From the NCBI GenBank assembly GCA_951406725.2, contig OX597835.1:18972001-19036000 (forward strand): a DNA stretch of 64,000 nucleotides, written 5' to 3'. The notes beneath the pieces were generated by a model. That model had not been told where the DNA came from. It saw only the letters and a program-made list of their open reading frames with translations, and did not search any database. This document shows, in pieces, positions 1-64,000 of this stretch (position 1 is its first letter; each line of letters begins with the position of its first letter). This DNA is from Octopus vulgaris. Lineage: Eukaryota. Position numbers and translations under genes: made by a program.

Positions 1-100
1 TGTCAATGGTTGAGCATGAAATGCGTGTTGTGTATTTAAAGAATACGGACAGGATACGACAATTTACTTCGTTCTTTTACTTGACTAACCTCTCAACTTT

Positions 101-109
101 ATATGTATG

Positions 110-140
<31 letters not shown>

Positions 141-300
141 ATATGTATGTATGTATGTATGTATATATGTATGTATGTATGTATGTATGAATGCATTATC
201 TATCCAGCTATCTATTTATCTGTATGTCTGTGTATATGTGTATGTGTGTGTTTGTGTGTGTGTTTGCGTGTGTGTGTGTGTGTGTGTGTGTGTGAGTGAA
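101..300. repeat. compound microsatellite (TATG)n/(TG)n
   Basis: Direct reading; source of the YVCM/CV ORFs. Confidence 0.95.
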
Positions 301-442
301 TGTGTGCAAGTATGTGCCTGTGAGTTTCATGAATAGTTATATATGCGAACGGGGGGGGGGGTTCGTGTGCAAATTTACGCGCATAACATATACATACAAA
401 CACACACACAGACTCGGCCCTACACACGCACACACATCCAAG

Positions 443-479
<37 letters not shown>

Positions 480-1302
480 TTATATGACTAGGATTCCATT
501 CATCATTCATATCAGCTTTACTGATTATTCCTCTAATAGAGCGAAAACGACTTTTACTTATATTCTTCCAACTGCCTTTAATTCTACATTATATCCACAG
601 ACAAATAATTCTAGTTTTTATAACGATATCGTTTAATATTCGCTTGAACACCTTCAAAATACGTATGTGCAATGCATCTGTAATTAAAACCGCCATGTCT
701 GCCGGATAACAACATCCGTCTTTAATGAACAGCGTATAACGTCTGACCCGGGGGAGATTCATATCCTATTTCTATCGTTTACGTTGAGAATATTCAGAAT
801 AGTACAACAGTAAACAATGGAAGAGAAAGCAGAAATAAAATTTGACCAAGCTTTTAATACTGCAACAGGGGTAGCTTAAGATTATATTTCACAAAACATA
901 CCATTGTATTCCAGTACTTGAATGGGAAAAATTCAAGTTTTGGTGGAAGGCACAATGGCTAGCTAAGAATAATTACCTCAAGTATTGCAACTCTAACCTA
1001 ATTTAAACTGGCACTGCTTACCAAATTCCTTTTGTCTCTGCTGGTTTTATGAGAACATTTCTTGCATAATTCTCTTTTTATGGTGTACTTTCTGAAGAAT
1101 TTCCTTGTCTTGATATCAATGCAGACCAAGAGGGAGAGTGAGACACAGAGTGAGCGAATGTAAGAGGAGAGATAGACTTCGAGAGAGAGAGAGAGAGAGG
1201 CAGAGAAAGAGAGAGAGTGGGTAGGTTACTAATGGGAAGAAAGAACAAATGAAAGCAAGAGAAATTAAAGAGAGACAGAGACAGACTCGGATGGATGAAA
1301 TT

Positions 1303-1405
<103 letters not shown>

Positions 1406-1504
1406 AAGAGAAAAAGAGTTTTGGTGCGGGAAGGAAACGGAGAGAAGAACAATCAGAAATATAGAGACATACAAGAGAGTGAGAGAAGGGGAGACAAAAC
1501 AGGG

Positions 1505-1541
<37 letters not shown>

Positions 1542-1916
1542 AAAATGGTGATAGCGCAACAAAGAAAGAGAAGGGTATAGACAGACAAAGAAGTGAAAAG
1601 GAAGAATCAAGAATTTTGAGGTGGGGGAGAAGTGATTACAAGAATTGTGACTTGCCTTTTTTTGCGTTTCAATTGTTGCTTTTATTGTTGTTCATCCGTT
1701 CTTTATTGTTTTGTCTTATTTCACCAGTGAATACAATAGAATCTAAGAGATAACACTGCGCTGAAGTAAAACGCCGAATCGATAGTTTGGTGGCATTTTA
1801 AATGTCTCACGGAATGGAGGTTCGTATTCCGTTAAATATGATCTGCTACGCCGGTATGGCTATATATCATATATCTTATATTTTATTGAAGATGTTGGTT
1901 CTGAATATGCATATCA

Positions 1917-2296
1917 AAGCACTCCGTCGGTTACGACGACCGGGGTTGTAGGTGATCAGATAAACGGAACAGCCTGCTCGTGAAGTTAACGTGCAAGTAG
2001 CTGAGCACTCCACAGACATGTGTGCCCTTAACGTAGATCTCGGGGAGATTCAGCGTGACACAGAGTGTGACAAGGCTGGCCCCTTTGAAATACAGGTACA
2101 ACAGAAACAGGAAGAATGAGTGAGAGTAAGTTGTGGCGAAAGAGTACATCATGGTTCGCCACCAAGCCCCGCCGGAACGTCGTGAAACTTTAGTTGTTTT
2201 CGCTCAATAAACACTCACAACGCCCGGTCTGGGAATTGAAACAACGATCCTACGACCGCAAGTCCGCTGCCCGACCACTGGGCCATTGCACCTCCA
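1917..2296 (-). mobile_element. tRNA-derived SINE, family A (full length, diverged)
   Basis: Reverse complement of the family A sequence seen repeatedly here: head GGAGG-GCAATGGCCCAGTGG (A box), B-box-like TTTCAATTCCC, tail CGTCGTAACCGACGGAGTGCT. Confidence 0.9.
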
Positions 2297-2520
2297 CAAA
2301 TATGCATATAGACACAAGTATAGATAAATAAACACACATGAACGGATATATTTGTACATTTATGTAATCTATATATATAATGTGTGGAGAATGTGGATTG
2401 GGGATTGGGTGCGTTTGCATATATATTGAAAAAAAAAGATAAAAAGAAGAAGACACACAGAATGGGTAAGTTTTAACAAAGGCGTTATTTGACTCGTTTA
2501 CAGTTCGAAAAGAAAAAGAT

Positions 2521-2558
2521 AGTTAACGTTTCGGAAGCATGTCATTCATCAGAGAAAC
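2521..2558 (-). ncRNA. degenerate minimal hammerhead-like motif in a Penelope-like fragment
   Basis: Minus strand TTTCT-CTGATGA-A-tgacatgcttcc-GAAA-CGTTAAC; same layout as 62222-62256 but stems I and II are decayed. Confidence 0.4.
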
Positions 2559-3854
2559 GTGCATGTATAGGAAGTCATTTGTTTGGAATGTGTGTAGGGG
2601 ATAGAGAGTGAGTAGAAATTAGGTAAATTTTACGCGTGCTAGGTTAACTGACATTTCAGACATACTAGTGAAATGCACATTACGGCTGGCATACTGGCAG
2701 GCACGTTCGTATTATAATTCGTTAGAATTACGATCCATAAAGTTTGTCAAGTCGCTCAGCCGTTGATAAATATAACTAAACATGAAACATCTAAAATGCT
2801 TGATTCAACTCCTCATATATTTAATTAGTACATATTTAATCAGTTCACCGGAAAAGACGTATTTACATTCGCTTTTAGTTTACAAGTTGCAGTTCCAACT
2901 CTAGTGTATTCCTTTCAATATTGTTAATTGACTAAGCCGACTAGATTTGAACCAAGCATCTATCTATCGATTAAAGCTGCAACAAAAATGACTACAACAT
3001 ATAATGAATAAATATAATGAAAGTAGTAATAAAGAAAATAATAAAAAAAAAAACAATCATACTGAAGCAAACTACTAAAGACTGTTATCAAATCTCGCCA
3101 AATCCCATGAGATTTATATAACAGTTAGCCGTATTTATTAAACAATTTTCAAGTAGTCTCTCATACGCATCATTAATTTATCGAAGCGCTCCATTGCTAC
3201 TCATACTACATCATTCTTTGATCAAAGAGTTTATATATTTGAGCTAGCTAAGAACTTCCTAACATGTATAACAAACATTAAAAGATAAAGTTATATTTGA
3301 CGTAATTTCTTCTTGTTTACATGAAGGTCTGGCGGAAAGATTCAAAACGAAATAACCACTCACAAAAACACGTCTTTATTAGGTGTTCATGTTATTATTG
3401 TTGTTGTTTTTATTAGCCCCAGTTTTCGATTCATCGAGTAGTTCTACGATCAAAGCTGTTCCACTCGTGACCACTCCACCATTTTTGTTTTACCAACGCT
3501 TATATTATCAGCTGCATTGCTTTTCTCAGATGATCAGACGATTTTGATTGGGGTTTGATGAAAATTTTAAAACCAGATAAAATTAAAGCTTTGGGTACCA
3601 GTATTGTGAATTTTGTTCCAAAATCTACTCTATGTGATTCGAATTCATATAATTTGGTGTATGATTGATTTACGTTACACTGCACATCTAGAGTGTAAAT
3701 GTGACTAACAGCAGCAACATGCAAATTAGTGTGTAAACCTCTTTGATACTGGGTCTCAAAATTTTTACGGTCTGTTGTTATGGAGTTCGGTAAAAAGAGG
3801 TTACTTTTGTATTTCAGATAAAAAGTTGACAACTGTAATATGTTCTACTATAAG

Positions 3855-4047
3855 CACACGGCATGGAATTTTGTGGAAGAGAGTAAGTCGATTGTATCGT
3901 CCTAAGGATTCGATTGATACTTCTTTAGAGACCAGAAAAGGTGGAAAGCGAAAATGACCTCGGCGAAATATTTAAGTGTGAATATAATGACATACGGAAA
4001 GCCGCTAAGCATTTCGTACGGCGTGCTAATGGTTATGCCAGCTCGGC
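3855..4047 (-). mobile_element. SINE family C, old degenerate copy
   Basis: CCGCTAAGCATTTCGTACGGCGTGCTAA...GCCAGCTCG is the reverse complement of the family C head. Confidence 0.75.
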
Positions 4048-4051
4048 AAGT

Positions 4052-4052
4052 C

Positions 4053-4101
<49 letters not shown>

Positions 4102-4197
4102 ATGTGAAGAAGAAGAAGAAGAAGAAGAAGAAGAAGAAGAAGAAGAAGAAGAAGAAGATGAGGAAGAAGAAGAAGAAGAAGAAGAAGAAGAGGAGGA
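4052..4197. repeat. (AGT)n(AAG)n compound trinucleotide microsatellite
   Basis: Direct reading; source of the poly-S/poly-K ORF. Confidence 0.95.
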
Positions 4198-5273
4198 ATA
4201 CCGCAGCAAATATCAAACTACATGGACGTGTGACGGCGAGCTGCCACGAAGATAGATCAAATCTGAAACCATCTCGAAGCAGGAATTAAGAATCCGCAGG
4301 AATTAAGAATCGGCAGAAGCAATGAAAGGAAACTATGACTTAATGTAAGCGAACTCGGGAAACTAAGATTTTTCTTTAGCCCTGACCACTTCACAAGACC
4401 CACACCATCATCTAAACAGCTACACATGTACACACGCACACGTCAAGATCCCCAGTCCTTATCCACACGCACACCTTCATTTTGAGATCACCACTAATTT
4501 TCATCTCCCCTTCTGAGCCGTGGGAAAGGACGGCTGGATTGAAAAAAAAAATTCAGATGCCTATGCATTATGAGCGTGAGCATAAAAAAAATAAATTATA
4601 ACGGACAAAATAATTAAGTAAATACAATCAATAGTTATCGAAATATATTTCTATATATCTCAAATAATATTAAACCAAACTCGTTTAGGTCGAAGGCAAA
4701 CTTTGGCTATTATGATAATATACAACAATATATAGATATAAGAATGAAGTCTCAGGATCTTATTTAATCTCGAGAATGTAATAAAAGTTATAAATAAATA
4801 TAAAAGTTAATATATTACTATATTGTTAATATATAACAACTCTTCGCTTTTATTTAAAGGTATTGATATAAAAAAAAATATTTAAAGTAACTAAAAAAAA
4901 ACGTTATTTTTTATTTAGTTTATCATGGGAAGAATTCCGCAATAAATATGAAGAGAAACCTAAGAAATACGTTCTTTATTTACTTAATTTATCTGAAGAA
5001 TTCCGTAATAAATATGAAGAAACACTTAGTGCTAAAATAACTTCTGCCTATATAACCCCATATATAGAGAGTTAGGTAATAATAATGGGTGTCAAAATAT
5101 TACTAGTTTTTCAGAACTAACCAGATTTGAATTCACTTAAATAGGGATTATTTACTGTAAATAAGAAATAAATGTCCCTAGATTCGTATACTACGGAAGG
5201 GAGAACTCAGCAAATAAAATAAAGTAAGATAAACTAAAACAAAGATTGAGTATCGATCCTCGGTAACTTTATT

Positions 5274-5625
5274 CACTCTTTCACTCTTTTACTCTTTTAC
5301 TTGTTTCAGTCATTTGACTGCGGCCATGCTGGAGCACCGCCTTTAATCGAGCAACTCGACCCCGGGACTTATTCTTTTGTAAGCCCAGTACTTATTCTAT
5401 TGGTCTCTTTTGCCGAACCGCTAGGTAACGGGGACATAAACACACCAGCATCGGTTGTCAAGCAATGCTAGGGGGACAAACACAGACACACAAACACACA
5501 CACATACATATATATATATACATATATACGACGGGCTTCTTTCAGTTTCCGTCTACCAAATCCACTCACAAGGCATTGGTCGGCCCGAGGCTATAGTAGA
5601 AGACATTTGCCCAAGGTGCCACGCA
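5274..5625 (-). mobile_element. SINE family B (internal microsatellite), 5'-truncated
   Basis: Near-identical to the reverse complement of 38812-39244 and 57442-57855; (GAGTAAAA)n tail. Confidence 0.9.
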
Positions 5626-5984
5626 ATATTATTTTTTAAATAAATGACTATATATAGTATATATGAGAATTTTATTAATTCTTTCAGAAGTAACAAATTG
5701 TAATTGGTGTGCAGTTAACGCTCACGTTCATAATATATAGGGATTTAAATTAATTTTTGTTTTTCTGTCCAGCTGTTCTTTCACACGGAGTTTCGCCTGA
5801 CTATAAACCAATGCTCCGAAGAGACATATATAAGTGGATATGAATTGTATATAAATCAAATAATGTGTATAAGTCGAAGCAAACTGTTGTTTTTTTTTGC
5901 ATTTTTAATGATATTTCATGTTATCTTATATTCATAGTCTCTTATGATGTAATATAAATAGAATATTGGATTCTCGATTGAATC

Positions 5985-6036
<52 letters not shown>

Positions 6037-6074
6037 CTACCTTTTATCATTATTTCAACAATGAGGAGACCGTT

Positions 6075-6115
<41 letters not shown>

Positions 6116-6215
6116 ATAAACATATATATGTTTATATATATGTATATATATATAATTATATATGTTTATATATATATGTATATATATATATAATTATATA
6201 TGTTTATATATATAT

Positions 6216-6260
<45 letters not shown>

Positions 6261-7789
6261 GTTATTTTTTCTTTTGCATCATGTCACAATTGTGTTCACC
6301 AATATAAAAAAAAATGAGTCTGAAACAGCTGTAGCGGACAGCAATCCATGTGTTGTTATACATACATACTTACGTACACACACATACATGCACACACATG
6401 AACACACACATATAACATAACTAAATCGAGTGCGCGCGCACACACACACATAACTATAGAAAGCGTGCGGGGGGGGGGGTTAGTTTTGTTTGTTAGCGTG
6501 TGTGACATCATCTGTAATCGTTGTCATTCGTTTGCTTGAATTTATTGCAAACAATACTAGCATTACTCAACCTCATAGTAAATAAATTAAAATAGATTGT
6601 GTAATATCAAGAGGTGACACTCTAGAAAACTCTGGTATTATTGTTATGGCGATAAGTGTAATATACTGAAAGGGGGTAAATTACTTTGAAGAGCATAAAA
6701 CAAAAGATCTATAGAGGCGATGAAATATATTAATACATTAACATTAATCTGATGAATATAACGTTACATTATTATATTTTGTTAAAGTAGATTAAGTGTT
6801 CCGGCTTGTGTTAAAATCTTGTAAAGATTTTCTATAAAAAATATACAAGATTCTCAATGCTTAAACTTATCTAATTACCGAGTTTCTGTTTAGTTTTCGT
6901 ATAATAGGTTCATCCAACTAATTTCTATTCTGAAAACCCTTTTTTTTTTCTCTTAATTATTTTGTTTTGAATCGGGTATGCGATGTGAAGCAATTTTGGA
7001 ATTCCACTTCATATTTATTGAGGTAATAATTGTATATCTTGCTTGCTTTTTATTTTTCCGTTATGAGTGCTGACTACTAAGCACTTGAAAGTGTTGCAAC
7101 CACAGAACTAATTAAGAGCCGATATTTTTGTTTTTTGCTGTGTGTCATTAAAGTTAGCGGTTCAATTCCATTGAGATCAACATTGAATTACATCCCTTCA
7201 GACCGATGAATAAAATTATCAGTCGCGTGGAAGGTGCGATGATATAGCTTAAAACCCTTTCCACAAAATTCCTAGCTTTGAGATTAAATAATGTACTCTT
7301 AATGCTAAACACCTGAGATAATTATATTTCGAATTTACTTATCATTTTTCTATGTTTTCTTTTCTTGATATCCGGGTTCTAGTTTTAGTATTCAGGTTCT
7401 CTGGAGTCTTTATTATAATTAACAATAATATATATTTCCTATTTAATCACCGTTTTTTCTCTTCCAATGAAAAATTAAATATAAGAGGGCACAAAAATGT
7501 GATATGTTATTTTATTTTCTCTCGATATACACCTAAGTTTATTTGGTTAATCGCTCTCCCAACCCATAGTGTACCTACTGGATAGTGTAATCTAAGGTAG
7601 ACAATGCAGCGAAATGAATTTGCGTTGATATTCGATGTTTGAATCAAAAAACAACAGAGGAAAATATCGGGGATAATTACTGTTTCGAGCTGGCTTTTTG
7701 CAAAGCGAAGAAATTCACTGGTGAAGAAGAATCCATTCATGCATTGGAGTTGAGCTTTATTTCATCTAAACCAGATTCCTTTCGATTGT

Positions 7790-7975
7790 AGGCTCAAAGC
7801 CTAAAATTTTAAGAGAGTTTGGTGGTCGGACCCTTAGTTACATATTTCATCGACTTCGAATTGATGAAAATCAAAGTGGGCATCGGCGAAATTTGAACTC
7901 AGGAAGTAAAGATGGACGAAACGTCACAAAGCATTTTCATCCGGCGTGCTTATGCTTCAGGCAGAGAACTGCCTT
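7790..7975 (-). mobile_element. SINE family C, very degenerate
   Basis: CGGCGAAATTTGAACTCAG...GCATTTTCATCCGGCGTGCT resembles the reverse complement of the family C head. Confidence 0.65.
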
Positions 7976-8292
7976 ATTTTAGTAACATCAGAATGATATT
8001 TCACTTCAGTATGATTTCAATACTGATTGCAAGAAAAAAAAATTAATTTAACACACAAATTTATTTTTGTAACCGAAATATTGTTCTCTCTTTCATCGTG
8101 ACAGTCAGGCTTAACTAGGTGTATATAATTGAGATAGGACGCACATCCGTTTCTTATGTAATGTATCAGTTACCATTTTCAAAATATCTATATTCTGATT
8201 ATTCCTTATATTATATATATGTGTGTGTGAGTGTGTGAGTGTGTTTGTGTGTTTGTGTGTATACGTGTGAGTATGTATGTCTGTATTTGTGC

Positions 8293-8342
<50 letters not shown>

Positions 8343-8362
8343 TTCATATATGTATATGCATT

Positions 8363-8400
<38 letters not shown>

Positions 8401-8403
8401 TAT

Positions 8404-8603
8404 AGGGAGAGTTTACGAAAAAATACAAGAGACAAAGACAGGTGGTGTAGAAAACAAATATATGTATTAGTATAACGCTCAGGAATAGAAAAAGTCTTTT
8501 ATATTTCGAGCCTACGCTCTTCTACAGAAAGGGAAACAAAAAATAAGGAGAGAAAAAATGTGTGTAGTGGCTAACGATCTATCATGGGGACAAGTGCCGG
8601 ACA
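8404..8603 (-). mobile_element. HHR-bearing short element (family H1) in a (TA)n tract
   Basis: Homologous to 24645-24841 and 58324-58520; minus strand CTTT-CTGTAGA-A-GAGCgtagGCTC-GAAA-TATA-AAAG at ~8495-8533. Confidence 0.75.
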
Positions 8604-8605
8604 TA

Positions 8606-8674
<69 letters not shown>

Positions 8675-9535
8675 TATATACATATAAACATATATACATA
8701 CATACAAACACACACACATACGCACACATATATGTATGTGTATGTGTCTATGCAATTTGATTGCTAATAGAGTTTTAGGTATGCATATTAAGTATAAAAA
8801 CATGGAAGAACCCATTTAAATATTTGCTTTTCTGAAGACAGACGTAATACATCTGTGATGATTGGTACATTGACCAACCTCACAGACACCCCTTTCCTTC
8901 GCAATGGTAAAAACCGGTTAGTGCGCTCTATTTATAGTGTTCTCTCATATAATAAGGAACAGTTTGGTAGAAACATTGTATAGGGGAGAATAGAAATTTT
9001 TGTTTTGTTCTACTTGAACAGCAAAAAATAATTAAATTAAATATTGCGGTTTCTCTCACACATTTCCTTGTTTAATATTCATCACAATCGCTTATATATT
9101 TGGTCTGGATAGAGAATGTTTGTAATGAAACAGACACAAAAAAAAAATGTAGAGGGAAATGAGAAATGACTATTATGATTTAAAGACAAACCTTATGGAT
9201 GGATTCTTCTATTTATTTCATTTCCAACCAACTTTGAATGTTATGAATGGTCACTAATACAATTCTGATTTTATGAGGTTTTATACAAAGCTAATATCTT
9301 AACACAATTCGATTCCTGTTTTGTTTTTATTTAAAATGCATTCAAGGAACACGAAAACAAAATATTGTATTTTTTTTTATTGCTACGTTTTATAGTAACT
9401 TCGTAACCAGCAGCACAACTCATAACATTTCAAACTCCTTTTATGAATAGTAAATTGCCTCAGTTTCGGCTACTGTCAGTCATTTTTGTAGAACGGTAGT
9501 CTGTACACCATACATATAGCTAGCACTTTATCCGC

Positions 9536-9537
<2 letters not shown>

Positions 9538-9592
<55 letters not shown>

Positions 9593-9853
9593 TATAGATA
9601 TGCATATATACATGTGTGTACGTGTGTGCCCTTTGCATATCTGTTTGTTCGTGTTTTTAACTATACACACACACATATATATATATATATATATGTTTAT
9701 ATATATGTATATATATATATATATGTATATATATATACTTCCATATATATATATATATATATATATACATACATATATATGTATACGTATTATGTAGATA
9801 TATTTATATGTATATATATATATGTGTGTGTGTGTATATATATATACATATAT

Positions 9854-9889
<36 letters not shown>

Positions 9890-9916
9890 GCAAACACATA
9901 CACACACACACACACA

Positions 9917-9983
<67 letters not shown>

Positions 9984-10005
9984 GCAAACACACAAACACA
10001 CACAC
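9538..10005. repeat. compound (TA)n/(CA)n/(TG)n microsatellite block
   Basis: Direct reading. Confidence 0.95.
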
Positions 10006-11124
10006 ATCAGAAATACATCAGCAAACGATTTGTCTCGTTCTGCATCGCGGAATACGGTTGATGGGCGATGCTTGCAGCGTGTATATTGTGTATATTGTGC
10101 ATCATTTAAATACCGAACTGCAATTAAATGTAAGATAAATGGAAACGGATTTCATTTGTAGCTCATATTCTGTTGCTTGTAATTCGCCAGTTCGACTGCC
10201 TGGTTATTTGCTTCCCTTTTAGCCAAAATAACAGCAAAAGTACTGTAGTGTAATATAGAAAAATCTGATAAATCCGTCTAACGAGACTTCACGGCATAAT
10301 ATTCTACTAAAGGAAATTCTAAACCATATCCAGCTATCGGCTCAATTTCGGTAATTTGAATGCATGACTGGGTAATTGTGAAGGTTCGCAGCTCAAAATA
10401 ATTCAATCCGCAACTTGTTTCTCTTTTGTAGTTGAATTAGGGCGTCTAAATGTATTTTAAGCCATAGATATTTTTCTTCTCTTATGTTATATGTGTAACA
10501 GGTTCGGTATGCTATCGTGGCTTGTTTTCTTTTTACTGTTTTTGGGGATATAAAATCATGAAATACGTGAATTGTCAACGTTTTAAACACGCTAGTTTCT
10601 GAACGAGAGAGTAAATATGCGCCATCGCTGTCTCTCCCGCCTCTTTTTCTCTCTTTTTAACTCTCTTTTTTCTTTCGTTCTCGCTTTTCCTCTCTCACCA
10701 ACTCATCCTTTCTCTCGCTCGCTAGCACTCCCTCATTCTTTCGTTCGCTCTGTCTTCTTGTTTCTTTTCGCTCTCTCTCTCTCTCTCTCTTTCTCGCTCT
10801 CTCTGTCTACGTCTCTGTCTCTCTCACTCGCTCGATACACGGAACTCAATTCGATAGTTTTGTTTTTAAATGTCTCCAGTTTAACAAATCGCGTTGTCGT
10901 AGCTAAAACTACTTTGATCATAGACTGATAAGCTCGCATTAAACTGTGCCTGAACAATAATAAAAAAGACCAGCATCATTAACTATTTTTGTATTCGATT
11001 TGCAAGATTTCTGATGTAAAAGAAAAGAAAGAGATACTGTTATATTTCGGGACGGTAATGTTTTTATGACCAAATAAACACATGCACTGTATATTTGTAC
11101 TTCACATCAGATTTATTATTGTTC

Positions 11125-11704
11125 ATATCTATTTCGTCGCACGTCCTGTGACCTCTGCAGCGACACCCCATCCCACGTGTCTCTTCCTGTTCTAATGGGT
11201 TTAAGAAGCTATAATAAATCTGATGTGAAAAATGAATGTAGAGTATGGGTGTTAATTTGGCTGAAAAAATTACCATCCTATAATATACTAATATCCCCAA
11301 AATTCTCTATTTGGAAGGAAAGGTTAAATACATTAGTAAGATTTTTAGTATTTCAATTAGTCAAACTATACGAGATGATAGAAAAGAAGGTACTATGTTG
11401 TATATTCAGTGTTATATCTGTTTCGTCACACGTTCCGTGACCTCTGCAGCGACACTCCATCCCTCGTGTCTCTTCCTGTTCTAATGGGTTTAAGAAGCTA
11501 TAATAAATCTGATGTGAAAAATGAATGTAGAGTATGGGTGTTAATTTGGCTGAAAAAATTACCATCCTATAATATACTAATATCCCCAAAATTCTTTATT
11601 TGGAAGAAAAAGGTTAGATACATTAGTAAGATTTTTAGTATTTCAATTAGTCAAACTGTACGAGATGATAGGAGAGAAGGTACTATGTTGTATATTCAGT
11701 GTCA
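11125..11704 (-). repeat. 289-bp direct tandem duplication with one hammerhead-like motif per unit (retrozyme-like dimer)
   Basis: Units 11125-11413 and 11414-11704; unit 2 on minus strand AGTGTCG-CTGCAGA-G-GTCACggaacgtGTGAC-GAAA-CAG-ATA-TAACACT. The duplication is certain; the ribozyme is inferred. Confidence 0.7.
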
Positions 11705-11894
11705 TGTCAGTGTACCACTATATACTTTAGCTTGATGTTTATGAAATTTTATTGACATATATTATCAAGCATTTAAACGTTCTAGTTGGTGGGTGTTTCA
11801 GACCCTGTTATTCTAGGTTCCTTATTTTTCTCAGTATTGAGTGTGCTTTCACATGCCAAAACGATGTTCATTGATTACAATTAATGATTTATAC

Positions 11895-12200
11895 ATAATG
11901 TAAAGTATAGAAGCCATCTTATTATGGCTAATCACATTGGGGAGGGGGTGTTAATGTAGCTTTATAGCCCCAAGAGATCGTCGTCTCTAGCTGGCTTTAG
12001 ACACAATATCAGTGCTCTTGGAGTATTTTCAAAGGGAGGTCATCCCTTCCTCGATGGCTTCCCTTTGCAAATACTCCAAGGGCACTGATATTGTGTCCAA
12101 AGCCAGCTAGAGACGACGATCTCTTGGGGCTATAAAGCTACATTAACACCCCTCCCAATGAGGTTAGCCATGATAAGATGGCTTCTATACTTTACATTAT
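11895..12200. repeat. long near-perfect palindrome (fold-back element)
   Basis: Arms 11895-12044 and 12053-12200 are reverse complements with few mismatches; 14-bp direct repeat ATGATTTATACATA at 11884-11897 and 12240-12253. Confidence 0.9.
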
Positions 12201-12384
12201 CGAGCGATTACTATTTCAATCTCATTCTGAGATTTAATTATGATTTATACATAGTACAGCAGAAAGTTTGCGCAGATTTCAAAGGTTAATAAAAAGCAAA
12301 CATGAAGATATACAAAAAATAACGGTGCTCTCCAATCAAGGCCTGGGTGTTTACGACCTGAAACAGAAGTAAGAAATGGCATGT

Positions 12385-12990
12385 AATGCTTCAGCACGCA
12401 AGTCTTTGATTTCAATGGTTGCTGTGCGTGTCTGTGATTTTCAGCTTATTCCTTAACTTCTATATTCTCTTGATTTGGTCTTATCTGAATCTCATCTGTT
12501 CCCCACCATGAAAAGACACATGTCTGGGACCCGGTATCGCTGCTGTGCTCTTTCGCCACAACTTTCTCTCACTCTTACTTCCTGTTTCTCTTGTACCTGT
12601 ATTTCAAAGGGCCGGCCTTGTCACTCTCTGTGTCACGCTGAGTATCCCCGAGAACTACGTTAAGGGTATACGTGTCTGTGGAGTGCTCAGCCACTTACAC
12701 GTTAATTTCACGAGCAGACTGTTCCGTTGGTCGGATCAACCGGAACCCTCATCGTCGTAACCGAAGGAGTGCTTCCATATCCATCGCAGAGAGGATGACG
12801 TCACATCTGATGTTGATAGTTTTTGTTTTTAGAAACTCGTTGAGAGCTTCTTCACGAACGAGGTCCAAGCACGACAAGACCGAGGGCAGAATTGTGTGGA
12901 CCGCAAGGATTAATATGTTAAAAACTCAAAATCATTTCTTAATATTCCATGGGAATAACTTGGTCAGCCTATGAAATTTTAAGCCTCGTA
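12385..12990 (+). mobile_element. decayed mariner transposon 3' part, split by a SINE
   Basis: Translates NASARKSLISMVAVRVCDFQLIP*LLYSLDLVLSESHLFPTMKRHMSGTRYR | REDDVTSDVD...ESFFTNEVQARQDRGQNCVDRKD*YVK, matching the mariner DNAPxH...YSPDLAPSD...WxKCV..GxYVE C-terminus; TIR-like end GGTCAGCCTATGAAATTTTAAGCCTCG-TA. Confidence 0.8.
12541..12782 (+). mobile_element. SINE family A, 5'-truncated, inserted in mariner
   Basis: 3' 240 bp of family A; ATCGC duplicated at 12536-12540 and 12783-12787. Confidence 0.9.
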
Positions 12991-13046
12991 TATTGTTCGA
13001 CGCTCTAAAATTGGATAAACATATCTCTATATGTACACGCGTGCTT

Positions 13047-13060
13047 TTATACATACATAC

Positions 13061-13152
<92 letters not shown>

Positions 13153-13165
13153 GTAGATAGATAGT

Positions 13166-13263
<98 letters not shown>

Positions 13264-13270
13264 TACATAT
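13047..13270. repeat. (TA)n(GA)n(GATA)n microsatellite
   Basis: Direct reading. Confidence 0.95.
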
Positions 13271-13732
13271 AGATACTGATATACATACCTAGGCCATACG
13301 AACGGAAATAACCATAACAAGTTGGTGTATCTTAAGAAGCAGAGCAATATATTGGAATATGAATGCCCCGGACACATAGGCCGTAATTATCAAGAATATT
13401 TACGATAATTATATATACTGGACGTAACATATGCTGGGCACGATCTTACACCTCAGTCACCGAAAGCACTTATTTATTGCTGCCGGTATCAATCGTATGA
13501 CATATCATTCATCTGACTATCCAATGCTGTTATATGTACAAGGCGACTTACACGTCATCTGATGGCATCTTAAGATACTGTGTTTGATATACAGCTTATG
13601 ACTGCATGAGAATCATTGCACACATACTTCTCCACTTCAAGTGCAGCGGCGGCGGATTACTCATTCCTATCCAGAAGTCTGGACAACGTGGACGCACACT
13701 ACCGCACACACACACACACACACACACACGTA

Positions 13733-13769
<37 letters not shown>

Positions 13770-14672
13770 GCGCAGGCGTAAACTCGTCTATGTATGTATG
13801 TGTTTATTAATTTCCCCTCTTGGTCTAGATAACATATTTCATTAATGTCCTAACACGAAACAACATATGTTGTAGAAGCCCTCTGTGACCCTGCAATTGA
13901 ACTGGAAGCTGTCATTCTGTTACCATGAAGTAATCTGATTATATTAGACAGTATACTGGCTAATATAATAATTTTCATTTAATGATATTTCGTAAGTTTT
14001 AGCACATATCACTACAACGTATTGCTTTCCACTAGATGAGCAATGAACTGTGAGCTTCCAGCCGCCAATTCGACGGTATACTTGTACGCGAAAATCACTG
14101 TCACTGTTAGAAATCTTCTTATAATGTTTTCTTTAACCCATAACAATAGAGACCACTTCAACTCACCACGCGATTGTTTGTTCCTGTCTTTTGCAGTCAA
14201 TAATGCTATGCAACTGGGAACAAGATTCCCACTATAACAATAATCAGAAGCTAACTGTACCAGATACCAGTTAGTGTTGGGATCTACCCAATGAGAATTT
14301 TTTTTTTTAAATGCTTGACCCATGATCCAATAAGAGCATTGTTTATTTATATAAAAGTTAAACGTTTCCGTTTAAATCTGAGATTGAGAAGTTTATACGT
14401 TTCAGTAAAATGCTATTTGCAGTTCAGACCTACGTGGGACCTATTGGAACGCGTAAGAAAACTATTCATTGTGTATTGTCATGGAGAAAAAATTCTCGCT
14501 GTGGACAAATGGAGTAAATACACAGAAAGTCATCGCGCAGCGCCAACCACACAGACTATAAGATTCAAGTATTTTGGAGTGATTATCTCCTCTTCAGTGA
14601 CAGAAACCGAACATGATATGCTGCAAGCTGACAAGAGAGACTGTATTATTTATGATATTCGTCATTCATTAA

Positions 14673-15445
14673 GGCGGCGAGCTGGCAGAAACGTTAGCAC
14701 GCCGGGCGAAATGCTTAGCAGTATTTCGTCTGCCGCTACATTCTGAGTTCAAATTACGCCGAGGTCGACTTTGCCTTTCAATCTTTCAGGGTCGATTAAA
14801 TAATTACCAGTTGCGCACTGGGGGCAATATAATCGATTTAATCTGTTTGTCTGTCCTTGTTTGTCCTCTCTGTGTTTAGCCCCTTGTGGGTAGTAAAGAA
14901 ATAGGTATTTCGTCTGTCTTTACGTACTGAGATCAATTCCACCGAGGTCGACTTTGCTTTCATCCTTTCGCGGACAATAAATTAAGTACCGGTCACTTAA
15001 TCCCTTTGTCTGTCCTTGTTTGTCCCCTCTATGTTTAGCCCATTGTGGGCAATAAAGAAATAAGAAATGTTAGCACGCCGGGCGAAATGCTTAGCGGTAT
15101 TTTGTCTGCCGTTACGTTCTGAGTTGAAATTCCGCCGAGGTCGACTTTGCCTTACATCCTTTCGGGTAGATAAATTAAGTACCAGTTTCACAGTGGGGTC
15201 GATATAATCGACTTAATCCGTCTGTTTGTCCTTGTTTGTCCTCTCTGTGTTTAGCCCCTTGTGGATAGTAAAGAAATAGGTATTTTGTCTGGCTTTACGT
15301 ACTGAGTTCAAATTCCAGCGAGGTCGACTTAGCCTTTCACATCCTTGCGGTGCCGGTAAGTTAAATACCAGTTGCGTACTGGGGTCGATCTAATCGACTG
15401 GGGCCCTCCCCACAAATTTCGGGCCTTGTGCCTAGAGCAGAAAAT
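14673..15445 (+). mobile_element. SINE family C, four-unit tandem/nested array
   Basis: tRNA-like head GGCGGCGAGCTGGCAGAAACGTTAG, B box GAGTTCAAAT; central GCCTTTCATCCTTTCGGGGTCGATAAA..AGTACC resembles the Meta-SINE domain; units start ~14673, 14903, 15063, 15279. Confidence 0.9.
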
Positions 15446-16051
15446 AATATTTACTCCATTTGTGTACATTGACGAAACACAACGAATAGCTTTCTTACGG
15501 GTTCGAATGTGCTTCAAGTACAATTGAACTGGTAATTGATTTGCATTTATAGGCATCACTGCTTAGCGTTGCCACCCGGTAAGTTATACGCTTCGCCTCG
15601 TACAAACTTCAGATACATTGCTTCTGAGTCAACCTTTTAATACAAACTTTCCGAAATGTTTTCGAATGCTCTAATTCGTTTGTGTAACCGTCTTGGAACG
15701 TAAGCATCTTAAGCACACTCTGCTGCCTCACTTCTGATATGAATCATTTCATCATTTAAAATGTTAATTTCTGAGAAGACGTGTTTCATGAATAATTTAT
15801 TCTGTTCTACGATCTTCATGACTTGACAAAACCCCGCAGCTGCAGCAACAGATGTGTTTCACACTCACGCAGCACACTAATGAACACCATATATATATAT
15901 ATACATAACTTGCTAAAATAAATACATAGTCAAGGTATATAATTCTATCTATACATATGTAGATACGTATTATAAATACATGCATACGTATACGTATATA
16001 CTGATGTGTTAGTGTATGTATTGTAAGTATATGAATGTATCTATTTAAGTA

Positions 16052-16104
<53 letters not shown>

Positions 16105-16106
<2 letters not shown>

Positions 16107-16210
16107 TAATAAATCTTAGGGTAGCAAAAAAATTTTAGAAAAAAATTCTAGAAAAATTCTCCGCTACCAGTGGTCTAGCGAGAAGGAAAGTATAGTCATT
16201 AGATTATATA
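16105..16210. mobile_element. fragment related to the 60885-62073 HHR element
   Basis: AGGGTAGCAAAAAAATTTT...GCTACCAGTGGTCTAG...ATAGTCAT resembles 60900-60970; flanked by (TA)n. Confidence 0.6.
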
Positions 16211-16280
16211 TTATTCATATATATATATATATATATATATTATTTGACTATTATTATCTATTATGTGTTTATATATATTC

Positions 16281-16319
<39 letters not shown>

Positions 16320-16332
16320 AATAATATATATA

Positions 16333-16719
16333 GGAGTCGCAATGGCTTCCCCCCAGTGGTTAGAGCAGCGGACTCGCGGTCATAGGATCACGGTTTCGAT
16401 TTCCAGACCGGGCGTTGTGAGTGTTTATTGAGCGAAAACACCTTAAAGCCCCACGAGGCTCCGGCAGGGGATAGTGGTGATCCCTGCTGTACTCTTTCAC
16501 CACAACTTTCTCTCACTCTTACTTCCTGTTTCTGTTGTACCTGTATTTCAAGGGGCCGGCATTGTCACTCTCTGTGTCACGCTGAATATCCCCGAGAACT
16601 ACGTTAAGGGTGTACGTGTCTGTGGAGTGCTCAGCCACTTACTCGTTAATTTCACGAGCAGGCTGTTCCGTTGATTCGAATCAACCGGAACCCTCATCGT
16701 CGTAACCAACGGAGTGCTT

Positions 16720-16722
<3 letters not shown>
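16333..16722 (+). mobile_element. SINE family A, full length
   Basis: Head to tail matches the other family A copies; lies in a TA tract. Confidence 0.93.
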
Positions 16723-16801
<79 letters not shown>

Positions 16802-17520
16802 ATATATTTATGTGTGTGAATATACCAGACATAAGTTTGTTAAACTACAAAATACAAAATATAAATTTCTACACTACCACACTTGAAACGCACCTGTGAT
16901 AGCAATTCATCTCGATTTGAATGTGTGTGAAGGTATTTAGAATGTCCAAACTTATTTCTGTAAATGTGCTATGCACTGATGCTGACCACAGTTTAATCAA
17001 GAAGCGTAGAAGCGAGGTAAATGCAGTAACAACAGCGGGGTCAGAGATACCTTTTAGCGGCCCTTTAGAAATTGATCCTCCTTACGATACCCACCAGGAG
17101 TTCATGGTATGAAATTAATTATTGTTCTGATTTGGTCATCAATAGCATTTATTTAGATGAAAATACAGTAAAAGTAGTGGAGGTGTCAGTGGAGCCCCAG
17201 TTGGGCGGCCCTTAAAAGAATAGACACACTTTTGACATTCCTTGATATTAGGGGTCTTGCTGGTTTGCGTTTCGTTGTCCTTGCGCCAACGATATATGAG
17301 AAGTTAACGAACACAAAAGCGTAATGGACGGAGAAAATATGACTCTAATTTATAATAGTATGTGTGTGTGTGCATGTGTCTGTTTATCTGCGTGTGTCTG
17401 TGTGTGTTTCTGTATGTGTGTGACATGTAACGTGTCTGGAATAGTATCACAATGCAGAGTGGACTGTAATAACTGTTAGAAATAATTTAAATTTTCATAG
17501 TCTAATATTTCAGAATATAA

Positions 17521-17900
17521 GGAAGCACTCCGTCGGTTACGACGACGAGGGTTCCGGTTGATCCGATCAACGGAACAGCCTGCTCGTGAAATTAACGTGT
17601 AAGTGGTTGAGCACTCCACAGACACGTGTACCCTTAACGTAGTTCTCGGGGATATTCAGCGTGACACAGAATGTGACAAGGCCGGCCCTTTGAAATACAG
17701 GTACAACAGAAACAGGAAGTAAGAGTGAGAGAAAGTTGTGGTGAAAGAGTACAGCAGGGATCACTACCATCCCTGCCGGAGAATGTGGAGCTTTAGGTGT
17801 TTTCACTCAATAAACACTCACAACGCCCGGTCTGGGAATCGAAACCGCGATCCTACGACCGCGTGTCCACTGCCCTAACCACTGGGCCATTGCGCCTCCA
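17521..17900 (-). mobile_element. SINE family A, full length
   Basis: Reverse complement of 16333-16722 / 36002-36390. Confidence 0.93.
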
Positions 17901-18076
17901 CTCTTTCGGAATATAAAAATTCCTTCTCCAAAGATTGCTAGGAGTTAACGTAAATATACCAGCAAATATACGATACGTACATAATTAATTTGTTACGTAT
18001 GCATGTATGTATGAATGCATATATATCCATGTTTGTATTTTTTAAATATACTTGCATATATGTGTAGATATGTTTG

Positions 18077-18292
18077 CAGCGAGCTTTCAGAATCGTTACC
18101 TCGTCGGGCAGAATGTTTTGCGTGCGACATTTCGCTCGATTTTACATTCTGAGATTAAATTTCACGAATGTCAAAGTTAGGTTTTCATCGTTTCCGGGTC
18201 GATAATTTAAGTACCAGTTGAGCACAGTGTTTGATGTAATCAACTTACCCCATCCCCTGAAACCACTGACCTTGTGCTAAAATTCATAACCA
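18077..18292 (+). mobile_element. SINE family C, old degenerate copy
   Basis: GCGAGCTTTCAGAATCGTTA...TTTTCATCGTTTCCGGGTCGATAATTTAAGTACCAGTT. Confidence 0.7.
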
Positions 18293-18469
18293 ATATTTAG
18301 CAAACATTCTCTTCCAGTTGGATCTCATGCCAATGATATCCTCAATCTTGTAATATATTTGTTAGCGCTTTGTATATTCTATCTTTTGTGTAAAAAATAC
18401 GCCCTGAGTATTTCATACAAATGAATTGCAAGGAATTAATAATATTCAAGGTGAGATTTTATAATAACA

Positions 18470-18846
18470 CTAGCAGTATCGCCCGGCGTTGCTCGGGTTT
18501 GTAAGGGAAATAACTATAAAGCATCTTTAGAGAGTTATAACCAAAAAATAGAAAAAAATAGAAAAAAAATTATGGTAAATTTTTTTTGAGAGTGAAAAAA
18601 AGGTCGAGTTGCGTCCACTAGACGGTCTGTGGTTTGTGTTTCTGATTCTCGTACCCATGTCGAATTTATCGATTTTTTTCAGAACTGGGGGAACTTTTCA
18701 AAATTTTCGCTGTGTTAGTTTTGAATTATGACATTGGGCTATGTGTGTGTCAAGTTTCATCAGAATCGTTTGAAAGCCATGGTCAGGGTGAGGGTACAAC
18801 CTGACAGACACACAGAGACACAGACAGACAAATATATATAGAGAGA
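18470..18846 (-). mobile_element. non-autonomous Helitron
   Basis: Minus strand reads A|TC...CCCGAGCAACGCCGGG hairpin...CTAG|T with no TSD; second copy at 37093-37466. Confidence 0.85.
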
Positions 18847-19044
18847 TTCGATGCCTGAACAAGGATTTAAGTCTGTTGCATGACTCCTTTTCAGCATTTC
18901 AGTTCAATCACGCAATGCTAAATTGAATTTTCAATTAATTCTTGAAGGGATCCCTATCAGAGTCGATGAGTTTATATTTAAAGCCTTTCTTCAAAGTTAT
19001 AATTATTCTATAATTTCTTTTATTTATTTTTATTTTTTCGGTTT

Positions 19045-19176
19045 TCAGGTCGAATACTTTACAGAGATAGTTGTTGAGGGTCTTCTGGTTTGCTCTCTTG
19101 AACCTGTTGATTTAGGATTCATAACTGTCTTTAATCCGTTCTTAGTTGAGATATGATGACGCAGACGATACTTTTC
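19045..19176 (-). CDS. candidate terminal coding exon of an unidentified gene (EKYRLRHHISTKNGLKTVMNPKSTGSREQTRRPSTTISVKYST*)
   Basis: Strong polypyrimidine acceptor (long T run then CTCAG) followed by 43 open codons of non-repetitive sequence; no homology recognised. Confidence 0.3.
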   Translation of the reverse strand, partial: EKYRLRHHISTKNGLKTVMNPKSTGSREQTRRPSTTISVKYST

Positions 19177-19333
19177 CTGAGAAAAAAAAAATAGAAGAAA
19201 AAATACAATGCCAAGATTCCCATAAATGTTCAGCATTTCAGTAACGGCGGACATTTTGTTGCTTCCACCTCGCTAAATTTATATGTCGGACAAATGTAAA
19301 TGGAATTCTATAAATATATAAACTATAGAAATG

Positions 19334-19393
<60 letters not shown>

Positions 19394-19629
19394 TATATTT
19401 ATATATATATATATGCGTGTGTATATATGTATTTATACACACACGTGTATGTATATTTATGGATGTGCAAGTGCATGTATACGCATGTAGGCCTTATGTA
19501 TGCATACGTCAACGATGTACGAAAGATTTACATGACCAATCAAAACTAAAAGTAACATTGTTATAAGGCAATGCCTGAATATTATCAGATTAGAATTAAA
19601 TGCCGAAGAACGAGAGTGAAATTTATCTA

Positions 19630-19709
<80 letters not shown>

Positions 19710-19796
19710 CGTGTGTGTGTGTGTATATATACATATATTTATTTGTATGTGTGTGCCTACATGATATCGATGTGAGTGTATGTGTATACAATACAT

Positions 19797-19868
<72 letters not shown>

Positions 19869-20489
19869 AAGAACTAGAGAGCTAGGTACGGAATGAAATC
19901 TAGACTTAGAGTGAGTTAAGTAGTTAAGTTTAAAGGAAATATTGCATTAAAAGTAAAGCAGAATAGAATATATGTTGCTGAGTGACATAGAGTCCGTAGA
20001 AGTTTCGTAATGGAGAGATTAGAGTGGATGGCGCAAGAATGAACCATTCATGGAACTAAATCTGGTGACTCCATTTGATATTGCAAATGAATTCTAGAAA
20101 CCTAAATCTTACATCAGTTTCAAGATAGAACTTTCCAGAATGAATTCTTTATCAGCTTAATGACTAAAATATTAGTGTTGGTTTCTGGTGGCAAGTCTAT
20201 TTCAGAATAAACTTGTGGCCAACTTGATATTTAGGCGCTTCTCTGTATGACTGACTTTGGTCTGTCGGCGAATAAAGTATATAGCAGCCATTGCTAAATT
20301 TTATTTCTCCAGTTAATATATTATCTGTAAAGTATTTACTAATCTTCGAAAGAGAGCAGTCACTTTCGTCGTACAGAATAGCAGTGCATAGGTATTTGAA
20401 TAATATATTCAGGATTGTGTTGTAACACAGTAAATTGTACAAAAGGGGTGGCCAGCTGTACTGTCGATATTCATCATGTCTTTGGTTCA

Positions 20490-20850
20490 GAGACGAAAAT
20501 TGTGCAACACGTGACACTGTGTATTCGACTTCCACAACAAGCTAATAGCACAGGAGTATACAAATCTAACGTTTAAGAGGGTTTTGTCGCTGTATATATA
20601 ATTCGGAAACGTTCGGCTGTTTGGTGTTCTACGCTTGGAGGTCTCTTTTTAAAACGATAATGATACAATGCCGAAATGTAGAACATTAGCATACAAAACT
20701 CATACGGAAGCTGGCCATAGTTCCTGACTTGCAAATCAATCAGTAATTCTTTTAAGTTGTTCTCGACAAAATCCCTTCCAGGACATTGTCATTCATATCC
20801 TCCGACAATCTGCTCTAGATTATAAGTATTGTTATTTTACTGAGTGTTGT
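20490..20850 (-). mobile_element. possible decayed L1/Tx1-type ORF1 relic
   Basis: Frames read TILII*SRLSEDMNDNVLEGILSR, RTFPNYIY and CGSRIHSVTCC (partial CCHC knuckle), inside a ~2.3-kb microsatellite-free block. Confidence 0.3.
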
Positions 20851-22813
20851 GTGCAAGTCTTTTCCAACAGTCTCGATGTTTGACACTCAAATTCTGTCTC
20901 CGCTTGTCCCAAGAAGCTCGATCCAAGACAGGAGTAGCAAGATGATGCTCCTCAACTTGGTCCTGTGATTTTAAGGGCAAACATAGGCTTCATTCGCTAA
21001 CTGATATACACAATATCATAGGGCCAACTATGTCTGCCTATATCCAAGGAGGCGGTTACGTTGCTGACGACTTTTCCGGTCCTTATCCAGAATGTGGTGC
21101 TATCTAAGACAAAATTTGTTTGCCTTCACCAAGTTTCTTAGTCCAGTGATAGACGTTACGGAAGGCCACTGTAGTCTTGACATTCCGGTTACCAAATTGC
21201 AAGCTCATTGGTTGTTGGGTTCGCAACATTGAAGATTGAGAGAGTTCTGTTGTTAACCTTCTAGACCTCTATACTAGGTATATGCTCCCGTATGACCTCA
21301 CTGTGTCCAGATAAAAGTAATTCATGTGAAAGCAGAACATTCTTTTGCAGTGCAGGTGCTATGGATGTAGTCAAATTTTCTCAGCTAAGATTTCTTCCTG
21401 TTTCGATTAGAGAATATTTGTCTTGTTTCACTTATCGTGAACAATGTGTGGTCGTCAATATATAGAAGTAATATGTTTTCATCCTGGTTTTTCAATCACA
21501 TGCACAAGCCTCGATCTTAACAATATGCATGTCAGAGGGAGTAACATAATCCAAAAGAGCAATTTGAGAGGAGTAGTCTCCTTAGTGTTCTCACTCATTG
21601 AATTTTTACATTACTTAATGATTCACTTCCACTAATTTGTACTTTTCATGATCTCAACTTTTCGAACAAATTCATCCAATCTTTTCATTAATCTTCTCAG
21701 ACTCCCTCAAGAGCCAGAAGCGTAGAACGACCCCTTAAGTTTTCTTGTAGTTCGCTCATCTAATGACATAGTTAATTTTTCCTATTTGTACCTCATAAAT
21801 ACCACGCTATACATATACAACACATCAACAATTACACTAGACTTCCTTCTGCATTACTTTGGTTCCTCTGGTAATAGATTCTTCTCCTCCAAAACACAAT
21901 GCAATTCATCAGCTATGAGCTCAGCTAATGATTTCCATATTAAGAGTAAGCATAATAGAGATCTATAGTAACTGATTTCCCCTGTCTGTAGGTTGTCGTT
22001 GTTTATGAGCAAATTCTGTCCTCTCTCTTGTCAGATAAATTGTTGTTCTATTTTCTATACAGCTTTTCAAAAAAGCTAGTATACACCTGCTCATGCATAT
22101 GAAGAAATTAAAAAAAAAATAATTCGTCGACACCGTCCGTTCTACGGGTTTTCCAATTTGGTATTTCTTCAGTTTCATTTTCACTTTCTCAACTGCGATA
22201 TTTATATTTTCTTGCTTTGTATTATTTCAGAGAGTTTATTACAATAGATTTTGACACTTTAATGTGTTTGCCTCATTTGGATTAATTGTCAGTTCTATGG
22301 ATGATGGAGGAGAAAGAATCTTCATTTTCAAGAGAATATGTAGGCTAATCCAATGAGAACTGATACGTCGAATTGGATAAGCATCAAAGATAGAAACAGC
22401 TGAGAAATTTTACTCCCGTCGATAAGTGTATTTACAAAATGAAAGACTATTTCTCGTAATTTATAATGAAAATAGAAGATATTTGTGTGTAGGTGTACGA
22501 GTGTATGTGTGTATGTGTGCATGTATGTGTTTATGTCTATATTTTTTCGTCTGCTTAATTGAACTCCTCATATCAGCTAGATAATATTTGTTCAGATATC
22601 TTTCCTGCGAAAGTCATTCACCGCTTTCTACACATACTTCGACATCAAGAGGAATGTCTATGTTGTGAATCGGCATATTTTAATGCCCACCAAATCTTTT
22701 GATAGTTAAAGAAACAAATACTACACACTGCAGTAAAGAAGGATACAACGTACCGTGCTTTCCTATCCCCTATATCATATATATATATATGTATGTATAT
22801 ATATATATTTAGA

Positions 22814-22974
22814 GGACCTGGAGTGGCTGTGTAGTAAGTAGGTTGCTTACCAACCACATGACTCTGGGTTCAGTCCAACTGCCTGGTATCTTGGTCAAGT
22901 ATCTTCTACTATAGTCTCGGACCAACCAAAACCTAGTGAGAGTATTGGTAGACGGAAGATGAAAGAAGCCCGTC

Positions 22975-22978
<4 letters not shown>
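22814..22978 (+). mobile_element. SINE family B, 5' half
   Basis: GGAGTGGCTGTGTAGTAAG...GAAAGAAGCCCGTCGTATAT, ending in the internal TA tract. Confidence 0.85.
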
Positions 22979-23028
<50 letters not shown>

Positions 23029-23032
<4 letters not shown>

Positions 23033-23460
23033 TATTTGAGCAGTTGAATGAATAATCTTATTATGGATAATTCGGTTAACCGATACCTGGGTAGCAAATT
23101 CACGTCAGAAAAACACGGTTGAAGCTACATGCCAAGGGCAGAGATCACGTGCCTTCGTGTGGAAATTTGTGTGTTTTTTTAAATACAAATAAATGAAAGA
23201 ATGGAGTTGAACGACGAATTAACAAAATTTCTTTATTCTCGACATATGTTTCGAAGGCTGCATATTCCTAATTTCGAAGGAATAAGGAATATGTCATCTT
23301 GACGCTGACATATGTTCCTTGTTTTTCCTGATGAGAAGGCGGCATAATGCACCCCTTATTCCTTCCAAATTAGGAATATGCAGCCTTCAAAACATATGTC
23401 GAGAATAAAGGAATTTTGTTAATTCGTCGTTCAACTCCATTCTTTCATTTATTTATTCAA
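23029..23460 (+). mobile_element. fold-back HHR element flanked by (TA)n (Penelope-like inverted terminal repeat arrangement)
   Basis: ~100-bp inverted arms 23187-23287 and 23354-23454; HHR at 23315-23413. Confidence 0.75.
23315..23413 (+). ncRNA. type I hammerhead ribozyme motif (G12 mutated in this arm)
   Basis: Stem I TTCCTTgtTTTTC/GAGAAtaAAGGAA (11/13), CTGATGA 23328-23334, stem II GAAGGCgGCATA/TATGCaGCCTTC, AAAA for GAAA (G kept in the inverted arm at 23252), palindromic stem III ACATATGT, GTC site 23398-23400. Confidence 0.75.
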
Positions 23461-23632
23461 ATATATATATATATATATATATATATAGCTTGATGAAATT
23501 TTATTTCACAATGTGAAAATTCAAATATCACGACAAAAAGTTTTCGTAAGTTAAGATCATGTATCGTAATATACATTCTATATGTCTTGTAGAATGATAC
23601 ATTAATGAGTTTTATTTGTGACTACCATCTGA

Positions 23633-23718
<86 letters not shown>

Positions 23719-24383
23719 AAGAGAGGGAGATGTGGATAGATAGATAGAGTGACATATTTTTCTGTGTGTACATATGCTGTTGTATCCCTCATATTCTCCA
23801 TATTAAAATAGTATATGATGAACATAGGTTAGAGCAAAATTAGCTCAATTAATTGATTGAACAAGATTCATTTGAAGTTAAACAATAACAAACAAAATAG
23901 AATTAATTACAGTTATATGCACCCCATTTAGGAGTTTCTACCTCATAACGTGTTGTGAAATATACAGCATACATAGAAAATATGTTCCTCAAATGTTCCT
24001 CAACTGACTGACTATCATCAATAACAATATAAACATGATAATTTTGTGTTACATGTATTATATTTCATGTCAAGATGACACAGGTTAATTTCTCCTCTTG
24101 GATTCCATTTATTATATGAGTGATCTCCTCATAGCTGAAACTAAAACATCATTAACAACGATGATTAAATGACAAAGTGTTAATAAAAGAAATGCTATAA
24201 AATAGTGTTTGTTTCATGTGTGAATCACATCCTACTGTCTTATACATCAGAACGAATGATATGATTTGAAGGAATGCTAAATGTACAACACTGTGTGCGT
24301 GCCAACGACAATTACAAATCCTTTAGAACTGGAATGATGTGCCTTAATATGAAAGAACTAAATGACACATCCTCAAATATTAC

Positions 24384-24449
24384 CAATAGGAAGTGCAGTC
24401 CTGTACATAGTGTACCCGAAACAAATAAAGAAACTGATACAGAAATTGC
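24384..24449 (-). CDS. candidate internal exon (AISVSVSLFVSGTLCTGLHFLL, transmembrane-like)
   Basis: Acceptor TTGTTTCCAG (alternative TTTTTTAG giving a start at 24468), donor TTG|GTAATA, 66 nt phase 0-0, in frame with 19045-19176. Confidence 0.25.
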
Positions 24450-24501
24450 CTGGAAACAATTGTAGTGACTAAAAAATAGAAGTCCAACTGCGCCCCTTGT
24501 T

Positions 24502-24573
<72 letters not shown>

Positions 24574-24594
24574 TGTATGTACATATACATACAT

Positions 24595-24629
<35 letters not shown>

Positions 24630-24644
24630 CATACATACATATAT

Positions 24645-24841
24645 AGAGGGAGAATTTATGAAAAAAACAAGAGGAAGACAGGTGGTGTACAAAACAAACT
24701 GATGTATTAGTATAACGCTGAGGAATAGAAAAATTCCTTTTTCGTTTCGAGCCTACGCTCTTCTACAGAAAGGGACACAGAAAAAACAAGGAGAGAAACG
24801 AAAGAAAAAAAATGTGTGTAGTGGCTAACGATCTATCATGG
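24645..24841 (-). mobile_element. HHR-bearing short element (family H1)
   Basis: Homologous to 8404-8603 and 58324-58520; core CTGTAGA-A-GAGCgtagGCTC-GAAA at ~24736-24774, cleavage triplet mutated. Confidence 0.75.
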
Positions 24842-24908
24842 AGATTGTAATCAACTTACAACTTCCCTCAAAATTGCTAGCCTTGCGCCAAGACGGTGAA
24901 ACAAATAC

Positions 24909-25028
24909 TTAGAAGTAAAATGCAGTGAGGGCAAGAGCCCAATCAGGCATTCGTTGCTTTTTTGTTGAGGTAAATTCCTTGTATATTTTGACTTGAGTTT
25001 CTATAGATGTGTCTTCTTTGTTTGACAT
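24909..25028 (-). CDS. candidate exon (MSNKEDTSIETQVKIYKEFTSTKKQRMPDWALALTAFYF*)
   Basis: Acceptor CATTTCAG|ATG, 120 nt, last codon TAA directly followed by GTATTT. Confidence 0.22.
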   Translation of the reverse strand: MSNKEDTSIETQVKIYKEFTSTKKQRMPDWALALTAFYF

Positions 25029-25559
25029 CTGAAATGATGTATTGTGCAAAATCGACGTTGGCCATAAACGTTTATATATATGTGACAACGAAAAACATTT
25101 GTGAGCAGAATTTTTAGCTAACCCTACACAAATGTTTCTTCTCACGAGTCCACCGATTTTTATCCGATGTAATGGAAGCAGATTCGGTCCGATACAGCTT
25201 GGTATCTGAGCATCGCAGCCATTACTAGTTATCAGAATTCAAAATGTCGGAAACTATACGCCATATAATTTCGTGTGGCCCTTTAAGTGTTCCAACAACT
25301 CCCTCCCCCGCACATTATCAACATAAACAAACTTTATTACGTGACGATGACGTTTGCTTCAAACCATGACGCATGAATGTTCATAGTGATAAATATCAAA
25401 GCGAAAATATGGATAAATATATTCATATATTCCGACAAAACACATTAACACAAAAAGCTTTCAAAGTACATTAATCTGAAAGTGGAATAATTAAGCAGTT
25501 CGCGGCGTAGCAGAGTAAAGTTCGTACTAATAATAATCGGTGTAGCGACTATGTGACAA

Positions 25560-25573
25560 ATATATATACATAA

Positions 25574-25632
<59 letters not shown>

Positions 25633-25750
25633 TATACATATATATACATACATATATATACACATATATTTGTGTATATATATATTTATATATACATACA
25701 TATATATATATATGCATATATATATACATATATATATGTATATATACGTA

Positions 25751-25784
<34 letters not shown>

Positions 25785-25903
25785 CGTATATATACATATA
25801 TATATGTATATATATATGCATATATATATATGTATGTATATATAAATATATATATACACAAATATATGTGTATATATATGTATGTATATATATGTATATA
25901 TAT
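25560..25903. repeat. interrupted (TA)n tract forming an internal inverted repeat
   Basis: Unique interruptions (CACATATATTTGTG, TGCA, TACGTA) at ~25630-25750 are mirrored as reverse complement at ~25782-25903. Confidence 0.85.
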
Positions 25904-26110
25904 AGTAAAACTTGCCCAAGTTACCACGCAGTGTGACTGAACTGCATGGTAACTTGGGCAAGTTTTACTATTACAGCCTCAGGCGGACCAAAGCCTTGTA
26001 AGTGGATTTGTTTGACGGAAAGGGATTGAAGTCTGTCGTGCGATTGAATAAGTACAGACGGTGCTCCAGCATGACCGCAGTCATATGACTGAAACAAATT
26101 GAGGAATAAA
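25902..26110 (+). mobile_element. internally deleted SINE B relic with a 31-bp fold-back at its 5' end
   Basis: 25902-25932 vs 25941-25971 inverted (30/31); then GACCAAAGCCTTG... joined to tail GGTGCTCCAGCATGACCGCAGTC. Confidence 0.75.
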
Positions 26111-26494
26111 AGAATGCATTTTAAGAAAATTGAATGAAAATCCTTCGTAAATTTGATTGACCTGCGAGAAATAGTAGATAGAACCAACTGTTTTTTTTTT
26201 AAATAAGAGAATAAAACAAAGGTAAAACCCAGTGCAGTATACTCAAATCTAATTAACCTGCATTTTAAGGGTTTCATAATCGGCGTCCGAATCTTGTTTT
26301 AGTCAACAGAAATTCGCAGAGCCTGATTAATGCTTGTGGCAAATTTGGAGGAAAGCGACTGGATACTCTTCAAGATACGGTCCTTAACGCTATGAAAATG
26401 CTTTAAAAATTACGTTTATCTGTCAGTGGGCCCGCATTAGACAAGAAATTGAAAGTTTATTGACCCATGACACTCCATGAACCGCATTTGATGC

Positions 26495-26591
26495 ATGGGT
26501 AAAATTCTATTAAATTTGGTTGGGTGGATTTCTAGTTTTAAGGACATGACAAACACGCAGACAGACATATTCGCGTTTTATAAATATAGAT
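26495..26591 (-). mobile_element. old Helitron-like terminal fragment
   Basis: ACAAACACGCAGACAGACATATTCGCGTTTTATAAATATAGAT has the same end architecture as 18470-18846. Confidence 0.5.
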
Positions 26592-27379
26592 AAATTAGTT
26601 TGCATATTGGAAATTGGAGGCACTAAAGCATTTTCAAACTGGGCGACTGCACTAACTTGATCCTGATGGTCTAAATTCTTTCGCTATGTTTATGCTTAGT
26701 GTTATACATCATGTAGTACAGGTTGAGTGGAATGGTAAATATCTGGTGAATTTAGACTTAATGGGATTTCACCAAGGAATGTATAGGAACCAGAACTCTA
26801 CAGTTTCTTCTAAGACAATAATTTCATAGAATGAGAAAAAATTCACAAATTCGAGGGGTATACATAGAGTAAACCTTCTTAATAATAGTAGAAAGTGGAT
26901 TCTTTTGCGAGATAGTTGTCTATAAAAGTTAACAATGTTGAAGATATTCACATATGTAGAATAGTGCATTCTAATTATTAGATCAACCGTTATTGGCGAA
27001 GCAATCAGTAATTAATAACTTTCTGTGATGCTCTTAAATATTAAAATAAACAAATAAAATTAAAAAACAAGGGTTGTAATGAAATTGATCCAACAACTCA
27101 TTTTATCAAATATCTTATGGCAATATGGAAGACACTGATTGATTGTATGAAGTTATGAAGCCAACGATGATCAGTAAAAGTCATACTGCTGCTTAAACTC
27201 TCCAAAGATACTCCATCTGAGACTCTTTAGTTAATGAGATGCACACACCTGTGTGAGTGTGTGTGTATAAGTGTGTTGCTGTCTGTGTACATCGACATCA
27301 CGACCGACACATCATCCCAAACACATATTTGCAAATACCAGAAACCATTTTAACACAACATTGCTAGAAACCGGCTTCG

Positions 27380-27485
<106 letters not shown>

Positions 27486-27659
27486 GGAGAGAGAGGAAGA
27501 GAGATAAAAGGTATTCTATTACAAAGAGACAAAACATTATAAGTTAAAAAAGGTTTACTCGTGTTTCTAAATACGTGTTTGTGTTGCTGCCTGACGGTCG
27601 TGCTCTCAATAAACACACTGGGACAATTGCGTATATCTTTTTAGCTAAAGAATCTCTAT

Positions 27660-27726
<67 letters not shown>

Positions 27727-27780
27727 GTACATACATACGTATGTATGTATGTATGTATATATAGATGAACGGATACATGC

Positions 27781-27941
27781 GATAAGCTTCTTTCGGATTT
27801 CGTCAAACGAATCCACTCACAAGCCTGTTGTAGGTCGGGGCCCCAGAGGGCTACACTTGGTCAAAGTGCCATGCTGTGGGACTGAACCTGGAGCCACATA
27901 GTTGGAAAGAGAACGTCATACCACACAGCTACGCCTACGCC
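27781..27941 (-). mobile_element. SINE family B, old 5' half
   Basis: GTGGGACTGAACC...ACCACACAGCTACGCCTACGCC matches the reverse complement of the B head. Confidence 0.75.
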
Positions 27942-28031
27942 TATATATATATACTTATACATGCATAGACGCTCACATACACAGACACGCATGCAAACGC
28001 CCACATCCCACATATATAAATAAATATATAT

Positions 28032-28076
<45 letters not shown>

Positions 28077-28174
28077 AATACACATATATGCATGTGCACA
28101 TACATATGACCAGTGTGAGTGCGTGTAAAGAGAGCGGCAAAAGAACGTTTGAAGTTGGTTATGTTTATAAACTG

Positions 28175-28355
28175 TAAGTCTTGTGGGAAATGTTCCAAGA
28201 TTACAAGACTAACCAAAGCAGCTAAATTCATAGAATCACAGATATGTAATATAGTGGTCCAAATAATATATTCAGTCACGCAATTATCGTGCACAAAATC
28301 ATTGCATCAAGGAAGATAACTCCAATAAAATTAGTTGATATAAACAATGGCACAA
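28175..28355 (-). pseudogene. possible ALG3-like (mannosyltransferase C-terminus) relic
   Basis: VPLFISTNFIGVIF resembles ALG3 (P/T)LFxSNFIG; after a frameshift WTTILHICDSMNLAAL resembles SSAALHICHAVIL; the intervening RSLHYQFYVWY is absent. Recalled motif, not aligned. Confidence 0.3.
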
Positions 28356-28897
28356 CTTAGATGATATGGAATGAAATAAATATAATCATTAACGTATATG
28401 GTGAAAGAAATAGAAATGATTGAAACTTATTATGTTGTACCATAAAAGATATCAGCATAAACGAAGTGTACTCATGGTGATAACGAACATGAGCAATTTA
28501 ATTCGAAGCAACTTATTTGGTGGACATTTCTATACACTAAATTGAAGACCGGGACTTCTCTTCTTAATTTCGGGAATTGAAAATTGATCCAACCAATGTT
28601 TCACTGTCTGCCAATAACTGCTTCTTGCTTTGAGGAAATTAGAGCAGAAGTAATTGCATGTGAGATTCCAGATTCCACTTTCTCATGTGTTAATTCATGA
28701 ACGAAGGAGCCCTTTCCTTTTTTCATATACATATATTTAAAAAAAAAAGGTGTAAATCCGGAACCAGAGTACTTGTCTGACCCACCATATTAAACCCCTG
28801 TCAGGTTTATTCCTATGGTTTACCTAGCATATGTAATGACAACCCATTTGAGCGCAAAGAGGCATAAAAAAAATTATGTATGATATCAGGGCACATA

Positions 28898-29115
28898 CGG
28901 CGAGCTGGCAGAACCGTTAGCACGCCGGGCGAAATGCGTAGCCGTATTTCGTCTGGCGTTACGTTCTGAGTTCAAATTCCGCCGAGGTCGATTTTGCCTT
29001 TCATCCTTTCGGGGTCGATAAATTAAGTACCAGTTACGCACTGAGGTCGATGTAATCGACTTAGTCCGTTTGTCTGTCCTTGTTTGTTTATCCCCTTATG
29101 GGTAATAAAGAAACA
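28898..29115 (+). mobile_element. SINE family C monomer with 16-bp TSD
   Basis: GATATCAGGGCACATA at 28882-28897 and 29116-29131. Confidence 0.93.
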
Positions 29116-29499
29116 GATATCAGGGCACATAGTGAAATTGTAAAGGACCACTAGCTCGTGTAGTTACAATCGCATAAGCGAAAGACAATATTTTGTAAAA
29201 TCAGCGGTTTCACGTGATTGCTGGTCATCTCACTACAGCTAGTCATTTGGTACTTGTTATAAAGTGGAAACAAATAACGATATTGTATTCAGAATATGAT
29301 TTGATTGATGAACATAAAATATGGCAATAATTCCCAAACGCGATGTAAAATGTTAAACCGTAATTCCAATTGTCCGAGATATAAATGGATATGATTCTAC
29401 TGAAAACAAACGTTGCGCGGAATTTATCTCTAAAATGAGTCAATACATACATTATTTCACCTGATGCTGTCCATACAATATTTGTCTGACTAGTTAAAT

Positions 29500-29890
29500 G
29501 GATGGATGGAAGGACTCCGTCGGTTACGACGATGAGGGTTCCGGTTGATCCGAATCAACGGAACAGCCTGCTCGTGAAATTAACGTGTAAGTGGCTGAGC
29601 ACTCCACAGACACGTGCACCCTTTACGTAGTTCTCGGGGATATTCAGCGTGACACAGAGAGTGACAAGGCCGGCCCTTTCAAATACAGGTACAACAGAAA
29701 CAGGAAGTAAGAGTGAGAGAAAGTTGTGGTGAAAGAGTACAGCAGGGATCACCACCATCCCCTGCTGGAGCCTCGTGGAGCTTTTAGGTGTTTTTGCTCA
29801 ATAAACACTCACAACGCCCGGTCTGGGAATCGAAACCGCGATCCTATGACCGCGAATCCGCTGCCCTAAACACTGGGCCATTGCGCCTCC
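29500..29890 (-). mobile_element. SINE family A with 11-bp TSD
   Basis: ACTAGTTAAAT at 29489-29499 and 29891-29901; (TCCA)n tail. Confidence 0.95.
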
Positions 29891-30173
29891 ACTAGTTAAA
29901 TAGGTGTAAGCTAAAGCATAAACGATGTATTAATAGAAGTAGGAACTCACGACATGACAGAATTGCGCCATAGTTTTGGACGAGCAAAAATACACAATTA
30001 ATACAAAATGTTTTGTGTCGAGTCAACTGCAGCTGTCTTTGTACTAACCATGGCTACTCGAGGAGTATATCTGGTTAGTACTCAAGAAAAGTGAGAATGT
30101 GTGAGGGGAGAAGAACTAGGAGATGGCAAAGGCATGGGAAGATTGTGCAGTAATCAATTAATCAATCAATATA

Positions 30174-30240
<67 letters not shown>

Positions 30241-30791
30241 CTAGTGATGCCATCGGATTGTGTAAAGGTGGTTCTGTATACTCTGGACCTTGAGAGACAA
30301 GAAACTTCTAGATGGCGCATGGTGCGGTTTGGAAGATGCAGGTTGGGCCCTGAGATGGTGTGGGTGCATCGTAACGGCTATTGATGCGTGCGATGTTAGA
30401 GGCGTAGCATAAGAAGGCTTACCTCACCTTGATATTATGGGGGTTGAAGCGTTTGTAATAATTATGACCTCTGGGGAGATGTTTCTTAACTAATTACAGG
30501 AAGCCCCTACATGTGTTAGTGGAAACTTCTAGGTTGAAAGGGGTGTTATACAATATAATTCTCCAGCTCCTAGTCCCTTCGGGGTGAGGAGTAGCTGTTT
30601 AGGGGCTGGTGGTGGTGGTGTTGATGATAACGATGGCGGTGATGGTGATGATTTACAGTCCACCTCAAAAAGTCATTTAAAGTCATTGCACAGCACTCTT
30701 CGTGAATAAACGGCGCGATTGAACGAATTACGTTGTCTTCTGTCCATCGTATAAGAAACACAGTTTCAATATATATACGTACCACACTTTT

Positions 30792-31175
30792 TGGAAGCAC
30801 TCCGTCGGTTACGACGACGAGGGTTCCGGTTGATCCGAATCAACGGAACAGCCTGCTCGTGAAATTAACGTGTAAGTGGCTGAGCACTCCACAGACACGT
30901 GTACCCTTAACGTAGTTCTCGGGGATATTCAGCGTGACACAGAGAGTGACAAGGCCGGCCCTTTGAAATACAGGTACAACAGAAACAGGAAGTAAGAGTG
31001 AGAGAAAGTTGTGGTGAAAGAGTACAGCAGGGATCACCACCACCACTTGCCGGAGCCTCGTGGAGCTTTTAGGTGTTTTCGCTCAATAAACACTCACAAC
31101 GCCCGGTCTGGGAATCGAAACCGCGATCTTATGACCGCGAGTCCGCTGCCCTAAACACTGGGCCATTGCGCCTCC
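30792..31175 (-). mobile_element. SINE family A, recombinant middle copy
   Basis: Left flank matches that of 32037-32420 and right flank matches that of 29500-29890; no TSD of its own. Confidence 0.93.
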
Positions 31176-32036
31176 ACTAGTTAAATAGGTGTAAGCTAAA
31201 GCATAAACGATGTATTAATAGAAGTAGGATATCACGTCTTGACGGAATTGCGCCATAGTTTTGGATGAGCAAAAATACACAATTAATAACAGATATTTTG
31301 TGTCGAGTCAACTGGAGCTGTCTTTGCACTAACCATGGCTACTCGAGGAGTATATCTGGTTAGTACTCAAGAAAAGTGAGAATGTGTGAGGGGAGAAGAA
31401 CTAGGAGATGGCAAAGGCATGGGAAGATTGTGCAGTAATCAATTAATCAATCAATATATACATGTGTGTGTGTGTGTGTGTGTATCTAGTGATGCCATCG
31501 GATTGTGTAAAGGTGGTTCTGTATACTCCGGACCTTGAGAGACAAGAAACTTCTAGATGGCGCATGGTGCGGTTTGGAAGATGCAGGTTGGGTCCTGAGA
31601 TGGTGTGGGTGCATCGTAACGGCTATTGATGCGTGCGATGTTAGAGGCGTAGCATAAGAAGGCTTACCTCACCTTGATATTATGGGGTTGAAGCGTTTGT
31701 AATAATTATGACCTGTGGGGAGATGCTTCTTAACTAATCACAGGCAGCCCCTATATGTATTGGTGGAAACTTCTAGGTTGAAAGGGGTGTTGTACAATAT
31801 AATTCTCCAGCTCCTAGTCCCTTTCGGGGTGAGGAGTAGCTGTTTAGGGGCTGGTGGTGGTGGTGTTGATGATAACGATGGCGGTGATGGTGATGATTTA
31901 CAGTCCACCTCAAAAAGTCATTTGAAGTCATTGCACAGCACTCTTCGTGAATAAACGGCGCGATTGAACGAATTACCTTGTCTTCTGTCCATCGTATAAG
32001 AAACATAGTTTCAATATATATATGTACCACACTTTT

Positions 32037-32420
32037 TGGAAGCACTCAGTCGGTTACGACGACGAGGGTTCCGGTTGATCCGAATCAACGGAACAGCCTG
32101 CTCGTGAAATTAACGTGTAAGTGGCTGAGCACTCCACAGACACGTGTACCCTTAACGTAGTTCTCGGGGATATTCAGCGTGACACAGAGAGTGACAAGGC
32201 CGGCCCTTTGAAATACAGGTACAACAGAAACAGGAAGTAAGAGTGAGAGAAAGTTGTGGTGAAAGAGTACAGCAGGGATCACCACCACCCCCTGCCGGAG
32301 CCTCGTGGAACTTTTAGGTGTTTTCGCTCAATAAACACTCACAGCGCCCGGTCTGGGAATCGAAATCGCGATCCTATGACCGCGAGTCCGCTGCCCTAAC
32401 CACAGGGCCATTGCGCTTCC
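32037..32420 (-). mobile_element. SINE family A with 12-bp TSD
   Basis: ATGTACCACACT on both sides (32022-32033, 32423-32434). Confidence 0.95.
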
Positions 32421-32687
32421 ACATGTACCACACTAACATATACAAGCACACACATGTTTACATACTCGTCAAAAATACGAACACAAAAATTATATTGCAA
32501 TGAAATATAAATGGATGAAAAATGTTATACGGGAAAAAACACAGCAAATAATATTCTCGAATATAAGTATAGACAACAAATTAGATTATGTGGACAATGA
32601 CAAGATAGCTGATATACAAATTGGACACATACACCCAGGCAGATGAACCTAAACACATTTTGTACACGTGTATAAGATACATGAATG

Positions 32688-32727
32688 CAACAACAGCAGC
32701 AACGACAACAACAACAACAACAACAAC

Positions 32728-32782
<55 letters not shown>

Positions 32783-32843
32783 TTAATAATAATAATGATA
32801 ATAATAATAATAAGTACTATTATTATTATTATTATTGTTATTA

Positions 32844-32940
<97 letters not shown>

Positions 32941-32963
32941 CATTATTATCATCATCATCATCA

Positions 32964-33033
<70 letters not shown>

Positions 33034-33056
33034 CATTATTATCATCATCATCATCA

Positions 33057-33096
<40 letters not shown>

Positions 33097-33122
33097 CATT
33101 ATTATTATTATTATTATTATTA

Positions 33123-33214
<92 letters not shown>

Positions 33215-33496
33215 GGGAAGGAGATGATGACCATAATAATATCAATAATATTAATAATAACAATAATCATAGCAACAATAACAATAATAATAATTATTAT
33301 AATAAATAAAATAATAATAATGATGATGATGATAAATATAATAGTTAAAATATTAATAGAAGTAATACTGAAAATTATGATAAGAATAATATCAAAAATA
33401 ATCATAAAACTAATGATGATGATGATGTGATTATGATGATGTCGACGTCGACGACGACGATGACGATGACGATGACGATGGTGATGATGATGATAT

Positions 33497-33535
<39 letters not shown>

Positions 33536-33583
33536 GTATGATGATGATGTTGATGATGATGATGATGATGACGATGAAGATGG

Positions 33584-33619
<36 letters not shown>

Positions 33620-33620
33620 C

Positions 33621-33651
<31 letters not shown>

Positions 33652-33710
33652 TTGATGATGACGATGATGATGATGATGATGACGATGACGATGATGACGA
33701 TGATGATGAC
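32688..33710. repeat. 1-kb compound trinucleotide block (CAA)n(AAT)n|(ATT/CAT)n|(AAT)n(GAT)n
   Basis: Direct reading; source of the poly-I/N/Y/L/M/S ORFs. Confidence 0.95.
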
Positions 33711-34789
33711 GAGAGGAAGGACAACAACGTCAACAGTAATAAACCCCTCAGGTTTAGCTTTTTTTTCATATGTGTGTGTGTGTGTCGAAAAGTGCTACGA
33801 GAACAATTTGGCATGCAGACAAATTGAAAACAGATCGAAACATTTTTATTAGGCGAGGGATATAGAGAAGAAACAAAAAAAAAAGCAAGGACATAATATA
33901 ATCTAATGTAAATCAATAAGAAAAATAAACATCGAGACGATAATATTCCACTGTTATTATATTCCCATATTTTGTTTGTCTGTTTCTCCTCAATTTATAT
34001 ATCAGGTTGTAATTTAATTTTGATCTTATCGACACACGGAAAGTATAAAAAAATGTTGTATCTGGGAAAGTGAAGAAAAAAAAAATCATTATGCAATTAT
34101 TTAAGTTTAAATATTTTCATGTCACATTTATCGAAAACAGAAATGTGTAAATTTTTGACACTGAATTTGTTGCTCCTACGAGCACTTCAAAATAGATTTA
34201 CTCTATGTATATATATATATTATATATTTCTTTCGCACGCAGTTCGATGGAGACATTCTGGCAGCAATGTGCAACAAGAATCAAACTTCCAAAACCAGAA
34301 TAGCAAACAAAGATATCATCACTACCAAGTCCCTTTATGTTCTTTTAATTGTTTCTGTCATTCAATTGTGGCCATTCGAGGGCACCGATTAGGAAGGACT
34401 TCTGCAATGGAAGGCGTCCGGTGACCGCATATCAGCCAAATCTCGTTGTGCTTTTAGGCATCATGTTTTTACATGGGGGTTCCGCTGAAGGTACAATTGT
34501 AGTAATCGGCATCCTAGCAAGATATCCATGTTCAGGTAGATTTATAGAGTTATCGTTTTCGTACTAATACTGATTCTTTCGCTAATAATTTTGTATCCAT
34601 GCATGCAACTACCCATCCATCCATCCATCCATCCTTGCCTCTCTACCTACCTACCTACCTACCTACCTAACTACACACACACACACACAGAGTCAAGTGC
34701 ATGCAGTCACACGCACACACACGTATATGTGTATGTCTGTGTGTATATAGATAGATAGACAAACAGACAGACAGTCAAACAGATAGTTA

Positions 34790-34818
34790 GCTAGATAGAT
34801 AGATAGAGAGACACATAG

Positions 34819-34869
<51 letters not shown>

Positions 34870-34890
34870 TAGAGAGAGAGAGAGAGAGAG

Positions 34891-34985
<95 letters not shown>
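34790..34985. repeat. (CA)n(TA)n(GA)n(GATA)n microsatellite
   Basis: Direct reading. Confidence 0.95.
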
Positions 34986-36001
34986 ATTCAAATTTACAGA
35001 AAACGAAAGACTACGGCAGGTGAAAGAACAACCAGCATATGCATTTGTTTAACGCTCGGGAAGAATGAAATATATAACTGATTAAAATCTTCACTGACAT
35101 CCTTAACCGTGAATTATGTTTCCCATTTATCATCAAATATTTTGTGTCTTGCAACCATTCTCTGCTGACCGTATATTCCCATTAATCGTCTATATATGCA
35201 TAAGCATTCTGCCACTTTTCCTATGTTGTTCAAATCTCTTGACGTCTAAACGTTCTCTCGGTTCGTTTCTGCATTAAAACAATTCATTATACACCTATGT
35301 TTTCACTTTTAGCATTGCTAATTTATAAAAAGTGATAGGGCACGCCATAAAGATTTAGGTGATCAGCTCCCGATAGTACGATAATTTCAGTTCAGGGTCT
35401 GGTTGCTGGTGCTTTCTTGCCCTGATTGCTGGTGCTTTCTTGCACATGATTTCATTGTTTGCGCAATCCATTAAATCGTGCATGAACACTCGGCTCCCAG
35501 ATGAACAGGAGCGTTAATCCATTCAGAAGGCTGTCTTCTGCTATCAGTCATCTACGCGCAACGACAACTGAGGTAATTTCAGGTGTAACTGGCTCGAAGA
35601 TGCAAGACCTTTGACGAAGTACCTTCACATATACTTACAAGTACAGCAGTACACAGATTTTGGGGGTTTTTTTGTTCTCTATTTTCTATCTTGTGTAACT
35701 TCATTATGGGCATGCACCCAATACATTGATAATTTTCCTTTCAGGCGTGGCAAAAAAAATTTACATTTAATTTGTTTGTTATTTCAATTAGTTTAACTAA
35801 ATTGTCTGAGATTTTTCCGAACACAATTGTTTGTCTTTAACAGAAATATTCCATCCAATTATACAATAACAAAACGCATCGGAACAATGCATATAATAAA
35901 AGTGACACAAATTATTTATTTTAGTCTAAAATATATTGGAGATTTAAAACAAACACATATTCAAGTACAATCGCCATCGCTCTTATACATAACTTCATTG
36001 T

Positions 36002-36390
36002 GGAGGCGCAATGGCCCAGTGGATAGGGCAGCGGACTCGCGGTCATAGGATCGCGGTTTCGATTCCCAGACCGGGCGTTGTGAGTGTTTATTGAGCGAAA
36101 ACGCCTAAAGCTCCACGAGGCTCCGGCAGGGGATGGTGGTGATCTCTGCTGTACTCTTTCACCACAACTTTCTCTCACTCTTACTTCCTGTTTCTGTTGT
36201 ACCTGTATTTCAAAGGGCCGGCCTTGTCACTCTCTGTGTCACGCTGAATATCCCCGAGAACTACGTAAGGGTGCACGTGTCTGTGGAGTGCTCAGCCACT
36301 TACACGTTAATTTCACGAGCAGGCTGTTCCGTTGATTCGGATCAACCGGAACCCTCGTCGTCGTAACCGACGGAGTGCTTCCATCCATAT
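36002..36390 (+). mobile_element. SINE family A with 11-bp TSD
   Basis: ATAACTTCATT at 35989-35999 and 36393-36403; A box TGGCCCAGTGG, B box GGTTTCGATTCCC. Confidence 0.95.
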
Positions 36391-37092
36391 AGATAACTTC
36401 ATTATGACACCTGGTATCAGAATCTTCCCCATCGTCATTACGTTTTTAATTGAGTATAGGGGCTATCAAGTATGTATACGTTATATACACTAAATATATA
36501 AGCTGAAATTACGTGGTTTCGGCGCTTGTATAATCGGTATTTTATCAGGAGCAGCTTTGCTATTTACTGTGGAGTGCTTTTTATAGCGCCAGTCACTGTT
36601 CAATTGAATGCTACAATCGAAATTTTAAAAAAAATATAAATACCAACAGTTTTGCTGCAAGGAGATGTAGAAAAAAGTAACTGCGTAATAAACAGAATAA
36701 TAGGAAAATCTACAGAACTTGATTGGTTTTCATTTGTATTCAAAGATGCCAAAAACACTACCAATTTGTATTCCACTATCGAGTACTTCACTGCAACGGA
36801 TAGCGGAAATATGTGAATGTTCTGGTCTATGCGACACATTATATAAAAGTGCTGGCATTTCCTTGTCATATATTTGTATGATAGTTCGAGCACGGAAGCG
36901 GAGTATCGGTTTTTTTTTTTTTGTGTGTGGTTGGAAGTTGTTCGAGTCGTAATTTGAGCCGAAGTTTGATAAGAAGGGCTGCGCTGTACGACAAGGCATA
37001 CTCACAAGTCACACACCGCCTGAACCTGCCGGAATGTAGCCAAAATGAGTAGAAATGTATTATGGATGCATGTCGTATTTTGGGAAAATTTA

Positions 37093-37466
37093 TCTCTCTA
37101 TATATAAACGGCAGTTTGTCTGTGCGTGTTTCTGTGTGTCTGTTTGCTTGTACCCTCACTCTGACCACGGCTTTCAACCGATTCTGATGAAACTTGACAC
37201 ACACATAGCCCAATGTCATAATTCAAAACTAACGCAGCGAAAATTTTGAAAAGTTCCCCCAGTTCTGAAAAAAATTGATAAATTCGACATGGGGTCGAGA
37301 ATCAGAAACACAAACCACAAACTGTCTAGGGGACGCAACTCCACCTTTTTAAACTCTCAAAAAAAAATTTACCATCATTTTTTTCTATTTTTTTGCTATA
37401 ACTCTCTAAAACTGCTTTATAGTTATTTCCCTTACAAACCTGAGCAACGCCGGGCGATACTGCTAG
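37093..37466 (+). mobile_element. non-autonomous Helitron
   Basis: A|TCTCTCTATATAT...CCTGAGCAACGCCGGG...CTAG|T; reverse-complement homologue of 18470-18846. Confidence 0.87.
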
Positions 37467-37489
37467 TGTTTCATATTTTAACCTACGGG

Positions 37490-37925
37490 AAGGTGGCAAT
37501 CTCGCAGTATCATCAGTGCCTAGTGGTATTTACTCTGTCGACCTGGCAGGATCGTTAGTACGCCGGGCGAAATGCTTAGCGGTATTTCGTCTGCCGCTAC
37601 GTTCTGAGTTCAAATTCCGCCGAGGTCGACTTTGCCTTTTATCCTTTCGGGGTCGATAAATTAAGTACAAGTTACTGAGGTCGATATAATCGACTTAATC
37701 CGTTTGTCTGTCCTTGTTTGTCCTCTCTGTGTTTAGCCCCTTGTGGGTAGTAAAGAAATAGGTATTTACTCTGTCTTTACGTTCTGAGTTCAAATCCCGC
37801 CGAGTTTGACTTAACCCTTTCATCACTTCGGGGTCGATTAAATAAGTAATAGATGAAACATTGAGGTGGTTGTAATTGATTTACCCACTCTCCGAAATTG
37901 CTGGCCTTGTGCCAAAATTTGAAAC
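37490..37925 (+). mobile_element. young SINE C (37540-37760) nested in an older SINE C
   Basis: TSD GGTATTTACTCTGTC at 37525-37539 and 37761-37775. Confidence 0.88.
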
Positions 37926-38811
37926 CTGTATCTTAACTTGCAGAGACTGGTAAACATTTTATGTCAAACATCTGTACAATGAACATCAGAAAGAAATACG
38001 TTTCATAATAATATCTTCTGGCCCGGTTTCTCTTCGAGAGATTCCTGTATTTCATTATGATCTGAGACAACATACAGAATTATTATTGGTTGTTGCCTTT
38101 CTGCTCTTTGAAACTTTAAATATCTTGGGCATTTTTGTGGCGTAAATCGCCGACGCGTTCTGATATGCATTTTAATCGTGTTCATATATAAAATACTAGA
38201 TAACTGAAGATACGATTGAGTTCGTTCATCTTTTGTACATGTTTGTTCTTCCGCTCACAAGGTATTCAAAAGTTATCCTAAACTCTGCTTTTGCATACCG
38301 GGTTACAGGTTTTGGAACAGAGTACCTAACCGTGTATCAGTTTGTGTTGGGCTGCGTTTTGTCTGTTGTGTATATGATCTTACAGAACACTAGAAAAACA
38401 ATAACCGTAAGATGTTAACCATACTTAACAAAATATTTCGTCACACAAGATATTTTTTGAAGTATTTCAAATTATAGTGTCTGAGTCATTCTTTCGCTTA
38501 GTTTCACGCAACCATGTGATTACTGGGTACCTTTAGCAAGCTGTCAGACCAGATGTCCACCCCTGCGTTAATTTCCTCCCTTCGTCCTACTCTTCGTGGA
38601 ATGCTGAAAATAATGAGAGTCAATGATGTCTTTCATGTGGACTAAACAGTAAAGCCAATATCTTAACTATGCAGTTTATGTGGACCCTTGATTATTACAG
38701 TGGGGGTGGGGAAGACATTTTACATTTTTGTAAGGTTCCTGAAAGAAACAGTAGATAGAAGTTGACGAAAATGCAGATCCTATATTGAAGTTATATGTCT
38801 CAGAATATGTA

Positions 38812-38976
38812 GTCGCAGGAGTGGCTGTGTGGTAAGTAGCTTGTTTACCAACCACATGGTTCCGGGTTCAGTCCCACTTCGTGGCACCTTGGGCAAGTGT
38901 CTTCTACTATAGCCTCGGTCCGACCAAAGCCTTGTGAGTGGATTTGGTAGACGGAAACTGAAAGAAGCCCGTCGGA

Positions 38977-39039
<63 letters not shown>

Positions 39040-39244
39040 TTGTGTGTCTGTGTTTGTTCCCCTAGCATTGCTTGACAACCGATGCTGGTGTGTTTATGTC
39101 CCCGTTACTTAGCGGTTCGGCAAAAGAGACCGATAGAATAAGTACTGGGCTTACAAAAGAATAAGTCCCGGGGTCGAGTTGCTCGATTAAAGGCGGTGCT
39201 CCAGTATGGCCGCAGTCAAATGACTGAAACAAGTAAAAGAGTAA
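38812..39244 (+). mobile_element. SINE family B, full length
   Basis: A box TGGCTGTGTGG, B box GGTTCAGTCCC, CORE-like ACCTTGGGCAAGT, internal (TA)(TG) tract, GAAACAAGTAAAAGAG tail. Confidence 0.93.
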
Positions 39245-39639
39245 TATCATATCACAGATTTGTTCGAAACGATTATGTAAGTGAAAAGATGGGTAAACAC
39301 ACATCTTTGCAAATTGCTGGTTGTAAAATCCAGAAACACATTAAGTTTATTTTTCAGGAACGAAGACAGTCTAACTGACAGACAACCGTGCATTTTCATT
39401 TACTGGGCTTGTGTCACCTTGAGGCGACTGATAAAGCCGTGTGCCATGAAGAGTATCAGATCCTGAAACACATTTTTATCTTAGAAATCACTTAACCTCA
39501 CGGCTAGGGCTTTAGAACTATGAGCTGTATCGTTAAATCTGTTTAACACAATTTATTTACTGATCTCATTAAATCATATCAATTATTAATAAATATTTTA
39601 CAAACATCGTGTAGAATAGTACACGCACAATATTGTATA

Positions 39640-39985
39640 CTAGCACTATAACCCTATAACGCCGGGTCATAGTGCTAGTGCATGCATACACAGTTGCGTG
39701 CGTGCGTACATACACGCGAGTACTGTCAAAATCTCCGACCAATCACATACAGCTAGCTGGCATTCAATTGGCTTATCAAGTTTCGGGCATTTTGATTGGG
39801 TTTTGGATAGAAAATTCACAAAAAAAGTCACTTCTATTGATATTTAATGGCTTTGCTGGGTGACTGGGGAAATGTAAAGATGTGCACAACCACCCTTGGA
39901 CGGTTTTCAATGACCATAGAAAGTGCGAGCCCTCTAACTGAAAAATTGTGGATTTGTATAAAGGACACACACAGACAGAACATAA
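39640..39985 (-). mobile_element. second Helitron-like non-autonomous family
   Basis: A|CTAG terminus inside hairpin ACTAGCACTATAACCC/GGGTCATAGTGCTAGT; ACACACAGACAG at the far end. Confidence 0.55.
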
Positions 39986-39987
39986 CA

Positions 39988-40054
39988 TAACGGCAGACGA
40001 AATACGGCAACGCATTTCGCCCGGCGTGCTAACGATTCTGCCAGCTCGCCGCCT
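39988..40054 (-). mobile_element. SINE family C head fragment
   Basis: GCATTTCGCCCGGCGTGCTAACGATTCTGCCAGCTCGCCGCC. Confidence 0.88.
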
Positions 40055-40064
40055 TAGAGTTGCT

Positions 40065-41590
40065 TAAAATTTTGACTAGACTGAATCAGAAACTATTTAA
40101 ATACAAAACAGATGTAAATCATAATATATTAAAATGTATCCAGAATGAAGCGAAAATGAGATAAAACAAACCAGAAAATAGAAAACGAAAGATGCGTTAA
40201 GCATTAATATGACTACAATGGGAATATATTGAAATGCTAACAAGATAAAAGTCAGTATAAATTAAAATATTTACTAGACTAAAACACTAATAGATTAAAA
40301 TATTAAGTCAAGTACAATGAGATTAATTTAAATAGTAACTTGACTATAAATATTATTGTGCAAAATGCTAACTAGACTACAGGCGATGTTAAAATATTAA
40401 TACGAATACAGCAGAATAGATAAAGAATACTAACTAGAATCTGAATAGATTAAAATATTAAGTAGAATAAACGAGAAACTGTTATCATAGTCACTAAACT
40501 ACTTCCAAAATTACTAAAATACTAACCAGGATAAAAGCACAATTGATGGAAATGGAAACAATATTAAAATCTGAACTGATTGAAATGTTAACGTTAATAC
40601 AATCTTAGGTTAAAAACTAACAACTCTACCATCAGAATAGTCATATACTAACAAGAATCTAATATTGACTCACTAACACGCCAACAGCCACGAGGTTTTC
40701 AGACACTAACCCAAATAAAAAAAATAAATCCACAATGGACTAAAATATTAACTATATTAAAACACAATTGATTAACATATTAAATAAGCTGCAAGGAAAT
40801 GAAATAAAATTGTATTCATATCCAAATATAGATTTCTGTAAAATACTACCTAGACTGGTTCAGATTGCATTGAAATTATAATTAGACTATTGTCAAAATA
40901 CGTTAAATCTCTAACCCAGAGTACGACTGAAATATATTAGAATATTAAAATGAATGCAACTACAATTCGTTAAATATTTACACCACTATATATGGCCTAG
41001 ATTATAATGCTAGCTGACTACAGACAGAATAGATTAAAATATTAACTAGACTAAAACTAGAATACAGTAATGTCTTTCATCGAATACAATCGGAGTACTT
41101 TAAATATTATCGAGAATAAAACTAGAATTTGTGAAAATGATGAATACAATTCACAAATGACGTTTTAAAATAGTAACCATGGTTCAGATAGATTTGATTA
41201 GTGTAGTAACCTGAGTAAATGGTGAATAGATAGATTAAACTAATAAGTATAATACAAGGAAATAATACTGTGTAATAACTAAATTAAAGTAATGATTGTT
41301 TAAAATACCAAGTCGACTACAAGAGGAATAAATACTACACTGACAATAAACAAAATAGTTTGTAACGTGCAAAGCGGAAAACAGCAAGAATTTATTAACA
41401 TGTTTAACTAAATTCACATAGAGACGATTCAGATACTACTTGTTACATAGAAGGTTCAAATACCCATAAGTTAAGTAAGAAACAGATGATAGGTTTAATA
41501 GTTCATCATTTTGGCTAGACTACGACATTAAGTGGATTACAATCGGAATAAACGAAAATATTGATTAGACTGATATTACAATATATTAAA
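40065..41590. repeat. decayed ~33-bp minisatellite, block 1
   Basis: Recurring ACTAGACTAAAACTAGAATAGATTAAAATATTA-like unit, e.g. ATTAAAATAT at 40261 and 40294. Confidence 0.75.
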
Positions 41591-41599
41591 CGTGACTTA

Positions 41600-41857
41600 G
41601 GCACAGGCGTGGCTGTGTGGTAGGAAACTTGCTTCCCAAACGCATTGTTCCGGGTTCAGTCCCTCTGTGTGGTACCTTCGGCAGCCGTCTTCTACTATAA
41701 CCTCGAGTCGACCAAAGTCCTGTGAGTGGAATCGAGAGCCGGAAACTGAAAGAAGCCCGTCATACATGTATATACATATACTTAGTATATACATGTACAT
41801 ATATATATATATATTTATACACATACACAAACTCACTCACACACATACATTCATATA

Positions 41858-41903
<46 letters not shown>

Positions 41904-42147
41904 TGTGTGTGTGTGTGTGTGTGTGTGTATCTTTGTCTCTGTGATTGTCAGCTACTACTGCTTATCAACCAGTGTTGGTGTGTATATATCCCTCAACTCA
42001 GGGATGTCGTAAATGTACCGATAGAATAAGTACTAGGATTAAAAGTTGTTCTAGTTTCGATTTGTTTAACTAAAATCCTTCAAGTCATTGCTCCAACATG
42101 GCCGCAGTGAAATGAATGACAGAATTAAAAAAATAAAAGATAAAAGA
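41600..42147 (+). mobile_element. SINE family B, older full-length copy
   Basis: Head, CORE-like segment, expanded internal microsatellite and tail all recognisable. Confidence 0.87.
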
Positions 42148-42516
42148 AGGAGGTCGCTTAGTTAAATACAAAACAACAATTAATGTTTCAAATAACATGA
42201 CACCAACAATCCTATTACAAATTTGAATAATGTTTCCCTGTCTGTTACCTTTTTATGTTCGTTAACGCCTCCTAGGCCGTTGGGGCAAGGAAAACAAAAC
42301 TCAAATCCCAGGGAATGTGGTAAGGGGTTCTATTTTTTAAGGGCCAATGACCCCCATATTTCTACTGTATTTTACACTAAATGCATGGCATTGGCGATCA
42401 ATTCGAAGATATGACAATGAATTTCATCTCATGAACTCTTAGGGAATATCGTAAGGCGGTGCAATTTCTGAAAGCCTGCTTAAATGAGGTCCCCACTGGT
42501 CCCCTCCTCTTTCCCT

Positions 42517-42918
42517 CTCTTTTACTTGTTTCAGTCAGTTGACTGCGGCCATGCTGGAGCACCGCCTTTAATCGAGCAACTCGACCCCGGGACTTATTCT
42601 TTTGTAAGCCCAGTACTTATTCTATCGGTCTCTTCTTTGCCGAACCGCTAAGTAACCGGGACATAAACACACCAGCATCGGTTGTCAAGCAATGCTAGGG
42701 GAACAAACACAGACACACAAACACACATACGCATACACATATATATACATATATACGACGGGCTTCTTTCAGTTTCCGTCTACCAAATCCACTCACAAGG
42801 CTTTGGTCGGCCGGAGGTTACAGTAGAAGACACTTGCCCAAGGTGCCACGCAGTGGGACTGAACCCGGAACCATGTGGTTGGTAAACCAGCTACTTACCA
42901 CACAGCCACTCCTGCGCC
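42517..42918 (-). mobile_element. SINE family B, full length
   Basis: Reverse complement of 38812-39244. Confidence 0.93.
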
Positions 42919-43711
42919 TATTTTATTGCATTCATCTCCCCATATTTTTATTGCATTTATCTCGCTCCTACGCTTATTGATTAAATTTTGATCAGCATCA
43001 GTGCTTAGCACATTTGCAGAAGTAAGTTTGGGCATTCTAAATACCTTCATGTAAAGTCAAATCGAGATAAAGAGTTATAACGAGTACGTTTCAAGTATGG
43101 TAGTATGGATGCTTATATTTTGTAGTTTACGAAATGTATGTCTAGGTGGAAAACTTCCGTTTTCATATTGGTGCTTGGGCCTTTAGCACCAGAGCTCAAT
43201 AGTTTTTTTCTACCTGAATACCCTATAAGATTCCCCAAAGCCCTCCTCAGAAGCTAGCCTGAGTGCCACTTGAAGGGCAGCTTCGTGGCCAGAAACTAAA
43301 CCGTAAGTCTTATAGGAAGCTGTAGGTCAAACTAGAGACTAGCTGAATGTCTATCGGCAAAGCTAGCAGAAAGCGGTCCAAGTGTTGCTACACCGACATA
43401 CTGTTACAGAGATAGAATTCACGTTACATATTCAATGAACAATAAGTTATGGGACATGGGGTTTAGGTTTGGGTACTAGTGAAGTATAGATATTGAGTGC
43501 ATGGTTATGGGAGTGCGGATATCTATCGGGAGTTTGAAATGGGGTATCGGATAATTTATACCAGGAGATACATATACAATGAATGTGCCCGAGTCCATTA
43601 TTTCACACAAGGTTAGAGGGCCGCGTAGCTGTCCGATAGTATGGCCAAAGTCCTCAAGGCGCAGGAGTGGCTAAATCGAATGTTGTCCGAAGTGCTGCTT
43701 CAACGTCAGTA

Positions 43712-44960
43712 TATTTTAAAATAGAAGACACATAACAATAAGTAAGAATTAGTTAAAATTGTGAATAGAGTAAATCTAAAACTGATACACATAATAACAA
43801 ATTCAACTAGTTTATATGAAATAGGGCGTAGAATGTGGAGGCGCGTGGCTTAGTGGTTACGGCATTCGGCTCGCGATTTTAAGGTCGTGAGTTCGATTCC
43901 CGGCGACGCGTTGTGTCCTTGAGCAAGACACTTTATTTCATGTTGCTCCAGTCCTTTCAGCTGGAAAAAATGAGTTGTACCTGTATTTCAAAGGGCCGGC
44001 CTTGTCACACTCTGTGTCACGCTGAATCTCCCTGAGAACTACGTTAGGGGTACGCGTGTCTGTGGATTGCTCTGTCACTTGCACGTTAATTTCACGCGCA
44101 AACTGTTCCGTTGATCGTATCAGCTGGGATCCTCGTCGTCGTAACCGACGGAGTGCTCCTAAGGGCGTAGAATACCGTGGGAATTGATTACTATTTTCTA
44201 TAGTATAAACATAGAACATTCTAGGCAATGATCAGTAAAAATGTGGCATGAGTTTAAGTAATAATTTCATTACAAACTGAATATGCTAATATACAAAATG
44301 TACTAAATACAAAATAGGTTAGTATAGTCAATAGACTAAAGATAGTAATACTTTTTGTAGCAAGTGTAAAATAATCCGATGTGGATAAAATATGGCCTAC
44401 ATAAATGCCGAAGACCTTAAAAAGCTAGAAAGGTTATTAACTGACTAGATTAAGATACTAACTCGACTAAGACTAAAATAGGTTACAATATTTACTAGAT
44501 TAAAAATGGAATAGGTTAGCATATCAAGAAGAATAAGATGTGAACAGGATAAAACAGAAAGTAGACAAAAGTCAGAATAAGTTAAAAACAGAGCAAACGA
44601 GAATAAAAGCAGAACTTAAGAGAATATTAACTTGACTAACACTAGAATGGGTAGTAATATTAACTAGACTTAAACCAGAAAAGATTAAAATTCCAAGAAC
44701 AATAAACCCAGACTAAGATAAAATATTACCTAGACGAAAGCTAGTGCAGTTCAGAATACTTCTTAGCTTTACAACTAGAATAGATTGGAAAAAAAAAATA
44801 CCCAGCAAGATTACAAGCAAACCATATAGACTGTTAACCTGAGAACAACGAAAAGATATTAAAAGAGCTAACCAGACTATAACCAGAATGGATTTTAAAA
44901 AGCAAACCAGACAGCAACCTGATGACGTTAGATTATTAAAATATATACCAAAGCCACTAA
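43712..44960. repeat. decayed ~33-bp minisatellite, block 2
   Basis: Same unit (e.g. AATATTAACTAGACTTAAACCAGAAAAGATTAAAA), interrupted by the SINE at 43837. Confidence 0.7.
43837..44160 (+). mobile_element. SINE with a different head and the family A 3' half; 12-bp TSD
   Basis: AGGGCGTAGAAT at 43823-43834 and 44162-44173; head with TTGTGTCCTTGAGCAAGACACTT joined to TTGTACCTGTATTTCAAAGGG... A tail. Confidence 0.9.
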
Positions 44961-45225
44961 AAATGATATTGCTGCCTATGTTTTTGGCTTTCAAATAAAT
45001 TTTAAATTCTGTTTTCTTCCAGAAAAATAAATTTCTTATCAAACTTCTCCTTTCATTCTTGCTCTTTCTTTCTTTCTGTCTGTCTGTCTTCCATTTTATA
45101 TTCTTTCTTTTCTCTTCATATCTTTCGTTATGTCTTAGTTACTTCTGTTTTCTTTATTTTTGTTTATTTCTTGCTCTTACACAATTTCTGCGCGTGTATA
45201 TAAAACCCGCTATAGTCTAAGCAGT

Positions 45226-45271
<46 letters not shown>

Positions 45272-45828
45272 CATATTCATATAGACAGGCGAACACATAC
45301 TCACATACACTCACACACACAAGCACATGCAAAATGAAGCGCACACACACACACATATGTATTCTAGATAAATATTGAACACAATAAATTGACAGATGAC
45401 GTCAACAACAACAATAACAACAACAACAACAACAACAACAACAGCGGCAACAACATCAACAACGATAAGAGCAACGACGATGACAACCACGATGACGATT
45501 ATGATGATAATGATGATGATGACGATGGCGACACAGACTACGATGACGAAAGACGACAACGGCGACGATGACGATCAAGAACGTAATCAAAATAATTCAA
45601 TAGAGAGTAAGAATGACAAACAAAAGTATAAATTCAAATAAATTAATTATGGAAAACGTATTTAGTGTCCATTTTTGATATGTGTAACAACTGATTTTAA
45701 GAGTTTCTGTTTACTGAAATAACTTTTAACTCGGTTAATATTGTTAATAGCATAACAACAACAACAGCTACGATACTACATACAGAACCAACACCTCCAC
45801 GACTACCGAGACCACCACCAACATCATC

Positions 45829-45861
<33 letters not shown>

Positions 45862-46893
45862 AACAACTAAATGGTAATATTAATGAAAATATACGAAGAG
45901 TTAACAATGTAATTGTAAAGGAATGTATCAAAATTCACAATAATTTAATAATTATGTTGATAATATTAAGCACTGCTTCTATTGTCTCTGCGACTTATTC
46001 ATACGTACAAAAAGTCTGTTATTACACTGATATACCAAAGTTATATCGGGATATACAACGTTACATAAAAACGAACGGTAAGGGACATTATAGATATAAA
46101 GTTGGACCGTTTAATTATTAATAATTATTAGGTTTCATTGAATGTATGTACATGTGTACGGTATACACAATTATACGCAAATATATGTACACATATATGC
46201 ACATTTATACTTGTATATATGGTACACGAGGAGTTTTCTTCTACTCACACAAGCTAATTGGTAGGTCATTAAAACTCCGTCAGGAACTGTGGTTGATTAT
46301 GTGATATTGAGACTACCTTTTCAGAAGCGGCTAGGGGTGACTTCTTCCAGAGCAGGTAGGTACAGATTAAAAAGACACGTAAGGCAAACCTTTCGGCAAG
46401 ACTTGACAAAGACATTTAATTTAAATATAGGATCAACAATTTTTATTCTTGTCTACTTTCCAATTGCTGACTAGGAAAAAATAAACTAAGCCATTTTGGT
46501 TACATCCTTGAATGTTTCAGCATAATTTCCCGCATTTTTTAACTGTTACCATTGCTATTGTACGAGATTCTCAGTCAGATGTTTATGTATAAAACTTTAT
46601 ATCAGTTTGAGATGTATTTCAGATATCACATATGTAATATCTGTCGTTATGTTCAAGTGCGGTCGTATAATAATCCGCGTTCGTTACTTTAGTTGAAGTA
46701 TCAAGTTACCACGTTAGGAGAAGGATTCCTTGTGACCACAAAAATCGACATATTAAATCCAACGATGTGTATGACGCTGTTTCCAGATGTGTGCACTCGT
46801 ATATATGTGTGAGTTCGTTCAGTGTGTGTCTCCACGTGCGGACGCGTGCGAGTCTACAAACGATAGGTCAGAGCTATATATATATATATATAT

Positions 46894-47199
46894 GGAGGCG
46901 CAATGGCTCAGTGGTTAGGGCAGTGGACTCGCGGTCGTAGGATCGCGGTTTCGATTCCCAGACCGGGCGTTGTGAGTGTTTATTGGTTTATTGAGCGAAA
47001 GCACCTAAAAGCTCCACGATGCTCCGGCAGGGGGGTGCTGATCCCTGCTGTACTCTTTCACCACTCTTTCTCCCACTCTTTCTTCTGTTGTTCTGCTCGC
47101 TTAGCCAGCGGGGTGGCATCATTTGAAGGCTAAAACAATGCGAATGCATTGTGACCAGCGATGTGTAACGACATCCGAGGGTATGGTCAGTCACGTGAT

Positions 47200-47207
<8 letters not shown>
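46894..47207 (+). mobile_element. SINE with family A head and an unrelated 3' tail
   Basis: Family A head to ~47085, then CTGCTCGCTTAGCCAGCGGGGTGGC...(TCACGTGA)2. Confidence 0.88.
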
Positions 47208-47243
<36 letters not shown>

Positions 47244-47306
47244 GAAAACAGTTGGAGTCAACAAGAAGTTGCGTATTGGACATTTATTTCCAGCAGACAA
47301 CCATAC

Positions 47307-47345
47307 TTAGGATGTCTTTCGATTAATTTTAATTCTTCAGCTATT
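47307..47345 (-). ncRNA. degenerate minimal hammerhead-like motif
   Basis: Minus strand TAG-CTGAAGA-ATTAAaaTTAATC-GAAA-GAC-ATC-CTA; weak stem III. Confidence 0.4.
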
Positions 47346-47452
47346 TTGGGGGGCTTGCAATCGCCTATATTATTAATTCTGTTATTATCTATGTGTTTCC
47401 ATGCATATATATATATATATATAACTTCTTGTTGACTCCAACTGTTTTCAAT

Positions 47453-47509
<57 letters not shown>

Positions 47510-47559
47510 CTCTCACCTATTGTTTGTAGACTCACACGCGTCCGCACGTGTTTTACTCA

Positions 47560-47682
47560 TTATCTTTTATTAAACTTTTAATACTTTTGATATATATTTA
47601 AAATAATATAAATTAATTAATTTTATGTATTGGCTTAAGTTTTTCATTGTTTGATTTGCCTAATAGTGGTTTTATCTCTAAT

Positions 47683-47692
<10 letters not shown>
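47560..47692. mobile_element. single arm of the AT-rich element that forms the 56217-56505 palindrome
   Basis: TATGTATTGGCTTAAGTTTTTCATTG...CCTAATAGTGGTTTTATCTCTAATTTAATAT shared. Confidence 0.8.
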
Positions 47693-47731
<39 letters not shown>

Positions 47732-47775
47732 AAGTCACATAAAAACATATGTATACATATATTCGTATATACATT

Positions 47776-48220
47776 GTTGTTCTTGTTGTTTGTTGTTGCT
47801 GGCATCCTTTTGTCTCGGGAGACAATGGATTTGCGCATAAACTAATCCAGTCTGGTTTTTACATTTCATGTCCTCTCCAGTTTCCTCTCCAGTTTTGCGC
47901 AGGCCTGGGCTAGATGTAAGGAAATCCTGGGTAGCCCAATCGTCAGAAAATTCCTCTCTCGACCTTGCTGACGTAGTCCAAGGGAGTTCAGAGCATTACG
48001 TTTGGCACAAGCTGCCGGAAGAGTGTCGAGTAAAACACTAAACCGCCTACGGGACTCAACTCCGGATTTCTTTGAAGGTTGTCTCCTTTCCTTAACCCTG
48101 GATAGGAGCCCATACCGGGTACTGTCAGCCGGAGCCGGCTGAGCCAGCTGGGCCCAGGACTCGTGTCAGGCAGGGTCCTCACTCCCTGAAGTAGTGAGGA
48201 AAATCGCTACCCACTACTAT
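47776..48220 (-). mobile_element. short non-autonomous RTE-like retroelement
   Basis: GC-rich structured 5' end and (CAA)n-type tail after ATCCATTGTCTCCCGAGACAAAAGGATGCC, resembling RTE 3' ends. Confidence 0.55.
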
Positions 48221-48222
48221 AT

Positions 48223-48355
<133 letters not shown>

Positions 48356-48810
48356 ATATATGCATATACATGCACGCACGCACACATACGCACATACACA
48401 CATATATATATAAACCTTCTCATTCAGATTTAGTAAAGATTTGTGACTAATGATTCTTGCCTGGATTTAAAATTACTAATATACGCTGTGAGCAACGACC
48501 AAAAGATTCTATACAGGTGATATTTTTGTCTGAAAATCCATACTTAATAACTTGGTAATATGGATGTGTTGGCGTCCATAATTTCTTAAATATTGTTCTT
48601 GCAGTTCAAAAATAGCGTTACATATAATTTTATCATAAACTTTTATAACCATATATGAAGTCATAGGATTATGCAAATCTATTATATTCATATTTATGGA
48701 CTTTGAGACGCTGTAGAATTTACGAGATATTGTTCAAAATTGGAAATATCTGTTCAAAGTGACATGCGTTTCATCTTTTGGTTTCGTGATATAAACGTTT
48801 TATATCGAAA

Positions 48811-48917
48811 CTAGGAGTATCGTGCGGTGTTGCTCGGGTTTGTTTCGACCCTTTAGAATTGGAATTTTGAAAAATTAAAATTTTGCATTATGTAGATTGT
48901 TATTCTCTTTAAGTGAA
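48811..48917 (-). mobile_element. Helitron 3'-end fragment
   Basis: A|CTAGGAGTATCGTGCGGTGTTGCTCGGGTTTGT matches the 18470 terminus. Confidence 0.7.
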
Positions 48918-48939
48918 TATACACACACACACGCACGCA

Positions 48940-48987
<48 letters not shown>

Positions 48988-49011
48988 CATATATATGTAT
49001 GATTGTGTATA

Positions 49012-49231
49012 GGAGGGGGTGCTGAAAATTTCCTGGCTTTAAGGTTATTGTGAAAGGCCTGGTTAGAAGCCAAAAATTCCGAGTTCTTTTACCAGCCTTA
49101 GATAAAATGAAGGGCTGTTGTAATAATGTGTGAATGTCAGGTGGAAGTATTTTGAATAGAATCATAATTAACAGATCCTCCTGTATTTTCGTTTACCCAA
49201 AGCAAGTCAAGGACATTCGGATACTCTTCCG
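49012..49231 (+). mobile_element. mariner-derived MITE (decayed)
   Basis: TA-GGAGGGGGTGCTGAAAATTTCCTGGCTTT TIR-like start; retains transposase C-terminal scrap (WLEA..SEFFY...CVN); degenerate right TIR then TA. Confidence 0.6.
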
Positions 49232-49233
49232 TA

Positions 49234-49235
49234 TC

Positions 49236-49281
<46 letters not shown>

Positions 49282-49450
49282 TTTGTGTCTATCTTTGTCC
49301 CTCCAATACCTCTTGACAACTGGTGTTGGTGAGCCTACGTCTCTATAATTTATTGGTGAGACCGAGAAGATAAGTGTCTATTTGTTCGATTCGAACTCGT
49401 GAAGGCGCTGCCCGCAGCTTGCTCGCAGACAAAGGACCGAAACAAAAGAT
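49234..49450 (+). mobile_element. SINE family B, highly diverged 3' half
   Basis: TTTGTCCC...CTTGACAACTGGTGTTGGTG...GAAGGCGCTGCCC...GAAACAAAAGA. Confidence 0.6.
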
Positions 49451-50354
49451 TCGTAGGAATTCTATACGCTTATTCTTTTATTCTTTTACTTGTTTCACTC
49501 AAAAGAGCGCGACAAGAACTGTTTAAGTGAGAAATCTTTCATTATATTTCAGGACACATATACAGTAAATGATCATAATTATTTAGCTGATGTAGACACA
49601 CAGCTAAATATTATCTTCAGATTCCACAACTTCCTTCTTACACCCGACGTAGATCTGCATATCTTTGCATTCAGCAGTAACATTTATACCATTGAAAAAA
49701 AAGTAAATAGTAAATTTTCATATATTTTAGATATTTTCTCTCTTAATATAATATAAAAAATGTTCCCCGTACATAAGCGCATCGATTTTTCTTTCATATT
49801 TCCTTCTTTCGTTTTTTCTCGACCATTTTCTCTTCACCATCTATTTCGTAGTTATATCAATTTTCTGTCTGTTTTTCATTTTATACATAGGGCCTTTATG
49901 CTGTTGATATATAAATAGGGGTCTTTTGCTTCAGCATTCTTCAATCAATAGTTTGCATTTACTTTAAAATACTTTACTGAATAATTATTTACGTGTTCGC
50001 AATATTTTCTTATTTTCTATAATTAAGTCAAGAAATTGGCGGGGTAGCCATGTCTGATGTTTTAACTTTCTATCAACAAAAAAAAAAATCTTTTTATCAG
50101 TTTACAATCAACATGAAATATTCTCTTTTCTCATTGCAATTTAAATTCTAGTTTCACCTACACAGACACGTTTAAGCATACACACACTTACACACGTACA
50201 CACACTCACACATATGTATAGGTATATGAATGCGTGTATATATGTGCGAAAGGAAGTTTGTGGATGCAAATTCATAGTTGCCGGTATCATAAATATTTAC
50301 ATATGCTCGTGTATGTCTGTGCACCAATTGGTGTATGTAGTGAGATATTAGTAA

Positions 50355-50435
<81 letters not shown>

Positions 50436-50448
50436 ATGTATATATATG

Positions 50449-50533
<85 letters not shown>

Positions 50534-51390
50534 ATATTCATCTATATTGAAAATATATTAGTCATTACATCATTATCCTTTTATTGCTTAAACACAAAAA
50601 TCTATTCCAACTATATTCCTTGCCATCAGTTCTAAAAAAAAATTCTCACAACTATTACAGAGTTATATGAAAATATTCTAAGATTGCTATGCGTTCAATT
50701 TATCATACTTTTTTTTTGTATTTCTTTTAATGGCCCTCATGGTAACTGATTAAAAAATGTTGGTCTTGTTTGAGTTTAATAAAAGCGAAGCAAAAATGGC
50801 ATCATACATTTAATGGAAAGCCGAGAAAGTAACTTTAAACCACACAAATGTTCTGTATTTATGATACGACAAATTACTTTCAGCAGAAAATATTGGGAGG
50901 TAAAAATGATAGAATAGGATAGGAATGTTATTTTCGTCCGGAATCTAATAGAATTCTAAGAATAAATAGTAAATCATTCAATAAGGAATAATTTTCTGCT
51001 GTGTTCTACGCAACCATTCTGCAAGAATATATATAGACACGAGAATGTCGTTGATCAATTTAAGAAAAAAAACTTTTTCTTCTTTCTGTAATGATGAAAT
51101 ACAAATCAATTCTTTCCTGATGATGTACACGTAGGTAAGGAAGACTTAATTTTCGAATTGATACAAGGTTAATAGGAATTACTTCGATTGAGAAAGATCT
51201 CTAATACATTGGATGGATATTGTATAAAAGTGTACCCTAATATTTCGAATAATTTCCCTCGATATTTCTAACTAGTTATGTCATAGTGCGTTTATATTTA
51301 AAACTATGATTAGTCGTCCACTTAATTCTGTTTTTGTTTTCGCATTGTGACAACTAAAAAGCAAAACAACTTCGTTAACGAATGATATTC

Positions 51391-51806
51391 TTATTTCATT
51401 AATGCCCACAAGGGGCTACACCCAGAGGGGACAAACAAGGAAAGACAAACGGATTAAGCCAATTACATCGACCCCAGTGCGTAACTGGTACTTAATTTAT
51501 CGACCCCGAAAGGATGAAATGCAAAGTCGACCCCAGCGGAATTTGAAATCAGAACATAAAGGCAGGCGAAATACTTATTTCTATACTACTCACAAGGAGG
51601 TAAACACAGAGGGGACAAACAAGGAGAGACAAACGGATTAAGTCGATTACACCGACACCAGTGCGTAACTGGTACTTATTTAATCGACCCCGAAAGGATA
51701 AAAGGCAAAGTCGACCTCGGCGGAATTTGAACTCAGAACGTAACGGCAGGCGAAATACTGTTAAGCATTTCGCCCGGCGTGCTATCGTTTCTGTCTGCTC
51801 GTCGCC
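51391..51806 (-). mobile_element. SINE family C dimer with TSD
   Basis: CGTTAACGAATGA at 51373-51385 and 51809-51821. Confidence 0.9.
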
Positions 51807-52429
51807 TACGTTAACGAATGAATATTCTGGTAAGAAATGTATTGAGTAAAGAGAGCGTGGGCGATTAGATAAAAAGGGGCTGGTTGATTTACTTTAGCGA
51901 TTTCTCTCTAAACTATACCCGTAACTCATGTTAAAGAATTTTCTGTAGTGCCAGCGTAATCACAAATAAGATTCTAGCAAACGTCTTCTATTTTTCAATT
52001 TCCAAGTATTATACGGTTAACTGCGGGCAAATTCGCCTTTCCAAAATTTTATTAAATCAAGAGAACTGTTGACAAATTTCTTAAATGCTGTTTTCCATTT
52101 CAGCGATAAACATATCCGCTGCTTTTAATATACGCGTAAACCGAGTTTCGATCTTCATCTGGTTTTTCTTTGCTCTTGTACATTTTTTTCTATTTTTGCA
52201 ATGTGTGGCACGCGAGAAATCGAGAAAAAAAAATGGCACATATCCTACGAAAAGTTAAAAAGATTATTTCTAAAACCAAATATAAAATTATTTGAGAAAC
52301 GAATTGCTTATTTTGTTTAATAAATAATATAATTATATTTTTAATATCTCTTGATGCACTTTGAAGTGTAATATGGATTTGGCAACTCCTGAAAATTTAT
52401 TGAAAAGGGTAAAAAAAAAAACCCAGAAA

Positions 52430-52905
52430 ATTATTTGTGGATTGCACTGCACCAGTGCACCTGCACGCATCGTGAAACACTGGATTAGATATGACGTTTT
52501 CTATATTAAAATATGGAAATATTGGGAAAATACACTAGATACCATGGCTTTCATGGATTAGGAAATGGACAGAGAAGCGTAGAATATTATCTACTTGCTG
52601 GGTTCAAAGAAACAATAATATAAACGTGTATGAAACGATATTACACGAGTCGCTGCAGTAGGAATCAGTGAATCAATATATCTCTTCCTGGAAGCCTACG
52701 ACATAATAAAAACCATTACAGATGTTAAAAGCTAGCAGGGGACGTTGAAATATAAAATATACCTTAATAAGTTCAACAAACGATTACAGGTACAGTGCAG
52801 TTTCTGTCGAGTTAATACCACCGTATGTTTACGAATAGTATTCGAGAAAATTCTGCACTGATGCTCTTCATAGTAAGGTAGTATCGCCACAGATGTGAAA
52901 TAGTG
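52430..52905 (+). mobile_element. ancient CR1/L2-type reverse-transcriptase relic
   Basis: AFMD*EMDREA*NIIYL...RVAAVGISESIYLFL and DALHSKVV/IATDVK resemble VDVIYLDFxKAFD...KLxxxGIxG and SKxxLFADDxK in the expected order. Confidence 0.45.
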
Positions 52906-53016
52906 GAAATGACTCAGACAAAATCATATATGCCTGTCTGTCTGTCCGTCTATCTCTTTATCTATATGTTTAATGATCCAGGCTCTCTTTCTATTTATCT
53001 GTCCTTGTATATTTAT

Positions 53017-53203
53017 TCTTTTACTTGTTTCAGTCATTTCACTGTGGACATACTGGAACACCGCCTTTAGTCGAGCAAATCGATCCCAGGACTTATTCTT
53101 TGTAAGCCTAGTACTTATTCTATCGGTCTCCTTTGCCGAACGGCTAACTTACGGGAACGTAAACACACCAGCATTGGTTGCGAAGCAATGTTAGGGGGAC
53201 ATG

Positions 53204-53248
<45 letters not shown>

Positions 53249-53370
53249 GCACGCACACACACACACACACACACACGAACACACACATATATATTCGACG
53301 GGTTTCTTTCAGTTTCCGCCTACCAAATCCACCCACATCGCTCTGATTGGCTCGAGGCTGTAGTAGAATA
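53017..53370 (-). mobile_element. SINE family B, diverged, 5'-truncated
   Basis: Tail, body and internal (CA)n as in 5274-5625. Confidence 0.85.
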
Positions 53371-53492
53371 CTCCTGCTTACAGATACACAAACGCACACA
53401 CAAACTTACATGCGTATGTAGTTGATGCTAAATCCTTTCTATATCCATCTTGTATCATATAACTTATTACAGAATCCCAGTCAATATATGTG

Positions 53493-53545
<53 letters not shown>

Positions 53546-54372
53546 GTATGGATATATATTGAGGAGTATTGATGTGTAAGCTATAACGTCTAAAATTATA
53601 TCCTTCAATAGTTTATAGCTCTAAGGAATCCATAAAATATCAGAAAACGGAAAGATAAATCCAGCCGAATGTAAACATTGTCCTAAAATAACTCCAGATG
53701 TCTTTGTTGATAACCTTCGACAGATCATGAATCACGAACATGTGATACCATGAAATTAATATATCAAATCGGATATAACACAGTCAAAATGTAGACAATT
53801 CGGTGTTACAGTCGATATATTCGTAGTTATTTTCCTCGTTTCGAGAAGATATCTAAATTTTTGGAATAAGACCAAGATTTTTTAGTTTGATATCGTCTGT
53901 TATTCTTTAATATGATACGCGATGCGAGTTTGAAATAAAATGGATTTAGTGTACGATGTAAGCTATCAGATAAATAGCGTATTCCGTTAGTATGGATAAA
54001 TGGGTCGAAGCCTGAAAAATGACAGAGTTGCAACTTGCAAAATTGCACGAATGTCTTCGTGTGTATATGTGCGCCTTTGTGTATCCATGTGTGTATATAC
54101 TTTATTCTGCTAAGGTAAGATGAACAAAAAGATGTACTCCATTCACTGAGAGATATATAGCATTTCAACAATATTCAATCGACTAATAGTTTCTTCCTGT
54201 TAAGTCACGTGTGTCAGCAGATTTTTATAAAATGAGTTGTATCTCCAAGCAATGTATACCGTCTGAGCACATGGTCTGTTCTATTTGAAAATACCCATAG
54301 ATATATATATATACACATATATGCGTGTGCAAACATGTACATAATTATATGTACGTATATCTATATATTTGT

Positions 54373-54449
<77 letters not shown>

Positions 54450-54912
54450 TATGTATATATGTATTTGAACATTTTTAACACCCTCCCACTTCCTCAATCC
54501 TCTCTCTTACCTCTTCTCTCCATGTTCCATCTTAACACTCCCCATAACACCATACGGTCTTCTATTTGCCCCTTATAATACGGTGAGCTCTCCACATTTC
54601 ATCATTCCATAATTGAACTCCTCTGCATTAAGATCTGAAGTGTAAGGTCTCTTGTACTCTCCTAATGGAGGCTCGGCTTATCCAATATTGATTGCTTCTA
54701 TTGCGGCTTCATATTGTGATGGACTATATCTACCACCATTATGGTGGATCTCAGAGCCCCCAGAAACAGCTATACCTATAACAATTCTCTAACACCTCTT
54801 TCGTTTTCTCTGCGTAATTATGCTGAAATATTCATCGTCTGAAATTTTCCACAATTTCGCTCTCTCTCATTTTGCATCTATAAATACCTACATCTACATA
54901 CATATATATATA

Positions 54913-56078
54913 CGAGGGGCGTTCAATAAGTAATGCCCCTGACCCACTTCCCAAAGCAGTAGAGCAACGAAACTTGGCACAGTTATTAGTCTTTTTCTAC
55001 ATAGGAACCACCCAGAGTTACGCATTTCTCCCATCGTTTGATGCAGCTCTGGAGACTGTTTTTGTAGAAGACACCAGCTTGATCCTCCAACCTGAACGTG
55101 ACTTCAGAAATCAAGGCTGCATCATCTGGGAAACAAGCGAGTTGTGGACCGGAGCGTTGCCCTGCAGGAGGAGGATGCCTTTGCTGATCTTGCCCCGCCT
55201 CTTGATTTTGATAGCTTCTCTTAATTTCCTCAAAAGTGAAGCATAATAGTCTCCTGCAATTGTGGTACCCTTTGCCAAGAAATCTGTCATCACTACTCCG
55301 TCCTGCTCCACGAAGACTGTGAGCATGACCTTGCCAGCGGAGGGCTGCACCCTTGCCTTCTTTGGAGGAGATGAGTCACGGTGCTTCCACTGCATTGACT
55401 GGGCTTTGGTCTCTGAATCATCGTGATGGACCCAGGTTTAATCCTGTGTAATCAGTCTTTTGAAAAATTTTGACTCATCTTCTTGGCACATCTCCAAATT
55501 CACCCTCGAGCACTCGACGCGTTCTTGATTCTGGAAAGGCGTGAGCAACATGGGAATCCATCTGGCAGACACCTTTTGCATATGCAAATGGTCATGAATG
55601 ATAGTTTCCACAGACCCGGTACTAATCTTGACCTTATGGGCTATTTGGCGAATAATTATGCGTCGATCTTCCAAAATAGCAGCCTCAACTTGACGGACAG
55701 ATGCCTCATGAATGGCCAAAGGCGGCGACCAGATCTGGGAGCTGTTTCCACAGAGTTCCGACCATGTTTCAATTCACGATGCCAGCGTTTTACAAGGTCA
55801 TATGATGGTGCATCATCACCATAAGTTACTTTCATTTCATCAAAAGTCTCCCGTGGTGTGCGTCATTTCAAATACAAAAACCGGATCACTGCTCGACACT
55901 CAACAGGCTCCAATTCACACTTGACTCGGTTCAAACACCTGTAAATCAGAAGCCACAATTAATTCAGAGCTGTAATTTGCCACTTACTCTATAGAGATGT
56001 AAATGATTGCACATGCAAACTTTCAGCTAGATCAAACAATTGCAAGTGGGTCAGAGGCATTACTTATTGAACGCCCTC

Positions 56079-56079
<1 letters not shown>
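54913..56079 (-). mobile_element. mariner transposon, both TIRs intact, defective transposase
   Basis: TIRs CGAGGGGCGTTCAATAAGTAATGCCCCTGACCCACTT / AAGTGGGTCAGAGGCATTACTTATTGAACGCCCTCG; TA on both sides. Confidence 0.95.
54986..55913 (-). pseudogene. mariner DDD transposase pseudogene
   Basis: RAVIRFLYLK*...PRSGR, WIPMLL (WVPHEL-like), ITQD, GNAPVH (second D lost), RWEKCVTLGGSYVEKD*; stop, frameshifts, YSPDLAPSD missing. Confidence 0.92.
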
Positions 56080-56143
<64 letters not shown>

Positions 56144-56216
56144 ATATTAGCGAATAAATCCAAACTTACAGGGAAAAATCAGATTTAGGATTGAGTCCAA
56201 TTTTAAAGTTAAATAT

Positions 56217-56495
56217 TATATTATATTAAATTATAGATAAAACCACTATTAGGCAAATCATGCAATGAAAAACTTAAGCCAATACATAAGATTAATTAAT
56301 TTATATTATTTAAATATATATCAAAATTATTAAAAAAGGTAATTAATATAACACTACGATCGTTAATTAATTATATTAATTATCTTTTTTAATAATTTTC
56401 ATATATATTTAAATAATATAAATTAATTAATCTTATGTATTGGCTTAAGTTTTTCATTGTATGATTTGCCTAATAGTGGTTTTATCTCTAATTTA

Positions 56496-56505
<10 letters not shown>
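56217..56505. repeat. AT-rich palindrome with ~135-bp arms
   Basis: 56217-56351 vs 56371-56505; loop contains ACTACGATCGTT. Confidence 0.9.
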
Positions 56506-56545
<40 letters not shown>

Positions 56546-56580
56546 TATTTACAGACACATATACATATACCTACATACAT

Positions 56581-56618
<38 letters not shown>

Positions 56619-56620
56619 CC

Positions 56621-56662
<42 letters not shown>

Positions 56663-57441
56663 CTTATGATAAGATCGAGATATGATAAGCCCCTAAGCAA
56701 TTTATTATCACTGACTCAGTTGCAATCTAGAAATTACAGTTAAATAAACAAATTAATATTATTATTATTATTATTATTATTACTATTATTATTATTTTAT
56801 TTTAATATCATAGTTACGTATATGTAGCATTTCCATTACGTGCTTGTGCGTGCGTGTGTTAATGTGTTGAAAGCTACCAGACGATGACGAATGAAATCTG
56901 CTTACTAATTACCATAGCTGAATATTACGTCATCGATCTTTGTGCACAATATATTAGGTTTACATAACAGAGTGAACATATACACACGCGCTTAATTAAG
57001 GAAGGCACTAGCGTTAACAAAACAAAATGAATAAAATTGATAAATATTAGGACCATTATTGAATTAAGATTATCAACTTATTTTAAAAAAACATATAAAT
57101 CACAAATTCCTAACATAATGCGATCTACAATATGTAATAATGTAAATTAGCAATAATGTCTAAAGAAATCGCATCGAAATATCGTTAAAGCTAACTGAGG
57201 GATATTTTGTTTTTCTTTCTTTTTTCAACAGATTACACACGCATGCGCACAAATGCATTAACAAATTTGCATTCATATATACATTAGTAATTGTATTTTA
57301 GATACGTTGGTTACTGTAAATGCACGTATCTGAGTCTATGAAAGGTCAAACAACATATAGGAATGTATTTTGTTTCTATCGAATTCTCACTCTGAAGAAA
57401 TACACAATTAACGATATACGATATATATGTATACATACATA

Positions 57442-57855
57442 GCGCAGGAGTGGCTGTGTGGTAAGTAGCTTGTTTACCAACCGCATGGTTCCTGGTTCAG
57501 TCCCACTGCGTGGCATCTTGGGCAAGTGTCTTCTGCTATAGCCTCGGGCCGACCAAAGCCTTGTGAGTGGATTTGGTAGACGGAAACTGAAAGAAGCCTG
57601 TCGTATATATGTATATGTATGTATATGTATGTGTGTGTTTGTGTGTCTATGTTTGTCCCCCTAGCATTGCTTGACAACCGATGCTGGTGTGTTTACGTCC
57701 CCGTTACTTAGCGGTTCGGCAAAAGAGACCGATAGAATAAGTACTGGGCTTACAAAAGAATAAGTCCCGGGGTCGATTTGCTCGACTAAAGGCGGTGCTC
57801 CAGCATGGCCGCAGTCAAATGACTGAAACAAGTAAAAGAGTAAAAGAGTAAAGAG
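57442..57855 (+). mobile_element. SINE family B, full length
   Basis: Near-identical to 38812-39244. Confidence 0.93.
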
Positions 57856-58127
57856 AGATATGGAAATTTAATTTAATTTCCTTTCATTTCATTTCACAAG
57901 TCAAAGTAATCCGGCATGGAAACAATTGTAGGTAAAACTGAGTTTGATATTGTTCACAATTGTAGTATGTCCTTATAAACTGATCTCTATATGTCAATTT
58001 CCCCGTCTACTTTTTTTCTCATACGTAAAAAATAGTACAACCATATCCATCAATGCAAAGAAAACATATCTGGTTTTTCAATGATACACTGGATAAAACC
58101 GAGGAACTTGGATGCTGACATACCTTT

Positions 58128-58520
<393 letters not shown>

Positions 58521-58530
58521 GTCACACTTG

Positions 58531-58581
<51 letters not shown>

Positions 58582-59059
58582 AAGTATCCGACCACATAGC
58601 AACGTATGACATGGATGACTAACCATGAACCTTTTTCTTTATTCTTTACTCTATTCTTTACATTTATCGTCTGTTATCTTTATTAATCACTTCCGAAATA
58701 TACACCTCAAACCTTGCCTAATTAAACTACTGACTCGCATATATACCAACATCATCATGATACGGATATCTGCGAAATGTATATCTTATACACATGGACA
58801 GCTTTATGTGGCCTGAGGAGGTTTCTTCTCGACTATTGAGTGCATTTGATTCCATTATATCCTTCTATACCCACTAGGGAGCAGGGCAGAATTAATCGAA
58901 ATCATCGTTGTCCTACATAAAGCTTCCACTACACTCTTTCTTCCATATATACATATGCATAATTTTGCCTATGTATATCTATAAATCTGTATACATATTT
59001 CTACATTCATCCATATCTATCAACCAATCTATCTATCTATCTATTTATTTTTATTTTTT

Positions 59060-59218
59060 TATTTTTTCTTCCCTTTTACGATCCCTCTTGATCGAAAACC
59101 TACGCCACCCCATTTTTTTTTGTTTCTTTTGTTTTTTGTTTTTTTCATCCCCCAAAAGAAAAGCTCTACCTTGTAACTTGTCCCATCTGTGTGCAGCCCT
59201 GTGTGGCCAATAAAGAAA
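59060..59218 (+). mobile_element. LINE-like 3' UTR fragment in a (TATC)n tract
   Basis: Ends TTGTCCCATCTGTGTGCAGCCCTGTGTGGCCAATAAAGAAA, similar to the young SINE C tail; clade uncertain (Tx1-like by inference). Confidence 0.5.
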
Positions 59219-59219
59219 C

Positions 59220-59293
<74 letters not shown>

Positions 59294-59436
59294 CTCTCTC
59301 TATCTATCTATCTATCTATCTCTCTATCTATCTATCCATCCATCCATCTATCTATCTATCTCTCTATCTATCTCTCTCTCTCTCTATCTATCTATCTATC
59401 CATCCATCCATCTATCTATCTATCTATCTATCTATC

Positions 59437-59487
<51 letters not shown>

Positions 59488-59500
59488 GTACGCACACATA
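59220..59500. repeat. (TATC)n/(CATC)n/(TA)n microsatellite
   Basis: Direct reading. Confidence 0.95.
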
Positions 59501-59740
59501 CACATACACATATACACATACACGCATACTGTATTGAAATGTGTATTTAATATTTCAATATAAAATGCCTGTCAGCGAAATGTGTATAATGAATAATAGA
59601 AGTCTAAAAATGGTATGTTTATTAATATGAACAAGGACGTTTCTATAACAATGATTCCCAACATGAGTCCGCGAAACCCTGGTTGCACTTAAACAGACAC
59701 ACACACTCATATATATATATATATAGATATATATATATAT

Positions 59741-59866
59741 ATGTAATCTTCAGGGATACAGGCATCCAGCAACAGGACCTCCTTAATTCCATGATGGACC
59801 GTGAAGTTTGGCGTAGCATGGTAAATTCCATTGTCTCGACCACGGTCGAACAATGATGATGATGAT
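59741..59866 (+). mobile_element. 5'-truncated RTE-type LINE 3' end
   Basis: IFRDTGIQQQDLLNSMMDREVWRSMVNSIVSTTVEQ* (DRxxWR motif) followed by a (TGA)n tail. Confidence 0.75.
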
Positions 59867-60536
59867 ACATACATACATACATACAAACATACATACATAA
59901 ATAAGGATAACATATTAAAATGGGACAATGGGAAAAACCGTTTAAATAAAAATTTTGGGAACTACTTTTGGGAACCATCTGTCTATAACAATGTAACTAA
60001 CTTTCAGTTAAGTCCAAAATTGTCGGTACAAATCTCATATACCACTCCCTCTACCTATGCCGGCATATAAACAAACACATACCAGATGAAAACTTATACA
60101 CACATACGCATACATAGGTACATACATTTATAGATACTGCAATTGACTGACATACATATATAATTGTGTGTGCGTATGTGTGGGAGAATGTATTTATCTG
60201 GAAATGAATTTCAAAACTCCATATAAAACAGCAATAATACAGCAACATAATAACAAATTTATAACAATATCTCGAAATATATTACAAAAAAAAAATGTAC
60301 GACAGGAAGGACATTCAAATATAAAATCATGAAGAAATAAATAGAACGAAAAACAGCGAGAGAAAAATTTCACAACTTTTAAGCAGATTTGCCAACGATG
60401 ATGATGAAAATTTTGGCAGGTATACTCTGGAGATATACCTTGTCATTTTCCACAATAGACGGGTTTGGTATGCTTCTACATGATACTCTATGTTATTGTA
60501 ATTGTAATTACTTTTACAAATACAAATAATTGTTCC

Positions 60537-60598
<62 letters not shown>

Positions 60599-60634
60599 TT
60601 GTTATTGTTATTTACAAATAAAAATATTTGTTCC

Positions 60635-60687
<53 letters not shown>

Positions 60688-60692
<5 letters not shown>

Positions 60693-60870
60693 CGGAGTAA
60701 ACACATAAATGTGAAACAAGGTGGAAAAAAGAGTACTCAAATACCAGTGGCAGAGTAATATGCTTTATTTAAAGCAACAGAAAATTCAACAAAACTGTCC
60801 GATGAACGGCAGCGGGAAACTCAGAGTAACAGGTTTTGTTGAATTTTCTGCTGCTTTAAATAAAGTATAT
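60688..60870 (+). mobile_element. short fold-back element whose loop is a hammerhead-like core
   Basis: Arms 60758-60798 / 60829-60870; loop CCGATGA-A-cggcagcgg-GAAA-CTCaGAG-TA; TA tracts on both sides. Confidence 0.7.
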
Positions 60871-61114
60871 ATATATATGTATATATAATTAATCAATATA
60901 GGTGGCAAAAAAAATTTGTAGAATTCTTTTGCCACCAGCGGCCTAGTAGGAAAAAATTAAAATAGTCATAGACCATTTTTAAGTTCAACATCAACAATAA
61001 AGGAACGGCCATAATAGGCCATTCACCCACTAGAAATAACAGCCAAAGCTTCAACCGCAAATAAAAGTTAATTCAGTAAACCAGGAGAAAATTTAAAAAA
61101 CATTTACTCTGTAA

Positions 61115-61219
61115 TTTCTTATACGATATACCGTTTCATCTGCTGATTAATGGTAAACTAACCTGATTAAATTAAATCAAGCCAATCTTCCACAGGCCCT
61201 CAGATTCTTCAGTAAGAAA
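61115..61219 (-). ncRNA. type I hammerhead ribozyme, canonical core
   Basis: Reverse complement of 61845-61949. Confidence 0.85.
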
Positions 61220-61844
61220 TAGCCCAAGACGGAACAGATATTTTCACGAGGCATTTCCGACGTTGCCAAGTTAATATCTGACCTAAATTTTTCAAATCGT
61301 CGCACTCGCGCCAAATTTATCGGCAGCAAATAAATATAAGCCGTCGATTCCATTACGGAATTAACCAGAAAATTCATAATTAATCAATATAGGGTGGCAA
61401 AAAAAATTTTGTAGAATTCTTTTGCCACCAGCGGCCTAGTAGGAAAAAATTAAAATAGTCATAGACCATTTTTAAGTTCAACATCAACAATAAAGGAACG
61501 GCCATAATAGGCCATTCACCCACTAGAAATAACAGCCAAGGCTTCAACCGCAAATAAAAGTTAATTCAGTAAACCAGGAGAAAATTTAAAAAACATTTAC
61601 CCTGTAATTTCTTATACGATATACCGTTTCATACTGGTGGCAAAAGAATCTACAAAATTTTTTTTGCCACCCTATATTGATTAATTATGAATTTTCTGGT
61701 TAATTCCGTAATGGAATCGACGGCTTATATTTATTTGCTGCCGATAAATTTGGCGCGAGTGCGACGATTTGAAAATTTTAGGTCAGATATTAACTTGGCA
61801 ACGTCGGAAATGCCTCGTGAAAATATCTGTTCCGTCTTGGGCTA

Positions 61845-61949
61845 TTTCTTACTGAAGAATCTGAGGGCCTGTGGAAGATTGGCTTGATTTAATTTAATCA
61901 GGTTAGTTTACCATTAATCAGCAGATGAAACGGTATATCGTATAAGAAA
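61845..61949 (+). ncRNA. type I hammerhead ribozyme, canonical core
   Basis: Stem I TTTCTTA/TAAGAAA (7/7), CTGAAGA 61852-61858, stem II ATCTG/CAGAT with structured insert, GAAA 61927-61930, stem III CGG-tata-TCG, GTA site (cleavage after 61942). Confidence 0.85.
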
Positions 61950-62116
61950 TTACAGAGTAAATGTTTTTAAATTTTCTCCTGGTTTACTGAATTAACTTTT
62001 ATTTGCGGTTGAAGCTTTGGCTGTTATTTCTAGTGGGTGAATGGCCTATTATGGCCGTTCCTTTATTGTTGATATATGTATATATATATATTTATGTCCG
62101 TATGTATATATATGTA

Positions 62117-62332
62117 TAAAGTTAATCCAAACCTGAAAACACAAAGAGAAAACACAACAACGCGAGGACGTGGAACAAATATAGTATTATTGGACGCTCG
62201 GGAAGGAAGGGAAGAAGGAAGGTTTAACGTTTCGAGCGGTGCTCTTCGTCAGAAACATAGGAAAAGGAAAGATCCAGAGAAAGGAAGACGGAGGGAAAAA
62301 TCGACAACGGTACACATGCGGTCACATTTTGA
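62117..62332 (-). mobile_element. HHR-bearing short element related to family H1
   Basis: Shares ACGCTC.GGAA...ACGTTTCGAGC..GCTCTTC..CAGAAA layout with H1; TA-rich flanks. Confidence 0.7.
62222..62256 (-). ncRNA. minimal hammerhead motif with canonical CUGACGA core
   Basis: GTTT-CTGACGA-A-GAGCaccGCTC-GAAA-C-GTT-AAAC; palindromic AACGTT stem III. Confidence 0.7.
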
Positions 62333-62972
62333 ATACATACACACACACACAAATATATATATACATATATATGTATAATATATAAGTGTCTATATATATG
62401 TATATATATATATATATACATAGTGAGAGAGAGAGACAGAGTGAGAGTGAGTGAGAGAGTTTAATGTACATAGTGTAGGTATAAAGCTATGAGCTAATTA
62501 TAATTTCATACACTACATATTTCATAAGATATTTACATAGGCAAATTTTAAAACAAACCTAGTGTCCCCGAGTATTGTTCTTACTCAAGGGACACAGCCT
62601 ATACACGTTGTAAATCAAGACGTTAAGACAAGAGAAAAGAGATGAACTTCAGTTCGCTTCTCACATATTAGTAGTGACAGTGTCTTTCAGGCGTATGTGG
62701 AAATAGGCAACAATGAGTTTTTCTCTAAGTTTATCAAGAACGTAAATATCACATTCATGGGGAATTCTGAATATAATGTTTTGATATAGACCTAATTTTA
62801 TAGCTGCTATTTCTAGAAATACTGGTACTGACTACTGCCCTAAGCCAATTTAGTGACATATATATTTCTGCCTTTTGGTTGTAAAATTGAGAATAAGCCA
62901 CCCATATTATTTATATGTAAATGCGTGTGTATGTGTGTGTGTGCACAGACACAGACACAAACACACGCACAC

Positions 62973-63047
<75 letters not shown>

Positions 63048-63739
63048 CATGTATATATATATATATCGGTTATAATAATGAGGAAGACAAACAATTAGGC
63101 GATGCTGGATTTGGTATCTAAAATTTAGAGAAAAACATGACAAAACTGATAAATTGGGAGACTCGGGCAGCTGTTTCTAGAATACCCTGACCATTGAATC
63201 GTCGTACTGTTTGAAGACTTTATAAACTGAGAAATGTATGAAGGAATGTATCATAGACAGTGGAAGGAAATCTTGCCTTTAATGATATTCATTGCGGTTC
63301 ATTATAGTTCATTATGTTCAGTAGAATAGGCGGGTACATTAAATACCTTTGAGTCACTTCTTCCTCAGGTATATCCTTAGGTAAATAATTAAATGAATTC
63401 ATTATTAAAAGACTGGTTAGGCAGTTGGAAATCATGTGTATACTGAGAGAATGAATAAGCGAAATGATCTAGAATGAGAGAGAAAAATAGATAGATAAAT
63501 ACAAGCATTATATTAAATCAATAATGTTCAGTATAGCAAAAATACAATCTTTTTACTACATATGAATCAATGGACAAACAGAGAGGTTGCTCTGTAAAAC
63601 GAGGTGTTTTATATATTGGGACTATTAGAGGGAGAGGATGGAGTTGGGCTAACAAATTGGCTTTCCCATCCAAAGAAGTAGTAGTGGAATCAGGTGTGAC
63701 AGAATGAAGGAGTGAATAGGGTTTTTGTTTAGTGCGAGC

Positions 63740-64000
63740 GAGGATTTCATGGAAAATATTTAAATGGATTATGAAGAGTAGAGTGGAATGTGCAAAGGAA
63801 GATGAAAAGGGTGGAAAAAACGAGAGGGAGAATGTTGTTGAGGGTGTGTATTTTCAAGAGATTAGAACTAATGGTGGCACGCAGAAGGCGGTAAGAAATA
63901 GTACGGAGTATTGGTAGGATGGGAGAAGCAGAGTGGAATGTGGGGTGAAAATAGAGGCGAAAATCTTTGGCGATGAGGAGGTGGTGTGGCAGCGACTGAA
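63740..64000 (-). mobile_element. possible decayed I/Jockey-type LINE ORF2 fragment
   Basis: Open frame running off the window: ...RLLRATISSNLLKIHTLNNILPL...HSTLHNPF resembles the post-RT region of I-group LINEs. Confidence 0.3.

What the first reader, a model, noticed from the sequence alone, without database searches (positions are those of the whole stretch)
60885..62073. Young ~492-nt unit with a canonical hammerhead ribozyme, arranged tandem plus inverted
Seen: all HHR core bases (CUGAAGA, GAAA, GUA) and stems I-III are intact; one copy lies on each strand; equivalent cleavage positions in the tandem units are 493 nt apart; ~440-bp inverted arms (60990-61431 / 61634-62073) are almost identical; no RT ORF; TA flanks. 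Established: Penelope-like elements carry type I HHRs in tandem or inverted terminal repeats, and non-LTR retrozymes are non-coding HHR repeats that give circular RNA. Inference: a recently mobilised self-cleaving non-autonomous retroelement. A read-through transcript in either direction would contain an intact HHR, although the long fold-back could compete with ribozyme folding.
Basis: partly seen in the sequence, partly recalled or inferred. Interest (0 to 1): 0.85.

Follow-up and report, generated by a model that had tools for sequence, protein, structure and literature searches.

The report
Two-armed hammerhead retrozyme insertion
This is one young copy of an abundant 493-base protein-free repeat with a predicted self-cutting RNA fold, pasted back-to-back into a TA microsatellite in the layout known from Penelope-type jumping genes, whose enzyme likely copied it; the class is already known from other animals.

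Summary
Observation confirmed. Two complete type I hammerheads (61844-61950 +, 61220-61114 -; 68-nt stem II domain) and a third half-site lie in a head-to-head insertion. Arms of 1.52 and 0.89 units of a 493-nt non-coding unit diverge from a junction at 61633. There is a likely 10-13 bp target duplication and a 105-nt tail on one end. Public contigs show a very abundant family whose unit closes on itself, with other head-to-head junctions, so it is probably neither an assembly fold-back nor merely the end of a coding element. One probable-RNA run holds a single 523-nt (493+30) cyclic contig. Another holds ribozyme-strand copies with an ADAR-type A-to-G cluster across the uncut site. Best reading: an animal non-LTR retrozyme, likely inserted by a Penelope-type RT priming from both target strands. 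This copy probably cannot release a circle efficiently: neither arm has two complete ribozymes, and read-through traps them in a fold-back. Retrozymes, their proposed PLE dependence and this layout are all published. The scan has noted what looks like the same ~490-nt family at several other loci. New member of a known kind. Cleavage, circularity, the partner RT and this exact junction remain untested.

The parts
60875..60884 (.). Left copy of candidate target-site duplication (10 bp, up to 13 with priming overlap) in a G-interrupted TA microsatellite
   Evidence: only one informative base, empty site not seen
60885..61632 (-). Left arm: 748 nt, 1.52 units of the 493-nt repeat, ribozyme strand reading leftwards, long 3' end at 60885
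60885..60989 (-). 105-nt tail: 3' extension present on the left end only
   Evidence: arms end at unit positions 256 and 150
60901..60936 (-). 13-bp hairpin about 16 nt upstream of the long 3' end
61114..61220 (-). Complete type I hammerhead, predicted cut after 61122
61607..61632 (-). 3' half of a third hammerhead (GAAA, stem III, GUA, stem I 3' strand), site after 61615; 5' half missing
61633..61633 (.). Head-to-head junction: one untemplated base beside a 3-nt (5 of 6) microhomology
   Evidence: read by eye
61634..62073 (+). Right arm: 440 nt, 0.89 unit, ribozyme strand reading rightwards, short 3' end at 62073
61844..61950 (+). Complete type I hammerhead, predicted cut after 61942; 68-nt stem II domain 61859-61926
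62025..62073 (+). Hairpin whose 3' base coincides with the short 3' end
62074..62083 (.). Right copy of candidate target-site duplication

Best explanation
This is a head-to-head insertion of an abundant 493-nt non-coding repeat with a predicted type I hammerhead (an animal non-LTR retrozyme), likely written into a TA microsatellite in one event by a Penelope-like (PLE) reverse transcriptase/endonuclease supplied in trans. SHOWN: the anatomy, the family's abundance, ring closure of the unit in public contigs, and other head-to-head junctions. INFERRED mechanism: (1) arrays elsewhere are transcribed on the ribozyme strand, cut and possibly ligated into 493-nt circles. (2) A PLE protein nicks both strands of a TA tract about 10-13 bp apart. 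(3) Each freed 3' end primes cDNA at one of two internal start points about 105 nt apart, both beside hairpins. (4) The cDNAs run through three cut sites, so the template was an uncut multimer or a ligated circle, not a cleaved linear monomer. (5) The two cDNA ends join at a short microhomology. The resulting copy is probably a dead end: each arm has only one complete ribozyme, and read-through RNA would fold back into a 440-bp duplex of the kind ADAR hyper-edits.
For: Ribozyme significant against shuffles. Structure-preserving variation in relatives (tables 3 and 7, read by eye): stem II G-C to G-U at 61142; loop III UAUA to UGCA, still palindromic; cut triplet GUA to GUC in run X13; sister families change the second stem III pair from G-C to G-U or A-U and the third from G-U to A-U. 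Stem III pairs far better as a dimer (-15.6 kcal/mol) than as a hairpin (-1.2). The circular unit folds at z -5.3, 68% paired, 35.5% GC, with only two 61-68 aa stop-to-stop frames and no Pfam hit at cut-off. Abundance: 8,712-33,193 contigs per DNA-guessed or unlabelled run on the 1.6-kb locus, neighbouring repeats included; 4,760 X1 contigs on the unit alone. The unit-to-unit position 61376 is bridged, e.g. by X3 record 10 at depth 1,080. The share of X1 contigs running on into unlike sequence is 0. 13 of the 15 joints shown (172 found) join the antisense arm to the sense arm at varied points, and none of the 15 is tail-to-tail. X4 (RNA guessed) has one laid contig, 523 nt = 493+30, going once round the unit. 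X2 (RNA guessed, organism B) covers the ring and has a (TA)n join at the same short end as 62073. It also has two contigs in which 11 of 13 adenosines over 61093-61122 read as G, with no other change except the known family allele at 61108. All 11 have a 5' A or U; the two unchanged ones have a 5' C or G. Layout matches PLE insertions (PMC3846280, PMC8557442). A PLE protein cuts and extends both target strands and starts at two internal sites (PMC11167929).
Against: No autonomous partner was found or linked (no genome held). The junction at 61633 itself was not seen in any listed contig. The long end (unit position 256) does not appear among the 12 loose ends shown of 88. The three passes over unit positions 1-150 differ at two sites, which one unmutated circle would not give. 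The tail is 105 nt, against 30-40 nt for PLEs. The TSD rests on one informative base. The RNA status of X4 and X2 is a guess, a cyclic contig also arises from a tandem array, and hyper-edited copies may be genomic. X4 differs from this locus at 4 substitutions and 2 indels, so this copy is not shown to be expressed. In a frog survey only 1 of 9 predicted retrozyme dimers self-cleaved in vitro (bioRxiv 10.64898/2026.07.22.740005).
Confidence: 0.72

Rival explanations
1. The unit is the pseudo-LTR of an autonomous Penelope-like family, and this locus is a doubly 5'-truncated, inverted insertion of it.
For: Two direct plus one adjacent inverted pLTR, a one-sided tail and a 9-10 bp TSD are the typical Penelope structure (PMC3846280; PMC8557442 Fig. 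2 legend). Sister-family contigs in X2 share the long stem II and then diverge (records 20-21).
Against: Upstream of the full unit lies more unit, not an ORF end. The ring is bridged in DNA contigs and closes in X4 and X2. No deep loose end leads into foreign sequence among those shown. The ribozyme has a stem III, whereas metazoan PLE ribozymes are mostly minimal (PMC4209133). 76 loose ends were not shown.
Confidence: 0.13
2. Same retrozyme, but the template was a linear uncut multimer from a genomic array, or two separate RNAs, rather than a circle; circles play no part in its spread. This is a sub-rival within the best explanation.
For: The upstream pass differs from the other two at 61601 and 61540. 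61540 G is the rare allele: 91% of X1 depth and all X13, X4 and X2 depth carry A. For PAc, uncut RNA was the dominant substrate in vitro (PMC11167929). Edited X2 molecules span the cut site uncut.
Against: Two or three substitutions could have arisen after insertion, with conversion between the inverted arms. X4 holds one homogeneous unbranched ring.
Confidence: 0.4
3. Assembly fold-back or chimera.
For: Four single-base deletions in homopolymers look like long-read consensus errors. The exact junction was not verified in reads.
Against: The junction is asymmetric (a 202-nt spacer, arms in different register), the flanks are different repeats, there is a candidate TSD, and similar junctions at other positions exist in short-read contigs of organisms C and A.
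Confidence: 0.04
4. Satellite DNA spread by DNA-level recombination, with the inversion made by DNA repair and the ribozyme a relic.
For: Unequal crossover is the accepted route for array growth (bioRxiv 10.64898/2026.07.22.740005, discussion).
Against: Both outer ends are ribozyme-strand 3' ends in TA, the same short end recurs in organism B, the joints shown are head-to-head only, the ribozyme varies in a structure-preserving way, and ADAR-type changes mark an RNA stage.
Confidence: 0.06

Closest known systems
Animal non-LTR retrozymes (coral, Mytilus 350-390 bp, axolotl; PMC7229834, read: passages and parts 2-4 of 6; vertebrate survey bioRxiv 10.64898/2026.07.22.740005, read: parts 1-3 of 5)
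   Same: Non-coding low-GC tandem unit with one canonical type I hammerhead, palindromic loop III, highly paired predicted circle; PLE mobilisation already proposed.
   Different: 493 nt exceeds the 170-400 nt invertebrate range given (the survey reports 51-972 bp). 68-nt stem II domain. Head-to-head two-armed insertion with a one-sided tail; 'inverted' has 0 occurrences in the main text of PMC7229834. This locus lacks two complete tandem ribozymes.
EN+ Penelope-like element insertions (Pen2a_Av, PMC3846280, passages; Naiad/Penelope layouts, PMC8557442, passages)
   Same: Partial tandem plus an adjacent inverted 5'-truncated copy, head-to-head, overlapping arms, one-sided tail, 8-10 bp TSD, TA targets.
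   Different: No ORF; tail 105 nt rather than 30-40; ribozyme has a stem III; the unit closes on itself.
PAc Poseidon element biochemistry (PMC11167929, read: parts 1-2 of 4)
   Same: Cuts and extends both strands of AT-rich DNA, two internal start sites that define the tail, cleavage not required for insertion.
   Different: Autonomous element whose start sites lie in an AC-rich loop inside the ORF; trans-mobilisation of a non-coding ring is not covered in the parts read.
L1 twin priming (recalled; PMC2837659 seen as search listing only)
   Same: Two cDNAs primed from both target strands and joined at a microhomology, giving an inverted 5' part.
   Different: No poly(A); both ends appear to be fixed internal positions; the arms overlap by hundreds of bases of a repeating unit.

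Membership tests
Animal non-LTR retrozyme | Canonical type I hammerhead in the unit | tested here: met
   variation
Animal non-LTR retrozyme | Head-to-tail tandem unit of a few hundred bp at family level | tested here: met
   493-nt period; ring bridged in DNA contigs and closed in X4 and X2
Animal non-LTR retrozyme | 'Active' copy: two consecutive units with complete hammerheads (bioRxiv definition) | tested here: not met
   each arm has one complete ribozyme; the upstream site at 61615 lacks its 5' half. Bears on this copy's activity, not on the family
Animal non-LTR retrozyme | Non-coding, GC below 50% | tested here: met
   35.5% GC, longest frames 61 and 68 aa, no Pfam hit at cut-off
Animal non-LTR retrozyme | Highly self-paired monomer circle | tested here: met
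   -132 kcal/mol against a shuffle mean of -106 (60 shuffles), z -5.3; antisense -93; prediction only
Animal non-LTR retrozyme | Expressed as circular and linear monomers | tested here: inconclusive
   one 523-nt cyclic contig at depth 8 in a run guessed to be RNA; contigs cannot separate a circle from a multimer
Animal non-LTR retrozyme | Self-cleavage in vitro | not testable with these tools
   ribozyme fold lies 2.5-3.2 kcal/mol above the ensemble in short contexts and 5.2 in the circle
Animal non-LTR retrozyme | TSD longer than 4 bp when present | tested here: inconclusive
   10-13 bp candidate in a microsatellite
Animal non-LTR retrozyme | No PBS/PPT; loop 1-loop 2 tertiary contact | not tested
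   no call addressed these
Autonomous EN+ Penelope-like element | RT plus GIY-YIG ORF | tested here: not met
   none in the insertion or, by eye, in the window; no exit from the unit into long foreign sequence among the loose ends shown
Autonomous EN+ Penelope-like element | Partial tandem with adjacent inverted 5'-truncated copy | tested here: met
   13 of 15 joints shown
Autonomous EN+ Penelope-like element | 30-40 bp tail on one end | tested here: inconclusive
   one-sided extension present but 105 nt long
Autonomous EN+ Penelope-like element | Minimal hammerhead lacking helix III (typical of metazoan PLEs) | tested here: not met
   3-bp stem III plus closing pair
Autonomous EN+ Penelope-like element | AT-rich or (TA)n target | tested here: met
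   TA join at the short end in X2

The most novel reading that the evidence does not exclude
A dimeric Penelope RT engages one 493-nt ribozyme circle at two fixed hairpin-marked start points 105 nt apart and rolls round it from both nicked target strands at once. The head-to-head product is self-silencing: its transcripts fold back and are ADAR hyper-edited across the ribozyme core and cut site. This would be a genomic record of rolling-circle retrotransposition of an animal circular RNA, with a built-in brake.
Probability: 0.28. Interest if true: 0.66.

Novelty: new member of a known kind. Interest (0 to 1): 0.36.

Why it matters
That PLE enzymes mobilise animal retrozymes has been proposed (PMC7229834; bioRxiv 10.64898/2026.07.22.740005) from co-occurrence and pLTR similarity. 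A family whose insertions carry the PLE footprint (inversion, tail, TA target) and cross the cut site several times makes the template question, circle or uncut multimer, testable. This locus is one example among many and adds little alone.

Tried and rejected
No whole genome was held, so there is no copy count, partner search or empty-site test. Rfam missed the ribozyme. Exact-motif scans found nothing in viral contigs or metagenome contigs. The scan look-up by sequence and the one near this place returned nothing. The two short frames gave only weak Pfam matches below cut-off and were rejected as genes. There is no other copy of the unit elsewhere in the window. All were contigs, so RNA ends, strand and level could not be read, and table 6 was empty in both calls. 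Summed depths are not used as copy numbers. T>C differences in X2 at 61154 and 61159 were set aside because diverged sister-family contigs appear to carry them too. Literature searches: hammerhead+Penelope (45 papers, 30 listed); octopus+Penelope (42, 20 listed); retrozyme (55, 40 listed, no cephalopod title); retrozyme with cephalopod terms (15 of 4,965 listed, none containing 'retrozyme'; a weak search); PLE+twin priming; hammerhead+A-to-I+retrotranspos+circular RNA (2 general reviews). The 2026 O. vulgaris repeat annotation has 0 occurrences of ribozyme, hammerhead or retrozyme in its main text. I read no supplements; those of PMC7229834 and the bioRxiv survey, and repeat libraries such as Repbase or Dfam, may already hold this family.

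Full report
OBSERVATION. The window is a microsatellite-rich animal sequence. I took it for a cephalopod from its repeat landscape (recalled), and earlier scan notes call the genome octopus; I did not test this, and no genome was held. A hammerhead descriptor finds two strict hits in 64 kb: + 61844-61950 and - 61220-61114, with stem I 8 bp, CUGAAGA, stem II 5 bp closing a 68-nt domain, GAAA, stem III 3 bp plus the closing pair, loop UAUA and GUA. It finds none in 100 shuffled windows. The fragment 61835-61960 folds accordingly, z -3.05. Rfam misses it, probably because of the long stem II (inference).

ANATOMY. Numbering the 493-nt unit from 61632 leftwards, the left arm (61632-60885, minus strand) runs from position 1 through one full unit to position 256. 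The right arm (61634-62073, plus strand) runs from 202 to 150 of the next unit. The arms diverge: their 5' ends meet at 61633, one untemplated base beside a 3-nt microhomology (read by eye), and both 3' ends abut TA repeats. The left end extends 105 nt beyond the right end. The short end sits at the base of a hairpin and the long end about 16 nt past a 13-bp hairpin. The flanks share 10 bp, or 13 bp with overlap, across a G interruption, a candidate TSD with only one informative base. The arms cross three cut sites (61615, 61122, 61942), but only two have a complete ribozyme. The unit is 35.5% GC, non-coding and folds as a circle at z -5.3.

AGE. The three passes differ by three substitutions and four homopolymer deletions, the latter possibly consensus errors. 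At 0.0036 per site per million years (derived from PMC13282606, passage; valid only if this is an octopus), three substitutions over about 700 compared bases give about 0.6 My, and two over the 150 bases covered three times give up to 1.9 My. Both are rough, and conversion between arms would lower them. The family spans a range: of 4,760 X1 contigs laid on the unit, 1,851 are 99% alike or more, 1,799 are 95-99%, 1,020 are 90-95% and 90 are lower.

FAMILY. 20 of 24 listed runs, from 13 studies, hold the stretch or part of it. In four large runs (three guessed DNA, one unlabelled) all 30 bins are covered, and the unit-to-unit position 61376 is bridged (X3 record 10, depth 1,080). On the monomer reference no X1 share runs on into unlike sequence, and the six X1 loose ends shown are five that resemble unit variants and one sister ribozyme; 76 loose ends were not shown. 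Of 15 joints shown out of 172, 13 join the antisense arm to the sense arm at different points, that is, head-to-head inversions at other loci. Twelve are in X5 and one in X8, each from one contig with 20-46 letters on the short side. The junction of this locus was not among the pieces shown.

RIBOZYME CONSERVATION. Read by eye: 61142 turns a stem II G-C into G-U. 61128 and 61129 change together, UAUA to UGCA, keeping the loop palindromic. X13 has GUC at the cut site. Sister families in X1 and X2 carry G-U or A-U at the second stem III pair and A-U at the third. Stem III pairs at -15.6 kcal/mol as a dimer against -1.2 as a hairpin, so dimeric cleavage as described for metazoan ribozymes (PMC4209133, part 1 of 4) is plausible. 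Forming the ribozyme costs 2.5-3.2 kcal/mol in short or co-transcriptional contexts, 5.2 in the circle, 7.2 in the whole right arm and 148 in either full read-through.

RNA HINTS. X4 (RNA guessed, organism A) has one laid contig of 523 nt, unit length plus 30, going once round the unit without flank, at depth 8. It has four substitutions and two indels against this locus, none in the ribozyme core. That is what a closed ring gives in an assembly graph with 31-letter words (inference), but a tandem array gives it too. X2 (RNA guessed, organism B) covers the ring and joins (TA)n at the same short end. It also holds two contigs whose loose end matches 61093-61122 with 11 of 13 ribozyme-strand adenosines read as G and no other change except the family allele at 61108. 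The chance of such a pattern is about 1e-11. All 11 changed sites have a 5' A or U, and the two unchanged ones have a 5' C or G, in line with ADAR's depletion of upstream G and its preference for long inverted-repeat duplexes (PMC5625713, passages). The changes include the cut-site base and stem I, and the molecules span the site uncut. No matched DNA exists, and earlier scan notes report edited copies fixed in this genome, so these contigs could be genomic. Either way the ribozyme strand most likely existed as double-stranded RNA. None of this shows expression of this locus.

MECHANISM. Shown: layout, abundance, ring closure and recurrent inversions. Inferred: a PLE protein in trans nicks both strands of a TA tract and primes two cDNAs at two internal start points, as PAc does in vitro (PMC11167929, parts 1-2 of 4). 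The template is an uncut multimer or a circle, and the ends join by microhomology. Against one pristine circle: the upstream pass differs from the other two at 61601 and 61540. 61540 G is rare in the family. 61601 C appears to be the majority allele (inferred from depth partition and joint placement), which makes the allele shared by the two inverted arms the derived one. I put circle against multimer or two RNAs at roughly even odds. This copy is probably inert as a source of circles, unless the downstream ribozyme also cuts the upstream half-site (speculation).

COMPARISON. It meets the testable features of animal non-LTR retrozymes (PMC7229834, passages and parts 2-4 of 6; PMC7761336, passages), except that this copy fails the two-complete-ribozyme criterion of the 2026 survey (bioRxiv 10.64898/2026.07.22.740005, parts 1-3 of 5). 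That survey already argues that animal retrozymes are non-autonomous PLE derivatives, and saw cleavage in only 1 of 9 dimers tested. It works like a PLE insertion (PMC3846280 and PMC8557442, passages) but fails PLE membership: no ORF, a longer tail, and a ribozyme with stem III. I found no cephalopod retrozyme paper, but I read no supplements or repeat libraries. The scan's own notes describe 490-495-nt families with a long stem II and two-armed insertions at other loci. My first reading favoured a pLTR (65%); those notes, followed, moved me to a retrozyme.

VERDICT. Real, a new member of a known kind, one of many copies. Interest 0.36.

Noticed in passing
window 62222-62256 (-), within repeat 62100-62330: A minimal-type hammerhead motif (CUGACGA, one extra A, 4-bp stem II, palindromic near-absent stem III) in a separate very abundant repeat directly right of the insertion.
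   Followed up: partly
window 60688-60866: Another abundant repeat directly left: a short fold-back with one end about 77 nt longer than the other and a degenerate hammerhead-like core (CCGAUGA ... GAAA) in its spacer. It looks like a miniature two-armed insertion of a different family (by eye). Three ribozyme-like families thus sit within 1.7 kb of TA tracts.
   Followed up: partly
run X2 records 20-21 and X1 loose end at 61147: Sister families share the long stem II at about 87% identity but have a different stem III and flanks; they could lead to the autonomous partner.
   Followed up: no
window 56217-56505: AT-rich palindrome, arms 135 nt, 97% complementary, 19-nt spacer, next to TA repeats; MITE-like or fold-back.
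   Followed up: no
window 47206-47487: Short inverted repeat with about 33 non-microsatellite bases per arm between TA tracts.
   Followed up: no
window 16333-16727 / 17515-17899: 395-nt inverted pair, 91% alike, starting with a tRNA-like sequence; probably two SINE copies.
   Followed up: no
window 32581-33850: Long run of mixed trinucleotide repeats giving spurious long ORFs.
   Followed up: no
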